Shown here piece after piece: positions 1 through 64,000 of a DNA stretch of 64,000 nt. The translations under genes and the position numbers were made by a program. The DNA is from Candidatus Latescibacterota bacterium. GTDB lineage: Bacteria; Latescibacterota; UBA2968; UBA8231. The stretch lies in NCBI GenBank assembly GCA_965206595.1, contig OZ242214.1:3168001-3232000 (forward strand). The letters run 5' to 3'. Every line of letters starts with the position of its first letter. Position 1 is the stretch's first letter. The notes below the pieces were generated by a model. That model saw only the letters and a list, made by a program, of their open reading frames with translations, was not told the origin of the DNA and did not search any database.

Positions 1-419
1 CCACCGAGGTCTGGCTCGGCTCGCACAGGGAAACGGGCCGGCTCGTGGTCGGCGGGGACGATTACGAGGAGATGCTCGCCGAGCACCGGAAGCGGGACCG
101 GGTCGTGCAGACGACGGCGAAGAAAGGCTCTCTGGTCATCCGCGACATGCGCCTCTACCACGGCGGCATGCCCAACCGCACCGACGAGCTGCGGCAGATG
201 ATCGCCATGGTCTACAACCGCTACTTCTACCGCGTGCTGTGCTGGATGCCGTTCGCCAGGGGCACGGAGGATTTCTTCCAGCACCCGGTCCTGCAGGCGT
301 TGTGCGCCTTCTTCGATGCGGAAGAGCTGGGCACGGACTACATCCACGAGCGGCATCGGAAGGGGCTCCCCGAGCTGGCGCAGGTGCCGGGAGTCGTCTG
401 CGGCGGGACCCGGGCCTGA
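1..419 (+). CDS. Phytanoyl-CoA dioxygenase (PhyH) family protein, 5' end outside window
   Basis: TEVWLGSH ... KKGSLVIRDMRLYHGGMPN is typical of the PhyH C-terminal half. Confidence 0.75.
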   Translation, partial: TEVWLGSHRETGRLVVGGDDYEEMLAEHRKRDRVVQTTAKKGSLVIRDMRLYHGGMPNRTDELRQMIAMVYNRYFYRVLCWMPFARGTEDFFQHPVLQALCAFFDAEELGTDYIHERHRKGLPELAQVPGVVCGGTRA

Positions 420-597
420 AGCGAGCGACCGTTCCGAAGGAGCAAGCGAGGCCATTGCTACAGGGTTCAATTGCGTCACCTTCATATCCATTTCCGGGTA
501 CGTAAACGGCGCCGACACCATGCGAAGTCGGGCGACATCTTGCGCACCGAATCAAGATACGATACGATAATCCGAGTTTGAATCAGGAGTATCGGCT

Positions 598-1803
598 ATG
601 GTCATCGAGCAAATTCACATCCAGAACTTCAAGGCGCTCAAAAACGTCGAGCTGAGGAACCTGCCCTCGCTGGCGGTTTTCGTCGGTCGGAACGGGACAG
701 GGAAAACCACCTTGTTTCGCGTATTCTCGTTTTTAAAAAACTGTTTGGCGAACAACGTGCGTGTCGCCTTGCAAAACGAAGGCGGTTTCAACGGATTCAA
801 GGAAGTGATTACCCGAGACACCGACACGTTAGATAGCATTATCATTGAACTCAAGATTCGTATGTCAATAGCCGAAAGAGAGCGCTTGGTGACCTATCGC
901 CTGGAAGTCGGCCTGGAAGAGGGAGGCCCGATGGTTCGCCGGGAAATACTGCGCTACAAGCGTGCTTCTTATGGAGCGCCATTTCACTTCATCGATTTTA
1001 GCGGTGGCAAAGGCGCCGCGGTCAGCAACGAAGAGGATTTCAGTAAACCCGACACGGAGCTGACCAGGGAAAATCAAGCGGTTGATCCGGACGTGCTGGC
1101 CATCAGCAGTCTCGGACAATTGGAGCGCTTCAAGGCCGCAAGGGCATTTCGGGATCTGATAGAGAACTGGCATATTTCGGATTTCCATATCAACGACGCG
1201 CGCGGCAGGAAAAGCCTCGAGCCGGGCTTTCATCTTTCCAGTTCCGGAGACAATCTGCCTTCGGTGGCCCATCATCTCAAGGAAAGTTATCCCAATATTT
1301 TTGCAGAAGTACTGGAAAAGATGCGCCAGAGAGTCCCCGGCATCTCTCGTATCGAAGCCAGAACCGCGGAGGATGGAAGCTTGCTGATTCGCTACGCCGA
1401 CGGGGCTTTCAAGGATCCTTTTCTCGATTTCAACGTTTCAGACGGCACCATAAAGATGTTCGCCTATCTCCTGCTGCTACATGACCCTGAGCCGCACAAA
1501 ATCCTCTGTGTCGAGCAACCAGAAAACCAGTTGTACCCAAGGCTGATGAATATCCTTGCAGAAGAATTTGAAGAGTACGCCCGCAGAGGCGGCCAGGTAT
1601 TTGTTTCTACCCATTCACCGCAATTTCTCAACGCCATACCGGTGGAGAGCCTGTTCTTCATTGAAAAACATGAAGGCGTGTCGAAAATTCTGCCTTTTTC
1701 CTCGGACCCGCTAGTCAGCGAACAGCTTATGGCGGGGGACAAGGCGGGTTACCTGTGGGAACAAGGAATGCTGAAGGGGTTCGCTGAAAGAGCCGCACAA
1801 TGA
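598..1803 (+). CDS. AAA_21/AbiEii-like ABC-type ATPase
   Basis: Walker A GRNGTGKT, signature VSDG, Walker B ILCVEQPEN, H-loop STHSP; RBS AGGAG upstream. Confidence 0.88.
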   Translation: MVIEQIHIQNFKALKNVELRNLPSLAVFVGRNGTGKTTLFRVFSFLKNCLANNVRVALQNEGGFNGFKEVITRDTDTLDSIIIELKIRMSIAERERLVTYRLEVGLEEGGPMVRREILRYKRASYGAPFHFIDFSGGKGAAVSNEEDFSKPDTELTRENQAVDPDVLAISSLGQLERFKAARAFRDLIENWHISDFHINDARGRKSLEPGFHLSSSGDNLPSVAHHLKESYPNIFAEVLEKMRQRVPGISRIEARTAEDGSLLIRYADGAFKDPFLDFNVSDGTIKMFAYLLLLHDPEPHKILCVEQPENQLYPRLMNILAEEFEEYARRGGQVFVSTHSPQFLNAIPVESLFFIEKHEGVSKILPFSSDPLVSEQLMAGDKAGYLWEQGMLKGFAERAAQ

Positions 1804-2337
1804 TCGTGCTCCTTACTGAGGAACCCTCCATGGAAGAATACTTGGAAATAATCGTGGCCCAATTCCATTCCCGGGGTGGACTGGTTGGTTCTGTCCTTTC
1901 AGGGAAAAAGAGACCTCGAACAGTCAATTCCCAAAAAAATGAAGGGATAGAACTATGGATGTCCGAACTTTATTATCTTGAGGGACAATGATGGCGGTGA
2001 TTGTTTCGCGATCAAGCAAAAATTATGTGCTATAGCGGAACAATCTGATAAACCATTTCACGTGCGAATTGTATGCCAGCAGTTGGAGAGCTGGCTGCTT
2101 GGCGACCTGCAGGCCATCAAGCAAGCCTATCCGAAGGCGCCCATTAAAGACAAGGCGAAGTTCCGGGACCCTGACCGGTTGACGAACGCCTCGCAGGAAT
2201 TGGCGAACTTGATCAATGTCCGGGCAAAGATCGAACGGGCAAAGAACATCGGCAGGCATCTCAATTTTAAGGAAAACCGCTCCCGCAGCTTTCACGTATT
2301 TATAAACACCTTTACACAATTGGTCCACTCTGCTTGA
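1800..2337 (+). pseudogene. DUF4276-family protein, disrupted
   Basis: MIVLLTEEPSM start overlaps the ATPase stop (ATGA); +1 frameshift near 1866-1870; continues PGVDWLVLSFQGKRDLEQSIPKKMKG, TAG at 1948-1950, then NYGCPNFIILRDNDGGDC ... LESWLLGD ... RSRSF. Confidence 0.8.
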
Positions 2338-2426
2338 CAACCTGATAGCGCTCAATTCTTCGTTTCCGGTCCCGGCAAACCCAGCCAGCCGAGCAAAGGG
2401 GAAGTCAACAACTATTCATCCTCACC

Positions 2427-4008
2427 CTAAGCCGACAGCCAGTCGAGGATATTGCGAGTAATCCGGTCCACCGCGGGATCGCCTCCCTTCAGCCCCATGC
2501 ACCAGTCGGTGCACCCGGTCGTCACCACCGTTCCCCCGCGGCTGAAGGCGCCCAGGACCGCGGCCCCCTCAGTCAGCCGCCTGCCGGCGCCGGGGCCGTA
2601 AATCGCTTCCGAGGCCATGGCGATCGAGTCGTCGGCGTCGCTGAGGGAGGCGGGTGCGGTGGCGAGGATCTCGAAGGTTTCCGGAGTGCCGTCGCGGCAG
2701 GTCGGAACCGGCAGGCCGCCGGCCAGCTCGAACTCGCAACCGTCGCACTCGTAGCTGACGATCTGGTCCTTGCCGCCGAGCAGGTCCCCCTGCTTGAGCC
2801 CGGTCCTGGCGAACAGCCAGTGGCCGGGCCGGTGGATGGTGTAGGCCCCGGTCTGCGAGAAGCCGTGGTACCCCCCGTACGCGAAGCTGACCCCGGTCAG
2901 GCGGTTCTCCGGGCGGCCGATCAGGCGATGGCACCAGAGGGTCGACAGGGTGGCGTTGTTGCCGGAGGCGAAGTGCGGGGTCCCTTTCCATCTCATCCTT
3001 CCAGCAGACCAGGGCGCGCCCCTGCTCCTCGCTGCGCACCTGCCACCAGCTGACGTTGCCGCTGAAGAAGGCGGCGTTGCCGCCGGCGCCGACGAACCCC
3101 TCCAGGCTGTCCCGCATCGGCGCCGACCAGTACTCGTCGTGGCCGACCGACAGCACCAGCCGGTACCCTTCCAGCAGCCCCGGTGTGCTCTCGAGGTCGC
3201 CGTTGACGGCGTAGTCGATGGCGTACCCCGCGGCCTCCGCCCAGGCGACGAAATGCCGCTCCCAGTGATGCCAGCAGCTCAGCCAGGTCGAGAAGCCGTC
3301 GTGCACGGCGAGCTCGTCCTCCAGGTTCTCCAGCGTCGACAGGAAGCCGACGTCGAGGATGTGCCAGCGCTCTCCGGGGCGCTCGACGTGCACGCTGGCC
3401 CAGGGGGAAACCTGAACCCCTCCCGCGGCCAGCGAGTCGGCCAGGGCTTCCGGGACGACTCCCCGGTCGAGGTCCGCGGCGAACTCCGCGCTCACCGTGA
3501 ACAGGAACCGCTCCTTCCCGGGAAACCCGGCGAACGGCCGCTCGAAGGAGAGCCTGCGCGCCGGCCCCTGCGGGCCGTTGTAGAAGGTGGAGCCGCCAAA
3601 GGAGTTGTAAGCGGCTTCCGTGTTGGTCGGCCGCTGCAGCAGGATGGCGGCGTCGCGCCCGGGGTGGGCGGAGCGCACGACGAAGGCCGCCTCCCCGCCC
3701 ACCCCGAAGCCGGCCTCGTCCTCTCCCCGCAGCAGGGCGCAGTAGTACCCCGAAGGCCAGTCCGCGCCGACCGGGACGGTGAAGGAGACCGGCCAGCCGC
3801 AGCCCCTCTCCGAGGCGTCCGCGGGCACGGGATGCTCCCTGCCGGGAAGGCCCCAGCGCGTCCAGACCACCTGCCGGCGCGCCCCGATACGGGCGATCTC
3901 CACGCCGTAGAAATGCAGGTCGGTCGAGACGCAGAAGCCGATCTCGCCCCCCTGCGGCACGCTGAGCCGGTCGGTGTAGGCGTGGATAAAGGGGTCCTGT
4001 GCGGTCAT
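2427..4008 (-). pseudogene. N,N-dimethylformamidase beta-subunit-like protein, one frameshift
   Basis: MTAQDPFIHAYTD start; AYNSFGG, LSVGHDEYWS, FFSGN and YECDG motifs; one extra base in the G4 run at ~2977-2980 separates the two frames. Confidence 0.8.
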
Positions 4009-4842
4009 AACGCGTCGCCTGGCGCGACAACCCGAGGTCCCGCACCCCCCTGCACGACCGCGGCGGTCCCCTCGCTGATGTGGCCGACCGTATCGCCGAG
4101 AGCGAACCACTGCACCCCCTTGGCGAACCAGTCGCGGACGGTGTCGGCGTCGAAGCCGATGGAGGTGCCGACCAGCAGGCCGGAGGCCGCTGCCTTGGCG
4201 ATCACGGTGTCGATCATCGCCGCGACCTCGGGATCGTTGCGGTTCCCATGCTTGCCCACCGACGCGGACAGGTCGCCTGGGCCGAGGACGATGCCGTGGA
4301 TTCCCGGCGTCGCCAGGATGCCGTCGAGGTTGCGCACCGCCTCGACGTGCTCGATCTGAACGATGCAGAGCACCTGGTCCCCGGCCGCGGCGACGTAGTC
4401 GCCGGCCGAGTCGAAGTACATCATGTTGCGGATTGGCCCCCAGCATGTTGCGGATTGGCCCCCAGCCGCGCACCCCCTCGGGCGGGTAGCGGAAGGCGCG
4501 CACCGCGGCCGCGGCCTCTTCGGCGGTGCAGACCATGGGCACGACGATGCCGGCCGGCGCCAGGTCGATGACGCGCTTGATGAGGACCGGGTCGTTCCAG
4601 CCGACGCGGACGAGGGCCGGCACCTGGGCGGCGCGCGCCGCCAGCAGGTGGGCGAGCACGGAGGGCAGGTCGAGGTGGGAGTGCTCGGTCTCGATCCAGA
4701 GGAAGTCGCTGCCGGCCTCGGCGGCCGCCTCGGAGGCGAGCGGATCGGTCAGGGTGATCTCGGTGCCGACCACGGGCCTGCCCTCGGCCACGGCCTCCCG
4801 GAAGCGTTCGACATGGTTGACGGACCTGGTCATGGGAGTCAT
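4005..4842 (-). pseudogene. HpcH/HpaI aldolase family protein frameshifted by a 22-bp tandem duplication
   Basis: FLWIETEH, VVPMV, RYPPEGVRG, VQIEH, LGPGDLS; CATGTTGCGGATTGGCCCCCAG repeated at 4422-4443 and 4444-4465. Confidence 0.85.
4422..4465. repeat. Perfect 22-bp tandem duplication
   Basis: Read directly from the sequence. Confidence 0.95.
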
Positions 4843-5939
4843 CTGCCTTTGAGGGGATGGACGCGGTCCTGCAGCGGGATGGAGAGCCGCACACCTGCGG
4901 CAAGGTGGGAGGCGTACACCCCCTGGACCATTTCGACGGTGTAGCGGACCGACCGGATGCTCGACAGGGGCTCGCGGTCCCCGGCGATGGCCGCCATGAG
5001 ATCGCGGGCCAGGATCTTGTTGCCGAGGTGCAGGAAGTTCTTCCCCTGCACCTCGGCAACAAGATCCTCCTCGTGCCAACGGTCCCAGACCAACCCGAGG
5101 TCCGGCAGCACCCGCGGCGCCGGATAGAGAAACACCTCCCCTGGCTGGCGCAGCTCGAGGCGGGCTTGCTCGCACTCGAGCGCCACCCCGAAGAGGTCGC
5201 CGATGCCGCGCTCGGGAGCGGCGAGGCCCGCGGTCGAGTCCCAGAAGCCGCGGGCGCCGTCGTCGAAGCCGAACATCGCCGAGATCGAGTCCCCGGCCAT
5301 GAGACCGACCGAACCGTCGCGGGCGTCGCCGGCGGCCGCGTCCCGGTCCCCGACGGCCACGTGCCCGCTGACCCAGCGCGGCAGGCCGGCGAAGGCGATC
5401 ATCAGGTCGAACATGTGGGTGCCGTGCAGCAACAGCTCCTCGCCGCCGCCGCGGCTGTCGTCCTTGGGGCGGCCCCAGAGGCGCAGCAGGCGGCCGTGTT
5501 CCCCGGCGGCGACCTCGCGGATCGCCCGCTGCACCGGCGCCATGGCCCGCCACTGGTGGGCGACCCCGACCTTGAGGTTGTCCGGCTCGACCGCGGCGAG
5601 GATGGCGTCGATGTCCGCCAGGCTTCCCGCGGCCGGTTTCTCCAGGTAGATGTGGCACCCCCCTGCGGCGGCCGCCTCGACCATCGGCACCCGCTCCCCG
5701 ACCCAGCCGGGGGCGATGACGCAGATGTCGGGCTTTTCGGCCTCCAGCATCCTGCGGTAGTCGGTGTAGAGCCGCGACACCCCGATCTTCTCCCCCGCGG
5801 CGGCCAACCCCTCGGGGTCACGGTCCGCGGCGGCTACCACGCGCGCCTCCTCGAGACCGCGGAAGGCGAGGTCGAGGCCGTGGGCGAAGCCGCCGCGGCC
5901 GGTCGAGCCGATGACGGCGACCCGGTACTGGTCAGGCAA
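4839..5939 (-). CDS. Gfo/Idh/MocA family oxidoreductase
   Basis: Rossmann-like N-terminus VAVIGSTGRGG, HIYLEKP, HGTH. Confidence 0.88.
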   Translation of the reverse strand: MPDQYRVAVIGSTGRGGFAHGLDLAFRGLEEARVVAAADRDPEGLAAAGEKIGVSRLYTDYRRMLEAEKPDICVIAPGWVGERVPMVEAAAAGGCHIYLEKPAAGSLADIDAILAAVEPDNLKVGVAHQWRAMAPVQRAIREVAAGEHGRLLRLWGRPKDDSRGGGEELLLHGTHMFDLMIAFAGLPRWVSGHVAVGDRDAAAGDARDGSVGLMAGDSISAMFGFDDGARGFWDSTAGLAAPERGIGDLFGVALECEQARLELRQPGEVFLYPAPRVLPDLGLVWDRWHEEDLVAEVQGKNFLHLGNKILARDLMAAIAGDREPLSSIRSVRYTVEMVQGVYASHLAAGVRLSIPLQDRVHPLKGR

Positions 5940-7032
5940 GGCCGCGCCTTCCCAGCACGAGGCTGCGGTCGGCGAGCGGCAGGTCGACGCGGACGCAGCC
6001 GCGGCGGTGGGACTCCCTCATGGCGATGGCGATCTCGAGCGCCTCGCGGCCGAACTCCCCCGGACAGGTGCGCTCCTCCCCTTCCTCGATGGAGCGGCAC
6101 ACCCCCTCGATGGCGTCGACCATGGAGCTGCGCGGGTACCACGGGTTGGGGAACTGCCGCTGCAGGGAGGTGCCGGTATCCGGGTCCATCGTCCACAGCT
6201 CGAACTGCGCGTGGGCGTTGCGCGACAGGATGCGGCCGCGCTCCCCGATGAACTCGACCGTCCACTGGAACCCGCTGTGCTGCTCGCAGCGCGAGTTCAG
6301 CAGGGCGCGGACCCCGTTCTCGTAGACGACGTACCCCGAGCCCGGAAGGTCGCCGCTCCCCGCGGCCTCGGCGTCGCTGTCCATGTGGCCGAAGACCCAG
6401 CTCGCCGGGGCCCCGGCGAACAGGCGCAGCAGCGCCAGGGTGTGGCTGCCGATGTTGGAGAGCGAGGAGGTGCAGTGGCAGACCATCGAGCGCAGCTCGC
6501 CGATGGCGCCGGCGGCGATCGCCTCGCGGGCGCTCGTGTACCAGCCGTACCAGTTGAGGTGGCAGGCCATCGCCAGGATGACCCCGTTGTCGCGGCAGGC
6601 GGCGATCATGGCGTCCGCCTCGGCCAGGGTCCGGCACATCGGCTTGGTGGCGAAGATCCCCTTCACCCCCGCTTCCGCGAGTCCGATCACCACCTCTGCC
6701 CGCTCCTCCGGGCCCGTGGTCACGGCGACGAGATCCGGTTTCTCCCGGGCCGCCATCTCGCGGTAGTCGCGGTAGAGGGCCTCGACGTTCCAGCGCCGCC
6801 GGAAGTCGTCGAGCTTGCCCTCGTCGACGTCGGCCGCGGCGACCAGCTCGGCGTTGCGCGCCTCGATGATGGCCGGGGCGTGCGCCCACGGCCACGGGTA
6901 GTGGGGCATGCCGATGTGCTCGTCGTCGATGGTGCTGCCCATGCGGCCGCAGCCGACCACCGCGGCGCGGTGGATCCTTCGGGGACGGGTCCGCTCAACC
7001 TCGCGGAACGCTTCACCGCGAACAGGTGCCAC
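5932..7032 (-). CDS. Gfo/Idh/MocA family oxidoreductase
   Basis: AAVVGCGRMG, IFATKP (EKP variant), NIGSH; start codon uncertain. Confidence 0.85.
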   Translation of the reverse strand: MAPVRGEAFREVERTRPRRIHRAAVVGCGRMGSTIDDEHIGMPHYPWPWAHAPAIIEARNAELVAAADVDEGKLDDFRRRWNVEALYRDYREMAAREKPDLVAVTTGPEERAEVVIGLAEAGVKGIFATKPMCRTLAEADAMIAACRDNGVILAMACHLNWYGWYTSAREAIAAGAIGELRSMVCHCTSSLSNIGSHTLALLRLFAGAPASWVFGHMDSDAEAAGSGDLPGSGYVVYENGVRALLNSRCEQHSGFQWTVEFIGERGRILSRNAHAQFELWTMDPDTGTSLQRQFPNPWYPRSSMVDAIEGVCRSIEEGEERTCPGEFGREALEIAIAMRESHRRGCVRVDLPLADRSLVLGRRGLA

Positions 7033-7207
7033 GTTTCGGGCCTCTCGCTTTCGTCTGGGGGACGGGAGTTGGATATTTCCGGCGGCTGCCGGCGACGGAA
7101 GATACCGGGCAGCAGGGGCTGCGACAATGCGCCGCGGCGGCGCTTTCCCCGACAGCTTCTGCCCCCCGAAACCGCCCCAATTTTCACTCCTCAGACAAGG
7201 ACGAATC

Positions 7208-7948
7208 GTGAACGACTTCGACCAGGCTGTCCATGAGATCGAGATCTACGGCTTCACGGTGCTGGAAACGGTGCTCGACCCGACGGAAGTGGAACAGATG
7301 CGCGAGGCCCTGATCCGCTGCGAGCGGGAGGTCGGCACCGAGCACACCCACCGCGGATCGGCGCGGCACGTCTCCAACCTGCCGGTGCTCGACCCGGTCT
7401 TCTTCCGCTGCATCGACCACCCGCGCACCCTGCCGCTGCTCGAGCACTTCCTCGGGGACAACCTGATTCTCGGCAGCCTCAACTCCCGCATCGTGCGCCC
7501 CGGCGACGGCTACCAGGATTTCCACAGCGACATCCCGGTGGGGATGCTGAACATGGCCTCGCCGGTGATGATGAACACGGTCTGGATGCTCGACGACTTC
7601 AGCCCGGAGAACGGCGGCACCCGGGTGGTGCCGGGGTCGCACAAGAGCGGGCTCGGGGTCCCTCCCGAGGGGTTCGAGGTCGCCCACGTCGTGCAGCCGT
7701 CGGCGCCGGCAGGGAGCGTGCTGGTGTTCAACGGCCAGTGCTGGCACGCCGGCGGCGCCAACAACAGCAGCGCCAACCGCCACGCCCTCTTCGGGCATTA
7801 CCGCAAGCACATGCTGGTGTTCCAGCTCGACCCGCACGACGGGTTTCCCGCGCAGTGGTACGGGCGGCTCACCCAGCGCCAGAAGGAGCTCCTGCGCATG
7901 CAGCGCGGGCTCGGGGCCCTGCACGCCTCCGACAGCCACTTCCGCTGA
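7208..7948 (+). CDS. PhyH family dioxygenase
   Basis: GTG start after AAGGA; HSD iron motif, NGGTRVVPGSH, WHAGG. Confidence 0.88.
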   Translation: MNDFDQAVHEIEIYGFTVLETVLDPTEVEQMREALIRCEREVGTEHTHRGSARHVSNLPVLDPVFFRCIDHPRTLPLLEHFLGDNLILGSLNSRIVRPGDGYQDFHSDIPVGMLNMASPVMMNTVWMLDDFSPENGGTRVVPGSHKSGLGVPPEGFEVAHVVQPSAPAGSVLVFNGQCWHAGGANNSSANRHALFGHYRKHMLVFQLDPHDGFPAQWYGRLTQRQKELLRMQRGLGALHASDSHFR

Positions 7949-7962
7949 TCCTGCCTGCCCGC

Positions 7963-7981
7963 GGCAACCGTGGCGGTTGCC
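7963..7981. repeat. Short hairpin GGCAACCG-tgg-CGGTTGCC at a GC-to-AT boundary
   Basis: 8-bp perfect stem just after the phyH stop; no U-tract, so terminator versus REP-like role is unresolved. Confidence 0.4.
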
Positions 7982-8193
7982 CATTCAAGGGGAACTTATA
8001 TACCAGGGTTACGAATGGGGCGGGATTGAGCAGTTAACTTCGGGGATGAAAAAGGCAAGCACTCAATCATAGCCTTGAGTGGCGTGATTGATGGCACGGA
8101 AACGTATGCCGTTGATGTGGTCCATGATGTTGTTGAAAATATGCTCACGGTCACAAGCAACAGTCAGTCGTAGGGAAGGATAAAGAACGAGAG

Positions 8194-10732
8194 ATGAAAA
8201 TCCTCTTTGGCTTAGCCGCAATCCTGTTTGTTCATACTGTCAGCGCCCAGGATTTTACTCGCTGGGATCTGCCAGAAGGGGCTCGACAACGCCTGGGTAA
8301 AGGGAGCATTCGGTCGATTGGCTACTTGCCTGGTGGCGCTCGGCTATCAGCGACTGGCAGTCTCGGGATCTGGCATCTATGATGCCCACACCGGTGCGGA
8401 AGTTGCCCTGATTCCCTGTATATATCGTGCCTATTCGGTTTCATCAGATGGGTCTGTACTGGCCTGTAATGTGGGATCCCGCATGCGATTGTGGGATACA
8501 GTCAGCGGACAGCGCAAACTCACCCTCGAGGAGTCTGGGAAGACGGGAATCGTGTCGTTTTCACCAGATGGGTCCACTCTCGCCGGTATTAGGACAAGCA
8601 AACGGGGAGAGAGGGACGAAAGAATACTACTGTGGGATGCGGTCAGTGGGAAACTGAAGGATACCCTTGAACCACAAGGGGATTTTTCGAATGTAATGTA
8701 TTCGCCGGATGGGATCACCTTGGCCGCTGTTGCGGTAGAGCAGAACAGCCCCGAGGAAAAGATTCAATCAGAGATCTGGGTGTGGGATGCGATCAGTGGG
8801 GAACTCATGACTACCTTCGAACTGCCAGAGTCTTTTCATAAATGGTGGATAAGGTATTCACCAGATGGATCCATGCTGGCCGTTATTGTCGGTCCGGTCG
8901 ATGAGGCAGAGATCTGGTTGTGGGATGTGGCCAGCGGTGAAGTCATCGGCACCCTCGAAAGGGCTAATAGGTTGTGGTCCCTGTTGTTCTCACCTGACGG
9001 TTCTGTGCTTGCAGGAGTATACAAACCAACAGGCGTGATCCTGTGGGATGTGGCAAACAGGGTAATCAAAGCTGTTCTCCCCAATGTTTTAGATGGTGAA
9101 AGAAGATCTAAAATAGACTTCATATCGTTTTCGCCAGATGGATCCACTCTAGCTGGTATCGACAGATCCGGTAGGATTGAGTTGTGGGATGTGGCCAACG
9201 ACGTTCAGCTTAAAAGAGTCCTTCAAGGAAAAGAGGTAAAGGGGTGGACTTCAGTATCCTACTCACCGGACGGGTTGTCCTTGGCCAGCAAAGAGGACAC
9301 CGGAATCCGAGTGTGGCACACAGCCAGCGGTCGCCCCATAGCCCTTTACGATGGCCATCTGTATGATGCCCGTGTGCTTGTCCACTCGCCGGATGGGAAA
9401 ACCCTAGCAGCAAGAACCAGTGAAGGCCAGGTCGTATTGTGGGATACAGATACCGGTCTGCAAAGGGCCATCTTCGACCGTTACTCCTATTCTCTGTCGT
9501 TTTCACCGGATGGATCAACTCTAGTGTGTGGGGGTGGTCCGGGCGTTCTGTTGGTGGATGCTGTCAGCGGTGAGCGTAAGCGTTTACTGAAATGGGAGGA
9601 GAGGCGTCGGACGGAATTTTTCTCCGCATCGTTTTTGCCGGATGGGAAGACCCTGGTGGCTCTCAATAGTGATGGAACGATTGTGGTGTGGAACGCGATT
9701 GACGGCCAACTCGAGGCCGTCCTTGAACCTGAACCTGATTGGCGAGTTGGTGCTTTCGCGATTTCGCCCGATGGATCCACTCTGGCCAATGCCTGGAATA
9801 CGGTCTGGATATGGGATGTGACCAGTGGTCAGCATATACGCACCTTCGCAAGTGGGGAAATCAGATCCATATCGTTTTCGTCCGACGGGTCTACTTTGGC
9901 GGTTGCGTTGACGGTGTACGATGAGCCCGGGTCCGGTAAGCCCTCTAATGGAAATGGGGACGATCATGGACCTGTTGGAACCCCAGAGATCCAGTTGTGG
10001 GATGTACCCAGCGGTAAACTCAAAGCCGCCAGCCATTCTTGGGCTGACGCCGTGAAGTTTTCGCCGAACGACCCCACCCTGTTAGCCAGCATTGATGATC
10101 GGGGACATATTCTATTTTGGGATGCGGACAGCGGGCAGCTCAGGACTACCCTTGAACCTGCAGAGATATATACCTTCACGTTTTCCCCAGATGGGTCTAC
10201 CTTGATTGGGGTCAATTTCAGGGGGATTTGGATGTGGGATGTGGGTAGCGGACAACTCATGGGAAATCATTGGGCGCCAGGTCAATTATTCCCGAGGCCC
10301 ACATTAGTACTAGGCCGACCTGCTATTTCACTTTCGTCAGATGGGTCCACTCTAGCCATTCCCGGCCGTGAGGGCACGGTGATGCTTTGGGATATGTCTA
10401 CTCCCACGATCACCCCTATACCCACGGCGGTTGAGTCTGCAGCCCCGCTGCCGGCGCAGACCGCCCTGCTGCCTAACTACCCGAACCCCTTCAATGCCAG
10501 TACCCAGATTTCCTACCGCCTGTCTGTTCCCGGTACGGTTCGGCTGGAGATTTACAACATCCTCGGGCAGCCCGTGCGGACGCTGGTAGACGAGGTTCAG
10601 CCTGCCGGAACACACCAGGTTTCCTGGGATGGCCGCGACCAGCGCGGGGCCCCGGTGGCGGCCGGAGTCTACCTGTCCCGGCTGCAGTATACCGGTGGGG
10701 TGCAGACGCAGCGGCTGCTCTACCTCAAGTAG
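8194..10732 (+). pseudogene. Secreted WD40-repeat protein with FlgD-Ig/T9SS-like C-terminal domain, +1 frameshift near 8374
   Basis: Signal peptide and LPEGARQRLGKG in the 8194 frame; many FSPDGSTLA...LWD repeats and an LLPNYPNPFN...VSWDGRD...AGVY tail in the 8228 frame; junction reads TGG-C-ATC-TAT-GAT. Confidence 0.85.
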
Positions 10733-10778
10733 ATAAGGGTTCAGGACCGAAGCCGCATATCCAGAAGGAGATTGACCC

Positions 10779-11190
10779 GTGAGACGCCTTCTCCTCCTCT
10801 GCCTTCTGGGCTTGATGGCCAGCCCTGTTCTTTCGGCAACCAGCGACTGGGCGGCTACCGGCAACTGGCTGCCGCTCGCCGTGGGTAACTCATGGACCTA
10901 TTACCATCGCTATGGCAATTCAGATCGCAATCATCCGATTCCTGAGCATCCGTATACGGCGTATTTCACAGATACTTTCATGACCGAGGGGCCGCCGCCT
11001 CTGGTTATTTCCATACTGCGGACCGAGGAAGTCGAGGGTAAGACGTACTATGTGTTCAGCGACCTTCCAGACAACTGGCCTCCGGTGTCACCCTTGTTCA
11101 TAGCGGGCAAAAAGCTCCGATGGGAGGGCGACAACCTCGTGGAGAGAACCGATACCGGAGAGAAAATCATATTCCGATTCGGCGATGTCA
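10779..11190 (+). pseudogene. Secreted hypothetical protein, probably 3'-truncated
   Basis: RBS GGAG, signal peptide, WLPLAVGNSWTY; after ~11190 the frame runs on antisense through the aldolase gene. Confidence 0.55.
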
Positions 11191-11251
11191 GCCAAGGCAC
11201 CCTGGATTCCATTTCGCGGTGCGACAACCGGACGCGGCAGGTCGAAGACGC

Positions 11252-12022
11252 TCACTGCTGCTTCGGCGGGATCGCGGCCAGCAGCTGCGTCCAGGCCTTG
11301 CCGAGATCCATGACGTCGCCGCCGCAGATAACCAGGTCGCAGCCGGCATCCATCGCCGCCTCGAGCAGCGGCCCAGGAAGGGTGAAGATGCCGCTGAGCT
11401 TGCCTGCCGCCTTCGCCTTTTCGATGCAGGAGAGCACCATACCGCGCAGCCGCGGGTCGGTCATCTGCCCCGTGACCCCGAGGTTGACGGAGAGGTCCCC
11501 CGGCCCGAGGAAGATGCCGCTCAGCCCCTCGACGGCGAGGATCTCGTCGGCGTTGTCGACTGCTGCGGAAGTCTCGATCTGGGTGAAGAGGAAGGTGCGC
11601 TCGTTGGCCCGGGCCATCGCCTGCACCGGATCCTCGAGCCCGAAATCCATGCCCGGGGTGCGGGTGTTGTAGCCGCGCGCCCCCACCGGGGCGTACTTGC
11701 CGTACTCGACCACCCTGCGGGCGTACCCGGCGTCGTCCACCATCGGCACGACGAGGCTGCGCGCCCCCGACTCCAGGGCGCGCAGCACGTTGTTGCGCTC
11801 GCCGTCCGGCAGGCGCACCAGCGGGGCGGTCCCGCCGGCCTCGGCCGCGGTGCACATCGCCTCGACGCGCTCGAACCCGCTCGGGCCGTGCTCCATCTCG
11901 ATCCAGACCGCCTCCCAGCCGATGCGGGCGGCCAGCCTTACGAGCAGCGGCGAGCCGCTGTTGACGGTGACGCCGCGCACCCGCCGCGGCTTGCCCGCGG
12001 CGTCGAGAAACAGGTTGTCCAT
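11252..12022 (-). CDS. HpcH/HpaI aldolase family protein
   Basis: VWIEMEH, VVPMV, TQIET, FLGPGDLS; RBS GAGGAG. Confidence 0.88.
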   Translation of the reverse strand: MDNLFLDAAGKPRRVRGVTVNSGSPLLVRLAARIGWEAVWIEMEHGPSGFERVEAMCTAAEAGGTAPLVRLPDGERNNVLRALESGARSLVVPMVDDAGYARRVVEYGKYAPVGARGYNTRTPGMDFGLEDPVQAMARANERTFLFTQIETSAAVDNADEILAVEGLSGIFLGPGDLSVNLGVTGQMTDPRLRGMVLSCIEKAKAAGKLSGIFTLPGPLLEAAMDAGCDLVICGGDVMDLGKAWTQLLAAIPPKQQ

Positions 12023-12297
12023 GGTTGCTCTCCTCGGCCCCGGGAGCCCTCCGGGAGGGCGCTCCCGCTGCCCGGGTGGTAGTTGGAACAGGTCCTTCCG
12101 CTTGCAGATGCGCTTCAGAGTATGGGAGCCGGTGGGAAAAGTCCATCCGCCGCGGTCGCACTCCTGGTTTCCGGCGCCCGCAATTCCTCCTGAATCAGCC
12201 GCCCGGCTACGCCGGGGTCCCACCCCTGGCTTCAGCACCGGCAGTTCCGCCCGAATCCGGCCGCCCCGTTCCTTCGGGGCCTGCCCCCGAAGACGCG

Positions 12298-13302
12298 CTA
12301 GCCCTCTTCGGGAATCACGCCGTCGAACCACTCGAGCACGCGCAGGGTGCGCTCGGTGCTCAGGTCGCCGTGCTTGCCGTCGTACTCCTCGTAGATGTGC
12401 GGCACCTGCGCTTCTTCGAGGCGCTCGTGGAGGATGCGGTGCCCGAGGTGGAAGTGGTACTCGTCGCGGAATCCGCAATCGGTGAACAGGTGCATGCCGC
12501 GGAAGGCGGCGGCGTACCTCTCGTACGCCCGTACCGGGTCGAAGTGCAGCCACTTCTCCCACACCTGCTCGTCGAGGTCGCCGTTGGGAAAGCGGATCGG
12601 CAGGTCGCCGCAGTACGGGGGGTTGTCCGGGTTGGGGGAATAGGCCGCGGCGAGGCCGTAGCAGATCCAGGAGTTGTAGTTGTCCCGGATCGGCCCGTTG
12701 AACCCCTTGGGCCAGGAGGAGTTCACCAGGTCGACGAGCCAGGGGACGTGGGTGACCTCGAAGTAGATGTCGGCGCTGCGGACCGCGGCCGCGGCGAAGA
12801 TCTCGGGGAAGCCGCCGCCGACGTGGAAGGCCCCGATGCCGCCGCTCGAGACCCCGGTCACCAGGCGGTGGCTGCGCTCCGGCACGGTGCGGTAATGGGC
12901 GTCGACGTACCCCACCACGTCGTCGGCCACGTAGCTGGCGTAGTTGCCGTTGATCCCCGAGTCGACCCACTGGCTGCAGCCCCAGCGGTTGTGGCCGTCC
13001 GGGGCGACGAGGATCATCTCGCGGCAGCTCTCCCCTTCCATCAGCTCGTCGGCGGCGTGCAGGAAGGAACGCCACCCCGGTCCCGAGGAGAGGGAGAAGT
13101 CGTTTGCCCAGGACCACGCGGTGCCGCCGAAGCCGTGCAGGATGTAGGCGACCGGGTAGCGCCGCGACTCCGACTCGCGGTAGGAACGCGGCAGCAGCAC
13201 GGCGAGGTTGCGAACCGCGGGATCCCCCAGCCTGTTGTCTTCGAGATGGCGCCCGTGAATGGTGTCGATCTGCAGTCGTTGCGCGCGTTCCTCCGGTGTC
13301 AT
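12298..13302 (-). CDS. Alpha/beta-hydrolase fold esterase (enterochelin esterase-like)
   Basis: YPVAYILHG, nucleophile elbow GVSSGG, DCGFRDE, YDGKH. Confidence 0.85.
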   Translation of the reverse strand: MTPEERAQRLQIDTIHGRHLEDNRLGDPAVRNLAVLLPRSYRESESRRYPVAYILHGFGGTAWSWANDFSLSSGPGWRSFLHAADELMEGESCREMILVAPDGHNRWGCSQWVDSGINGNYASYVADDVVGYVDAHYRTVPERSHRLVTGVSSGGIGAFHVGGGFPEIFAAAAVRSADIYFEVTHVPWLVDLVNSSWPKGFNGPIRDNYNSWICYGLAAAYSPNPDNPPYCGDLPIRFPNGDLDEQVWEKWLHFDPVRAYERYAAAFRGMHLFTDCGFRDEYHFHLGHRILHERLEEAQVPHIYEEYDGKHGDLSTERTLRVLEWFDGVIPEEG

Positions 13303-13388
13303 CGCCAGCTCCCTGGTTGCTGTTTTGAGCTACATTAAACCCGCATTGCCCTGCGAAAACAAGCGACATGCCGGCGGAGACGATCGTC

Positions 13389-14168
13389 ATGACCCCCTTC
13401 GAACAAGCGGTAACGGAAATCGAGATCTACGGATTCACCCTGGTGGCGGATGTCCTCGATCCCGGCCAGATCGAGGCCTTGAAAAGCGCCCTCATCCGCA
13501 GCGCCGGCGAGGTCGGACTGCACGGGTACGAAAACCGCAACGCCACCTCCGTGCTGGTCGCCAACCTGCCGGCGCGGGATCCGGTCTTTTTCCGGACCAT
13601 CGATCATCCCGCCATCCTGCCGATCCTCGAGCACTTCCTCGACAGGACCCTCATCCTCGGCAGCCTCAGCTCGCGCATCGTCCGGCCAGGGGACGGCGAG
13701 CAGGATTTCCACAGCGACATACCGGCTCACATGCTCAACCCGGTCTCCCCGGTCATGATGAACACCGTGTGGATGCTCGACGATTTCAGCCCCGAGATCG
13801 GCGGCACCCGCATCGTCCCCGGCTCGCACAAAAGCGGCCTCGCCGGCCCGCCGCAGGGGATGGAGGTCAGGCACGCGTTTCAACCCGAGGCCGCGGCGGG
13901 AAGCGTTTTGATCTTCAACGGCCAGTGCTGGCACGCCGGCGGCGCCAACAGCACCGGCCGCAATCGCCACGCCCTGTTCGCCCACTACCGCAAGTCGATG
14001 CTGATGTTCCAGCTCGACCCCCACGACGGTTTTCCGGCGGCGTGGTACGACCGACTGAACCGGCGCCAGAAGGAGCTGCTGCGCATGCAGTCCGGCCTCA
14101 ACGAAAGCCACGCCTCGGACGAGCACCTCGCCCGGTTGCTCCCCAGGCCGGATCGCCAGGGGAGTTGA
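13389..14168 (+). CDS. PhyH family dioxygenase, close paralog of 7208-7948
   Basis: Shared SPVMMNTVWMLDDFSPE, NGQCWHAGGAN, FQLDPHDGFPA. Confidence 0.88.
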   Translation: MTPFEQAVTEIEIYGFTLVADVLDPGQIEALKSALIRSAGEVGLHGYENRNATSVLVANLPARDPVFFRTIDHPAILPILEHFLDRTLILGSLSSRIVRPGDGEQDFHSDIPAHMLNPVSPVMMNTVWMLDDFSPEIGGTRIVPGSHKSGLAGPPQGMEVRHAFQPEAAAGSVLIFNGQCWHAGGANSTGRNRHALFAHYRKSMLMFQLDPHDGFPAAWYDRLNRRQKELLRMQSGLNESHASDEHLARLLPRPDRQGS

Positions 14169-14206
14169 ACTTCCAGGTGCTCGAAATTGCCACGGAAGGT
14201 TAAGAA

Positions 14207-15118
14207 ATGAATCGACTTCTGATTGTCCTGATATTGGCAGGCGTAGCTGAAGCGCACAGCGGGGACCGCGTGTATCCCTTCTACGAGCTTACGGATGAAA
14301 TGCTGGAGCAGATCGACTTGCACGACGGGTTTATCGACGAGTGGTATGAGATCGGTGAACCGAGCATGACCCTGCTGGATTTCAAGACCAACGGCGACAT
14401 TATTCCACTCAATCCGTCCAATCTCGACTTTCGCATCTGGCTAGCTTGGCATGATGAGCCGAATCGTATCTATGTGGCTTTCATCATCAGTGACGATGAA
14501 TACAAGAACACCCATGATTGGTCCAGCGAAACAGCGACTATGAGATGGCTTGATTTTAATGACAGCATCACCCTCTACCTTGACGCCGATCACAGCGGTG
14601 GCAGGGGATTAGTAGATATTGCAGGTGATGTAGCCGATGAGGAAAGAATGCGTATTTTCGGACATACGCAGATGTATAATGTAATTGCTCAAACGGTAAG
14701 CGGCCCAACCATGGCCGCGGGTAGTATAATCAGGGAAAGAGAGCCCCGGCATAATCTACCCCCCTATGGAGATGCGGGGGGCGGAGTCTCAGGAGAGAAC
14801 CCGACTATCAGTGTTATCGAGTTCTTTGTCACTCCACGGGATGCATGGGGAGACAACCTGGAGGACACCCCTTTCAGCGAGCTGTCTGCGCATCAGATTA
14901 TTGGGTTTGTTCCCGTCGTCAACGATTTTGATCCTTCTGATCCGGATTGGGGATATTCTCCTACCCCCTGGCATCCAGAAGCCATTGATGATGACGATGC
15001 GCATCTGAGGCTTCATGATTATATGGCCGACCTCTTCCTTGATGGCTTGCTGCTTCCCGCTCAGGAAACAGCCGTCGAGTCCGTCACCTGGGGACGCATC
15101 AAGGCGTCTTTGGAGTAA
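14207..15118 (+). CDS. Secreted hypothetical protein with TAVESVTWGRIK C-terminal motif
   Basis: Signal peptide, acidic composition, possible CBM9-like fold (WLAWHDEPNRIYVA, LDADHSGG). Confidence 0.7.
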   Translation: MNRLLIVLILAGVAEAHSGDRVYPFYELTDEMLEQIDLHDGFIDEWYEIGEPSMTLLDFKTNGDIIPLNPSNLDFRIWLAWHDEPNRIYVAFIISDDEYKNTHDWSSETATMRWLDFNDSITLYLDADHSGGRGLVDIAGDVADEERMRIFGHTQMYNVIAQTVSGPTMAAGSIIREREPRHNLPPYGDAGGGVSGENPTISVIEFFVTPRDAWGDNLEDTPFSELSAHQIIGFVPVVNDFDPSDPDWGYSPTPWHPEAIDDDDAHLRLHDYMADLFLDGLLLPAQETAVESVTWGRIKASLE

Positions 15119-15295
15119 GACCCTCATCGTCTTTCTGTTCCTGCTCGCTCAAGTCAGAGCCCACGATCCGAGCGGGAGCTCAGCCTCTGGTGCTGCAGGC
15201 GGGCCGGGCGGGGAGCCCGGTAATTTTGGCGCGGTACTGCTGTCTGTGAGCTACAACGAGAATTCACGAACCAGATCCGATAACGGAGAATCGAC

Positions 15296-16267
15296 ATGAG
15301 CGCAGACAAGGTGCGCTGGGGCATCATCAGCACCGCCCGCATCGCCGCAACCGCTTTCGTTCCCGCGGTGCGCCAGACCCGGCGGGGGGAGGTAACCGCG
15401 GTCGCCAGCCGCAGCCGCGACAAGGGGGAATCGTTCGCCAGGGAGCACGGGATCCCGCAGGTCTTCGACGACTACGCCAGCCTGCTGGCCAGCGACGAGG
15501 TCGACGCCGTGTACAACCCCCTCCCCAACACAATGCACCGCGAGTGGACGGAGGCGGCCGCGGCCGCCGGCAAGCACGTCTTCTGCGAAAAACCGCTGGC
15601 GACCACCGCGGCCGACGCCGAGGCGATGGTGGCCGCCTGTGAAGAGGCGGGGGTGGTCTTCTTCGAGGCCTTCGTCTTCCTCTACCACCCGCAGACCCTG
15701 AAGCTGCGCCGGCTTATCGACGAGGGGGCCATCGGCGAGCTGCTGCAGCTGCACGCCCACATGAGCTTCCCCATCCAGCGGCCGACCGACAACATCCGCA
15801 TGAACCGCGCCCTCGGAGGCGGCAGCCTCTACGACGGCGGCTCCTACCCGATCACCTTCTCCCGCTTCGCCTTCGGGGAAGAGCCGGCCGGCCTTCAGTC
15901 GAAGGTCCTGATCGACCAAGACTACCACGTCGACACCCGCGCGACCCTGATCCTGGAGTTCTCGGAAGACCGGACCGCCTCGATCCAGGGCGGCTTCGAC
16001 GCCTTCGGGGGGCAAGGGGCGGTGCTGTTCGGCAGGGAAGCGGCGATCGAGATCCCCAGACCCTACCATCCCCAGGAGCAGTCGAGCTTCGTCATTCGAT
16101 CGGGGGGGAGCGAAGAGGTGGTCTCCTTCGACAACGGGGTCGCGCCGTTCACGCCGGCGATCGAGCATTTCCACGATTGCGTGCTCGATGGGGCGGAGCC
16201 GCTGGTCACGGCGGCCAATGCGGTTGGGACGCTGCGGGTGATCGAATTCGTGCTGGCCGGGAGTTGA
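15296..16267 (+). CDS. Gfo/Idh/MocA family oxidoreductase
   Basis: VRWGIISTARIA, HVFCEKP, GGGSLYDGGSY. Confidence 0.9.
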   Translation: MSADKVRWGIISTARIAATAFVPAVRQTRRGEVTAVASRSRDKGESFAREHGIPQVFDDYASLLASDEVDAVYNPLPNTMHREWTEAAAAAGKHVFCEKPLATTAADAEAMVAACEEAGVVFFEAFVFLYHPQTLKLRRLIDEGAIGELLQLHAHMSFPIQRPTDNIRMNRALGGGSLYDGGSYPITFSRFAFGEEPAGLQSKVLIDQDYHVDTRATLILEFSEDRTASIQGGFDAFGGQGAVLFGREAAIEIPRPYHPQEQSSFVIRSGGSEEVVSFDNGVAPFTPAIEHFHDCVLDGAEPLVTAANAVGTLRVIEFVLAGS

Positions 16268-16282
16268 GGGGGCGCTACGTTT

Positions 16283-16363
16283 TCAGGCCAACTGGACAGG
16301 GCCAGGATAACGCCCGACGGCTTCGTCAACCGTCAACAGCCGTAATCCCTTCGATCTGCGCCT
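16283..16363 (-). pseudogene. Relic 3' end of a vapC (PIN) gene
   Basis: Reads AQIEGIT/LLTVDEAVGRYPGPVQLA* versus AQIEGMTLLTVDEVVGRYPGPIQLF* at 25707-25786; about 78% nt identity by hand. Confidence 0.8.
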
Positions 16364-16428
16364 TTGTAATTCGGCCGGTAAACAGGCTCACCGGCTTCCC
16401 ACACAGTGCCCTTGACGTCAACAGGACC

Positions 16429-17287
16429 TTAATCCCGCCCCGTTTCTGACAAGGTAGCAAGTGTTTCAAGGGACTGAAAACAAATAGATCTTCGCAATTT
16501 GTGAAGGGATTTTTCCTTTATTTGGCGAATGCGTTCTCTGGTAAGGCCCATCTTTTCCCCAATTTCCTGAAGTGTGTGAGGCTCCCCCCCTTCAAGTCCA
16601 AAGTAAAGTTTGATAATTTGGTAATCTCGATTGTTTAATTTATGAAAACTAAAATCTATCTGTCTCCGCGCAGATTCTCGTAAGGAGGAAGTGTCCGGCG
16701 CGGGATTAGTAATATCACTATAAAGATTGCCATTTAGGGAGTCAGCATTTCCCAAATTTTCTTCGAAATAACACATATCCCTAGAATTAATTAGTTCTCT
16801 AATTTCTGTTTCTGAAAATTTTAAATCCTTGGAAATCTCGGTAAGGTCTGATTCTTCGAAATCGTCAAAATCCATTGTAGGAAGGGCTTTCCGAACCTTC
16901 CGAAGGATTGCAACCTTATTTAGAGGCATCCGGACCGTATGTACATCCTCCTCAAGAGCTTTTAAAATCGATTGTCGGATCCACCATACGGCGTAGGTGA
17001 TAAATTTATTCCCCATATCTCCGTCAAACCGATCTGCAGCCGTTATCAAGCCCAAATTACCCGCACTAATCAGGTCCGACAAAGGTAGCCCGCAATTCTG
17101 GAATGGGATAGCAACATAAATCACGAACCGCAAATTCCCGTTAATTAGTTCATCCCGCGCCTGGAGATCCCCGCATTTAATTCGGGATGACAATTCCACC
17201 TCGCGTTCACGGGATAAAGGGGTTGAGCCCATAATGTCCTTAAAAAGGACCCGCAAAACGTTTTCTTCCCCATCCGGAATTTTTTTT
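16429..17287 (-). CDS. RNA polymerase sigma-70 factor (RpoD/RpoS-like regions 1.2-4); likely the C-terminal part of a fusion with 17145-18020
   Basis: PLSREREVEL (1.2), NLRFV...DLISAGNLGL...KFITYAVWWIRQSI (region 2), TLQEIGEKMGLTRERIRQI (4.2); the frame opens at the A8 run. Confidence 0.9.
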
Positions 17288-18020
17288 CAAAAATAGCTTT
17301 TTCAAACCAAGAATAAATCCTGTTATAGAATTTCCGATTACGTTCGCTGGAAGTTAGCTTGCTAAGCCATGAATTTAATATTCCATCGCAGTTAATTGGT
17401 TTATGATTAGCAACCATCCAGTTTGCACACTGTGATAGCGATATTTCCATCAAACTGTCTAGATCAATTGGGCTTGGATTCGGGAGTGAAATATCCCTGA
17501 TCAACGATGTGACGCGCTCAAAAACATCGCGAGAATTATCGAGTTTATTGGGCCGGCGCCCTACAACCGCCACACTCAAGCGTGTTCCAGCTCGAAAAAA
17601 TACAACAGTTGGAGGAGTTAGTCGCTTATCAATCTCGCGGGTAAATTCATCAAGTATCCCTCTCGGTGCATCAGGTCCCTTCAGTTCCACTGCGAGAAAA
17701 AGAAAGCTCCGATGTCGTCCGCCTTGATAATAGCCTGCCGACCTCCCCGACCCTTGGAGACAACTCGAGATTATTTGGTCATTAGTCATTTGGAAAACGA
17801 GCTTTACAGACTGGACATCTTCCCGGAAAGCACCTTCTGGTTCCGTATTGGGTCTAATTGCAGGAAATTTTTGGATGAAATCCTCTACACTGCCAGAGAG
17901 CTTAAAAGTTCGATCACTCTCGTATCCCAAAATCAAAAGAAGATCTTTAACAACTAAAGAAAGATCTCTGCCTTTTGAGGATGCTAAAGTAGATTGGATA
18001 TCTTCACGAATGCCGGACAT
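17145..18020 (-). CDS. Diverged paralog of the N-terminal ~250 aa of the adjacent type IIG RM enzyme
   Basis: RSFLFLAVELKG/RSFLFVAIELKG, EFTREIDKRL/EFTREINKRL, NRKFYNRIYSWF/NRRFYRELFDWF; similarity ends at ~17280. Confidence 0.85.
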   Translation of the reverse strand: MSGIREDIQSTLASSKGRDLSLVVKDLLLILGYESDRTFKLSGSVEDFIQKFPAIRPNTEPEGAFREDVQSVKLVFQMTNDQIISSCLQGSGRSAGYYQGGRHRSFLFLAVELKGPDAPRGILDEFTREIDKRLTPPTVVFFRAGTRLSVAVVGRRPNKLDNSRDVFERVTSLIRDISLPNPSPIDLDSLMEISLSQCANWMVANHKPINCDGILNSWLSKLTSSERNRKFYNRIYSWFEKAIFEKKFRMGKKTFCGSFLRTLWAQPLYPVNARWNCHPELNAGISRRGMN

Positions 18021-18094
18021 CCTGTAAAGAAAGATCTCTGCCTTTTGAGGATGCTAAAGTAGATTGGATATCTTCACGAATGCCGGACATCCTG
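17955..18094. repeat. Perfect 70-bp tandem duplication covering the start of the RM-NTD paralog
   Basis: 17955-18024 is identical to 18025-18094. Confidence 0.95.
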
Positions 18095-18197
18095 ATTACC
18101 TGATGATATAAAGATGGACCAGTTTTCAAAGTTCCATTGTTACAATCGAAAGAACATTCAAAAAAAAGATCTGTTCCACTCAAATTGTTCACTCATT

Positions 18198-21100
18198 TCA
18201 TTTCTCAATTGCCTGGATCTCCTTTCTCGTCAGTCCGTAAAGGTTGTACACTAATTGGTCTATTTCGCCTTCCTCCTCCTGGGTGTTTGCCGCCGGGTCG
18301 CGAGCTTTTTTCTTCAGGATTAGATCCACCAATCGAGAAAAGGGCCGTTGCTTTTCCGCCGGGATTATCGGAATTGGGATATTTTCAACGGAGGCATTTA
18401 TCCATCGAGTCACACCCATCCCAGAATTCAGTGCCATGTTGTCCATAAACCATGTAATTAGTGTTGAATTGAGTAAAGCACAAAGATATTTGATCGATTT
18501 TCCCGTCATAATAAATGTCGTGTTCAAGCAAAACACCCCATCAATATCGTAGGCAAATCTACCCTTATCTGTGAGATCCATCCAGATCAATTTTTTCTTT
18601 TGGAAATCTTCGTAGTAATTAGCACCCCATCGCTGGAGAGCATACCATTCGTACCGGATTCCAGTTTCCGATCTATTTCGGGAACTTAGGGCTGCCTTGT
18701 GTGAAAATAAATGCTGATAAATCGCAGGATACTGTTTTTTGAACAGATCCTCCGCCTTTTTACTGCTACCCTTGATTGTTGAATCAGAATGCAAAGGGAA
18801 ATGCCAAGGGACATTGATTAGCCATAATCCAGCCCAATTCGCTCGATATCGCTGAATGTCCCGCCCACGCAGCACCGGCTTGATGATCTCTGCAGAGTTT
18901 GGGGATTGTGCAACCAGCGCCGATCTAGTCGCTTCGTCAATGATGAAGGCACCATTGCAACCCGTTGTGATTCCACGATTGCGTTCACCTTCCCAATTTT
19001 TTATCGGCGTTCCTTTCTTCTGCATCTTGCCCATTACCATCTGCTCGGTTCGTGACAGTATGCTCCAAGGCTTATCTCCCTCCGGCCTCGCTTGCCCCCA
19101 CAACTTTTCCTCAGGCGGGAAATTTTTGGTTTTCAATTTGTCCATATCAACAGCATCAACCGCCTTGGACCTCCTGGCATCGTTCCCTTTCCGCAGTAGC
19201 AGGACACAGGTGTCGACGATGGTGTTTTCAAAAACGTCCTTCCCCATTTCCAGTAGCCGCAACGGGCTGTGCCGATCTGCGAAATAACGGCGCAGGGGTT
19301 TTCCGTACTCAGCTTTCAACCAGCTGTTTGAGGTGATGTAGGCCAGCAGCCCCCCAGGGCGAAGCTGCCGGCAGCCGCTCTCGTAGAACAGCTGGTAGAT
19401 ATCTCCGGTTCGGGCGAAGGTATCGTAACCTGCGTCCTTGTAGAGCTTGCCTAATTTGCCTCCTTCCTTCTGCAACTGGATGTAAGGTGGATTGCCGATA
19501 ATCAGGTCAAACCCTTCCTCGACCCCGAACATGTACTTCGCGTCGAACCAGGTGCTGCTGTCGTTCTGGTCGTAAGGATCCCAATGGGCTATCTGGTCCG
19601 CAGCCCCGGGTGGGAGGCCGGATTTCTCCAATTGCTTGGAGAGCCGACTCCGCAATTTCTTGTCAACCTTGATGCACTTCAGCTTTTCCTGTCGAGTATT
19701 GGCGTGAAAATGTCGTTCCCGGTTTGTCTGGATGTCCCTCTCCACCCGGTTAACGGCATCTGTCTGGCCGAGGGTGAACTGGTCCGGCTTGTCCAGGCCC
19801 AGGAGTGTGTCGGCGGCGACGAAGCGGGTCTCGAGGTTGGGCAGCGGCTTGATGCCGTGGTTCTCCGCGGTTTCGTCCGTGCTCTGCTCGATAGCCAGGG
19901 TTATAAAGAAGCGCAACTTGGCGATCTGGCAGGCGATGGTCTGGATGTCCACGCCGTAGATGCTGTTCTGGATGAGATAGAGCTTACGCCCGAAATCGGA
20001 GTCACGGTACTTTTCGAACGTGTCACTGATTTCCTTGAGCTCGGCATCGCGTTTCTGCTGGTTCTGTACCTCGAAGGCTTCCTGGGCGCTCATTCCCGCA
20101 ATTTCCTTCTGGAAGTTTTCCCAGAGCGCGTTTTCCGGATCGAGGCGTCGCAATGCCAGGGTCAGCTTGTGCAGGACTGCCATTGGGAAGGCCCCGGAAC
20201 CGACTGCCGGATCGAGCACCTTTGTCTCCGCAATCGCCCGCACAATGTTTGCCGCTTCCTTCTCTTCAAACAGATCGTTTGCATCGTTGAAGGCGTCTTC
20301 GTAGTCCAGCAGGTAGCGCAGCCGTTCTTGCCAGTAATCCGCGTCGCCAACATTAGGCTGCACTTTTTCCTCAAACGCCGCGACCAAAGCCTCATCCACC
20401 ATGTAGTCCACCACGGCCCTGGGCGTGTAGTAGGAGCCGGTCTGCTTGCGGGCCGTCTCACGGGTCTCGGGGTTGTAGGCCGCCAGCAGATTCTCGAAGA
20501 CTTTGCCGAGCAGCTCGGGGTCGAGGGCGACCTCCTGCTCTATGGGGGTGTTTTCCTCCACCGTGAACTTGAAGCGGTTTAGCAGTGGAAACAGACCGCC
20601 GCCCTCGTCGAAGAACAGGGCGTCAGGGACGTCCAGCTCCTGCCACGCCTCACGGCGCGCTTGTGCCGCCCGGGGGCTGTCGCTTGGGTCCGGATCGCTG
20701 AACATGTCGATGCGTTTGCCCCCGGCGCTTCTTGACTCGTCATCGTCCAGGCAGTCGAACAGGCCGCCATTGATGAACGGCGTCTGTTTCATCAGGTCCT
20801 CGAAACGCTTCGTATCCCGAATGAGGGTTCGGTAGCGGAAACGTGAAAAGACCCGGTGGCTAGGCTCGGTCCGGGTGGTGAAACCACGCTTTCCCATCTC
20901 GGTGTTGAGGGTCGCGAAGAAGAGGTTCTGCAGGACGGCGCGGTAGTAGTCCGAGCCGCCGAAGTCGTTCAGCAGCTCTTTCATTTCGGCGCCGACGAAC
21001 CACTCCTCTCGGACCAGCCCCTTTTCCTTGATGAACCAGACGAACAGGATTCGAGTGATCAACCGGATGACCTGCTGCTCCATAGGCACGGTCGAGGGGA

Positions 21101-21845
21101 ACTGCGCCTCTTCCACCGCCCAGTTGAACCAATCGAATAGCTCGCGGTAGAACCGCCGGTTGAGTTCCTCTGTGTCCAGTGCATCCAGCCAGGCGGCAAG
21201 CATGCTGTCGAAGTTGGGTTGCTTGCGTTGCAAACCCATCCATTGCAGCCGCTTTTCCAGCGAAAGGTCCTCCAGAATATCGAGGTGTGCCCGGTGCGGG
21301 TTGGCGGTGTCGATTTCGCGTATCAGGAAAACGCGGCCTTGCACATCGCGGCTACGATCGCGCTTGTGCTCGCGGCGGTGGACGAATGCCACGGTGAGCA
21401 GGCCGGAGCCGGCCCGGAAAAGGACGACCGCAGGTGCAATTAACCGTTTGTTTATCTCACGGGTGAATTCGGCGTACTGGCCGCGCGGGTAGCGAACCCC
21501 TTTCAGTTCGATCGCTACAAAGAGAAAGCTGCGGATGTTTCCGCTGTTGAATTCGCCGGTGTCAAACAGGGAATGTTGCACCCCCGAAGCGATTTCGGCG
21601 TCAGTGATCTGAAAGAGGATGCAAGCGGATGCGACGTTGTCGCGGAACGCCTGCTCCGACACCGTGCCTGGCTTCGGGGCGGGGTACTCCTTGATGAACT
21701 CTTTGATGTGGTTCCCCAGCCGTGGGGGCTTGAGCTCGCTCCGGTAGCCTAGGGCGGCGAGCAAATCCTGCGCCGCTGTGAGGAAATCCCTCCCCGGCAT
21801 GGAGGCCAGGGTGGAGCTGATTTTGTCGCGGTCTTGTTCAGCCAT
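18198..21845 (-). CDS. Type IIG (Eco57I-like) restriction-modification enzyme, N6-adenine MTase with TaqI_C-like target recognition domain
   Basis: PFINGGLF, TGSYYTP, motif I DPAVGSGAF, motif IV IIGNPPY, LRGRDI, LLNS; 1215 aa. Confidence 0.92.
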   Translation of the reverse strand: MAEQDRDKISSTLASMPGRDFLTAAQDLLAALGYRSELKPPRLGNHIKEFIKEYPAPKPGTVSEQAFRDNVASACILFQITDAEIASGVQHSLFDTGEFNSGNIRSFLFVAIELKGVRYPRGQYAEFTREINKRLIAPAVVLFRAGSGLLTVAFVHRREHKRDRSRDVQGRVFLIREIDTANPHRAHLDILEDLSLEKRLQWMGLQRKQPNFDSMLAAWLDALDTEELNRRFYRELFDWFNWAVEEAQFPSTVPMEQQVIRLITRILFVWFIKEKGLVREEWFVGAEMKELLNDFGGSDYYRAVLQNLFFATLNTEMGKRGFTTRTEPSHRVFSRFRYRTLIRDTKRFEDLMKQTPFINGGLFDCLDDDESRSAGGKRIDMFSDPDPSDSPRAAQARREAWQELDVPDALFFDEGGGLFPLLNRFKFTVEENTPIEQEVALDPELLGKVFENLLAAYNPETRETARKQTGSYYTPRAVVDYMVDEALVAAFEEKVQPNVGDADYWQERLRYLLDYEDAFNDANDLFEEKEAANIVRAIAETKVLDPAVGSGAFPMAVLHKLTLALRRLDPENALWENFQKEIAGMSAQEAFEVQNQQKRDAELKEISDTFEKYRDSDFGRKLYLIQNSIYGVDIQTIACQIAKLRFFITLAIEQSTDETAENHGIKPLPNLETRFVAADTLLGLDKPDQFTLGQTDAVNRVERDIQTNRERHFHANTRQEKLKCIKVDKKLRSRLSKQLEKSGLPPGAADQIAHWDPYDQNDSSTWFDAKYMFGVEEGFDLIIGNPPYIQLQKEGGKLGKLYKDAGYDTFARTGDIYQLFYESGCRQLRPGGLLAYITSNSWLKAEYGKPLRRYFADRHSPLRLLEMGKDVFENTIVDTCVLLLRKGNDARRSKAVDAVDMDKLKTKNFPPEEKLWGQARPEGDKPWSILSRTEQMVMGKMQKKGTPIKNWEGERNRGITTGCNGAFIIDEATRSALVAQSPNSAEIIKPVLRGRDIQRYRANWAGLWLINVPWHFPLHSDSTIKGSSKKAEDLFKKQYPAIYQHLFSHKAALSSRNRSETGIRYEWYALQRWGANYYEDFQKKKLIWMDLTDKGRFAYDIDGVFCLNTTFIMTGKSIKYLCALLNSTLITWFMDNMALNSGMGVTRWINASVENIPIPIIPAEKQRPFSRLVDLILKKKARDPAANTQEEEGEIDQLVYNLYGLTRKEIQAIEK

Positions 21846-21849
21846 GGGG

Positions 21850-22149
21850 TCAGGGCGTGAGGGTCAGTGTCGAAGCCGGGCGGATGCCATCGGTGAGCCT
21901 ATTCCGCTCGCCAGCCAGTCTGCGAAAGTCACACTCCACCTGGATACCGTGCCAGAACTCGTCCGATTGGCCGAAGAAGGCGCCGAAACGAATGGACATG
22001 GCGGGTGTGATCGACCGCTTCGCGTGAACGATTTCGTTGATCGCACGCGGGGGCACGCCGATGGCACGGGCCATAGCGTTCTGCGAGATCCCCATGGGCT
22101 CCAGGTACTCCTTCAGAAGAATCTCGCCGGGCGTAATCGGACTTTCCAT
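21850..22149 (-). CDS. higA: HigA-family antitoxin
   Basis: [32 protein letters not shown]. Confidence 0.88.
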
Positions 22150-22187
22150 TTCAATAATACCCCTATGACGTTACAAGGTTCTGACAT

Positions 22188-22466
22188 CTAATGATAGTCC
22201 ACGATCGCCACTTGGTCAGGTCCCTCATCGGTCCACCGAAAGACGATGCGCCACTGGGCGTTGATCCGAATGGAGTGAAAGCCCGCCAAGTTGCCCCGAA
22301 GTACTTCCAGACGGTTGCCCGGCGGAACGGCGAGGTCGCTGAGCCTACTCGCCTGATTAATCTGAATGAGTTTTCTCAACGCCACTCGCGCTATTGCCGC
22401 CAAGCGGCGGTTGCTCCCAGTCTGGAACAGCTGCTCTGTGTCCCGATTTGCGAAGGATTGGATCAA
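22188..22466 (-). CDS. higB: HigB-like (RelE/ParE) toxin
   Basis: [31 protein letters not shown]; toxin-first gene order. Confidence 0.9.
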
Positions 22467-22478
22467 TCTGAGTGAGCG

Positions 22479-25400
22479 TTACGCGCTATCGCTGATCACG
22501 AGCCAAGTCACCAACTCGAAGCCCTCCAGGTCGTTCGGAGCTTCCGACGCCGCCGGCAGCACGAAGTCACGGCTGCCACCGAGACCAAGGCCCTTGGCCT
22601 GCGTTTTGCCGTGCGCCTCGGCAATTTGAGCGACCACGGCCTTCATCAGCTCGTCGTACCGCGCCATGTTCCTGCCGTTGTCAGTTTCCGTGTTGAAGGC
22701 ATCGCATAGCGCCAGGAGGGGCTCCGGCTTGCCCACCGACGTGGACTCGAAAACACCGAGGGCCTGGCGTGTGTTGGTGCACCCGAACCGGGTCTGCCCG
22801 TCGTCCTGGATGAACCCCATATAAAAGGGATGGACCGGACTGGCCATCCGCTGCCCAGACTTCACCTTCCCCTTACGCTGCCTGAGGAAGAAGATCACCC
22901 CGGGGACAGCGGGGGAAGCTGCGGGTTCGGTAATGGCATAGGCGCCATTGGGGACTCGTTCCAGCTCCTCCCGGTTCTGTTCGAGGTACTGCAGGAGTTG
23001 CGCGAAGAAGTAGTCCAGCGTGAAGTCGCTCATCGCCGGGCTGTCGTCCAGATCGTCGAGATCGAGGATTTCGTCACGGAGCCTGAGGAGCTGCTTGTCG
23101 CGGAAGTTCAGCTCCAACTGGGCCCCCTCTTCGGTGAGCGGGTCGTCTTCGCCACTGGCCGCCATGTCAGCGAGCATCATCCGCGCCCTCACCCGGTTCT
23201 CCAACCGCAGATAGGCGTCCATGTCCTTGGTGGGCCAGAAGTTCAGCATCCGCACCCTTTTATTGCGGCTGCCGATGCGATCAATGCGCCCGAAGCGCTG
23301 GATCAGCCTCACCGGGTTCCAGTGGATGTCGTAGTTCAGAGTGGTGTCGCAGTCCTGCAGGTTCTGCCCCTCGGAGATGCAGTCCGTCGCGATCAGCAGG
23401 TCAATCTCTTCGCCAAGAGTTGCCTGGCCCGGTCCCCGAGCCCTTGGGGCGAAGTTGGTCAGAATGGCGTTGAAGTTGTTGTCGCCGAGTGTGGTATGAG
23501 TGGCATCGCCGGCGACCATGGCCATCTTCAGGCCGAGTTCTGTGGCCAAAGGGGTCAGATGCTCATACAGGTACTCGGCGGTGTCCTTGAACGTGGTGAA
23601 CACCAGCACTTTGCGGTTGGTCCTGCCATCCTTGTCTGTTGTCGGGTTTTCGGCCTTATGCCGAATCACCCGCCTTATTTCGAGCAGTTTTCCGTCACGC
23701 TCCGGCGTTATGGCGGCGACACTCTTTCTCGCAACATCCAGCGTTGCCCGATCACGCAAAAGGTGCTGCCGCCAACGAGGAAGATCGAGTTCGCTCAGGT
23801 GGTACGGATCTCGCGCCCGGTTGATGAAGAACTCCTCGTCCTCCACATCCTCGTCAGGCAGAATGTCCGCTTGGTCGCTGGCCAATTGTTTTTTTTCGTA
23901 GCGATCGATCCGGGAGATCAGGTCGTCGATTTTCCCGACTGTGCGTTCAAGCGTCAGGGTCAGCGAGTGGGGTGAGCTCTCCAGCCGTTTCAGGAAGTTG
24001 GTGCGGATCATCCCGATGAGGAAGTTCTCGCGATCCTGTTGGTTGAAGTTCAACAGTTTACGCTCTTTGGCCAGTTCCTCAATCCGTGTCTCGTCCGTGA
24101 GGTAGTCGGTAGGTCGATACACGGACATCTCGAATCGGCTGATCTGGTCCGCCAGTTCCTTGTACGACAGCTCGCCCTTCCGGTCCGTGGGCGGATAGCG
24201 GTTGTCGGGCCTGTCATGGGTTGGAAACTGCCCGATCCGCTCCATCTCCTGGGAATAGAACCGCTCGATCTGACGGCGGGAGCGGGCAATGGAAACGGCG
24301 TCGAGGAGGCGGAGGAAATCCGCCCCCAGACTTTCCAGCAGCTCCGCCTTGTCGCGCTTGCCATTCCTCGTCCCAACCTCCCAACTCTTGAACTCCTTTT
24401 GCGCTGCGTTCAGCAGGGTGGAGATGTCCCCGATTCCGAGACTGTCCCAGAACACGTCCCTGCGCCCCGCGGTCATCAGGTAAATCTGGTTGCGCAGGTC
24501 GATAAGCGACGTGTTGACCGGCGTAGCCGACAGCATCAGCACCTTCGTGCGTGCGCCCTGACTGATGATTTCTTCGATCAGCCGCTTGTACCGCTGTCCG
24601 CCATCGTTTCGGAAGTTGTGCGACTCGTCGATTACGACGAGGTCGAAGTTGCCCCAGTTGAAGCGGGAAAGATCGACGTTTCCCGCCATGCCGTGGTCGC
24701 GGGAGAGGTCGGTGTGCGAAAGCAGGGTGTACCCGAATCGGTCGGCCATGAATGGGTTGCCAATTTGGGCGTTTTGCGACGGGTAGAGCGACCAGTTGTC
24801 TCGCAGTTTTCGGGGACAAAGCACCAGGACATTCTCGTTACGGAGCTCGAAATACTTGATAACGGCCAGGGCGGTGTAGGTCTTCCCTAGCCCTACGCTG
24901 TCGGCCAGGATGCACCCGTTGTTTCGCCGTAGGCGAAAAATGATGCTTTTCGCCCCGTCCTTCTGAAAATCAAACAGCGTTTTCCAGATTGCGGTGTCAT
25001 ACAGATGGATGTCGTCCAGACGCTGGTTTTCGTCGAGACGCGCGTCGATTTCTTCGCGGAACAGCTCCAACAGCGTCTTGAAGTAGATGAACTCCGGCCC
25101 GTACTCCTTTCCGATACGGTTGAGCGCGGTCAGCACCTCCTGCTTCACGTCGACGGTGAGTTCTGTGTCATTCCACAGTCCATCGAACCAGTCCCGTAGC
25201 TCTGCACAGCTCCCGCTGTCTGTAGTAGCCAGGTTGATTTCCAGATTGGGACTGATGCCGCCTCCGAGACCTCTTCTGGTGAAGTTGGAGCTTCCCACCA
25301 CCGCGGCTCCGGTATCTGAACCTTCGGTGAGGTACATCTTGCCATGCAGGAAGTTGGACCTGCTGATCGAGCGAACCGTCACGCGGTCGCGGTTGATCCA

Positions 25401-25703
25401 ACTGCTGCAGCGACGGGCAAGTGCCTTCTGCTGCAGTACGTGGTTCGGGACGAGCCCCTGTTCGGTCAGCTCGAAAGACTTGGGGTCCTTCTCCCCCGGG
25501 TCCAGTTCATCCACGGATGTCGGATCTCCGAAGAGAATGCGCACCTCTCTGACGGTATCGAGCTCATTGGCCAGCAACCCGTAGCCGTAGATGCTGAAAT
25601 AGGCCGATACCAGGCGGAAGGAGTCAGCGGTACCCAGGCCTTGGTGCAGGTAATCGGCGACAGTGCGCTTGCGGTTGTCGAGTATGTGTGTGGGGTCCGT
25701 CAT
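22479..25703 (-). CDS. PLD-nuclease + SNF2-like SF2 helicase
   Basis: FLHGKMY...GSSNFT (PLD), DSVGLGKT, IDESH, SATP, SEGQNLQ, QRFGRIDRIG. Confidence 0.92.
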   Translation of the reverse strand: MTDPTHILDNRKRTVADYLHQGLGTADSFRLVSAYFSIYGYGLLANELDTVREVRILFGDPTSVDELDPGEKDPKSFELTEQGLVPNHVLQQKALARRCSSWINRDRVTVRSISRSNFLHGKMYLTEGSDTGAAVVGSSNFTRRGLGGGISPNLEINLATTDSGSCAELRDWFDGLWNDTELTVDVKQEVLTALNRIGKEYGPEFIYFKTLLELFREEIDARLDENQRLDDIHLYDTAIWKTLFDFQKDGAKSIIFRLRRNNGCILADSVGLGKTYTALAVIKYFELRNENVLVLCPRKLRDNWSLYPSQNAQIGNPFMADRFGYTLLSHTDLSRDHGMAGNVDLSRFNWGNFDLVVIDESHNFRNDGGQRYKRLIEEIISQGARTKVLMLSATPVNTSLIDLRNQIYLMTAGRRDVFWDSLGIGDISTLLNAAQKEFKSWEVGTRNGKRDKAELLESLGADFLRLLDAVSIARSRRQIERFYSQEMERIGQFPTHDRPDNRYPPTDRKGELSYKELADQISRFEMSVYRPTDYLTDETRIEELAKERKLLNFNQQDRENFLIGMIRTNFLKRLESSPHSLTLTLERTVGKIDDLISRIDRYEKKQLASDQADILPDEDVEDEEFFINRARDPYHLSELDLPRWRQHLLRDRATLDVARKSVAAITPERDGKLLEIRRVIRHKAENPTTDKDGRTNRKVLVFTTFKDTAEYLYEHLTPLATELGLKMAMVAGDATHTTLGDNNFNAILTNFAPRARGPGQATLGEEIDLLIATDCISEGQNLQDCDTTLNYDIHWNPVRLIQRFGRIDRIGSRNKRVRMLNFWPTKDMDAYLRLENRVRARMMLADMAASGEDDPLTEEGAQLELNFRDKQLLRLRDEILDLDDLDDSPAMSDFTLDYFFAQLLQYLEQNREELERVPNGAYAITEPAASPAVPGVIFFLRQRKGKVKSGQRMASPVHPFYMGFIQDDGQTRFGCTNTRQALGVFESTSVGKPEPLLALCDAFNTETDNGRNMARYDELMKAVVAQIAEAHGKTQAKGLGLGGSRDFVLPAASEAPNDLEGFELVTWLVISDSA

Positions 25704-25706
25704 GGG

Positions 25707-26093
25707 TCAGAACAGTTGAATCGGACCCGGGTAGCGCCCGACGACTTCATCCACTGTCAACAGCGTCATCCCCTCGATCTGCGCCTGGGCGACCAACAGC
25801 CGGTCGAACGGGTCCTTGTGGATCGGCGGCAGTGTATCCACCGCTACCGAATGGGCGCCGGTTACCACGAGTTCCGTGTAGCCGTGCTCCAGCAATCCCC
25901 GGCGCAGCACGCGCGGGTCGACCCTGAAGTCTTCCCGTCCCAAGCCTTTCTTGATAGCAACCTCCCAGAGCGATGCGGCGCTGTAAACCAACTCCGACTC
26001 CGGATCTTCGATCAAACTGCGCGCCTCCGCAGGCAACCGGTCCGGCTCACCCGCAGCCCAGAGCAGGACATGCGTGTCGAGAAGGAGATTCAC
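25707..26093 (-). CDS. vapC: VapC/PIN toxin
   Basis: LLLDTHVLLW, SLWE, HKDPFDRLLVAQA. Confidence 0.92.
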   Translation of the reverse strand: MNLLLDTHVLLWAAGEPDRLPAEARSLIEDPESELVYSAASLWEVAIKKGLGREDFRVDPRVLRRGLLEHGYTELVVTGAHSVAVDTLPPIHKDPFDRLLVAQAQIEGMTLLTVDEVVGRYPGPIQLF

Positions 26094-26335
26094 GCGCCGC
26101 CTTCGAGCAACGCCTCGATCTCGGCGGAGCCCATCCGGTCGAAGTCGGGCGGTACCGAGATCTTCCCTTGCAGAAACCCCGTCCGGCTCGCGGTTGCGGG
26201 CTCCGGGGCATCCACCGCCACAACTTTGACCAAGGGCTTGCCTGCCCGCGCGATAACAAACGGCTCACCCTGGGCAGCACTCTCGACGAGACGCGAAAGG
26301 TGGGTCTTGGCTTCGTGCATGTTGACGGTGCGCAT
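26090..26335 (-). CDS. Phd/YefM-family antitoxin
   Basis: VNMHEAKTHLSRLV, IARAGKP; RBS GGAGG. Confidence 0.9.
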   Translation of the reverse strand: MRTVNMHEAKTHLSRLVESAAQGEPFVIARAGKPLVKVVAVDAPEPATASRTGFLQGKISVPPDFDRMGSAEIEALLEGGA

Positions 26336-26450
26336 GGCTTCCTCCCCTGACTTAGTCCGGAGACCTTAGTCTATCCAGGCCCATCTTGCAAGATAGGGCC
26401 GCAAAGTCCCGAAGGGTTTGTTTTGATTTTCTCCCACAGATAAGCCCTAC

Positions 26451-26501
26451 TTGACGGCCTCAACACCATCCGGTATGTTCAGTGTTTACTGAACACTGAA
26501 C
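26451..26501 (+). promoter_or_regulatory. Sigma-70 promoter with overlapping palindromic operator
   Basis: TTGACG (26451-56), 17-bp spacer, TATGTT (26474-79); inverted repeat GTTCAGTGTT-tactg-AACACTGAAC at 26477-26501. Confidence 0.7.
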
Positions 26502-26515
26502 GATCAGGAGTTCCG

Positions 26516-26848
26516 ATGCCATCGCAATTGGGAAAGACAATCCGTTCGAGGCGCCAAGAGATCAACCTCTCTCTTCGCGGACTTGCTCGCGCCATCGGGA
26601 AATCCCCCTCCTTCATCGTGGAAATCGAACGGAGCGAGCGCCCACCTGCGGTATCAGAGGATACCCTTCGCGAAATCGCGAACGCCATACAAGTAGAAGC
26701 AGATCTCCTGATTGTGCTGGCGGGGAAGACACCCACCGACGTCACCCCGAAGAGCGTGGAAGAGGTGGAGCTCTACCGTATGGTTCGTGGCCTCCAGGCA
26801 GATGAGCAAGAACAGGTCAAGAGGTATATCCGTAGTCGGAGAAAATGA
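26516..26848 (+). CDS. XRE-family HTH regulator
   Basis: LGKTIRSRR...SLRGLARAIGKSPSFIVEIE; RBS AGGAG. Confidence 0.85.
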   Translation: MPSQLGKTIRSRRQEINLSLRGLARAIGKSPSFIVEIERSERPPAVSEDTLREIANAIQVEADLLIVLAGKTPTDVTPKSVEEVELYRMVRGLQADEQEQVKRYIRSRRK

Positions 26849-26849
26849 A

Positions 26850-27908
26850 ATGAATGATGTCAACCTCAACCCTGCTGAAGAATTGACCGGTTTGACCCTC
26901 GATGGAGGTTGGCGAGTAATCGAGAAGTGCAGAAAGTCTGGGACTCAAACTGGTGGTTTCTTCAGTGTAGGGTATATAGTTGCGCGAGATGGACAGAAGG
27001 CCTACCTAAAGGCACTCGACTTCTATTCAAGTCTCGTGCTGGCCAGTGACCCTGCGCGTAGCCTGCAGCCCCTGATCGAAGCATTCAACCGGGAGCGAGA
27101 TCTCCTTGCCAAGTGCAGAAACCACAGGCTAACCCGAGTTATTGTGGCTCTGGATGATGGAGCAATCAGACCAAGTGGTACGAGCTTCCTTTATCCAGTG
27201 CAATACATCGTCTTTGAGCTCGCGGACGGTGACGTCCGAAACCAGATCACAACAGCTGACCGTCTGGACCTCGCTTGGGCGCTACGCGCATTGCACCAGA
27301 TTGCGGTCGGCTTGCAGCAACTACACGGCATCGGTGTTGCTCACCAGGACACAAAACCTTCAAATGTCTTGCTTTTCCAGGGAGGTGTGGTATCCAAGTT
27401 GGCGGATGTAGGAAGCGCCTCTGCCCGAGGAGAGACCCGGCCGTTTGGGGACCGAGACTATCTGGGTGATCCTACGTACGCTCCCCCTGAGTTGCGGTAC
27501 GGGGCACCGCCTGCAGATTGGGGACCTAGAAGCATGGGGTGTGATGTATACCACCTCGGAAGTATGATCGTCTGGATGTTCACCATGACTGCGATGACTC
27601 AGATCCTTCTCATGAGTTTGTCCCAGGACATGCACCCAGAAGCTTGGGAAAGTACCTACGATGAGGTGCTTCCTTATCTGAGGTCGGAGTATGAGGACAT
27701 TCTCGAATACTTGTACCCCGAGTTTCCCGAAGGTTTCCAGGACGATCTCACCGATATGGTGCGCCAGTTATGTGATCCTGACCCAGCTCGGAGAGGCCAT
27801 CCTCGAAGTCATCAGGAGATAGGGTCGCCTTACCGCTTGGAGAGGTATATTTCTAAGCTAGACCGACTAGCCAAGACAGCTGAATTCCGTCTCGTTGGTG
27901 AGATATAG
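26850..27908 (+). CDS. Ser/Thr (Hanks-type) protein kinase
   Basis: G-loop TGGFFSVGY, AYLK, HQDTKPSN, LADVG, YAPPE, DVYHLG. Confidence 0.88.
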   Translation: MNDVNLNPAEELTGLTLDGGWRVIEKCRKSGTQTGGFFSVGYIVARDGQKAYLKALDFYSSLVLASDPARSLQPLIEAFNRERDLLAKCRNHRLTRVIVALDDGAIRPSGTSFLYPVQYIVFELADGDVRNQITTADRLDLAWALRALHQIAVGLQQLHGIGVAHQDTKPSNVLLFQGGVVSKLADVGSASARGETRPFGDRDYLGDPTYAPPELRYGAPPADWGPRSMGCDVYHLGSMIVWMFTMTAMTQILLMSLSQDMHPEAWESTYDEVLPYLRSEYEDILEYLYPEFPEGFQDDLTDMVRQLCDPDPARRGHPRSHQEIGSPYRLERYISKLDRLAKTAEFRLVGEI

Positions 27909-27909
27909 T

Positions 27910-29475
27910 ATGCCTCTCGGGTTGAGCGACAATAACCGCAGAGTAATTCCCACATGGAGGCCGAGCACTGTTTCAATGAAATTCGGGGAATCAGCACCTG
28001 TTTCCGGTTTGGAGGCAAGAGGCTTTCCAAGCGATGAATCATTAAGGGAAGCCAAACAGGACTGGATCGACAGTCCCACAGTCCCTTTCGCAGCTGGTCT
28101 GGTCATGGCGGCGCTATGCGCGGGGAAGGAAAATGAGGCATCGGATGCCGCAAAGTTACTTCTGGAGACAAAAGAGAGAGTTTCACCTCTGCTCCTCAGA
28201 TGTGCTCATCGGATTCTCGGCTCTGGTGAACCGGAAGCGCAGAGTTCAGAGGAGATCCCCAGTGCGCTCAGAGACTATCGTAGACGTCTGCGAGTTGGCC
28301 CAAACAATCCGTTCATATGGCTGGATCTTGCTCTAGAGTACAGCACCATTGGTAAGTTAAAGAGTGCGGAGAGGGCGATCGTTGTAGCTACCTCTTTGGC
28401 CGGCAGCAACCGTATCGTACTTCGCTCGGCCAGCAGATTTTTTCTCCACTGCGGGCGTAATGACCGGGCTCATTCTCTTCTGGTTACGGCGAAGGAACTC
28501 CAGAACGATCCTTGGCTACTATCCGCAGAAATTGCCGTTGGGGAACTAATGGGACAAACTTCCAGATATATTCGAATAGGGAGAGAAATGCTTGCTTCAG
28601 GGAAGCACTCCCCAAGGCAGCTTTCCGAACTGGCAAGCGCAATCGGGACATTGGAGCTTTCAGCTGGGAAAATCCGGCACTCCAAGCGACTCCTGACGGG
28701 ATCCCTCAAGGATCCTACCGATAACTCAGTTGCCCAGGCAATTTGGGCCCAAAGTGTTACCCCAGAATTAGGGCTGGGTCCGTCTTACTCTTCGGTACCT
28801 TACTCGTTCGAGGCTAGAGCATGGGACAACGCCATTGAAGGCAAATGGGAGGTAGCAATGACAGCCGCCCGAGATTGGCAAAATTACGAGCCAACCTCTG
28901 GACGTGCAGCAGTGTTCGGCTCTTGGATGGCAGCTGCAATGATCCGAGACTACGACGACGCCATCAAGATAGCAAAGCAGGGCCTTCTCGCCGATCCCAA
29001 AAAAATCGTTCTCGCAAACAACCTTGCCTTCGCGCTCGCCTGCAGCGGCCAACTAGACGCAGCAAGGAGGGTCCTTCAGAAGTGGCCGATTGCGAACCTG
29101 GCCGAAGAGCACAAGCCAATTATCCTCGCCACGAACGGCTTGTTAGCCTTTCGAGAAGGAGACAGGAACTCCGGAAGGGAGCTCTATCGTAGAGCCCGGG
29201 AGCTTGCGATCAATCAAAAGGAAAGAGGCAAATCAGTTTGGGCCGGACTTTATCATGCTAGAGAGGAGTACAGGATAGGCAACCATTTCGACGCAGATGG
29301 TCTAGTGAGGCGTGCCATCGGCGGAATTCCAAAAATACCTAAGAAGGACATCCCTGTCACAATTCGAATACTCGGGGAGGTCCTTGCTGTTGGGGGACGC
29401 GATGTGTCTGAAGTAATGCCGAAAAAAAAGAATCGTGGCCAAAGATTCGACACAATCAGAGAGAAATTCCCCTAA
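27910..29475 (+). CDS. TPR-repeat protein
   Basis: PNNPFIWLDLALEY, LANNLAFALA, ATNGLLAFREG helical repeats. Confidence 0.75.
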   Translation: MPLGLSDNNRRVIPTWRPSTVSMKFGESAPVSGLEARGFPSDESLREAKQDWIDSPTVPFAAGLVMAALCAGKENEASDAAKLLLETKERVSPLLLRCAHRILGSGEPEAQSSEEIPSALRDYRRRLRVGPNNPFIWLDLALEYSTIGKLKSAERAIVVATSLAGSNRIVLRSASRFFLHCGRNDRAHSLLVTAKELQNDPWLLSAEIAVGELMGQTSRYIRIGREMLASGKHSPRQLSELASAIGTLELSAGKIRHSKRLLTGSLKDPTDNSVAQAIWAQSVTPELGLGPSYSSVPYSFEARAWDNAIEGKWEVAMTAARDWQNYEPTSGRAAVFGSWMAAAMIRDYDDAIKIAKQGLLADPKKIVLANNLAFALACSGQLDAARRVLQKWPIANLAEEHKPIILATNGLLAFREGDRNSGRELYRRARELAINQKERGKSVWAGLYHAREEYRIGNHFDADGLVRRAIGGIPKIPKKDIPVTIRILGEVLAVGGRDVSEVMPKKKNRGQRFDTIREKFP

Positions 29476-29892
29476 CAGCTATAATGACAAAAAAATGACA
29501 CGGTCCTCAATTCCTGTCCTACTGGAGTTCCCGGATGTAAAATGTAACTAACCCGGATGCCAAGTGCTTTTGTGGGAGTCAAACCCTCCCAGGCGAACCA
29601 GCCGGGTTTGCACGGCCCCTTGCCAGCCATATAGCGAATGACCCGACCACGCTATGCGAAATCTGCGTTTTTTCGCCTAGCTATGCCGACTCGACGGTGG
29701 TCCAGCTCACGTTTGTGAAACTCAAAAAAATCTGAAGGCGTATCTGTTGCCAGACTGTGGGTACGGTGAATACGTGTGTCGTCTATCATGGCCATATATT
29801 AAATAAGTCCAAAAAATCCTGCCATTTTCTAACACAACGCTTGATGAAAGTTAGCGGATCAGATGGGATCCTCTTCACCGAAACTCGACCGT

Positions 29893-31164
29893 CTACTTGA
29901 ACAGCTTGGGCCGCTTGATTTCGAGGTTGGCGCGATTAAGGGCCGGATCGAGAGGGGACATTCCCTCCAGCCTCGCGCGCAGAGCCAATGCTTCTTCGGA
30001 TTCTCCCTTACCCTCCCTGATCAAGCACCGGTATTCATCCAAGGCTTCTGTGAAGGTATTCCCGGGCGGGCGTTCGCCTACGCGCATAACCACGGAAAGA
30101 ACGTCCCCCGCCTCGGCCCCATAGGTCGCCCCACGCGGTGCCCCGGCGACAATGCGGTCTCCATCCGGGTACAGTTCCACAATGCTCTTCGGCTCGTCCG
30201 TGGTCAGCACCTGAGGACTGTGAGTGGATACGATATACTGCGCATTCGGGAACGTCCGCCGCAGGTCGTCGAGGATGCGCTGCTGCCACCCCGGATGCAG
30301 GTGCAGTTCCACCTCGTCGATCAGGACCACGGCCTCTGATGCAAGCGGGTCCTTCAGGTGCGGGTTACCCTGCGCCATCCGTCGCGCCAAGTCGGCCGCC
30401 AGCGCCAGCACGATGCGATAGCCCCCGCTCAGCTGGTCGAGGGAGAGCTTCTCTACCTGTTCTTGCCCTGATTTCCGGGACACCACGAAACGGGGCGGAT
30501 TCAACTCGGTGCGCGGATCGGACACTTCCGGCAGCATGGACGAGATCGCCTGGCGAACTGCGTCCAACTCCTTTAGCTGAAAATTGAAGTCGCGCCGCTC
30601 CTTCTGTTGCCGCAGTTCCTCGTCTTCCTTGGAATAGAACCAGGTGAAGAGCCCCTCGAAATCCGTGCGAGCGGAAAGCGCCCCCTCCAGGGCGGCTAAC
30701 CGGGGTACCCTGTGCTGAGAATTGCTCGGGGACAGTACTGATTGCGGCACACCTGCGACTGTGCGATCGGTACCATAAAAGGCGAAAATGGGCAAATCAT
30801 TCTGATCCGCATGGCTGATATCGACTAGCGCCTCCTCCACGGCACCCTGAAGAGCCAACCTCTCTTTCTCTTCTCGATCCGCATCTTTTCTATTTCCCTT
30901 CCACTCCGAAACGGTTCCCTCCACTGGGGCAAGCAAGACCCGCGGATCTCCCTTACCCTCGCGCCGATCCTCCTCGCAAAAATCAACGCCCGGTTCACAA
31001 GGGAACGATCGGAACAGGTCCCGCAACCCCACCGCGATCGCACTCAAAACACTCGTCTTGCCGTACCCATTGTCGCCGTGAAGCACGGTCAGCGACGGGT
31101 CGAGCTGCAGCTCGAGTTTCTCAAGCGCCCGATAGTTTTCAACCTTCACGAATTTCAGCTTCAC
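29893..31164 (-). CDS. AAA/ABC ATPase resembling Septu/retron PtuA
   Basis: GDNGYGKT, LSGG, VLIDEVELHLHPGWQ, STHSP. Confidence 0.85.
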   Translation of the reverse strand: MKLKFVKVENYRALEKLELQLDPSLTVLHGDNGYGKTSVLSAIAVGLRDLFRSFPCEPGVDFCEEDRREGKGDPRVLLAPVEGTVSEWKGNRKDADREEKERLALQGAVEEALVDISHADQNDLPIFAFYGTDRTVAGVPQSVLSPSNSQHRVPRLAALEGALSARTDFEGLFTWFYSKEDEELRQQKERRDFNFQLKELDAVRQAISSMLPEVSDPRTELNPPRFVVSRKSGQEQVEKLSLDQLSGGYRIVLALAADLARRMAQGNPHLKDPLASEAVVLIDEVELHLHPGWQQRILDDLRRTFPNAQYIVSTHSPQVLTTDEPKSIVELYPDGDRIVAGAPRGATYGAEAGDVLSVVMRVGERPPGNTFTEALDEYRCLIREGKGESEEALALRARLEGMSPLDPALNRANLEIKRPKLFK

Positions 31165-31484
31165 AGGCGCACCTCCTTTGTCTTGAATCTCGCCAGGGAC
31201 GACCCACTCCCCGTGTCCGCCCGTACGTTATGGAACGATGCCCGTCTCTTCTTCGAGTACCGGTAAACCTCCAGGACTTCCGCAACGGACTCGCCCCTTC
31301 CATCATTTTTGCAGCAGGACCGCAACCCGTGTTCCGGTCACCGAACCCCGGATGCCATGAATTATAAAGGACCATTCAGAGACCTGGTCAACCAGTCAGG
31401 CTATTGTTCATCGAGGTCATGCCATCGACTAGGATACCCAGGAACGCCACACCGGTCAGGGTGCCCGCCAGTAGCCAGCACCTC

Positions 31485-33755
31485 ATGATTCCCGCCCTGC
31501 TCATAACCGCCCTCCTGCTCGCAATGCCGGCCCCTTCCCAGCGGCTCGGCGAGATCCGGGGTGCCGTCCTCGACCGGGCTACCCAGCATCCGCTGCCCGG
31601 GGCAACAGTTGCTGTCCTCGACACCGAGCGGGGAACGGTGGCCGACGCCGAGGGCCGCTTCGCCCTGCCGCGCATGCCCGCGGGGGTGCATCGCCTGCGC
31701 GTATCGATGATCGGCTACGCCGCCATGGTGCGGACCGACGTGGTCGTGCGCCCGCGCCGGGTCACCGATGTCGAGATCGAGCTCGACGCCGAGGTGGTCG
31801 ACCTGGGGGAGGAGACCGTGGTCGTCGCCGACTACTTCTCCGATGCGGCCGGGGAGGCGGTCGGCGGGGTGAGCTTCAGCTACGAGGAGGTGCGGCGCTC
31901 GCCGGGATCGGCCGGCGACATAAGCCGCCTCCTGCAGGCCATGCCCGCGGTCAACATGAACACCGACGAGCGCAACGATCTCATCGTCCGCGGCGGCAGC
32001 CCCACGGAGAACCTCGTCCTCGTCGACCACGTCGAGATCCCCAACATCAACCACTTCCCGACCCAGGGGGCTTCGGGCGGCCCGATCGGCCTGCTGAACA
32101 CCGATCTCATCGAGGACGTCGCCTTCTACGCCGGCGGCTTCTCCGCGGCCTACGGGGACCGCATGTCGTCGGTGACGGTCGTCGACTTGCGCGAGGGCAG
32201 TCGCGAGAAGCTCGAGGGGGAGCTGCAGCTCGGCATGGCGGGAGCCGGCCTGCTTCTCGAAGGCCCCTTGCCGGGAGGGGGCGGCTCCTGGATCGCCTCG
32301 GGTAGGCGCAGCTATCTCGATCTCATCGTCGACGCCATCGGCACCGGAGCCGTGCCGCGCTACAGCGACCTGCAGGGCAAGCTGAGCTGGGACCTGTCTC
32401 CCCGGCACCGCTTCTCCCTGCTCGGCATCGCCGGCTTCGACGCCATCGACTTCGCTCCCGGGGATACCGATGCCGACGAGGATTTCGTCGTCAACGAGAC
32501 CGACCAGTACGTCGCCGGGGCCGGCTGGCGCTGGCTGTGGAGCCGCCGCGGCTTCGCCCGCACCTCCCTCGCCTTCACCTACGCCGACTTCGGCACGGAC
32601 GTCCTCGACGGACAGACTCGCGACCTGCTGTTCGCCAACTCCTCGCAGGAGCGCCGGATCGCGCTGCGCAGCGACGTCACCTGGTCGCCGCATGCGGGGG
32701 GAGAGCTGCGCTGCGGGATCACCGGCAGCCGCGAGCTCAGCGACTTCTCCCTCTTTTCGGCGTCGCGAACCAACCGCGTCGGCGAGATGACCGGGGAGCT
32801 GCGCGTCGGCGAGGGGGTGAGCTCCAACAAGCTGGGGGCCTACCTCGGGTACGAGCGCCCCGTCGCGAAGGGCGTAACCGCGGAAGCGGGAGTGCGCTGG
32901 GCCTACTTCGACTACACCGGAAAGAGCGGCCTTTCGCCGCGGCTGTCCCTGCGCTGGCAGCTCGGTCCGCTCACCTCGCTGAGCGCCGCCTGGGGGCTCT
33001 ACCGCCAGAACCTGCCTTCCTCGCTGCTGGTTCAGCACCCTGACAACCGCGACCTGGAGAACCCCCGCGCCGCTCACTACGTCCTCGGGCTGCGGCAGCG
33101 CCTGACCGAGAACACCCTGCTAACCCTCGAGGGGTACCTCAAGCGCTACCGCGACCTGCCTTTCGACCCGGACGATCCCACTGCGTCGGTGGTCGACGCC
33201 TTTGCCGATTTCGGCACCCCGGCTCCCGGGCGGCTGGCCGGCGGCGGGGAAGCCGAGTCCCGGGGCCTGGAGTGGATGGTCCAGAAGAAGCTCGCCCGCC
33301 GCATGTACGGCACCGCGAGCTACGCCTGGTCCCGTTCCCGCTACACCGACCTCACCGGTAGGGAGCGCGACCGCTCCTTCGACAACCGGCACCTGGTATC
33401 CCTCATCGTCGGCTACCGGCAGGGGGAAACCCGGGAGTACAGCCTGCGCTGGCGGTTCGCCGGAGGCCGGCCCTACACCCCCTTCGACGAGGAGGCTTCG
33501 GCGCGCGAGGGAACCGGAATCGTGCAGCGCGACCGCATCAACGAGCTGCGCCTGCCCCCCTACCACCGCCTCGACCTGCGCCTCGACCATCGCCGGCACT
33601 TCGGGCGCTTCAACCTGGTGTCGTTCTTCACCCTGCTGAACGCTTACAACCGCGCCAACCTCTTTCACTATTTCTGGGACACCGGGGACAACCGGTCCGG
33701 CCGCATCAATCAGTGGAGCCGGATCCCGGTCGGCGGCTTCGAGCTCGAGTTCTGA
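31485..33755 (+). CDS. TonB-dependent receptor with N-terminal carboxypeptidase-regulatory-like domain
   Basis: Signal peptide, VRGGSPTEN plug, GGFSAAYG, RLPPYHRLDLR, terminal F. Confidence 0.9.
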   Translation: MIPALLITALLLAMPAPSQRLGEIRGAVLDRATQHPLPGATVAVLDTERGTVADAEGRFALPRMPAGVHRLRVSMIGYAAMVRTDVVVRPRRVTDVEIELDAEVVDLGEETVVVADYFSDAAGEAVGGVSFSYEEVRRSPGSAGDISRLLQAMPAVNMNTDERNDLIVRGGSPTENLVLVDHVEIPNINHFPTQGASGGPIGLLNTDLIEDVAFYAGGFSAAYGDRMSSVTVVDLREGSREKLEGELQLGMAGAGLLLEGPLPGGGGSWIASGRRSYLDLIVDAIGTGAVPRYSDLQGKLSWDLSPRHRFSLLGIAGFDAIDFAPGDTDADEDFVVNETDQYVAGAGWRWLWSRRGFARTSLAFTYADFGTDVLDGQTRDLLFANSSQERRIALRSDVTWSPHAGGELRCGITGSRELSDFSLFSASRTNRVGEMTGELRVGEGVSSNKLGAYLGYERPVAKGVTAEAGVRWAYFDYTGKSGLSPRLSLRWQLGPLTSLSAAWGLYRQNLPSSLLVQHPDNRDLENPRAAHYVLGLRQRLTENTLLTLEGYLKRYRDLPFDPDDPTASVVDAFADFGTPAPGRLAGGGEAESRGLEWMVQKKLARRMYGTASYAWSRSRYTDLTGRERDRSFDNRHLVSLIVGYRQGETREYSLRWRFAGGRPYTPFDEEASAREGTGIVQRDRINELRLPPYHRLDLRLDHRRHFGRFNLVSFFTLLNAYNRANLFHYFWDTGDNRSGRINQWSRIPVGGFELEF

Positions 33756-33815
33756 GCGACGCGGCGGCGGCGGCTCGAGCGCATCCGGGCCGAGGTCCCC
33801 GTGAGGCCCGTACCT

Positions 33816-34985
33816 TCAGCGCTTCAGGGCCTGCCTGACGGCGAACAGCAGGCAGAGGGGCGCCAGCGCCACCACCCCCATGGCCGAGCGCAGGCCCATG
33901 GCTTCGGCGACCGCCCCGATCACCGCGGGCCCGGCGACTCCGCCGACGTGAGCGGCCCCGTTCAGCAGCGCGTACATCGAAGGGGTGGCGCCGGGAAAGC
34001 GGTCCCCTGCACAGGCGACCGCGGTCGGGTAGCTGACGGTGATGGCGAGCCCGAGCACGGTCAGCCAGAAGACGGTGAAGAAGGTCCCCACCGGCAGGGC
34101 GGCGAGCAGGATGCTGGCGGCGCTGAGCAGGCAGCAGGCGGTGAGCACCGCGGAGACCCCGACCCGGGCGACGATGCGGGCGCATGCCAGCCTGCCCGCG
34201 GCCATGGTCGTTCCCAGCAGCACCAGGCTGAGCACGCCGAGGGAGTGGCTGCTGCCCGCGGCCTTCTCGATGAAGTAGGGGAACCAGGTCGACGGCCCGA
34301 TCTCGGTGACCGCGGAAAACAGGATGGCGAGCCCTATCCAGGCAAAGGCCGGCTGCCGGACCAGGAAGCGCAGGTCGAGCCGGCCCGGCGCGTCCGCTTC
34401 CGGCCTGGGGAACCGCACCACGAGGGCCGCGGCGCCGAAGACCAGCACCATGACGGCGAAGGCCCGGAAGACCCCGCGCCACTCCGACCCGAGCGCGAAC
34501 AGCCCCAGGACCAGTGCCGAGATCAGCACCATGCCGACGTAGAAGAAGGCGTGGAAGACATTCATCGCCCCGGTCCGGTTCCCGGGATGCAGCGAACAGA
34601 GCAGGGCGTTCAGCGGGGCCGCGGGCATGCCGCGCCCGAGGCCGGCCAGGAAGATGGCGGCGAACGCCTGCGGCCGGGTCTCCGCGGCCGAGACAAGCAG
34701 GTACCCCGCCGCCTGGATCAGGGCGGAGGCGGCCAGCATGCGGCGGTACCCGAGCCGCTCGGCGAGCCAGCCGGAGAAGAGGGTGACCGTCCCCAGGCCC
34801 CAGAAAGGGAGCCCGAGAAAGAGGCCCATCTGCGTCTCCGAGGTGATGCCGAGCTCCGCGGAGATGGCGCCGAGACAGGCCGCCGGACCGACGACGATGG
34901 CGCTTCCGGTCGCCATCGTGTACCAGCAGAACAGCTCGATGCAGCGGCGGGCTTGTCTGTCGGTGGGCAAGGCGGCTGTCAGCAA
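33816..34985 (-). CDS. MFS transporter
   Basis: About 12 hydrophobic segments; motif A GWLAERLGYRR. Confidence 0.85.
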   Translation of the reverse strand: MLTAALPTDRQARRCIELFCWYTMATGSAIVVGPAACLGAISAELGITSETQMGLFLGLPFWGLGTVTLFSGWLAERLGYRRMLAASALIQAAGYLLVSAAETRPQAFAAIFLAGLGRGMPAAPLNALLCSLHPGNRTGAMNVFHAFFYVGMVLISALVLGLFALGSEWRGVFRAFAVMVLVFGAAALVVRFPRPEADAPGRLDLRFLVRQPAFAWIGLAILFSAVTEIGPSTWFPYFIEKAAGSSHSLGVLSLVLLGTTMAAGRLACARIVARVGVSAVLTACCLLSAASILLAALPVGTFFTVFWLTVLGLAITVSYPTAVACAGDRFPGATPSMYALLNGAAHVGGVAGPAVIGAVAEAMGLRSAMGVVALAPLCLLFAVRQALKR

Positions 34986-35256
34986 CCCGGGCCGGGGCGG
35001 CGCTGGATCCCCCGACGCAGGGGGCTGGTGGGAATTCCGTGTTTCATCCGGTCAGGTACGGTTGCCGGGCGACGCCGGCAGCTCGAAGGGTTGGCGACCG
35101 CCAGGATCGGCCGCAGCCCGGATGGACTGTTACAGCAGGCTGCCAGTACTTTCTCTGCCGCAGAGGCCCCGGCAAAAATGTTCCAAGTTTTACTCTGCCC
35201 GCCGGCCGCGACGCGGGGCCGGAACGCGACCACCCTCATCGATTCGGAGTTGCCTC

Positions 35257-36441
35257 GTGAAAGTCGACCGTCAGGAGCTGCTCGACAACGGTTTCATCAT
35301 CCTTCGCAACGTCGTCCCCCCCGACGAGCTCGACGGCCTGGGGGAGCAGTTCGAAACCCTGGTCGAGCGCCAGAAAGCGATCTGGTCCGAAGAGAACAGC
35401 GACACCTGGGAGTCGGGGGCGCAGCCGCGGCTCGGCCATTACGAGCGCCTGATCGACCCGCCGACCGCGGCCACGGTCGAGCTCTGGCAGCGCGAGAACA
35501 CCCTCGGGGTCGCCCGCCAACTCCTCAGCGTGCCGGAGCAGGCGGCGGTCTCCGGCATGATGCTGATGTGCAGCCCGCAGCGGGACCACGGCCCCGCGGC
35601 CTGGCACCGCGACATCCACCCCCTCGACATGGCGCCGATGGCGGTGCTGCAGCGGGACCTCATGGAGAACGGCCCCAGGTACCTGCAGTGGAACATCCCG
35701 CTCTACGACGACGTCGTCTTCTGGGCGGTGCCGGGAAGCCACCGGCGCCTCAACACCGCCGAGGAGAACCGCCAGCTCGAGAAGGACCCGCGCGTGCCCC
35801 TGCCCGGGGGCGTGCCGATCGAGCTCGCCGCCGGCGACGGCGTCGTCTACGTCAACTTCCTCCTGCACTGGGGCAGCAACTACAGCAGCACCCTGCGGCG
35901 CACCGCCCACGGCGGCCACAGCATCTTCCCCTACTACTCCGACACCGGTTTCATGAAGCAGCTCTCCCCGGAAGGCCGGGCCGCCTTCGAGTCCTGGGAC
36001 CGGCGCAGCTCACACGCCCAGGACCTGACCGAGCAGGCCCTGCGGGCGGTGCTGAACGGCGACGCCGCGTCCTTCCGCGAGGCGGTCGAAGGTCTGCAGC
36101 CGGGAGCGGGGGAAAAGGGGAAGCTGGTGCTGGCCATCTACCTGTCGAAAGCCGCCTACCACGTGTACGTCCACAAGCAGCCTGCGGACTCCGGTCTGCC
36201 GAGGTGGGCCGCCGACGGCGAGCACCCGATCACCATCAACTGGGGCCCGCGGTTCGCCGAGCGCTTCACCGCCCCGGAAGCCGGGGAGATCTGGCGCAGG
36301 TTCGGCCCCCTCGACCGCGGCCTGCGCGCCGACGAAATGCAGTTCGCGCCGGGGTACCAGAACCGCGAGCCGATGTACCACTGTTTCGAGGATATGCCGC
36401 CGTTCAAGGTCGACGACTTCGTCGCCGGCTGGGCGGCTTAG
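35257..36441 (+). CDS. PhyH-like dioxygenase with C-terminal extension
   Basis: WHRD, VPGSH, LAAGDGV, LHWG; GTG start after GGAG. Confidence 0.8.
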   Translation: MKVDRQELLDNGFIILRNVVPPDELDGLGEQFETLVERQKAIWSEENSDTWESGAQPRLGHYERLIDPPTAATVELWQRENTLGVARQLLSVPEQAAVSGMMLMCSPQRDHGPAAWHRDIHPLDMAPMAVLQRDLMENGPRYLQWNIPLYDDVVFWAVPGSHRRLNTAEENRQLEKDPRVPLPGGVPIELAAGDGVVYVNFLLHWGSNYSSTLRRTAHGGHSIFPYYSDTGFMKQLSPEGRAAFESWDRRSSHAQDLTEQALRAVLNGDAASFREAVEGLQPGAGEKGKLVLAIYLSKAAYHVYVHKQPADSGLPRWAADGEHPITINWGPRFAERFTAPEAGEIWRRFGPLDRGLRADEMQFAPGYQNREPMYHCFEDMPPFKVDDFVAGWAA

Positions 36442-36634
36442 GCAAGACCGCAGCCGGAGGTCGAGCCGCCCCCTCATTCCTGCAGAAGACTCCCGGGTTG
36501 CCGAGGGCGGCTACCCCGGGACCGGTGCTCCTGCCCGGAGCGGCCGCCGGCCTCCCACAACCGCCCGCGGCAGGGTCGGCCCAGGCCCTCCCCCGGGGCC
36601 GGAACTCTGGTCCGCAACCTCCCGAACCGCAGCC

Positions 36635-37408
36635 CTAGCCCAGCTTCTCCTCCCACTCCAGCAGCCCCTTCACCATCCCCCTGATGCGCGGCCTGTCGCT
36701 GTAGCGGTAGCTGTCGTGCAGGCTCGAGGCGTCCTGCCCGTGCGGCCGCAGGGCCTCGTAGTGGGTCTCCGTCTCCGGCCTGGCGGCGAACTTCAGGGCG
36801 ATGTAGCGCCGCACGCTCTGCTTTCCGAACACGGCGTGGTAGAGGTAGTGGTCGAACAGCACGGCGTCCCCCGGGTCGACCTCGAGAGCGTGAGAGCAGA
36901 GCTCGTTCCCCTCGACGCCGAAGGCTTCCTTCGGCGTTCCCTGCGACTGCAGGCACAGCAGCTGGCGGTGGAAGGGGGCGTGGTGGGACCCGGGGATGAC
37001 CCGCAGGGCCCCGGCCTCCCGGCGCATCGCCTGCAGGTAGATCATGATCTTGAGGCGCCGGTAGTTCAGGTCGATCTGGCCGGCGCGGTCGCAGTGCCAC
37101 TGGTGGTCGTTGGTCTCGTTGAAGCTGCCGGACACCCCCTCGGAGTTGCCCCAGACGAACCCCTCCCCCAGCAGCTGCCCGACCGGCCCGTAGATGCGGT
37201 CGTCCTCGGGCAGCCCCGCCAGCCCGCTTCCCATCTCGACGAAACTGGAGACCGCCTGGTGACTGGGTCCGGTGCGCCTGCCGCTGTTCGCGGCCAGCAG
37301 CCCGTCCGTCTCCCGGGTGATCTCGGCCATCTCTTCCGGGGAGTAGAGCTGCCGCAGGCAGAGGAAGCCGAAGGTTTCGAAGTAATCGATCTGCTGCCGG
37401 GTCAGCAT
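36635..37408 (-). CDS. PhyH family dioxygenase
   Basis: MLTRQQIDYFETFG, WHCD, LRVIPGSH, PGDAVLFD. Confidence 0.85.
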   Translation of the reverse strand: MLTRQQIDYFETFGFLCLRQLYSPEEMAEITRETDGLLAANSGRRTGPSHQAVSSFVEMGSGLAGLPEDDRIYGPVGQLLGEGFVWGNSEGVSGSFNETNDHQWHCDRAGQIDLNYRRLKIMIYLQAMRREAGALRVIPGSHHAPFHRQLLCLQSQGTPKEAFGVEGNELCSHALEVDPGDAVLFDHYLYHAVFGKQSVRRYIALKFAARPETETHYEALRPHGQDASSLHDSYRYSDRPRIRGMVKGLLEWEEKLG

Positions 37409-37597
37409 GGCGCAAGCTCCGTGGTTGTCGCGCTTGTTGCGGATGTGCAGGTTTCGACGCCTTTGCCTCAGGGGATGGAAGACTTCCCCGGGGCGAAATC
37501 TTTTCCGGGGAACTTCGCTGATTCCCCTCAGAGGCCTGAGGGCCCGCAGGGCTTTCGGGCGGCAACAAACGCCCAAAGAAAACGGAGGTCAAGAGAG

Positions 37598-39181
37598 ATG
37601 AGCGAACAGCACGAGGTCCTGTTCGAGACCGACGGACGCCACTCGAGCGTCTACCTGTACGAGCCCCCGATGGGGATCCGCCAGTACGTCGAGCCGATCG
37701 ACGAGGTCCTCGATCTCGGCATCGACACCATCAGCTACGCCGTCGGCGACTGCGCCGTCCTCCTCTACGCCACCGAGGCCGGGGAGCGCTGGGGGCACAA
37801 CGTCGAGCTCGCCGACCACGAGGTCTGGTACCGCGCCGCGCAGAACTTCGAGGCCTTCCTCGCCGCCGGGCACGACCCGCTGATGGTGGTCTGCGAGCAT
37901 GCCCGGGCGCGCGGCTTCCGCTTCCTGCCGCACCTGCTCCTCAACATGCACCACACCCCGTACGACCGCGTCAGCAACTGCCGCGTCTCCGACTTCGAGA
38001 GGGCGCATCCCGAATGGCAGGTGGGAGAGGAAGCGGACTTTCCCGAGGCGGAGTTCGATACCCCCAAGCGCCTCTCCTTCGCGGTTCCCGAGGTGCGCGA
38101 GAACCGCATGGCCATCGTGCGCGAGCTGCTCACCCGGTACCCCGCGGACGGCATCGAGGTCAACTTCCGCGACTACGCCCCCTTCATCGCCCGCCGCGAA
38201 GTCGCCGAGCACACCGACACGCTGACGGAGTGGGTGCGCGAGATCAGGGAGACCTGCGACCGGGAAGCGGCGCGGCAGGGCCTCCGCAAACGCCTCGTCG
38301 TCAGGGCGGCGGCCAGTCTGTCGGGCAACCTGGCGATGGGGCACGACCTGGCCGCCTGGGTGGGAGAGGGGCTGATCGACACCCTCATCGCCATGCCGGT
38401 GGGCGGGGACTTTTCCAGCGAGACCTCGCGGCTGCGTGAGCTCGCCGAGCTCACCGGGGGCACAGAGGTCAAGCTCATTGCCGGCCTCGACAGCGTCGGC
38501 GAGGAGCAGGGTCCGCTCGTTCACAGCGCCGCGGTCGCCAATGTCTACGCCGCCGGCGCCCGGGGCATCCTCTACCACCGCTACTACCCGGCTCCCCACC
38601 GCTACCCCTACACCGCCGGGGATTACGCCCGCCTGCGGTACCTCGCCTACCCCGACATCTTCGCCCACAAGGACAAGACCTTCTACGTCGGTCCGGGCGC
38701 CGACCGCCCCGAGGCGGTAACCTACGGACTCGGCGAGCAGCTGCCGCACCCCCTCGCCCCCGGCGAGTCCCGGACGGTGACCCTCGACGTCGCCGACGAC
38801 GTCGCCGCAAAACAGGAAGCCGGAGAGCTGTGGCGCTGCGAGCTGCAGGTGATGATGCGCGAGATGCTGCAGGAGGACGAGGTGCGTTTGTTCTGGAACG
38901 GCGGCGAGATTGACGGCGGCGAGATACGCAAGGCGGACTACGTCTTCCAGATGCGCCCCGGGGCGGGCACGCGGGGGTACCGCCTGCACGTCGACCTGAG
39001 CAGGGGGAGGGTGCCGGAGCAGGGGACCAACGAGCTGCGCGTCGAGCTGGTTACCAAGGACGAGCGCCTCGTCGACCCGGTCTCCGTGCACGACGTCTTC
39101 CTGGTGGTCGAGTACCTCAAACACCGGCACGCCCTCAGGGACGACGAGCAGTACGGATTGCAGACGACCTTCACGCCGTAA
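37598..39181 (+). CDS. Glycoside-hydrolase-like (GHL10-type TIM barrel) hypothetical protein
   Basis: GHDPL...HPEW...LSFAVPEVR...YPADGIEVNF pattern; RBS GGAGG. Confidence 0.6.
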   Translation: MSEQHEVLFETDGRHSSVYLYEPPMGIRQYVEPIDEVLDLGIDTISYAVGDCAVLLYATEAGERWGHNVELADHEVWYRAAQNFEAFLAAGHDPLMVVCEHARARGFRFLPHLLLNMHHTPYDRVSNCRVSDFERAHPEWQVGEEADFPEAEFDTPKRLSFAVPEVRENRMAIVRELLTRYPADGIEVNFRDYAPFIARREVAEHTDTLTEWVREIRETCDREAARQGLRKRLVVRAAASLSGNLAMGHDLAAWVGEGLIDTLIAMPVGGDFSSETSRLRELAELTGGTEVKLIAGLDSVGEEQGPLVHSAAVANVYAAGARGILYHRYYPAPHRYPYTAGDYARLRYLAYPDIFAHKDKTFYVGPGADRPEAVTYGLGEQLPHPLAPGESRTVTLDVADDVAAKQEAGELWRCELQVMMREMLQEDEVRLFWNGGEIDGGEIRKADYVFQMRPGAGTRGYRLHVDLSRGRVPEQGTNELRVELVTKDERLVDPVSVHDVFLVVEYLKHRHALRDDEQYGLQTTFTP

Positions 39182-39271
39182 ATATGTCCGGCTGCAAGCT
39201 GAACCGGCCGGCTCCGCGGCGCCGACGCGCGCCCGGACAGCGGCCGAACACTTACCGAGAAAGGAATAGGG

Positions 39272-39787
39272 ATGCTAAGCGAAAAGATCCAGCAGGCCCT
39301 CAACGACCAGCTCAATTCCGAGTTCTTCTCCGCCTACACCTACCTGTCGCTGGCCGCCTATTTCGAGGACCTCGAGCTCAACGGTTTCGCCCACTGGATG
39401 GAGATCCAGTACCACGAAGAGCTGATGCACGCCGAGAAGATCTACGCCTTCGTCAACGACCGCGACGGCCGCGTGCGCCTGCAGGCCCTGGCGCCGCCGC
39501 AGATCGAGTGGGACTCGCCGCTCGACGCCTTCAAGTTCGCCCTCGAAAGCGAGCGCGCCCTGAGCGACAGGATCTACCAGGTAGTCGACTCCGCCCTCGC
39601 CGAGCGCGACCACGCCACCCACACCTTCATGCAATGGTTCGTCAACGAGCAGGTCGAGGAAGAAGCCATAGTCCGCCAGATCGTCAGCGACATGGAGCTG
39701 ATCATCGAAAGCCGCGACGGCATCTTCCTCATGGACCGGGACCTGGCGCAGAGGAATGCCCAGTCCCACAAGCAGGATGAGGACTGA
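39272..39787 (+). CDS. ftnA: Non-heme ferritin
   Basis: LNDQLNSEFFSAY, EELMHA, QWFVNEQVEEE ferroxidase residues. Confidence 0.92.
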   Translation: MLSEKIQQALNDQLNSEFFSAYTYLSLAAYFEDLELNGFAHWMEIQYHEELMHAEKIYAFVNDRDGRVRLQALAPPQIEWDSPLDAFKFALESERALSDRIYQVVDSALAERDHATHTFMQWFVNEQVEEEAIVRQIVSDMELIIESRDGIFLMDRDLAQRNAQSHKQDED

Positions 39788-39862
39788 ATCGACGGAGGCG
39801 CTGCCGGAGGATCAGTGCCAGCGCGCGCGGTTTCCGCGTGAATCCGGCGATATCGCGCAGGG

Positions 39863-40123
39863 CTAGCCCGAGCGGTACTGCGCTAGCAACTCGTAGTCCG
39901 GTTCCATCCCCAGGCCGGGGCGTTCCGGCACGGCATCGTTTCCGTCCATGGCGTGAACCACAGAGATCAAAGCGCGGTAGGATAATCTCAGAAAGTGTCC
40001 GCCGAATTTTGCCCAAGCGATATGGCTAAATCGCTGCAAATCCAGTCTACGCCGTTTTTTTCCCCATTTTGGGAGATGGCTTAACCACTGATCAATGGAC
40101 GCTTTGTTAATGGGATGCATCAT
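39863..40123 (-). CDS. Small hypothetical ORF coupled to the RT remnant
   Basis: ATGA overlap with the RT stop; no recognisable motif. Confidence 0.3.
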   Translation of the reverse strand: MMHPINKASIDQWLSHLPKWGKKRRRLDLQRFSHIAWAKFGGHFLRLSYRALISVVHAMDGNDAVPERPGLGMEPDYELLAQYRSG

Positions 40124-40930
40124 TCGGCATAAACGAGGGAGGTTACGGGCCCCTCCCCTAGTTCATTACGCTGCAGGCTTTTGGAGGCGTCATAAAATTC
40201 CACTTGGTTTCTTTTTAAAAAACTAAACTCTGCCGATTCCGCCACATAGTCGTGCGAACCGGCAGAGGATAGCCACCCCTTGACATTCGCCTCGTACGCT
40301 AACAACCAGTGCTCGTCGTATAACTCGTCGGTTGTCATCTTCGCCGAGGGACCACTAGTAGACACATTTTTGGAAATCAGATTGAGGTCCCGCGCATGCA
40401 ACAATACAAGTGTGACAACGGAATCCTCCATTGCCATGGCTTTTTTTGGCAACAGCGTCTTCAATTGAGATCTGAAACTCGATAGCACACCACAGTGCCC
40501 ATGCGACTTCACTGCTGTGGCCTAGTGGTGCGTGTCGAAGGATAAGCTGATTCAACACCTCTTCGAGGAGGATACGGTTTATGGAATAACCTGCGGATTC
40601 GTAGTTGACCAAAGTCTTTACGATTCGCTGAACTGTTCCAGGTTCGTTGGTTGCCGACTGAAGAAGGAGACTCTCTGCAAGTTCCCAATTCTCTATTTGA
40701 ACGGTGACGGATCCTAATCTCGCGACAGCGTAGTTCAGAACTGGATCGATAGGAAATTCACACGAAAGCTCAAAGGCGCGGTCAAAATATGCTATCAGAT
40801 CTGAGTGCTGAGCACGTGCTTGGTCGCGGAAGATGAAGGTACGCAGCTCGGAAACCCACTTTGGTTCGATCCCAATTGGAAGCTCGGTTATCAGAGTTTT
40901 ATTAGGATTTAGCGCCAGTCCGAATTCCCC
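40120..40930 (-). pseudogene. C-terminal half of an Abi/DRT-like reverse transcriptase
   Basis: Reads GEFGLALNPNKT (end of RT palm) ... GHSSEVAWALW ... EHWLLAYEANVKGWL; frameshift at T7 40441-40447; cut off by IS5. Confidence 0.72.
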
Positions 40931-41787
40931 GGAACCTATCTCAAAATTGAGATTGTTTAAGTAAAATCAAAATGGATGCAAGTTGGACGAAGCCAAGAAA
41001 ATTCTCCGGATACAATTCCCAGCGAGTGATCACTCGACGCTGCCATTGAAGCCAAGCAAAGAATCTCTCAACCATCCAAGGCCGCACATAACGCCGCAAT
41101 CGCCGTCCGTCCTGAGTCTTTTTCTTGGTCCGATTCTGGCGATGCGGGGCGATCATCTCGATCCCGTCTTTCTTAAGCTCTTCATCCAACGAATCGCTGT
41201 CGTACGCCTTGTCGCCGATCAAGTTGTCAGGTTGGTCTTCGATCAGGTAAAAGTCAAAGGTCAACTGAACCAGCGTCACTTCATGATGGTTCGCTGCATG
41301 CGTGCTCACCGACAAGGGAAGCCCATTGCCGTCCACGATCCCCATGACCCGCACCCCCTTACCTCGCCTGGTGTGGCCGATATCGGCACCTCCACCCTTG
41401 GCCGCCGAGAACAGGCCATCGATGAAAGCCTCCGATTCGTCCAGACCCCCCTTGCTCGTGAAGGGTCTGGGCCAGGTCCATGAGAACTTCGCGCACCACC
41501 CCTTGACGACACCCGTTTTGAAAACGGCGATGCACGGTTTTGTAGTTCGGATAGCACTGCGGCAACATAGGCCATTGAGCCCCGGTGTTTAGAATCCAAA
41601 GGACGGCTTCAAAAACATCACGCGTGCAAACCGGTTTGCGACCCGGATGGCTCTTGGGACGAAGTTCTTCAGGAAAGTGATGGCGGATTCGTTGCCATTG
41701 CATGTCGGTCAGATTGACCATACACCAATGGTACATCACTGTCATTTCGAAAACAAGTTTAAGTTTGCCTATTTTGAGATAGGTTCC
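40931..41787 (-). mobile_element. IS5-family element with frameshifted transposase (41721-40941)
   Basis: Perfect 17-bp TIRs GGAACCTATCTCAAAAT (40931-47) / ATTTTGAGATAGGTTCC (41771-87); LIGDKAYDSD, VERFFAWL; extra G at ~41446-51. Confidence 0.9.
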
Positions 41788-42000
41788 AGGCATAGTGCCC
41801 CTGTCGGTGTTGGCAGAAACCTCCGCCGCTATGCGTTTGGTGAGCCGGTCTTTCATTCCCATGACGATAATCTTTCCTGCGGTGCCCCGGCCCTTTCCGA
41901 AATATGCCTCATCTATTTCCGCCTCGGTGCAGTTGACCGGTTCAGGCTCTCCCCACGCTTCGCGGATACGATGGGATACGGACCATGATGTCCGCTGCTT
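41788..42000 (-). mobile_element. IS1595-family transposase internal fragment
   Basis: QRTSW...HRIREAW...EIDEAYFG...GRGTAGK...GMKDR. Confidence 0.75.
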
Positions 42001-42823
42001 TAGTGTCCCGTCCCAGGAATATCTTGTAAAAATGTGATCTTCTCATTAGGTTTCCCCTAATAGGGATACCGCAAGGAGGAACCTAATGGCACTGGGACGT
42101 CCCCTGAAGCCGCTCACCCTCAGTGACGAAGTTCGTGCCCAACTCGAATCCATGGCCCGTTCCCGTAGCCTGCCTCATGCGCATGTGCGGCGAGCCAAGA
42201 TCGTCTTGATGAGCGATGAGGGGCTCACCAATCAACAGATCGGTCAGCATCTTGGGCTGTCGGGCGTTTCGGTTGGCAAGGGGCGCCGTCGTTTCTGCGA
42301 ACAAGGCCTGATGGGGCTCTACGATGAGCTGCGCCCCGGGGGTCCGCGCTCGATAAGCGATGAGGAAGTCGCCGCGTTGATTCATAAGACGCTCGAGCAT
42401 CCACCGAAGGGGGCCACGCACTGGACGTGCCGTTCCCTCGCCGCCGAGGCCAACCTCTCCAAGTCCACCGTTCAACGAGTATGGAAAGCGTTGGGTCTGC
42501 AGCCGCATCGACAGAAGCACTTCAAGCTGTCCAACGACCCTTTTTTTTGTGGACAAAGTCAGAGACATCGTAGGCCTCTACCTGAACCCTCCGGACAAGG
42601 CCATGGTGTTATGCGTCGACGAGAAGAGCCAGATCCAGGCCCTGGAACGGACGCAGCCGATTCTGCCTTTGGGCCTGGGCTATGTGGAAGGCGTTACGCA
42701 CAGCTATATCCGGCACGGCACCACGACCTTGTTCGCGGCGCTCGAAATCGCATCGGGCAAGGTCCTGACCCAATGCAAACCCCGGCATCGGCACCAGGAA
42801 TTCCTGCAGTTCCTCAAATACAT
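42001..42823 (+). mobile_element. IS630-family element, frameshifted and 3'-truncated
   Basis: TA-GTGTCCCG left end; [39 protein letters not shown]; +1 at T8 42541-48. Confidence 0.88.
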
Positions 42824-44269
42824 GGCTCCTCTGGAGAATCTGTGGGTGAGGAGGGGAGGCTGCGGCGATGGGAATAGAGGAGGCCAGGTAGCCCAGGCGC
42901 ATCATCCCCCGGTATGTTGGGACAGTCCACCAAGACGGAACCCAACTACCTGTGGAGGGAATGATGCGCCTGATCACGGTACTAAACCGGTGCACGACCT
43001 TCAAGCGGTTTGTGTTTGAGGGCAGTCATTTTGACCGGCACGGAAGGATAATGGTGAGGATAAGGCCACGGAAAAACTCCCGGGGCGCGTGCAGCGGCTG
43101 CGGTCACTTGGCCCCCACCTATGACACGGCCCCCGAGGCCCGGCTGTTCGAGTTTGTTCCCCTCTGGGGGTTTCCGGTCTTTCTGGTGTATCGCATGCGC
43201 CGGGTTGCCTGCAAAGCCTGCGGCCGGGTGGTCGTCGAGAAGGTCCCCTGGAGCACGGGCAAGCACCACCTGACCGACCTCTACCGCTGCTTCCTGGCCC
43301 AGGGGGCCAAAAAACTGTCGTGGATCGAGGTGGCGCGTTCCTTCCGGACCCGTTGGGACAAGGTCTACCACTCCGTCCAGTACGTCGTGGACTATGGGCT
43401 CGCTCATCGCTGCCTCGACCAGGTCACGGCCCTCGGCGTGGATGAAATCCAGTATCGTAAGGGGCCTCATTATCTGACGTTGCTGTACCAGATCGACCCC
43501 CACCGCCGCCGCCTGTTGTGGATGGGCGAGAAGCGGACGAAGAAGGCCTTGAACGACGGCTTTACCGAACGGGAGCAGGAGCACCGGCGCAAGCAGGAAG
43601 CCGGCGGCGAGCAGGAGCCGACCCGTTTCCTCGACCAGATTACCGTCATCTGCTCTGATATCTGGAAAGCCTACCTCGACGTTATCAGCAAGCGGCTCCC
43701 CACCGCGGTACCTATTCTCGACCGTTTTCACCTCATGCAGCACTTCAGCAAGGCCCTCGACAAAGTCCGTGCCGAAGAGGCCCGCAGACTCAAAGAACAG
43801 GGCCAGGATCCGGTCCTGAGCAAGAGCCGCTGGTGCTTCCTGAAGCGCAAGGAGAACCTCAGCGACTCCCCCCCAAGGCTTGAAGCTGTCGGAGCTATTG
43901 AAGATGAACCTGCGGACGGTCAGAGCCTACCTGCTCAAGGAGGACTTCCAGCGCTTCTGGGACTACACCTACTCCGCGTGGGCTGAGAAGTTCCTCCAGC
44001 GCGGGTGTTTCCGTACGATGAGAAGCAACATCGAACCGATGAAAGACATCGCCGGAATGCTGCGGCGTCACCAAGAGCTCATCCTCAATTGGTTCAGGGC
44101 CAGGAAGCAGTTCAACAACGGCATGGTCGAGGGCTTGAGCCTGAAATGGAATCTGACAGGGAGAAAAGCATTCGGATGCCGCACCTTCAAGGCACTCCAA
44201 ATCGCTTCATTCCATCAGCTCGGCGATTTACCCGAGCCACAATTCACCCACGAATTCTACTGACGAGCC
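42824..44269 (+). mobile_element. ISL3-family element with frameshifted transposase
   Basis: Imperfect 26-bp TIRs starting GGCTC; CSGC/CKAC zinc finger, LGVDEI, CSDIWKAY, DRFH, AYLLKE; C7 run at ~43868-74 shifts the frame. Confidence 0.9.
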
Positions 44270-45403
44270 AAAAAGGAGAATCCCGTCAGAAACGATCTCC
44301 TCGCGGCCAAGAAGCCTTTTAAACGGGAGATCTCATTATCGAATTCGGAAGTTGTGCCACTCCTGGCTTTGTCCAAGTTCACGTCCGACCTGATCAACTC
44401 GTAAGTTGAGTCTATCTGAGCCCCTACGGCGCCGAACCCTTGGTCGATGACGATTCCGACCTTTTTCCAGAACGACTCGCGCCAAGTGTCATACTCCATT
44501 AACCTCTGAAATAGAAGGTGGTATCGAAAATGGGAATGCTGAAAGACAGTCTCAAGATCCGCACGGTATTCCCCGGACCAGTGATTCCCGAATGAAGCAT
44601 CGTGATCCCAGGGCATTACTTGCTCCAGGCGCCCACCCGGATGGAAATAGAGCAAGGTATTCTTCGTCACTGCGTCCATATTGGAGATGGCATATGTGAC
44701 TGCGTAGTATCGAAGGACACTCTCCACATTCACCATGGAAGGAATCTTCTCTTCAAAGTCCTCGTGGGTCAGATATAGGAGCTGATTGAACAGGCGCTGC
44801 AAATCGGTGTAGTTGGATTCATCCCCAGCCTTCTTGTTCCAGGACGAAAGGTAGTTATCGTACTCCAGCAACGGCGCCGTACTGCCTCCGTGATCCTCGG
44901 ATTTGTAGAGACTTCCGAGCTCATGCTCGTAACGTCTCAGGAAGTCTTTGTTCGTCTCCTCTACCTGGACAAAGACGCCCATAAAGTCGTCGTTGACGAT
45001 TAGGCTGACGTGTTTGGTATTCGGGGCCGGATGGCCAAGGAATTGAAAACAGCTTCATGGTCAGGACGTTGCGCATCAATGAAAGATCAGTGTATTCCGC
45101 ATTGAGATTGACCTCCCTTGCTCCGATGGGATTGGAGTAATCCTCAAACCAGATTTTCCAACTTTTCTTCGGGTACTTCCGGGCGGTGGCGCCGCGGAAT
45201 CGAACCTGGCACTCGCGAGATTGGCCGACGAAGGTGAATCGGGCTGGATAGCGGACGTCGCTGTGTGGTGCCTGATATAGAGAACTCAGGTCGTCGGGAT
45301 CGACGGTCAGGCGATATACAGGCAATTCGAGCCGATGATCTTGGGCCTGGAGGAAGGGTGCATGAATAACCACCAGGAAAAAAACGAGAACCGGCAACCT
45401 CAT
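44270..45403 (-). pseudogene. CotH-kinase family protein, frameshifted (~45046) and truncated by ISL3
   Basis: Signal peptide, VRFRG, KKSWKI, NAEYTD...MRN, PWDHDASFG. Confidence 0.82.
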
Positions 45404-45570
45404 TTACAAAAAGCCTTCGCAGAGAATCCTAAGGGGGACCGCCCGCACCGCCCCTGCCCTCCCGGCGAAGGGCGCCATCCCCGTCCTCCAGAAGGCAGGT
45501 GATCGATCAAGGTCCTGAGTGATGGCCGTGCAGGGAATACACCGGCAACGGGCGGGCATCGGCAGAGGCC

Positions 45571-46341
45571 TCACACCACGATGTCGGTTCCACTGCCTGC
45601 TCCCTCGAGACAATTGTCGATCACGTACCGGTATTTCGAGTATCCGCGCTGGACAAGGGAGAAACGCTTGATGAGGTCCAGCGCCCAGAAAGGCACCAGG
45701 GATTCGGTCTTGATCTCCATGACGACGGGGGACTCCGCCCACTGAGCGGTGACCGCGTCGTCGTAGTAGCTCATCTCCTCATCATGGCTCGACAGGTCGT
45801 ACGAACCGCGCATCAGCCGGTAGCGCATAGCGCGGTCGAACGTAATGCGTCCGTAGGCGTCCACGTCGCTGACGAAGGGCTGCCGGTGGTAGCGGAGATG
45901 GAGCACGGGCTCGGTGCCGTACAGATGATGGACGTCGACGAAGGACCGCGGCAGGGCATCGTACGTCGGCGAGGTGCGTTCGCTCCTGGCGATTTCGAGC
46001 ACCCCGGGCCACTCCGTCATAGCGATTCGGTCGCGGACCTTCCAGACGGTGCGGTTGTGCCGGTACTTGACCTCGAGGGTGGCAGACTCGACGGCGCCGG
46101 TTCCGTAATAGCGGACCCTGGGTTTGAACCGCAGCAGCTCGCGCAGCCTGGTGTCGTGGTAGAAGCGCAACCCGGGAGTATCCATGTACACGCTGTTGAC
46201 CGTGTAGGCTCCCTGCTCCCTGGGGACGTTGGCGTCGAGCGAAAACAGCGGCTTGATGAAATCGCGAATTTCCGCGGCCTGCGGCTCGGTCACGGTGTAC
46301 TTCAACTCGTAGCGGTGGATCGCAGGCAGCTCAACTGCCAT
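45571..46341 (-). CDS. VTC (polyphosphate polymerase) domain protein
   Basis: RYELKY, VNSVYMDT, KPRVRYY, LEVK, RITFD, MEIK, YSKY. Confidence 0.88.
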   Translation of the reverse strand: MAVELPAIHRYELKYTVTEPQAAEIRDFIKPLFSLDANVPREQGAYTVNSVYMDTPGLRFYHDTRLRELLRFKPRVRYYGTGAVESATLEVKYRHNRTVWKVRDRIAMTEWPGVLEIARSERTSPTYDALPRSFVDVHHLYGTEPVLHLRYHRQPFVSDVDAYGRITFDRAMRYRLMRGSYDLSSHDEEMSYYDDAVTAQWAESPVVMEIKTESLVPFWALDLIKRFSLVQRGYSKYRYVIDNCLEGAGSGTDIVV

Positions 46342-47644
46342 CGTGCCCCACCTCTTTCTGCAGAACCCCCGGATCCTCTATGCCCAGCTCGTAGTACAGG
46401 AAATAGAGGGCGTGCGCCAGTTCGCGTTGGCTCTCGGCGATTGCGACCCGCGCATCCATGATCGTGCGCTCGAGCTCGAGGATTTCGTCAGCCGGCACGG
46501 TAGGGTAGTCCCGTGTCTCGGCGATCACCAGCGACGATGCCTGGATGACGGCCTCGCCCTCCTGGAGGGTCAGGTCGCGGGCGAGCAGTGTCTCCGTGTA
46601 GTCGGAGAGCGTTTCGCGGACCTCCTCGGCGATGCGCTCGCGAACGGAAAGGACCTCGAGCCCGCTTCCCGACACCGCAAGGAAAACGCCGGCCAGGTTG
46701 CCCGCATTGCGGTTGAAGAGGGGGAGCTCCAGGCCGAACCTCAGCTCATGCCAGTCACCTTCGGAACGCTCGAAGTGTCGGGAAACCTCCAGGAAAGACA
46801 ACTGCGGCAGCCGCCGCCAGCTCTCGCGGTTTCGCCTTTCGAGGGCGAGTTGTCGCTGCTCCTCGGCCAACCGAAGCTCCGGGCGGTTGGCGTAGGCGAG
46901 GCCAAGGAGTCGCTCTTCATCCAAGGCGACTTCGGGAAGCGGCTCAGAAAGCACCTGGATCTGCGTGGAGATACCCGTGAGTCGTCGCAACCTGCGCTCT
47001 TCCTCCCGCAGTGCGTGCAAGCTGCGAAGGTGACCCTGCCGCGCTTCGGCTACGGCCGTTTTTGCTTTGACGAAGTAGACGATCGATCTCCGACCGAGGT
47101 CCATCATGGTCTCGATCTGGGAGATCCGCAGGTTCTCATTCTCAACCCGCATGGCGGCGATGCGGGCCAGTTCGGCGTGCATGGCGATATCGGCGCAGGA
47201 TCGGCGCACTCGCGAAGCCAGCCAATGCCGCTCCCGTACGGCCTCGACCTTGCGCTCCCACAAGGCTACCTGCTTCCGCTGCCGTCGCGCTCCCGCCTCT
47301 CCGGCGGAAGGAGGACGCCAGCGGATCCCTATCTCGAGTTCGTCGAACCGGGCGGTACCGGCCCGGGAGGCCAGGTTGCGGACGCGCACTTCCGGATTGT
47401 CGATCCAGTCGAGCGAGCGAATCCGGTGGGTGCGAACCTCGGTCTCTGTTTCGAGCGCACGGAGCCGCGGGTTGTTGTCCAAACCCACCGCCACCGTTGC
47501 TTCAATCGTCAGGGTCACCCCGTCCTTGTGGGCGGCGTTGTGACCGCCCGGGGCTTCGCCCGGGAGATCGGCGGAGGCTGCCGTCGAAGCGGGGATCGCA
47601 ACGAAAGGGGCCAGCACCACGAGAAACCGGCCGCCTGCTCTCAT
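46331..47644 (-). CDS. TolC-family outer-membrane efflux protein
   Basis: NNPRL, NRPEL, LELPLFNRNAG. Confidence 0.8.
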   Translation of the reverse strand: MRAGGRFLVVLAPFVAIPASTAASADLPGEAPGGHNAAHKDGVTLTIEATVAVGLDNNPRLRALETETEVRTHRIRSLDWIDNPEVRVRNLASRAGTARFDELEIGIRWRPPSAGEAGARRQRKQVALWERKVEAVRERHWLASRVRRSCADIAMHAELARIAAMRVENENLRISQIETMMDLGRRSIVYFVKAKTAVAEARQGHLRSLHALREEERRLRRLTGISTQIQVLSEPLPEVALDEERLLGLAYANRPELRLAEEQRQLALERRNRESWRRLPQLSFLEVSRHFERSEGDWHELRFGLELPLFNRNAGNLAGVFLAVSGSGLEVLSVRERIAEEVRETLSDYTETLLARDLTLQEGEAVIQASSLVIAETRDYPTVPADEILELERTIMDARVAIAESQRELAHALYFLYYELGIEDPGVLQKEVGHDGS

Positions 47645-48735
47645 CGCCCCGGTCTCCCGATTTCCGGGCCGCTCTCTTCCGCAAGGGCGCCCCACGGTGC
47701 GGACGGGCGATCGGCAAGGCGTACGCGTACGGACTCGCCGGGCAGCAGGAGGTGGCCCGGCTCGAGGAGGACACGGGCTTTTCTCGCCCACAACATCTGC
47801 CCGCGCAGCCACAGTCTCTCAGGCATAGGTGAGTACCCCGGATGCACGAAGTCGATCCTCCCTCTGGCGTCGAACTCGCTCGACCGCCTCGACATCACTT
47901 CCACCTTCTGCCCGACATCGACCTGCAGGTCCTTCGTCTCCGGGACATACACTTCAACCGCGGAGGCGTGGGCGCTCTCCACGGAAACAATGGGCACGAA
48001 GGCATCGACCGTACTTCCTTGCAAGGCCAGGATCTCGGAGACCGATCCCGCACACGGCGACCTGACCGTCCGGTACTCGATGCGCTGATCGATCAGGGCG
48101 AGTGACTGCCGGACCTCGTGCAGGCGCTGCACCCGGTCCCCGAGAAGCGAAATCATGATGCTGTCGCCATAGGCACTCGAACCGCCGGCGCCAAGGTTGA
48201 GCACATCGGGCCGAATGAGGGCCGACTGTTCGGCTACCGACTGCTCCAGGGCATCGCGGCGGATGGTCATGCGGGTCAGATCGCGATCCTGTCCCAGGCC
48301 GGCTTTCTCCGCTGCCGCAAGGGCGTCGATTTCCCGGCCGAGGGCCTCGAGCTCGGCCTCCTCCGCCTTGACGGCGGCGTACTGCTCGGACACGCGCAGT
48401 CGCAAAAGGTCGTACTCGACGCTGTATCGACGCCGGTCTGCAGTTACTATCGACTCCAGGGCGGCCAGCTCTTCTTCACGTAGTCGTTTTTCCGCCAACA
48501 GATCCGAGGCGTCCAGGCGAGCCAGGACCTGTCCGGAAACGACGCTTTCCCCCACGGCGGTACTCACCTCCTGGATGGCACCTCCCTCGCGAGCGCCCAC
48601 CGATCGCACCGTCGATACCACCGTGCCGATCAGGTACGGGTCGGCACGCCACTCCCGATAGCCGTAGGCCGCGGCAAGCACGCCCGCCACCCACAGGGCA
48701 CGAAAAGAGTTCTTCCTCAGCCAGCGCTTCATCAA
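47641..48735 (-). CDS. HlyD-family membrane fusion protein
   Basis: N-terminal TM, split lipoyl motifs VGESVVSGQVLARLD / VRSPCAGSV, coiled coil, LLPGESV. Confidence 0.85.
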   Translation of the reverse strand: MMKRWLRKNSFRALWVAGVLAAAYGYREWRADPYLIGTVVSTVRSVGAREGGAIQEVSTAVGESVVSGQVLARLDASDLLAEKRLREEELAALESIVTADRRRYSVEYDLLRLRVSEQYAAVKAEEAELEALGREIDALAAAEKAGLGQDRDLTRMTIRRDALEQSVAEQSALIRPDVLNLGAGGSSAYGDSIMISLLGDRVQRLHEVRQSLALIDQRIEYRTVRSPCAGSVSEILALQGSTVDAFVPIVSVESAHASAVEVYVPETKDLQVDVGQKVEVMSRRSSEFDARGRIDFVHPGYSPMPERLWLRGQMLWARKARVLLEPGHLLLPGESVRVRLADRPSAPWGALAEESGPEIGRPGR

Positions 48736-49416
48736 CTACACCTCTACGGCAGAGGAGTGGTTCATGAAGGTCAGCCCGCGTATGCCTTCTATCCGTCCGA
48801 GAGCCTCGATCAGTCGGGTCGAGTCCGCTTCGTCGGCGAGTTTCACCTGGTAGGTGCAGTCGACGAGATTGCCTTGGGCGACATCGCGCATGGTGACCAG
48901 GCCGAACGTTCTCGGTACCTCTTGCAGTATCCGGGCAACCTGGGCGGCAAAGGTCGGCCCCGTCGGTATCTGGAACCGCACGAGTCCATCGAATTTCATC
49001 CGCGTGCCGAACAGGGACGCGTGCATGACTACCGCGATCGTACAGAACAGGGCGGTGGCGAAGGTGGCGGCGAGGTAGCTCTGAACGCCGCAGGCTACCC
49101 CGGCACCAAGAGCAGCGAACAGGAACACCAGATCGCGCGGATCGCGCAGGTTGGTGCGAAAACGAATGATGGCCAGCGACCCCACAATTCCGATGCCCCT
49201 GGCGACGTTGTCGCCGATCGCAATCATCAGCAGACAGGTGATGATGCTGCCGAGAACCATGGTCTGCATCAAACCGCGCGACCAGGACAGGCCCTGGAAA
49301 GTCCACTCGTACACCATTGCGATTAGGCTCGAAAGGCAAAAGGCGAATACGAGAGAGAGCAGGACCTGGTTCCAGTGGAGTTTGATCGTTCCGAAATCGA
49401 GCAACAGACTATCCAT
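48736..49416 (-). CDS. DUF4956 membrane protein
   Basis: IGDNVARGIGIVGSLAIIRFRTNLRDPRD. Confidence 0.88.
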   Translation of the reverse strand: MDSLLLDFGTIKLHWNQVLLSLVFAFCLSSLIAMVYEWTFQGLSWSRGLMQTMVLGSIITCLLMIAIGDNVARGIGIVGSLAIIRFRTNLRDPRDLVFLFAALGAGVACGVQSYLAATFATALFCTIAVVMHASLFGTRMKFDGLVRFQIPTGPTFAAQVARILQEVPRTFGLVTMRDVAQGNLVDCTYQVKLADEADSTRLIEALGRIEGIRGLTFMNHSSAVEV

Positions 49417-49663
49417 CAGACACTGACTCCTGGGCTTCTTTCAAGGTGTGACGGAGAGTGAAAGGGCGACTCCTGAGCCCTTAATATACCATTGAATTTC
49501 GAAATCCTGGTGGACACGGGCACGGAAGGAAAGAATCGCCCTGCGTCGTCCGGGCCGGCCGGGCCAAGCAAGGCCCCGCAGACCATCGACGCGTTTTTCC
49601 AGCACTATCCCCCAGCGACTTCAGAAGGCCCGGTATCCGCCGGGCTGCCGCTTGCCGACCAAA

Positions 49664-52600
49664 TCACCGACTTCCGGCGACCTTCAACATTTTCCTGGTC
49701 GTGGAGAACCCGTTGATCCTGATGCGGCACAGGTAGACTCCCGATGCGACCTCATATCCGTCTGCGGATCGGCCGTCCCAGACCAGCGAGTGATCGGTTG
49801 TCTCCATGATCTCGTCATCGACAAGCGTTGCCACAGGGGCTCCCAACAGATTGAACACCTGAACGGACACGTTGGCAGTTCTGGGCAAGCTCAAGAACAC
49901 CGTGGTTTTGGTGGAAAAAGGATTCGGATAGTTGACGACCTTCGCGCCCGGATTCGATGCGGAGGGAGCACCCGGAGCATTCCACGCTCCCGGCGTCCCC
50001 CCGTTAGGTGAGGCGTACCAGTTTTCGGGCCGGGAGTTGTCGACCGTGGGCTCAACCAGGGCCAGGGTAAAGCCTGTTCCGTTTGGCTCAGTTGGCCAGG
50101 GAGGGCGCTCGTCATACGCAACCGAATCGACAACCCGCTCGAGGTCGGTCAATAGGGTAAGGTGGTCACCACGGCTGCTCAGTCCGAAGGGAAAGTTTCC
50201 GAAACAACCGTCCGTCTCCGGAAAGACCGTCAGAAAATCGGTGCTGTCACGGCAAATCACGACGTACCCGCCCGCTCCAAGAAGGACATCGGGGGGCAGA
50301 ATGAAGTCGGGCGAGTTCCCCGCATCGCGAAAGCGCCAGCCCCCGATCTCGAGGGGGGCCGAGCCAAAGTTGTGAAGCTCAGCCCAATCTCCGGAGTCCA
50401 GAGCCTCACTCGAATTGTAATTGATTTCGTTGATCACAACGGGCAGCTGCCCGGGTGAAACGGGGTCCTGCTCAGATGAAGTGAACCGGGCGGTAAGCTC
50501 GTAGTTCTCCTCGATGGAAATTCTGGCTTGGAAGGTGTCGGAAACCGGATCCGACCAACTGTCGAACTCGAACCCGGAAGCCGGAACCGCAACCACATCG
50601 ATGGGCACCCCGTTGAAGTAGAGACCGGATGAGCTTGTAACTCTTACGGGTACCGTGTTTACAAAAATGGTACCAGCTCCCTCGGGCTCGACTTCGAGGG
50701 AAAGCGTGGATCGGCCCCCCAGGGAAAATTGAGTCTGCAGGTGACTCCATACATAGCTTGCCCTCACCCGGGCGAAGGCCCGCATCACGTCGAGATTGGA
50801 ATCCCACTCCTCTATCGTAGCGAACGCCTTTCCATAGAACGGGGAAGGGAATCGTTCCCACCGCTGGGAATGCCGGGGTATTTCATCCGCAACAGGGTTC
50901 CTCATGCCGTCGATTACGGAATCGACGCGGGTCCATTCAAAAGTGGTGTTCAGATGGCCTGCGAACCGTTGAATGAAATCGTGCCTGATTTCATCGATCT
51001 CGAGAAGGTTTTGCATGAGGAAAGTAGCCCAGGGTGGATTCGGCCATCCACGACCGGGAGTGGTCGCCAAGGCAACCATATCGAGTTCGGGAGGGCTGGG
51101 GTTCAATGCCAGAGGCAAGTTGAATCCGTAGTCCAAATCGAAGAGTATCCATCGCCAGCGGCCGTTCGCACTGTGGGGACGCCAGAATTCCCAATTGTTA
51201 CCGGGCCAATCGGTATTCGCCACGTACATTTCCGCAATCTGGTAATTGAGAAATTCATCGAGATCCAGCCGGGCCCGTATCTCCTCAAGGGCGCCGACGT
51301 CCTGCAGATCACTGCTCTCGAGGTAGCTCAGAAATGACTGAAAATGTTCGGCGTCTCCTACCCTCACCTCTGAATCGTTGACGAGGTAATCGATTGCGTC
51401 CGATCCAAATCCATGGTTATCGGATATGTAGTCGACTGAAATGCGCTCGCGCATGTTGTGGATACCCCAGTACTGGCCATTGAGGTAAAGAACGACAGGC
51501 CTGTAGGCTTGGTAATCGATATCCATGCGATCCTTGACCAGGGCCTGCATGATCGCGTCGCGAAGGAGCGTGTAGGTCCAGTCATTGCCCGAGTTGCGCA
51601 GAATGAAACCCTTGTATCGGGTTATAGTCTTATCGGGGAAGAGAGGATAATAGATGGCCTCATTGCCGTACCTCCGGCGAGCGTGTATGGCGATCGACTT
51701 CTGCGGCTGGTTGCGAGACCATCCGCCGTGAATTTTCACGCCCACATCCTGGGAGAATTCCAGCCTGCCGCCGGCATCGTTAAATTCGATATGGGCAGGG
51801 CGTTCCCAGTCGCGCGTGAAGTTCGTGCGATCTCCCTTGATATAAATACCCACCTTTCCGCTCCAGAGATGTTCCGGATCGACAGCTAAGGAAACAGTCG
51901 GCAGGCTGACCTCCTCACCGATAAAGTAGGTGCTGGTTATCACGTCACTGGGGAGATGCCCTTCGGTGACCGCGAGTAATCGCAAGACTGTTGTGGTTTC
52001 CATGCGGACTCCGGAACCCTTGTAACGTCTTTTCCTCGTTGGGATGCTGCCATCGGTAGAGAAGAAGATGCTGGTGTTGGCATCCGGATGGCTCAAGGAA
52101 ACGGTGAGCGGACTGTCGTAATAGCCGCCCAAATGCGAGTAGGTGGGAGCCTGGGAATGGTGAAGCTTTCCCGGGGAAACGTTTCCCCTCCCCGGAGATG
52201 GCTCATCCACAAAGAACCAGGCTTCTCCGTTCGGTACTCGAGCGTAGGAAACGTCGGGGCGCAGGGGACCGAGGGTCACTGAATCGAGGAGTGTCGTGCC
52301 GTCCGAAGCAAACAATCCCAACTGCTCGCCGTTTGAAGAGAGTCTGAAATTCAAATGGAGCCCCTCCTGATCGTGGTCTCCGTCCGCCCAAAGCAGAATG
52401 AATCTACCGGCAGGGATGGTGGTGGCTTTCCGGTCATTTGTGGGAAATCGGAAGGCCCTTGGATTGGTCAGGTCATCGGTGATGAACATTCCACCAATGT
52501 TCGCGGCGCGGCCGCCGGCATTGTATATCTCTATCCAATCGTCGAATTGGCCGTACTGGTCGGCACAGCAGGACTGGTTGTTCGACATCAGTTCGTTTAT

Positions 52601-52675
52601 GAGCAACCCTTCGGCAAACAGTGAACGGGGTAGGCTGAAACAGCCGGCAAGAACGGCAAGAAGGACGATGCCCAT
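49664..52675 (-). CDS. Secreted CotH kinase with two lamin-tail domains and FlgD-Ig-like tail
   Basis: INELM...DWIEIYN, LRNSGND, NGQYWG, NTDWPGNN, FDLDYGF, VINEINY, NYPNPF...WDGR. Confidence 0.9.
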   Translation of the reverse strand: MGIVLLAVLAGCFSLPRSLFAEGLLINELMSNNQSCCADQYGQFDDWIEIYNAGGRAANIGGMFITDDLTNPRAFRFPTNDRKATTIPAGRFILLWADGDHDQEGLHLNFRLSSNGEQLGLFASDGTTLLDSVTLGPLRPDVSYARVPNGEAWFFVDEPSPGRGNVSPGKLHHSQAPTYSHLGGYYDSPLTVSLSHPDANTSIFFSTDGSIPTRKRRYKGSGVRMETTTVLRLLAVTEGHLPSDVITSTYFIGEEVSLPTVSLAVDPEHLWSGKVGIYIKGDRTNFTRDWERPAHIEFNDAGGRLEFSQDVGVKIHGGWSRNQPQKSIAIHARRRYGNEAIYYPLFPDKTITRYKGFILRNSGNDWTYTLLRDAIMQALVKDRMDIDYQAYRPVVLYLNGQYWGIHNMRERISVDYISDNHGFGSDAIDYLVNDSEVRVGDAEHFQSFLSYLESSDLQDVGALEEIRARLDLDEFLNYQIAEMYVANTDWPGNNWEFWRPHSANGRWRWILFDLDYGFNLPLALNPSPPELDMVALATTPGRGWPNPPWATFLMQNLLEIDEIRHDFIQRFAGHLNTTFEWTRVDSVIDGMRNPVADEIPRHSQRWERFPSPFYGKAFATIEEWDSNLDVMRAFARVRASYVWSHLQTQFSLGGRSTLSLEVEPEGAGTIFVNTVPVRVTSSSGLYFNGVPIDVVAVPASGFEFDSWSDPVSDTFQARISIEENYELTARFTSSEQDPVSPGQLPVVINEINYNSSEALDSGDWAELHNFGSAPLEIGGWRFRDAGNSPDFILPPDVLLGAGGYVVICRDSTDFLTVFPETDGCFGNFPFGLSSRGDHLTLLTDLERVVDSVAYDERPPWPTEPNGTGFTLALVEPTVDNSRPENWYASPNGGTPGAWNAPGAPSASNPGAKVVNYPNPFSTKTTVFLSLPRTANVSVQVFNLLGAPVATLVDDEIMETTDHSLVWDGRSADGYEVASGVYLCRIRINGFSTTRKMLKVAGSR

Positions 52676-52918
52676 TCCGGGCCGGTTTGTGAGATCAGTT
52701 GGTATCAGTGTCGTAGCTCCTCAGGAGATTCTCGGAGGCGCACCGGGTACATGGGTGTACGGCCCCGAGTAGCTGCCAGGCATGGGCGGAAGTTGCCGGT
52801 TCCCGTCTGCAGCGGACCAAGGCCCACTATCTACCGTCCGTCTGCCCCAACCGGCAGCCCCGCAGCGGGAAATGCCGAAAGCCCCAGGAAGGAAACAAGG
52901 GCGGCCCGAAGCGCCTTC

Positions 52919-54283
52919 CTACTTCCCCCGGTCCCCCATGGCGTCGCGGATCTCGCGGATGCTGCCCTCGAGCCGGTCGAGGCGCTCGTTGGTCTCCTTC
53001 ACGTCCTTCTGGATTTTCGTCGCGATGGCGACCTGCTCCTCCAGCTCCTCGGCCTTCACCGAGCCCTCGTCCTTCACCAGCACGCTGGTCAGGGTGGCGG
53101 TGAAGACACCCACCAGGACCATGCCCGTAATCACCAGGAAGACCGTGAGGATTTTGCCGGAAGCGGTCTGGGGATTGTGGATGTCGGCGTAGCCGCCGGT
53201 GACCAGGGTGGTGAAGCTCCACCAGAGACTGGGCCAGAACCCCGAACCGGACTCGAGGCGCTCCAGGCCCATGAAGATGCAGGCGCCGAAAACCAGAGAC
53301 ATCAGGCCGTAAAGCAACGACCGCTTGAGGAGCCTCACGTCGAGGGTGGAGCTCAGGTGGTCCATGCCGCGCCAGAAGAACAGGCCGATGCGGAACAACC
53401 TCAGCGCCCTGAGAATGCGCACCGCCCGCAGCAGGCGCCCCAGGCGAAGGATGCCTATGTCGCCGGAGGCGGCGATGACCTGCACCGGCGGAAGGGGTAT
53501 GGAAGTTATGAAGTCTATCCAGTTGTTCTTCCAGTACCACTTCTTCGAATCGGCAAGCCTGTGCTCGAAGACGAAGTTGGCCATGAAAAGGCCGCAGCAT
53601 ATCACGTCGATGATCCAGAATATCCACAACGTGCTCACGGCGAAGTGGGGCAGCACTTCCACGACGGGATCGGTATAGTTCTCTCCGCTGTCGATGATCT
53701 TGACCTGCGCCAGCTTTCCCCCGACCACCTGCCCCGAAGCAAGGGCGTGCGAACCTTCCTCATCGGAAATGTGGAGGTTCACCCGCTCATACCCTTCTCC
53801 CCCGTTCAGGATGACGATCCCGCCTATCTTCCCGTCCTCCACTTCCGCCCTGGCAACGGCGCCGCCGCCGGTGGCCCCGACGCCGAGCAGGTCGACGACG
53901 AGTATGGTGATGAGGAAGAGGATGAGGATGAAAACCAGCAGGTCCTTGGCTCTCACGCTGCCGGCGCTGCCCAGAACCCTGGCCTGCTCGTCCATCAGGT
54001 GTTTCTTCTGGCGCGCCTGCTCGATGATCCGGGCCTTGTCCATCAACTTCTCTTTTTCCTCGTTCAGCCTCGAGATCCGCGATTCCGCCTTGTCGAGGCC
54101 CAGCTCGTAGTGGCCGTGCCTTTTGCTCAGGCTGACCGTCTCCACCTTTTCCGCCATGGCGTCGATCTCCCTCTCTTCGACGGCCAGCTGACGGTCGATG
54201 CGGTCGATCTCCTGCACTACCAGGTCCTTCATCCTGGTAATGCGTTCGAGGGAGCAGGATTCCAGTCGCTTTGAAAATGACAT
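52919..54283 (-). CDS. 6TM voltage-gated-type ion channel
   Basis: NWIDFI, S4 RLGRLLRAVRILRALRLFR, pore WWSFTTLVTGGYAD, terminal coiled coils. Confidence 0.85.
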   Translation of the reverse strand: MSFSKRLESCSLERITRMKDLVVQEIDRIDRQLAVEEREIDAMAEKVETVSLSKRHGHYELGLDKAESRISRLNEEKEKLMDKARIIEQARQKKHLMDEQARVLGSAGSVRAKDLLVFILILFLITILVVDLLGVGATGGGAVARAEVEDGKIGGIVILNGGEGYERVNLHISDEEGSHALASGQVVGGKLAQVKIIDSGENYTDPVVEVLPHFAVSTLWIFWIIDVICCGLFMANFVFEHRLADSKKWYWKNNWIDFITSIPLPPVQVIAASGDIGILRLGRLLRAVRILRALRLFRIGLFFWRGMDHLSSTLDVRLLKRSLLYGLMSLVFGACIFMGLERLESGSGFWPSLWWSFTTLVTGGYADIHNPQTASGKILTVFLVITGMVLVGVFTATLTSVLVKDEGSVKAEELEEQVAIATKIQKDVKETNERLDRLEGSIREIRDAMGDRGK

Positions 54284-54566
54284 CTCGATTTAAAAAACTC
54301 CGGGCTGAGGCTGTTCGGTAACCGGTACGATTCGACCACGTACAAAGTTAAGTAATGGCCCCCCCGGAGGGGTTTCTGTCAAGACGCTGAAGGCTCGCAC
54401 GAGCCGTCGCAGAAGCAGGTCGACGAGCCGGCTCAGGGTTTTGGAACCGAGCCGGCGTTGCGGGGATTCGCACGGATGAGAGCGGCCTGTCATCGCAAGA
54501 CCCGGGCAGGGCCGCCCATGCTCATTCTCCTTTCGGGGACCCGATTACTGCCTATAATGGACTCCC

Positions 54567-56501
54567 ATGACTGCCTCTCACTCCCCTTCCCGTTTCAGCT
54601 ACAGGGGCCTGTTCATCGGTGTGCTCCTGTGCGTGGGCGTCGGTCTGGTCGCCCCGTACTGGGCCGTCTTCACCTACAACGGGGTCGGCTTCGCCCCGGC
54701 CTCGCCGGGGGCCATCCTGTTCCTCATGGTCACCGTCCTGGCGAGCGCCGTCGTCGGCCTGATCAGCCGCCGGTTGTCGCTGCCCAGGGCCGACCTGGTG
54801 CTGATCTTCTGCATGCTGCTGGTGGCCATAACCGTGCCGACCTGGGGGACGATGTTCTTCCTGATCGGCACCATGGTCTATCCCTACTACTTCGCGACTT
54901 CCGAGAACCGCTTCGCCGACCTGCTGCACCCGCACATCCCGTCCTGGATCGTGCCGCAGGACGTGCAGGCGATCAAGGATTACTACGAGGGGCTGCCCAA
55001 GGGGGGCCGCATCCCCTGGGAGGCGTGGGTCGAGCCGATGGGGCACTGGCTGGCGCTGACCACGGTGATGGGGTTCATGCTGATCTGCATGAGCGCCATC
55101 CTGCACCGGCAGTGGTCGGTGCAGGATGGCCTCACCTATCCCATGATGCAGCTGCCGCAGCAGATGATCGACGACGGCGGGGGCATTGGCCGCCGCCTGG
55201 CGCCCTTCTTCAGAAGCAAGACGATGTGGCTGGGCTTCGCGATTCCGGCGATCACGTTGAGCCTGGGCGGGTTCAACCACTTCTGGCCCGAGGTGCCGGA
55301 GTTCAGGCAGGTCGGCGGCCTGCGCCTGTTCAACAACACCATACACATCGGGTTCTACTTCAAGCTCGCCTACATCGGCTTCTTCTACCTCGTCGACCTG
55401 CAGATCCTGTTCAGCATCTGGTTCTTCTACCTGCTGTGCAAACTCGAGGACGGGGTGTTCAAGACACTCGGTATCGCCAACACCGAGAAGCTGAGCGTGT
55501 ACGAGTATTCGCAGTCAGCGGACCTGACGCACCAGATGACCGGGGCGGTCATCGTTTTCGTGCTCTACGGAATGTGGATCGCACGCGGGCATATTCTGGC
55601 AGTGATCCGCAAGGCCTGGGATCCGTCAGGGGGGATGGACGACAGCGAGGAGCTGCTGAGGTACCGCACCGCGGTCGTCGGTTTCCTGGTGAGCCTGGTG
55701 TTCTGCGGCGTCTGGCTGTGGCGGTCGGGGGTGCCGGCGATCACCGTGCCGTTACTGCTGGTCGTCAGCCTGATCTTCTTCATTCTCGTGGCGCGGGTCG
55801 TAACCACCGCCGGGGTCGCCACGGCGCGCAGCCCCATCGTGCCGGCCTTCTTCATCATATCGGGGCTCGGGACCTCGATCCTCGGCGCCAAGGGTCTGGT
55901 GGCGCTGAATTTCACCTTCATCTGGCAGGGGGAATCGCAGCTGTCGGCGATGGTCGCCACCTCCAACGGGCTGAAGCTCGCCGAGAGGATCCCCGGACCG
56001 AAGGGTCGTCTGTTCTGGGGGCTGATGCTGGCCCTGGTGGTCACCTTCCTCGCCTCGGCCTGGATGACTCTGAAGCTCGGCTACACGTACGGCGCCATAA
56101 ACCTCAACCTCCTCAACTGGGTAGGGGCTCACGGGTGGCCTTCCCTCGGCGCCAAGATTGCGGACATGCCGGACGCCAACATGAGGGGGTGGATGTTTCG
56201 CGGAATCGGCGCGGCAGTGGAGGGATTCCTGATGTTCGCCCAGCACCGGTGGCACTGGTGGTCGCTGCATCCGCTGGGGTTCACCATCGGCGTCGGCTGG
56301 CTCACCAGCAAGCTATGGTTCCCGGCGCTGCTCGCATGGCTGATAAAGCTGACCATCCTCTTCTTCTGGGGCCCGCGGATGTTCCAGGCCATGAAGCCGT
56401 TCTTTCTCGGGCTGATCATGGGGGAAATAGCAGTCGGGGGCATCTGGGGAACGATCTTTCCGTTCACCAGCGAAACCGGCCGCTGGCTCACCTTCATCTG
56501 A
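54567..56501 (+). CDS. Polytopic membrane protein (DUF6785/DUF6784-like)
   Basis: Many TM segments; QW...LTYPMMQLP, WSLHPLG, PFFLGLIMGE. Confidence 0.7.
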   Translation: MTASHSPSRFSYRGLFIGVLLCVGVGLVAPYWAVFTYNGVGFAPASPGAILFLMVTVLASAVVGLISRRLSLPRADLVLIFCMLLVAITVPTWGTMFFLIGTMVYPYYFATSENRFADLLHPHIPSWIVPQDVQAIKDYYEGLPKGGRIPWEAWVEPMGHWLALTTVMGFMLICMSAILHRQWSVQDGLTYPMMQLPQQMIDDGGGIGRRLAPFFRSKTMWLGFAIPAITLSLGGFNHFWPEVPEFRQVGGLRLFNNTIHIGFYFKLAYIGFFYLVDLQILFSIWFFYLLCKLEDGVFKTLGIANTEKLSVYEYSQSADLTHQMTGAVIVFVLYGMWIARGHILAVIRKAWDPSGGMDDSEELLRYRTAVVGFLVSLVFCGVWLWRSGVPAITVPLLLVVSLIFFILVARVVTTAGVATARSPIVPAFFIISGLGTSILGAKGLVALNFTFIWQGESQLSAMVATSNGLKLAERIPGPKGRLFWGLMLALVVTFLASAWMTLKLGYTYGAINLNLLNWVGAHGWPSLGAKIADMPDANMRGWMFRGIGAAVEGFLMFAQHRWHWWSLHPLGFTIGVGWLTSKLWFPALLAWLIKLTILFFWGPRMFQAMKPFFLGLIMGEIAVGGIWGTIFPFTSETGRWLTFI

Positions 56502-56699
56502 CCCGGAGATCGCTCGATCAGGATCGCCCCTTGTTCAATGGGCAATCAAAGACCACTCGTTCCGTCAGCGCCTGCTCCCTTCTTGTTGCCGGCCAACCAG
56601 GGAGAACAAACCGCGCCGTTGTGCGTCGAACTTTATCGGTATTCCAACAGGTGATCCCGCCCGCTCTGTTGTCCCACAGCGCCGTGAGGAGAAGCTCCC

Positions 56700-57305
56700 A
56701 TGTCTGTCTCCCGTCTGATCTGCATCGTCCTGATGACCAGCGGCATCGCCTCCGCCCACCAGGAAGGCCCCCTGGCCGGCCGCGGGAACTGGGGGCTGGG
56801 GGTAGCCTTGCCTTCCGGCGGCGGAAGCAGCTTCAGCGTGTGGAAGATCCGCTCTCCCACCACCGCCCTGGGCCTGGAAACAAGGGTTTCGTGGAGCCTC
56901 CGCGACTCCACCGCCAACGCGGATGACCCCGCCTCAGCGGCCATAAATCGCCATTACCTGAGGCTGCAGCTGAGTCCCACAATCAAGCACTATCGGCCGC
57001 TGAAAAACGGGATCGCCCCTTTTACGTATGGCCGAGTCGAAGCCGGTTTTTCGGGCTATAGACGGGACTATAGTCTGAATTCGCAGCACGGCAGCAGCGG
57101 AGGCCACATAGGGATAGGACTTGGTTTGGGAGTCGAATGGTTCCCGTTCCAACGGATCAGCCTGGGCGGTCAGACCGGGCTGAGACTGGGGTACCGCTAC
57201 TTTCAGCACGATTCCAGGGGGATTGATTCCAACACCTCCCGAACCAGTTGGAACCTGTACTTGCGGACCTTCCAATCGCAATTGAAGGCATTGATGTATT
57301 TCTGA
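56700..57305 (+). CDS. Small outer-membrane beta-barrel protein
   Basis: Signal peptide, GVEWFPFQRISLGGQTG, terminal YF. Confidence 0.7.
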   Translation: MSVSRLICIVLMTSGIASAHQEGPLAGRGNWGLGVALPSGGGSSFSVWKIRSPTTALGLETRVSWSLRDSTANADDPASAAINRHYLRLQLSPTIKHYRPLKNGIAPFTYGRVEAGFSGYRRDYSLNSQHGSSGGHIGIGLGLGVEWFPFQRISLGGQTGLRLGYRYFQHDSRGIDSNTSRTSWNLYLRTFQSQLKALMYF

Positions 57306-57400
57306 CCAAAGACGATGGCTCCTCTCACCACTCCACAACCCGCAATTAACACGATGCCTCTTTTTAATTTTGGTCTTGCTGTCAGCGGTTCTTTTTCCCG

Positions 57401-58027
57401 ATGAATACCGCCACAGGCTATGGGATCCCGAAGCTCATGCTGGCTAAATCGTTGCTCTCCATGATCCTGTTGACAGGCACCGTCGCCTGGGCTGAAGGCC
57501 CTCTGGCCGACCGGGGCGGATGGGCGTTGGGCGTGCCCCTGCCTTCCAGCAGCGAACGCAGCATCAGCCTGTGGAAGGTACGCTCTCCCGTCACCGCCCT
57601 CGGCCTTGAAATAGGTTTGTCATCGCATTACGGCGAAAGCACAATAGACGACCTGGAAAACCTTGACCGAGAGGATCTCCGAATACGTGATCGGTCTCTC
57701 AGGATGCAACTGCTTCCTGCCATCAAGCACTACCGCCCTCTGCACGAGGAGGTCGCCCCCTTTGTTATTTATAAAGTCCACACACGTTTTGCTATTTGGG
57801 ATAGAGGATTTGGCAGCGAATTCGTGAAACGGCGCACCAGAACCGAGGGCGACCTGGGGCTGTCCGTGGGTTTGGGTACCGAATGGTTCCCGTTCCAGCG
57901 CATCAGCCTGAGCGGGCAGACCGGACTGGACCTCAGCTATCGCTACGAAAAAGAGGACCTCAACCGCGAGTGGGAGTGGTCCCTCGAGACCTTCCAGACG
58001 GAGATGACCGCGCTGGTGTATTTCTGA
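57401..58027 (+). CDS. Small outer-membrane beta-barrel protein, tandem paralog
   Basis: GTEWFPFQRISLSGQTG, terminal YF; true start may be slightly downstream. Confidence 0.7.
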   Translation: MNTATGYGIPKLMLAKSLLSMILLTGTVAWAEGPLADRGGWALGVPLPSSSERSISLWKVRSPVTALGLEIGLSSHYGESTIDDLENLDREDLRIRDRSLRMQLLPAIKHYRPLHEEVAPFVIYKVHTRFAIWDRGFGSEFVKRRTRTEGDLGLSVGLGTEWFPFQRISLSGQTGLDLSYRYEKEDLNREWEWSLETFQTEMTALVYF

Positions 58028-58166
58028 CCCCGTCTGTCCAGCCGGAACGGTTCCCCGGATACACCAGGCTGACGGTGCCTGGTTTCCCGCATACCCGGTG
58101 TTCCTTCAGCGCCAACCCGATTCGGCATCCGGCAACGAGAGCAGTACCTCCCCCGATCCGTACCGA

Positions 58167-59183
58167 TTACCGGTTTCCCACCTGCACTCCCTGAACTGAA
58201 AACACTTCTTCGAGGAAGTTCCGCCCCATGCGCACGTACCCGGTGGCGTCCGGGTGGAGGTTGTCGGGCAGGTATTCGGCGAGGCTTTCGTCGAAGAGCT
58301 TGAGGCCGTCGACGTAATGGATGTTGTCGTCGCCGCGCTTTTTGAACGCCTCCACGGCTTCGGCTACCTCGACGCGCATCTGTTGCAGGGTCAGGCCGAC
58401 CGCATTGGGCGCGGTCTCGCGGTCGTGGCCCCAGATCGGCGAGCAGACCGCCAACGGGGTGTGGGGATGGCCGTCGCGGATGGTGGCGATGGTTCCGAGG
58501 ACGGCCGGGCGAAAGGCGCGCGGGCCGAGGCTGGCGGCGCCGTAGATGTTGATGCCGATCTTGACCGAGACGAAGTCCGCGGGCAGGCATCGGATCAGCC
58601 GGGCGACGAACGGGTCGGCGTGGCACTGGCCGCCGTAGCCCAGCGACGTGAGGTTGAAGTCCCGGGCCCGGGCTACCACCCCCGGCCAGGTAGTGGCGGG
58701 CGATCCCGCGGTGCGGCAGTGGGTGATGGAGCTGCCATAGGCAACCCACTTCGGCCGGGTATCTTCGCTTTTTTCGCAATCTGCTCCCCCGGGCAATTCA
58801 ACGTGGCGCAGGGCGACGGGCATGGACGGCGACAGCCAGATCTCCAGGGACTTCCCGCCCGCGGGCAACCCCGCGAAGCGAACCTCGGTCGCGCCGGCCG
58901 CATACGCAGCGGTGGCGGCGATCTTCCCGCCGATGCACAGGTCGAGGCGGCCGTCCCCGGCCAGCGGCTCGCAGCGGACGATCAACTCCTCGGCGTCGGT
59001 GGCCAGGCGCACGCGCACGCCCGAAGGCATCTCGGCCCGCCCGGCAAGGCCGTTCTCCCCGGGCGAGTACAGGTCCGGATCTCCATGGGGAATGCGCCAG
59101 GGCTTTACCCAGCCCGGCCCTTCTTCGAGCGAGACGGCGCCGCTCCAGGTCAGGCGGGGGTCGGCGGCGGTAATGACGGGCAT
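58167..59183 (-). CDS. SGNH/GDSL hydrolase
   Basis: YGSSIT, GIN, DNLHP. Confidence 0.85.
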   Translation of the reverse strand: MPVITAADPRLTWSGAVSLEEGPGWVKPWRIPHGDPDLYSPGENGLAGRAEMPSGVRVRLATDAEELIVRCEPLAGDGRLDLCIGGKIAATAAYAAGATEVRFAGLPAGGKSLEIWLSPSMPVALRHVELPGGADCEKSEDTRPKWVAYGSSITHCRTAGSPATTWPGVVARARDFNLTSLGYGGQCHADPFVARLIRCLPADFVSVKIGINIYGAASLGPRAFRPAVLGTIATIRDGHPHTPLAVCSPIWGHDRETAPNAVGLTLQQMRVEVAEAVEAFKKRGDDNIHYVDGLKLFDESLAEYLPDNLHPDATGYVRMGRNFLEEVFSVQGVQVGNR

Positions 59184-59265
59184 GAAATAGTCCTTTCTGT
59201 GAGGGGAAAGTTACCCGGTGCGAAGGCCGACTGCGGTCCCCCGCCCGGCTTCCATCAGCTGCCTG

Positions 59266-60720
59266 CTATGAATCAACGGGCGGCGGCGGATAGTGCAGGC
59301 CGCGTTGGCCGGAGAGGTTGCGGTCGGGACGGGGCGACCATTGCCGGTCGGGCAGGCCGACGAGCTGGCCGTCTTCGACCCAGGCTTCGTCGCCGCCGTA
59401 GAGTTCCCCGGCGAGCCGCTCGCCGAGCCGGGCCTGTATTTCGGCGCAGCCGGGTGAACCGGCCAGGTCGTTGAGCTCGCCGGGATCGCTTTCGAGATCG
59501 AAGAGCTGGATGCGGTTGCCCACCGGATAGTAGATCAGCTTGTGCCGCCCCCCGTGGATCATGCGGTTGGCATTCGGACCTTCCCCCCATTCGCCATACA
59601 GGTACCTGCGCCGTTCCTCGCCGACCATCGACAGACCCTCGACCGTGCCGGGTATGTCGACGCCCGCCAGGTCGAGCAAGGTCGGCATGACATCCTGCCA
59701 GCCGACGAGGCGGTCGTCCAGGGTATGGTGCGGAACCCGCCCGTCCCGGCCTCCGAGCAGGATCATCGGCACGTTGGCCGACTGCTCGTGGAAGAGCCGC
59801 TTGGCCCAGAGGCCGTGGTTGCCGAGCATGTCGCCGTGGTCGGCCGTGAAGCAGATGACGGTATTGTCGAGCAGGCCCTCCTCGCGCAGGGTGCCGACGA
59901 CCACGCGGAGCTGGTGGTCGATCTGGGTGCAGAGCGCGTAGAAGGCGCGGCGGATGCGCAGGGCTTGCGGCCTCTCGAGGTGGACGTTTTCCCCCTGAAT
60001 TTCCTTGAGGGCATAGGGCAGACCATCGAAGTCGCGCGCCCAGGCGCCGTGGTGCGGCGCGTCGATATCGACGTCGCGGTAGAGGTCGAGGTAGCTCTGC
60101 AGGGGCACCAGCGGCGGGTGCGGGTGGCGGAAGGACAGGTACCAGAAGCCGGGCTTTGTCGGGTCGCGGCGCTTGATCATCCGGCTCATCCGGCGCGCCG
60201 CCCAGGTGGTGGGGTGGCAGTCCTCCGGCAAGTGCCAGGGGCGGAAGGAGTACTCGTTGTTGCTCATGCCGTGGGCGAAGCCCATGCCGGCGTGGCCCTT
60301 GTCCGCCAGGAAGAGATCGTAGTCGTCGACGGCCCCCAGGTTCGGCCGGCCCTCTTCGTCGAGGATCACGTCGTCGAAGCCGATGCGGTCGCGCTGGGGA
60401 AAGACGTGGAGCTTGCCGACGGCATACGCCTGGTAGCCGGCGTCGCGGAAGGTCTGCGCCACGGTCGGCAGGCCGGGCATGGGATCGGTCGTCTTGAAGA
60501 CCCGGTCGCCGTGGGTGCGCGGCGCAGTGCCCGTCATCAGGGTGCGGCGGGCGGGGATGCAGACCGGGCATTCGCTGTAGGCGTTGACGAAGCGGGTGCC
60601 GCTGCGAGCCAGCGCGTCGAGGGTGGGGGTGATGATGGCGGGATGGCCGGCTTCCCCCAGAAGGGACGCGGACCAATGGTCCGTGGTTATCAGCAGGACG
60701 TGCGGTCTGTCGTTTGCCAT
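59266..60720 (-). CDS. Cys-type (formylglycine) sulfatase
   Basis: LITTD, CIPAR, GKLH, HPH, ADHG. Confidence 0.92.
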   Translation of the reverse strand: MANDRPHVLLITTDHWSASLLGEAGHPAIITPTLDALARSGTRFVNAYSECPVCIPARRTLMTGTAPRTHGDRVFKTTDPMPGLPTVAQTFRDAGYQAYAVGKLHVFPQRDRIGFDDVILDEEGRPNLGAVDDYDLFLADKGHAGMGFAHGMSNNEYSFRPWHLPEDCHPTTWAARRMSRMIKRRDPTKPGFWYLSFRHPHPPLVPLQSYLDLYRDVDIDAPHHGAWARDFDGLPYALKEIQGENVHLERPQALRIRRAFYALCTQIDHQLRVVVGTLREEGLLDNTVICFTADHGDMLGNHGLWAKRLFHEQSANVPMILLGGRDGRVPHHTLDDRLVGWQDVMPTLLDLAGVDIPGTVEGLSMVGEERRRYLYGEWGEGPNANRMIHGGRHKLIYYPVGNRIQLFDLESDPGELNDLAGSPGCAEIQARLGERLAGELYGGDEAWVEDGQLVGLPDRQWSPRPDRNLSGQRGLHYPPPPVDS

Positions 60721-60818
60721 CGGCTTCTCCATAGCAAGGCCAGGCCTGTCGGATGCGCGGGACAGGCGGCCCCGGTCAGCCCGTTGATTTCCCCGACCTG
60801 GGTACCGGGCTGGTTGTT

Positions 60819-62597
60819 CTAGATGAGGGCCTCGTTGTATTGCAATTGATGCAGGCGGGCGTAGATGCCGTCCCGGGCCAGAAGCTCTTCGTGGCTGCCC
60901 TCTTCGCGCAACCGGCCCCGGTGCAGCACGAGGATCTTGTCGGCGCCGCGGATGGTGGACAGGCGGTGGGCGATGACGATGGAAGTGCGGTCGCGCATCA
61001 GCTTTTCCACGGCCTCCTGGATCCAGCCTTCGGTCTCGGTGTCGATGTGGGCGGTGGCTTCGTCTAGCACCAGGATGTCCGGGTCCGCGGCCAGGGCGCG
61101 GGCAAAGGACAGGAGCTGACGCTGCCCCCCGGACAGGGCGGCGCCGCGCTCCTGCACCTCGTGCCGGTAGGTGTCGGGCAGGCGCTCGATGAAGCGGTCG
61201 GCGTTGACATAGCGGGCCGCCTGTGCGACCGCTTCGTCCGACAGCCCGGGGGCACCGAAACGGATGTTGCCGGCAATGTCGCCGGCAAACAGAAAGACGT
61301 CCTGCTGCACCAGGCCGAAGCGGCGCCTGAGCGCTTCCACGTTCCACTCGCGAACGTCGATGCCGTCGACCAGGATCTGCCCCCGCTGAATCTCGTAAAA
61401 GCGGCACAGCAAGCTGACTATGGTGGTCTTGCCCGAACCGGTGGCCCCCACCAGGGCCAGGCTCTGCCCCGGCTCGGCGCGGAAGGAGACGTCGCGCAGG
61501 ACCCACTCTTCCCCTTCGTAGGCGAACCACACGCGGCGGAATTCGATGGCGCCGTCGACGCGCTCACGGGCCACGGGGCCGCCGGCCGGCTCCGGCTCGG
61601 CGTCCATCAGTTCGAAGATGCGCTCGGAGGAGGCCATGGCCACCTGCACCGTGGCGTATTCCTCGGCGAGGTTGCGGATGGGCATGAAGAAGCGGGGCAC
61701 GTATTGCAGCATGGCCACCAGAACGCCCCAGGCGATCTCCTCGCGCAGCACCTGGCCGACGCCGTACCACAGCACCAGCGCTGTCAGGCCGGCGCCGCAC
61801 ATTTCCATGAAGGGGAAGTAGGCCGAGTGGTAGCGGGTGCGCACCAGGCGGGCCTCGAGGTATTCGTCGGTGCCCTGGTGAAAGCGCCGGGCGCTGCGCG
61901 GCTCGCAGTTGAACAGCTTCACCACCTCTATTCCGGACAGGGTTTCCTGCAGATCGGCGCTGAAGCGGGCAAAGCGCGTGCGGGCCTGGCGGAAGGCGTG
62001 GAAGGTGCGGCTCTGCAACCACAGGGTGGCCCCGAAGGCCACCGGCAGAAAGGCGCAGGTGAGCAGGCCCAGCTCGAAATCGAGGTAGAAGAAGATGAAG
62101 AACAGGATCGAACCGACGGTGACGGTTTCCGTCACCAGGGAGACGGCGCCGTAGGTGAAGAACTCGTTGAGCGCCTCGACGTCGCTGGTATTGCGCGCCA
62201 TCAGCCGGCCGATGGGGGTGCGGTCGAAGAATTTGAGCGGCAGGCGCTGCAGGCAGGCGAAGATGTTCAGGCGCACGTCGCGCATCGTCCACTGGCCGAC
62301 CATGCTGGTGATCCAGCTCTGGGCGTAGCCGATGGCGAACTGAGCCACCAGCAGTCCGGCGAAGAGAAGGACGAGGCTGCCCAGACCGTCCAGGTTGCCC
62401 GGCACGATGTGCTCGTCGACGGCGATCTTGGTCAGCACCGGACCGGCCTGGCGGGCCAGCGAGGCGGCGAGGATGAGCAGCAAGGTCGAGACCGCCCAGG
62501 GCAGGTAGGGCCGCAGGAAACCGAGGAGCCTGGCCACCAAACGGAGGTCGATGGGCTTCTGGTCGATTTCCTGCTCGTCGCGGACGGCCGGCGGCAT
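60819..62597 (-). CDS. ABC exporter, fused TMD-NBD
   Basis: GATGSGKT, LSGGQRQ, LVLDEAT, IAHRL. Confidence 0.92.
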   Translation of the reverse strand: MPPAVRDEQEIDQKPIDLRLVARLLGFLRPYLPWAVSTLLLILAASLARQAGPVLTKIAVDEHIVPGNLDGLGSLVLLFAGLLVAQFAIGYAQSWITSMVGQWTMRDVRLNIFACLQRLPLKFFDRTPIGRLMARNTSDVEALNEFFTYGAVSLVTETVTVGSILFFIFFYLDFELGLLTCAFLPVAFGATLWLQSRTFHAFRQARTRFARFSADLQETLSGIEVVKLFNCEPRSARRFHQGTDEYLEARLVRTRYHSAYFPFMEMCGAGLTALVLWYGVGQVLREEIAWGVLVAMLQYVPRFFMPIRNLAEEYATVQVAMASSERIFELMDAEPEPAGGPVARERVDGAIEFRRVWFAYEGEEWVLRDVSFRAEPGQSLALVGATGSGKTTIVSLLCRFYEIQRGQILVDGIDVREWNVEALRRRFGLVQQDVFLFAGDIAGNIRFGAPGLSDEAVAQAARYVNADRFIERLPDTYRHEVQERGAALSGGQRQLLSFARALAADPDILVLDEATAHIDTETEGWIQEAVEKLMRDRTSIVIAHRLSTIRGADKILVLHRGRLREEGSHEELLARDGIYARLHQLQYNEALI

Positions 62598-64000
62598 CAG
62601 AGGTCGCCCAGTTCCTCGGTGAGGTGCTGGCGCCGGTACATCTCCGCGTAGAGGCCGTCGCGCGCGAGCAACTGGTCGTGGGTGCCCTCTTCGACGATGC
62701 GCCCTTCGTCGAGCACGATGATGCGGTCCGCGGCCATGACGGTGGAGACGCGGTGGGCGATGAGGATGGTGGTGCGCGCGGCCATGACGTCGCGCAGGCG
62801 TTCGAGGATCTGCTCTTCGGTGCGGGTATCGACGCTGGCCAGGGCATCGTCGAGGATGAGGATCTTCGGTTGCCGCACGATCGAACGGGCCAGGGCGGTG
62901 CGCTGCTTCTGGCCGCCCGACAGGGTGACGCCGCGCTCGCCGACGACGGTCTCCAGCCCTTCGGGAAAGGTGTCGAGGTCCGCGGCCAGCTGGGCCACAT
63001 CGAGGGCGCGTTCGACCTCGTCGGCGGCCGCCGAGTCGAGGGCGATGTTGTCGCGGATGCTCTCGGAGAACAGGAAAGTGTCCTGGGGCACGTAGCCGAT
63101 GGCGTCGCGGAAGGCGCGCAGCGGCATCTGTTCGATCGGTTTGCCGTCGATGAGGACCTGGCCCTCGCCGGCCTGGATGAGGCGGGGGATGAGCCGGGCC
63201 AACGTGCTCTTTCCCGAGCCGACGCGGCCGACGATGGCCAGGGTGCTGCCGGCCGGAATGTGAACGTCTATGTCGCGCAGCACCGGTTGGCCGTCGTACG
63301 CAAAGAAGGCGCCGCGGAATTCGATTTCCCCTCTGATCGCCTGGCCGTCGTCCCGGTGATGATCGGCCTGGGGCTTTTCCTGGAGCACCGACTCGATGCG
63401 CAGCATCGAAGCCATGGCGCGCTGGTACTCGTCGACGATGCGGCCCATCATCATCATCGGGCGGCTGATACGGATCAGGTAGGCGTTGAAGGCGACGAAG
63501 GCCCCCAGGGTGAGTGTGCCCTCGACGACGCGAATTCCGCCCAGCCACAGGATGAACACCATGGACAGGCCGCTGAGGAGGAAGGTGAAGGGGAAGAACG
63601 TGCTGTAGAGGTAGATCAGGCGGCGGTTGCGTTCGACGTACTCGTCGTTGAGCCGGGCGAAGCGGTCGATCTCGCCGCGGCGGCGGGCGAACGCCTTGAC
63701 CACGCGCATGCCCGAGAGGTTCTCCTGCAGGCAGGTGCTGATGGCGGCGAACTGCTCCTGGACCATGCGGTAGCGCCGGCGCACCTTGCCGCCGACCAGG
63801 CGCAGGATCAGCGTCATGACGGGCATGGGCAACAAGGCGTAGAGGGTCAGCTGCCAGTCGTACAGGCACATGGCAACCATGCTGAAGCTGAAGCCGAGCA
63901 CGGCGCTCAGGAACATGCGGAAGCCGTGGCTCAGGTAGCGCTGCACGGCCTCGACGTCGTTGGTCGCCCGGGCCATCAGATCCCCGGTGCGGGCCTGCTG
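62597..64000 (-). CDS. ABC exporter, fused TMD-NBD (degenerate-site partner), 5' end outside window
   Basis: GRVGSGKS, LSGGQKQ, ILDDAL. Confidence 0.9.
   Translation of the reverse strand, partial: QQARTGDLMARATNDVEAVQRYLSHGFRMFLSAVLGFSFSMVAMCLYDWQLTLYALLPMPVMTLILRLVGGKVRRRYRMVQEQFAAISTCLQENLSGMRVVKAFARRRGEIDRFARLNDEYVERNRRLIYLYSTFFPFTFLLSGLSMVFILWLGGIRVVEGTLTLGAFVAFNAYLIRISRPMMMMGRIVDEYQRAMASMLRIESVLQEKPQADHHRDDGQAIRGEIEFRGAFFAYDGQPVLRDIDVHIPAGSTLAIVGRVGSGKSTLARLIPRLIQAGEGQVLIDGKPIEQMPLRAFRDAIGYVPQDTFLFSESIRDNIALDSAAADEVERALDVAQLAADLDTFPEGLETVVGERGVTLSGGQKQRTALARSIVRQPKILILDDALASVDTRTEEQILERLRDVMAARTTILIAHRVSTVMAADRIIVLDEGRIVEEGTHDQLLARDGLYAEMYRRQHLTEELGDL

What the first reader, a model, noticed from the sequence alone, without database searches (positions are those of the whole stretch)
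16429..18020. Sigma-70 factor joined to a duplicate of the restriction enzyme's N-terminal domain
Seen: the gene directly downstream of the type IIG RM gene aligns over ~250 aa with that enzyme's N-terminal domain and keeps the ExK-like AVELKG. The similarity ends at WFEKAIFEKKF (RM: WFNWAVEEAQFP), at an A8 run (T8 at 17280-17287). The sigma frame opens at that run (TGA-AAA-AAA-ATT-CCG-GAT) and continues IPDGEENVLRVLFKDI-PLSREREVEL through regions 1.2-4; I see no convincing RBS for a separate sigma gene. One added base would give a ~530-aa fusion. Known: type IIG N-termini normally carry the PD-(D/E)xK nuclease fold. Inference: an RM-coupled sigma factor, for example a decoy or guard for anti-restriction proteins or a partner of the PLD-helicase, linking restriction status to transcription. 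The A8 run could switch between domain-only and fusion products. I know of no described architecture like this.
Basis: partly seen in the sequence, partly recalled or inferred. Interest (0 to 1): 0.87.

Follow-up and report, generated by a model that had tools for sequence, protein, structure and literature searches.

The report
Broken sigma factor in restriction cassette
This gene is a recently broken copy of a conserved and apparently undescribed protein, in which a complete sigma factor is joined to a copy of the front domain of the neighbouring restriction-type enzyme, always beside one kind of helicase.

Summary
ORF 17145-18020(-) matches the N-terminus of the type IIG-like gene (46% over 246 aa, E 1e-59). 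A full sigma-70 frame (regions 1.2-4) follows in the -1 frame.

The fusion is the ancestral state. 25 single-chain proteins of 521-570 aa carry both parts, and 16 of 16 relatives in the phylum are in frame at the junction.

In all 16, the gene lies downstream of a PLD-SNF2 helicase and upstream of the type IIG gene. The window's order is helicase, higBA, IIG, fusion.

The break is a 1-nt loss, either A9 to A8 or CCC to CC. Contigs from three runs of one sample show the same sequence. Relatives conserve no slippery run, so a programmed switch is unlikely.

The N-domain is a distant DUF4391 relative, and its ExK motif is not invariant. True DUF4391 genes, and separately fused cyanobacterial N-domain-sigma-AAA_22 giants, also follow homologous helicases.

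My inference: the N-domain couples partners to the helicase-nuclease, and sigma adds RNA polymerase or promoter contact. The function is untested. Seven of my eight literature searches sought the architecture and found no description.

The parts
17277..18020 (-). N-domain coding part (248 codons). It is a paralog of the N-terminal domain of the type IIG-like protein and a distant DUF4391 relative.
   Evidence: 46% identity, E 1e-59, to P0002 residues 6-249. AF2 model pLDDT 83, pTM 0.81. 24 of 31 family members hit PF14335 at E<=1, best 6e-05, though the window's own copy has no hit.
17274..17287 (-). Break zone: A8 run (17280-17287) followed by TTCCGG. One base is missing relative to in-frame relatives, either A9 to A8 or CCC to CC.
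   Evidence: The same sequence stands in contigs of 3 runs from 1 sample, with 0 differences.
17145..17276 (-). Out-of-frame tail of the N-domain ORF (43 codons plus stop), laid over sigma regions 1.2-2.
16429..17286 (-). Sigma-70 frame, regions 1.2 to 4.2 (285 codons). Region 2 is about 16954-17148 and region 4 about 16492-16644.
   Evidence: Pfam r2 and r4 over cut-off. Full-length alignment to SigA and RpoD chains. 48 of 53 family-invariant sigma columns are kept.
17955..18094 (-). Perfect 70-bp tandem duplication (2.0 copies) of the last 4 leader bases, the ATG and 22 codons. The first copy opens a 28-codon ORF that ends 14 nt past the true ATG.
   Evidence: A junction contig (17995-18054) is present in 3 runs.
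18198..21845 (-). Type IIG-like methyltransferase/specificity protein (1215 aa) with the paralogous N-domain at 21099-21845.
   Evidence: Pfam Eco57I, N6_Mtase and TaqI_C. PADLOC REase_MTase_IIG, 410 bits.
21850..22466 (-). higBA-like toxin-antitoxin pair between the helicase and the IIG gene.
   Evidence: HigA TIGR02607 at 90.5 bits, over its cut-off; the toxin hit is weak. About 80% aa identity to the spacer between helicase and fusion gene in L118, L119 and L128.
22479..25703 (-). PLD-SNF2 helicase-nuclease (1074 aa), the conserved partner of N-domain proteins.
   Evidence: Pfam PLDc_2, SNF2-rel_dom and Helicase_C. PADLOC C3a139 HKD+Snf2, 361 bits. A homolog lies upstream of the N-domain gene.

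Best explanation
The two ORFs are one gene broken by a single-base loss. The ancestral product is a roughly 530-540-aa protein. Its N-terminal 250 aa are a DUF4391-like, restriction-endonuclease-like domain, an old paralog of the N-terminal domain of the type IIG-like methyltransferase. This is joined directly to sigma-70 region 1.2, in the place of region 1.1, and followed by regions 2, 3 and 4 of a primary-like sigma factor. The protein is an optional third component of a mobile restriction-type cassette (PLD-SNF2 helicase-nuclease plus type IIG-like methyltransferase).

Shown here: the architecture, its conservation, its place in the cassette, and the break.

Inferred mechanism: the N-domain is the module through which partner proteins are coupled to the PLD-SNF2 motor-nuclease. 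In the IIG protein the payload is a methyltransferase/specificity unit. In this protein the payload is a sigma factor that binds RNA polymerase core and promoter DNA. The fusion would therefore link the helicase-nuclease to transcription complexes, or let the cassette read its own promoters.

In this genome the gene is probably inactive, or split into an N-domain-only product and perhaps a separately started sigma. At most a small share of full-length protein would come from slippage on A8.

My odds: broken member of this family 0.95; break real in the DNA 0.85; N-domain as the helicase-coupling module 0.5; sigma as an RNA polymerase/promoter-coupling payload rather than a plain regulator or bait 0.35.
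For: Fusion as the ancestral state:
- 25 of 61 longer homologs are 521-570 aa with Sigma70 Pfams, and 4 of 9 shorter ones also carry them.
- An alignment of 24 of these has 72% mean column identity.
- Read through, the window junction (EKK-[I/F]-PDGEENVLRVLF) matches the family consensus.
- 88 of 96 family-invariant columns are kept, and the 8 changes are conservative.

Cassette context:
- 17 of 168 genomes of the phylum carry the gene.
- In 16 of 16 relatives' loci a PLD-SNF2 helicase lies upstream on the same strand. In 11 of 16 the gap between matches is 14 nt or less.
- 14 of 16 have an IIG gene downstream.

Origin within the phylum: one duplication of the N-domain (fusion clade 95/86). 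The sigma parts form one clade (SH-aLRT 97), sister to a free sigma of the same phylum.

N-domain goes with the helicase:
- 15 of 20 IIG loci without the fusion also have the helicase upstream.
- True DUF4391 genes (232-240 bits) follow a homologous SNF2 helicase in 3 of 3 loci.
- Cyanobacterial N-domain-sigma-AAA_22 proteins (about 940-2450 aa) start where a homologous helicase ORF ends in 4 of 4 loci that show their upstream side.

Independent second fusion: the cyanobacterial N-domains nest among other IIG N-domains, apart from the Latescibacterota clade. Their sigma part is cyanobacterial RpoD-like (456 bits).

Break is real: a 1757-nt contig in each of 3 runs covers 16400-17984 with 0 differences, at word depth 12-27.
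Against: - No binding, expression or activity was measured. The coupling role rests on gene order alone.
- The window's own order differs (helicase, higBA, IIG, fusion).
- Its fusion gene and the IIG 3' end have 41-45% GC in 400-nt windows (42.8% for the gene), against 55-59% for the rest of the cassette. This copy may therefore come from an unsampled donor.
- The three runs are from one sample, probably the assembly's own, and contigs hide minority length variants.
- The fusion gene is dispensable. 15 cassettes lack it, and 4 of 20 loci hold only remnants. Of the 17 genomes that carry it, 3 have it broken: G000, G141 with an in-frame stop, and G058.
- The window's N-domain itself has no DUF4391 hit, and no family member reaches Pfam's cut-off.
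- Fold matches to nucleases are weak.
- A plain regulatory sigma would explain the Latescibacterota data equally well.
Confidence: 0.6

Rival explanations
1. Cassette-specific transcription factor. The fusion is an ordinary alternative sigma that drives or times expression of the helicase, IIG and accessory genes, as C proteins do in type II RM. The N-domain acts as a built-in regulatory (anti-sigma-like) domain that senses the IIG protein or the helicase.
For: The sigma part is complete. It belongs to a clade of phylum-specific RpoD-like paralogs, not to the clade that holds Bacteroidota sigA. The gene is optional, as a regulator would be. A conserved roughly 170-nt spacer with a TATAAT box precedes the IIG start in 7 loci.
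Against: In cyanobacteria the same module is the front of 940-2450-aa proteins with an AAA_22 region. That is an odd form for a free initiation factor. The spacer element occurs only next to the fusion gene's 3' end, so it may simply be co-inherited. TATAAT is imperfect in 2 of 7 loci. I found no shared promoter motif.
Confidence: 0.25
2. Bait or decoy. The primary-like sigma moiety mimics the host's main sigma and catches phage anti-sigma or sigma-appropriating proteins. The N-domain passes this signal to the helicase-nuclease.
For: Two independent fusions each took a primary-like sigma of their own lineage. The lysine of the N-domain's ExK is replaced in 3 of 24 and 4 of 17 fusion proteins, as expected for a non-catalytic signalling copy. 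The setting is a defence island: PADLOC C3a139, REase_MTase_IIG and PDC-M71.
Against: No phage partner is known and nothing was tested. The Latescibacterota sigma part is not closest to the likely housekeeping clade. Nothing singles this reading out from the others.
Confidence: 0.12
3. Reversible or programmed expression. The A8 run (slippery A-AAA-AAA in the zero frame), and perhaps the unstable 70-bp duplication, switch the gene between an N-domain-only product and the full fusion. The switch would work by -1 ribosomal frameshifting, transcriptional slippage or phase variation.
For: The heptamer is in the right frame, and a -1 shift yields EKKIPDG, a junction that natural relatives have. The gene shows no other lesion and no excess divergence: its N-domain branch is 0.74, the same as the intact IIG N-domain. 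Both lesions are of reversible kinds. Free-standing DUF4391 proteins exist.
Against: 2 of 15 relatives' junctions read have an A run, both in frame. No stimulatory fold follows (z -0.22, 81 of 200 shuffles fold as well). The break may be in CC. Contigs of 3 runs show one length only, though they cannot show minorities.
Confidence: 0.1
4. Sequencing or assembly artefact. The genome really has an intact fusion gene, and a homopolymer was miscalled.
For: The break lies in a run-rich stretch (A8, TT, CC, GG). The genome is a single 7.05-Mb contig, which suggests long reads. Another assembly (G058) has a frame break in the same gene.
Against: K-mer contigs of three runs carry the window's sequence at depth 12-27 with 0 differences. 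The G141 copy is broken by a substitution, which is not a homopolymer error.
Confidence: 0.12

Closest known systems
MzaA, the MZA anti-phage system associated sigma-70 family sigma factor (NCBIfam NF041931; PADLOC PDLC02203)
   Same: A defence-associated protein whose C-terminal roughly 280 aa are a full sigma-70 module behind a long N-terminal extension. The sigma part of the window scores 191 bits and of P0012 214 bits against the model. PADLOC scores are 109-129 bits.
   Different: The scores are far under the 800-bit cut-off, and only profile positions about 430-715 match. The N-domain has no PADLOC hit. The partner genes also differ: per passages of PMC11551731 seen, mza is a five-gene system. 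I found no paper on what MzaA does.
DUF4391 (PF14335) genes downstream of SNF2 helicases in type III-like RM operons
   Same: The N-domain is a sub-threshold relative: 24 of 31 members hit, best E 6e-05. It has the same position, directly after a helicase 38-39% identical to the window's over about 1080 aa.
   Different: DUF4391 proteins are free-standing, at 268-326 aa. They are followed by an N6_N4 methylase, and in L167 also by a ResIII/RE_endonuc protein. They have no sigma and no IIG fusion. Their function is unknown: only 3 papers hold the word, and I opened none of them.
Cj0031-like type II/IIG RM genes paired with a PLD-SNF helicase CDS, with programmed inversions (Milman et al. 2023, PMC9881135, Table 3; passages seen)
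   Same: The pairing of an Eco57I-family RM gene with a PLD plus SNF helicase gene. Inverted partial IIG C-termini lie next to an integrase in relatives (L117, L118, L119, L121, L136, L137, L149).
   Different: The passages I read mention no sigma fusion. The window itself has no integrase or inverted copy within 8000-34000.
Primary and primary-like sigma factors (SigA/RpoD, RpoS)
   Same: Regions 1.2-4.2 align end to end (7l7b_F, E 5e-47). The conserved region 2 and 4.2 motifs are present.
   Different: Region 1.1 is replaced by a 250-aa RM-derived domain. The gene is encoded inside a restriction-type cassette. This copy is broken.
dnaX-type -1 frameshift and transcriptional slippage sites
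   Same: An A-AAA-AAA heptamer lies in the zero frame, exactly at the frame change.
   Different: It is not conserved in relatives, and no downstream structure follows. Comparison with dnaX is from my recall, not from a call.

Membership tests
Sigma-70 family, primary-like (groups 1-2) | Regions 1.2, 2, 3 and 4 in order | tested here: met
   Window: r2 at 50.2 bits and r4 at 62.8 bits, over the cut-offs. Aligned to SigA 7l7b_F residues 120-379. r1.2 and r3 Pfams are found in relatives.
Sigma-70 family, primary-like (groups 1-2) | Binds RNA polymerase core and directs promoter-specific initiation | not testable with these tools
   Only conservation of region 2 and 4.2 motifs was seen.
Type IIG N-terminal PD-(D/E)xK nuclease domain | Restriction-endonuclease-like fold | tested here: inconclusive
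   Foldseek against PDB found nothing at E<=0.001. VIA-align gave DrdV Z 4.6, Hjc 4.0 and BpuSI 3.9, below unrelated top rows at Z 5.4. The Atlas gave BpuSI_N and HSDR_N clusters at 0.88-0.90, which are leads only.
Type IIG N-terminal PD-(D/E)xK nuclease domain | Invariant catalytic (D/E)xK | tested here: not met
   The window has AVELK. Across the family, K becomes R in 3 of 24 and E becomes D in 1 of 24 fusion proteins. K becomes W in 3 and R in 1 of 17 fusion N-domains, and E becomes G or V in 2 of 14 IIG N-domains. The cyanobacterial form reads AIALR.
DUF4391 (PF14335) | Score over Pfam's cut-off (29.9 bits) | tested here: not met
   The window's N-domain has 0 hits. 24 of 31 family members hit at E<=1, best 6e-05, and one search lists no bit scores. 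In other calls a related IIG N-terminus scored 24.5 bits and a cyanobacterial one 18.1 bits. This is a distant relative, not a member.
DUF4391 (PF14335) | Encoded directly after an SNF2-type helicase | tested here: met
   3 of 3 true DUF4391 loci. 11 of 16 fusion loci lie within 14 nt. In the window itself the IIG and higBA genes lie in between.
MzaA (NF041931) | Whole-protein score over the 800-bit cut-off | tested here: not met
   191 bits (window sigma part) and 214 bits (P0012), matching the sigma region only.
Programmed -1 frameshift or slippage site | Slippery run in frame at the shift | tested here: met
   GA-A-AAA-AAA-T in the zero frame.
Programmed -1 frameshift or slippage site | Conserved among relatives, with a downstream stimulator | tested here: not met
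   16 of 16 relatives are in frame. 2 of 15 junctions read have an A run. The 80 nt downstream fold no better than shuffles (z -0.22).
Phase-variable repeat locus | Length variants of the run within a population | tested here: inconclusive
   Only contigs could be laid. One length was seen in 3 runs of 1 sample, and minorities would not show.

The most novel reading that the evidence does not exclude
DUF4391-like N-domain-sigma fusions arose independently in Latescibacterota and in cyanobacteria, each time right after a PLD-SNF2 helicase gene and each time replacing sigma region 1.1. They would be the RNA-polymerase-facing subunit of a helicase-nuclease immune system. They would place the motor-nuclease at transcription complexes or promoters on incoming DNA, or serve as a primary-sigma bait for phage take-over proteins. 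Restriction would then be coupled to transcription rather than only to methylation state.
Probability: 0.25. Interest if true: 0.9.

Novelty: new variant of a known kind. Interest (0 to 1): 0.7.

Why it matters
Sigma factors are normally seen as free initiation factors. A complete, primary-like sigma welded to a domain borrowed from a restriction-type enzyme points to a direct link between anti-phage DNA surveillance and RNA polymerase. The evidence is its conservation in one cassette with a helicase-nuclease, and a second independent origin in cyanobacteria.

The finding also gives a first handle on DUF4391, a family with essentially no literature: it appears to be the constant companion of PLD-SNF2 helicases.

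Intact relatives (for example L115, L119, L123) offer a three-gene cassette that can be tested with and without the sigma gene. The window's own copy is broken, so its value lies in leading to the family, not in its own activity.

Tried and rejected
Structure of the N-domain:
- An HMM of 31 N-domains against PDB sequences gave 0 hits at E<=1.
- Foldseek gave no match at E<=0.001.
- VIA-align gave only Z<=5.4.

Complex prediction: IIG N-domain with fusion N-domain gave 'no answer', score 0.01 against a mark of 0.32. This is neither for nor against binding. In hindsight N-domain with helicase would have been the better use of the single job.

Expression: no RNA holder was listed for this stretch. 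This says nothing about expression.

Promoter searches:
- The consensus scan found 3 promoter-like sites against 3.5 expected, and 2 terminator-like sites against 2.4 expected.
- My TGnTAnAAT scan near cassette gene starts found no shared site; the only two hits lay about 210 nt upstream of the IIG start in L122 and L123.
- The conserved 170-nt spacer after the fusion gene is found only next to that gene, so I give it no weight.

Other collections: the N-domain has no tblastn match in 72,556 plasmid records or 50,697 phage records.

The genome-contig scan was flooded by ordinary sigma genes. Of 80 loci, only L001 holds the fusion and L010 an IIG cassette.

Literature:
- 'MzaA' with match 'anywhere' returned noise.
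- The PADLOC 2022 paper holds neither 'mza' nor 'sigma'.
- PMC12839542 speaks only of a sigma-HTH-like domain in BrxL.
- I saw passages only of PMC12839542, PMC9881135, PMC9252829 and PMC11551731.
- Supplements were not opened and may list such architectures.

Rejected idea: that the fused sigma is the host's housekeeping sigma. The tree puts it with phylum-specific paralogs.

Depth ratios of the 70-bp unit in run X1 (57 against 16-21) might hint at more than two copies. Contig depth is not a copy number, so I make no claim.
Full report
**1. What is in the window**

On the minus strand lie, in order:
- a PLD-SNF2 helicase (22479-25703, 1074 aa; Pfam PLDc_2, SNF2-rel_dom, Helicase_C; PADLOC C3a139 'HKD+Snf2', 361 bits);
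- a higBA-like pair (21850-22466; HigA TIGR02607 at 90.5 bits);
- a type IIG-like methyltransferase/specificity protein (18198-21845, 1215 aa; Eco57I, N6_Mtase, TaqI_C; PADLOC REase_MTase_IIG, 410 bits);
- the two ORFs of the finding.

ORF 17145-18020 (291 aa) aligns with the first 249 residues of the IIG protein at 46% identity over 246 aa, E 1e-59. It has no Pfam or PADLOC hit of its own.

At the A8 run (17280-17287) the sigma frame opens one base back and runs to 16429. It has Sigma70_r2 and r4 over their cut-offs. It aligns from residue 10 to 267 with solved SigA and RpoD chains, best 7l7b_F at E 5e-47. Region 1.2 homology thus begins upstream of the first ATG of that frame.

**2. The fusion is real and ancestral**

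A search with the N-domain found 10 proteins of 160-510 aa. Four of the nine that are not the query carry Sigma70 Pfams.

It also found 61 proteins of 511-2000 aa. Of these, 25 are 521-570 aa with Sigma70 Pfams, and 36 are Eco57I-type enzymes of 786-1308 aa.

Twenty-four of the 25 align with 72% mean column identity (P0028 was left out without a criterion). Their junction reads ...WFEQAVSE[EK]K[FI]PEGEENNLRLYF..., which is what the window gives when read through.

The window keeps 88 of the 96 columns that are invariant in those 24 proteins, and all eight changes are conservative.

**3. Distribution and gene order**

In 168 genomes of the window's phylum, 37 have an N-domain match at E<=1e-10. 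Seventeen, G000 included, have the short fusion-type frame. I take the phylum to be Latescibacterota. The named full-length hit L001 carries that title, and the same stretch was returned as L117 from handle G058, which one search lists as 'same class'.

I fetched 20 kb around all 16 relatives and mapped the window's proteins on them:
- In 16 of 16, a PLD-SNF2 helicase lies upstream of the fusion gene on the same strand.
- In 11 of 16, the two matches are 14 nt or less apart. In the other five, 0.7-2.1 kb lie between. This holds a higBA-like module about 80% identical to the window's in L118, L119 and L128, and part of it in L116 and L120.
- In 14 of 16, an IIG gene follows, directly or after inserted genes. 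The inserts identified were a Schlafen/AlbA_2 gene and a ParA-like gene (L114, L117).
- One locus has a degraded IIG (L114), and one runs off its contig (L128).

The window is the exception, with the order helicase, higBA, IIG, fusion. In 400-nt windows from 16400 to about 18800, which cover the fusion gene and the last 600 nt of the IIG gene, GC is 41-45% (42.8% for the gene). The IIG gene as a whole has 55% and the helicase 59%. Relatives' fusion genes have 51-56%. This copy therefore probably arrived by recombination from a donor not among the genomes searched.

**4. The break**

Relatives mostly read GAG GAG AAA TTC CCN GAA GGG at the junction. One has A9 in frame (L090, EKKIPEG) and one has A8 then G (L092). 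That call read the junction in 15 of the 16 relatives. The sixteenth (G118) is in frame by its 574-aa open frame and its match coordinates.

The window reads GAA AAA AAA TTC CGG ATG. It has lost either one A of an A9 or one C of CCC. Both repairs give junctions that occur in the family.

Contigs built from three public runs of one sample each include a 1757-nt piece that covers 16400-17984 with no difference and no gap, at word depth 15.9, 12.4 and 27.1. The sample is probably the assembly's own and the platform is not on record. Even so, perfect k-mer contigs at that depth argue against a homopolymer miscall.

A fourth run, from another sample, holds two exact fragments but not the junction.

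The 80 nt after the run fold no better than shuffles (z -0.22). I therefore read the break as a recent mutation in this lineage, not a conserved recoding signal. Slippage on A8 could still yield a little full-length protein.

A second lesion is the perfect 70-bp tandem duplication at 17955-18094. Its junction contig is present in all three runs. It places a 28-codon ORF over the true start.

**5. Other broken copies and losses**

- The G141 copy has an in-frame stop in region 2, and its helicase is split by 1.3 kb.
- The G058 copy loses its frame in region 3.
- Among 20 further IIG loci without an intact fusion gene, 15 still have the helicase upstream and 5 have none within the 20 kb.
- Four of these 20 hold remnants of the fusion gene: N-domain pieces of 85 aa or less in L135, L149 and L150, and a sigma piece in L140.
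- A Poribacteria record has Schlafen, ParA, helicase and IIG without the fusion (L010).

The fusion gene is thus an optional and often-lost component.

**6. Origins within the phylum**

- N-domains of the fusion proteins form one clade (UFBoot/SH-aLRT 95/86) apart from the IIG N-domains.
- Both window sequences sit on equally long branches (0.74). The broken gene therefore shows no excess divergence over its intact neighbour.
- The sigma parts form one clade (SH-aLRT 97). It is sister to a free 286-aa sigma of another Latescibacterota record (L002), inside a group of phylum-specific RpoD-like paralogs, four of them from G000.

**7. What the N-domain is**

- The AF2 model is confident (pLDDT 83, pTM 0.81), but its fold matches are weak. 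Foldseek found nothing. VIA-align put nuclease folds (DrdV, Hjc, BpuSI, BspD6I small subunit) at Z 3.6-4.6, under unrelated top rows at 5.4. The Atlas pointed to BpuSI_N and HSDR_N at 0.88-0.90.
- The ExK motif is not invariant. K becomes R in 3 of 24 and E becomes D in 1 of 24 fusion proteins. K becomes W or R in 4 of 17 fusion N-domains, and E becomes G or V in 2 of 14 IIG N-domains.
- Twenty-four of 31 N-domains hit Pfam DUF4391 below threshold, best E 6e-05.
- True DUF4391 genes (232-240 bits) were found in 3 of 41 related genomes. In 3 of 3, the gene lies directly after an SNF2 helicase 38-39% identical to the window's over about 1080 aa. An N6_N4 methylase follows in two of them. In L167 a ResIII/RE_endonuc protein follows as well.

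**8. A second, independent fusion**

A profile of the family against 1.84 billion representatives brought up P0084. This protein has an N-domain (hhalign probability 99.4, E 3e-21; motif AIALR), then sigma regions 1.2-4, then an AAA_22 region.

Its relatives are proteins of about 940-2450 aa. Sources name them 'sigma-70 family RNA polymerase sigma factor' of Microcoleus and Oscillatoriales.

In the four metagenome loci that show the upstream side, the gene starts where a PLD-SNF2 helicase ORF ends. That helicase is 37-45% identical to the window's. No IIG gene is visible in those contigs.

In a quick tree rooted by DUF4391, the cyanobacterial N-domains nest among other bacteria's IIG N-domains (SH-aLRT 96-99), apart from the Latescibacterota clade. 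Their sigma part is cyanobacterial RpoD-like (NF005643, 456 bits). Both halves are thus lineage-specific, so the same fusion arose at least twice. In both it joins the N-domain straight to region 1.2, where primary sigmas have region 1.1.

**9. Mechanism (inference)**

The helicase is the one constant neighbour of every form of this domain: free DUF4391, N-domain-IIG, N-domain-sigma and N-domain-sigma-AAA_22. I therefore take the N-domain to be the part that couples a partner to the PLD-SNF2 motor-nuclease, and the sigma to be a payload that binds RNA polymerase core and promoters.

Three readings remain open: the fusion tethers the nuclease to transcription complexes, it acts as a cassette regulator, or it baits phage anti-sigma proteins. 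The giant cyanobacterial forms speak mildly against a plain free regulator.

From recall, not from a call: region 1.1 sits in the DNA channel of the holoenzyme. A domain in its place would then face downstream DNA.

**10. Known relatives and novelty**

NCBIfam and PADLOC already name an anti-phage-associated sigma-70 protein with a long N-terminal extension, MzaA. It matches only the sigma part here, at 191-214 bits against a cut-off of 800.

The pairing of Cj0031-like RM genes with PLD-SNF helicase genes is listed by Milman et al. 2023 (PMC9881135, passages seen).

I ran eight literature searches. Seven sought the architecture and found no description of an RM-domain-sigma fusion. One search asked only about DUF4391, and only three papers hold that word.

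**11. Verdict**

The window's copy is most likely a recently inactivated or split member of a conserved, undescribed family. The family, more than this copy, deserves follow-up.

Noticed in passing
window 17955-18094: Perfect 70-bp tandem duplication (2.0 copies) of the fusion gene's start region. It is out of frame and creates a 28-codon upstream ORF. The junction contig is present in 3 runs. The unit's contig depth in run X1 is about 3x the flanks, which contig depth cannot turn into a copy number.
   Followed up: partly
window 21850-22466 (-): A higBA-like toxin-antitoxin pair sits between helicase and IIG. The same module (about 80% aa identity) lies between helicase and fusion gene in L118, L119 and L128. 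The slot after the helicase seems to collect accessory genes.
   Followed up: partly
window 26712-29475 (+); L151 11118-13524: A Ser/Thr kinase plus TPR pair (PADLOC PDC-M71A/B, 380 and 400 bits) lies beside the helicase. A 37-47% identical pair lies inside the cassette, between helicase and IIG, in G092.
   Followed up: no
window 29893-31164 (-); L167 15136-16443; L160 3474-4664: AAA_15/AAA_21 ATPase genes recur near PLD-SNF2 cassettes of all three kinds.
   Followed up: no
window 16400-18800: A low-GC block (41-45% in 400-nt windows) spans the fusion gene and the 3' specificity end of the IIG gene, in a genome of about 61-70% GC. This suggests a swapped-in segment, including the target-recognition part.
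   Followed up: partly
L117, L118, L119, L121, L136, L137, L149: An inverted partial copy of the IIG C-terminus (residues about 696-955) lies next to a tyrosine integrase, just after the IIG gene. This looks like a specificity-switching inversion module. None was found in the window.
   Followed up: no
L113, L115, L118, L119, L120, L124, L126 (spacer between fusion and IIG): A roughly 170-nt spacer is 83-93% conserved, with a TATAAT box about 13 nt before the IIG ribosome-binding site. It is found only where the IIG gene directly follows the fusion gene, and also in L116.
   Followed up: partly
L155-L160; P0084, P0088, P0219-P0271: Cyanobacterial (Microcoleus/Oscillatoriales) proteins of about 940-2450 aa have N-domain, sigma-70 and AAA_22, and are encoded directly after a PLD-SNF2 helicase. 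A UvdE gene follows in two loci.
   Followed up: partly
L167, L168, L169: Free-standing DUF4391 genes lie directly after SNF2 helicases. They are followed by an N6_N4 methylase (L167, L168), a ResIII/RE_endonuc protein (L167) or a Schlafen/AlbA_2 protein (L169).
   Followed up: partly
G000 genome (L130-L134 and two more places): The genome has seven further short RpoD-like sigma genes (open frames 283-359 aa), 40-49% identical to the fused sigma.
   Followed up: partly
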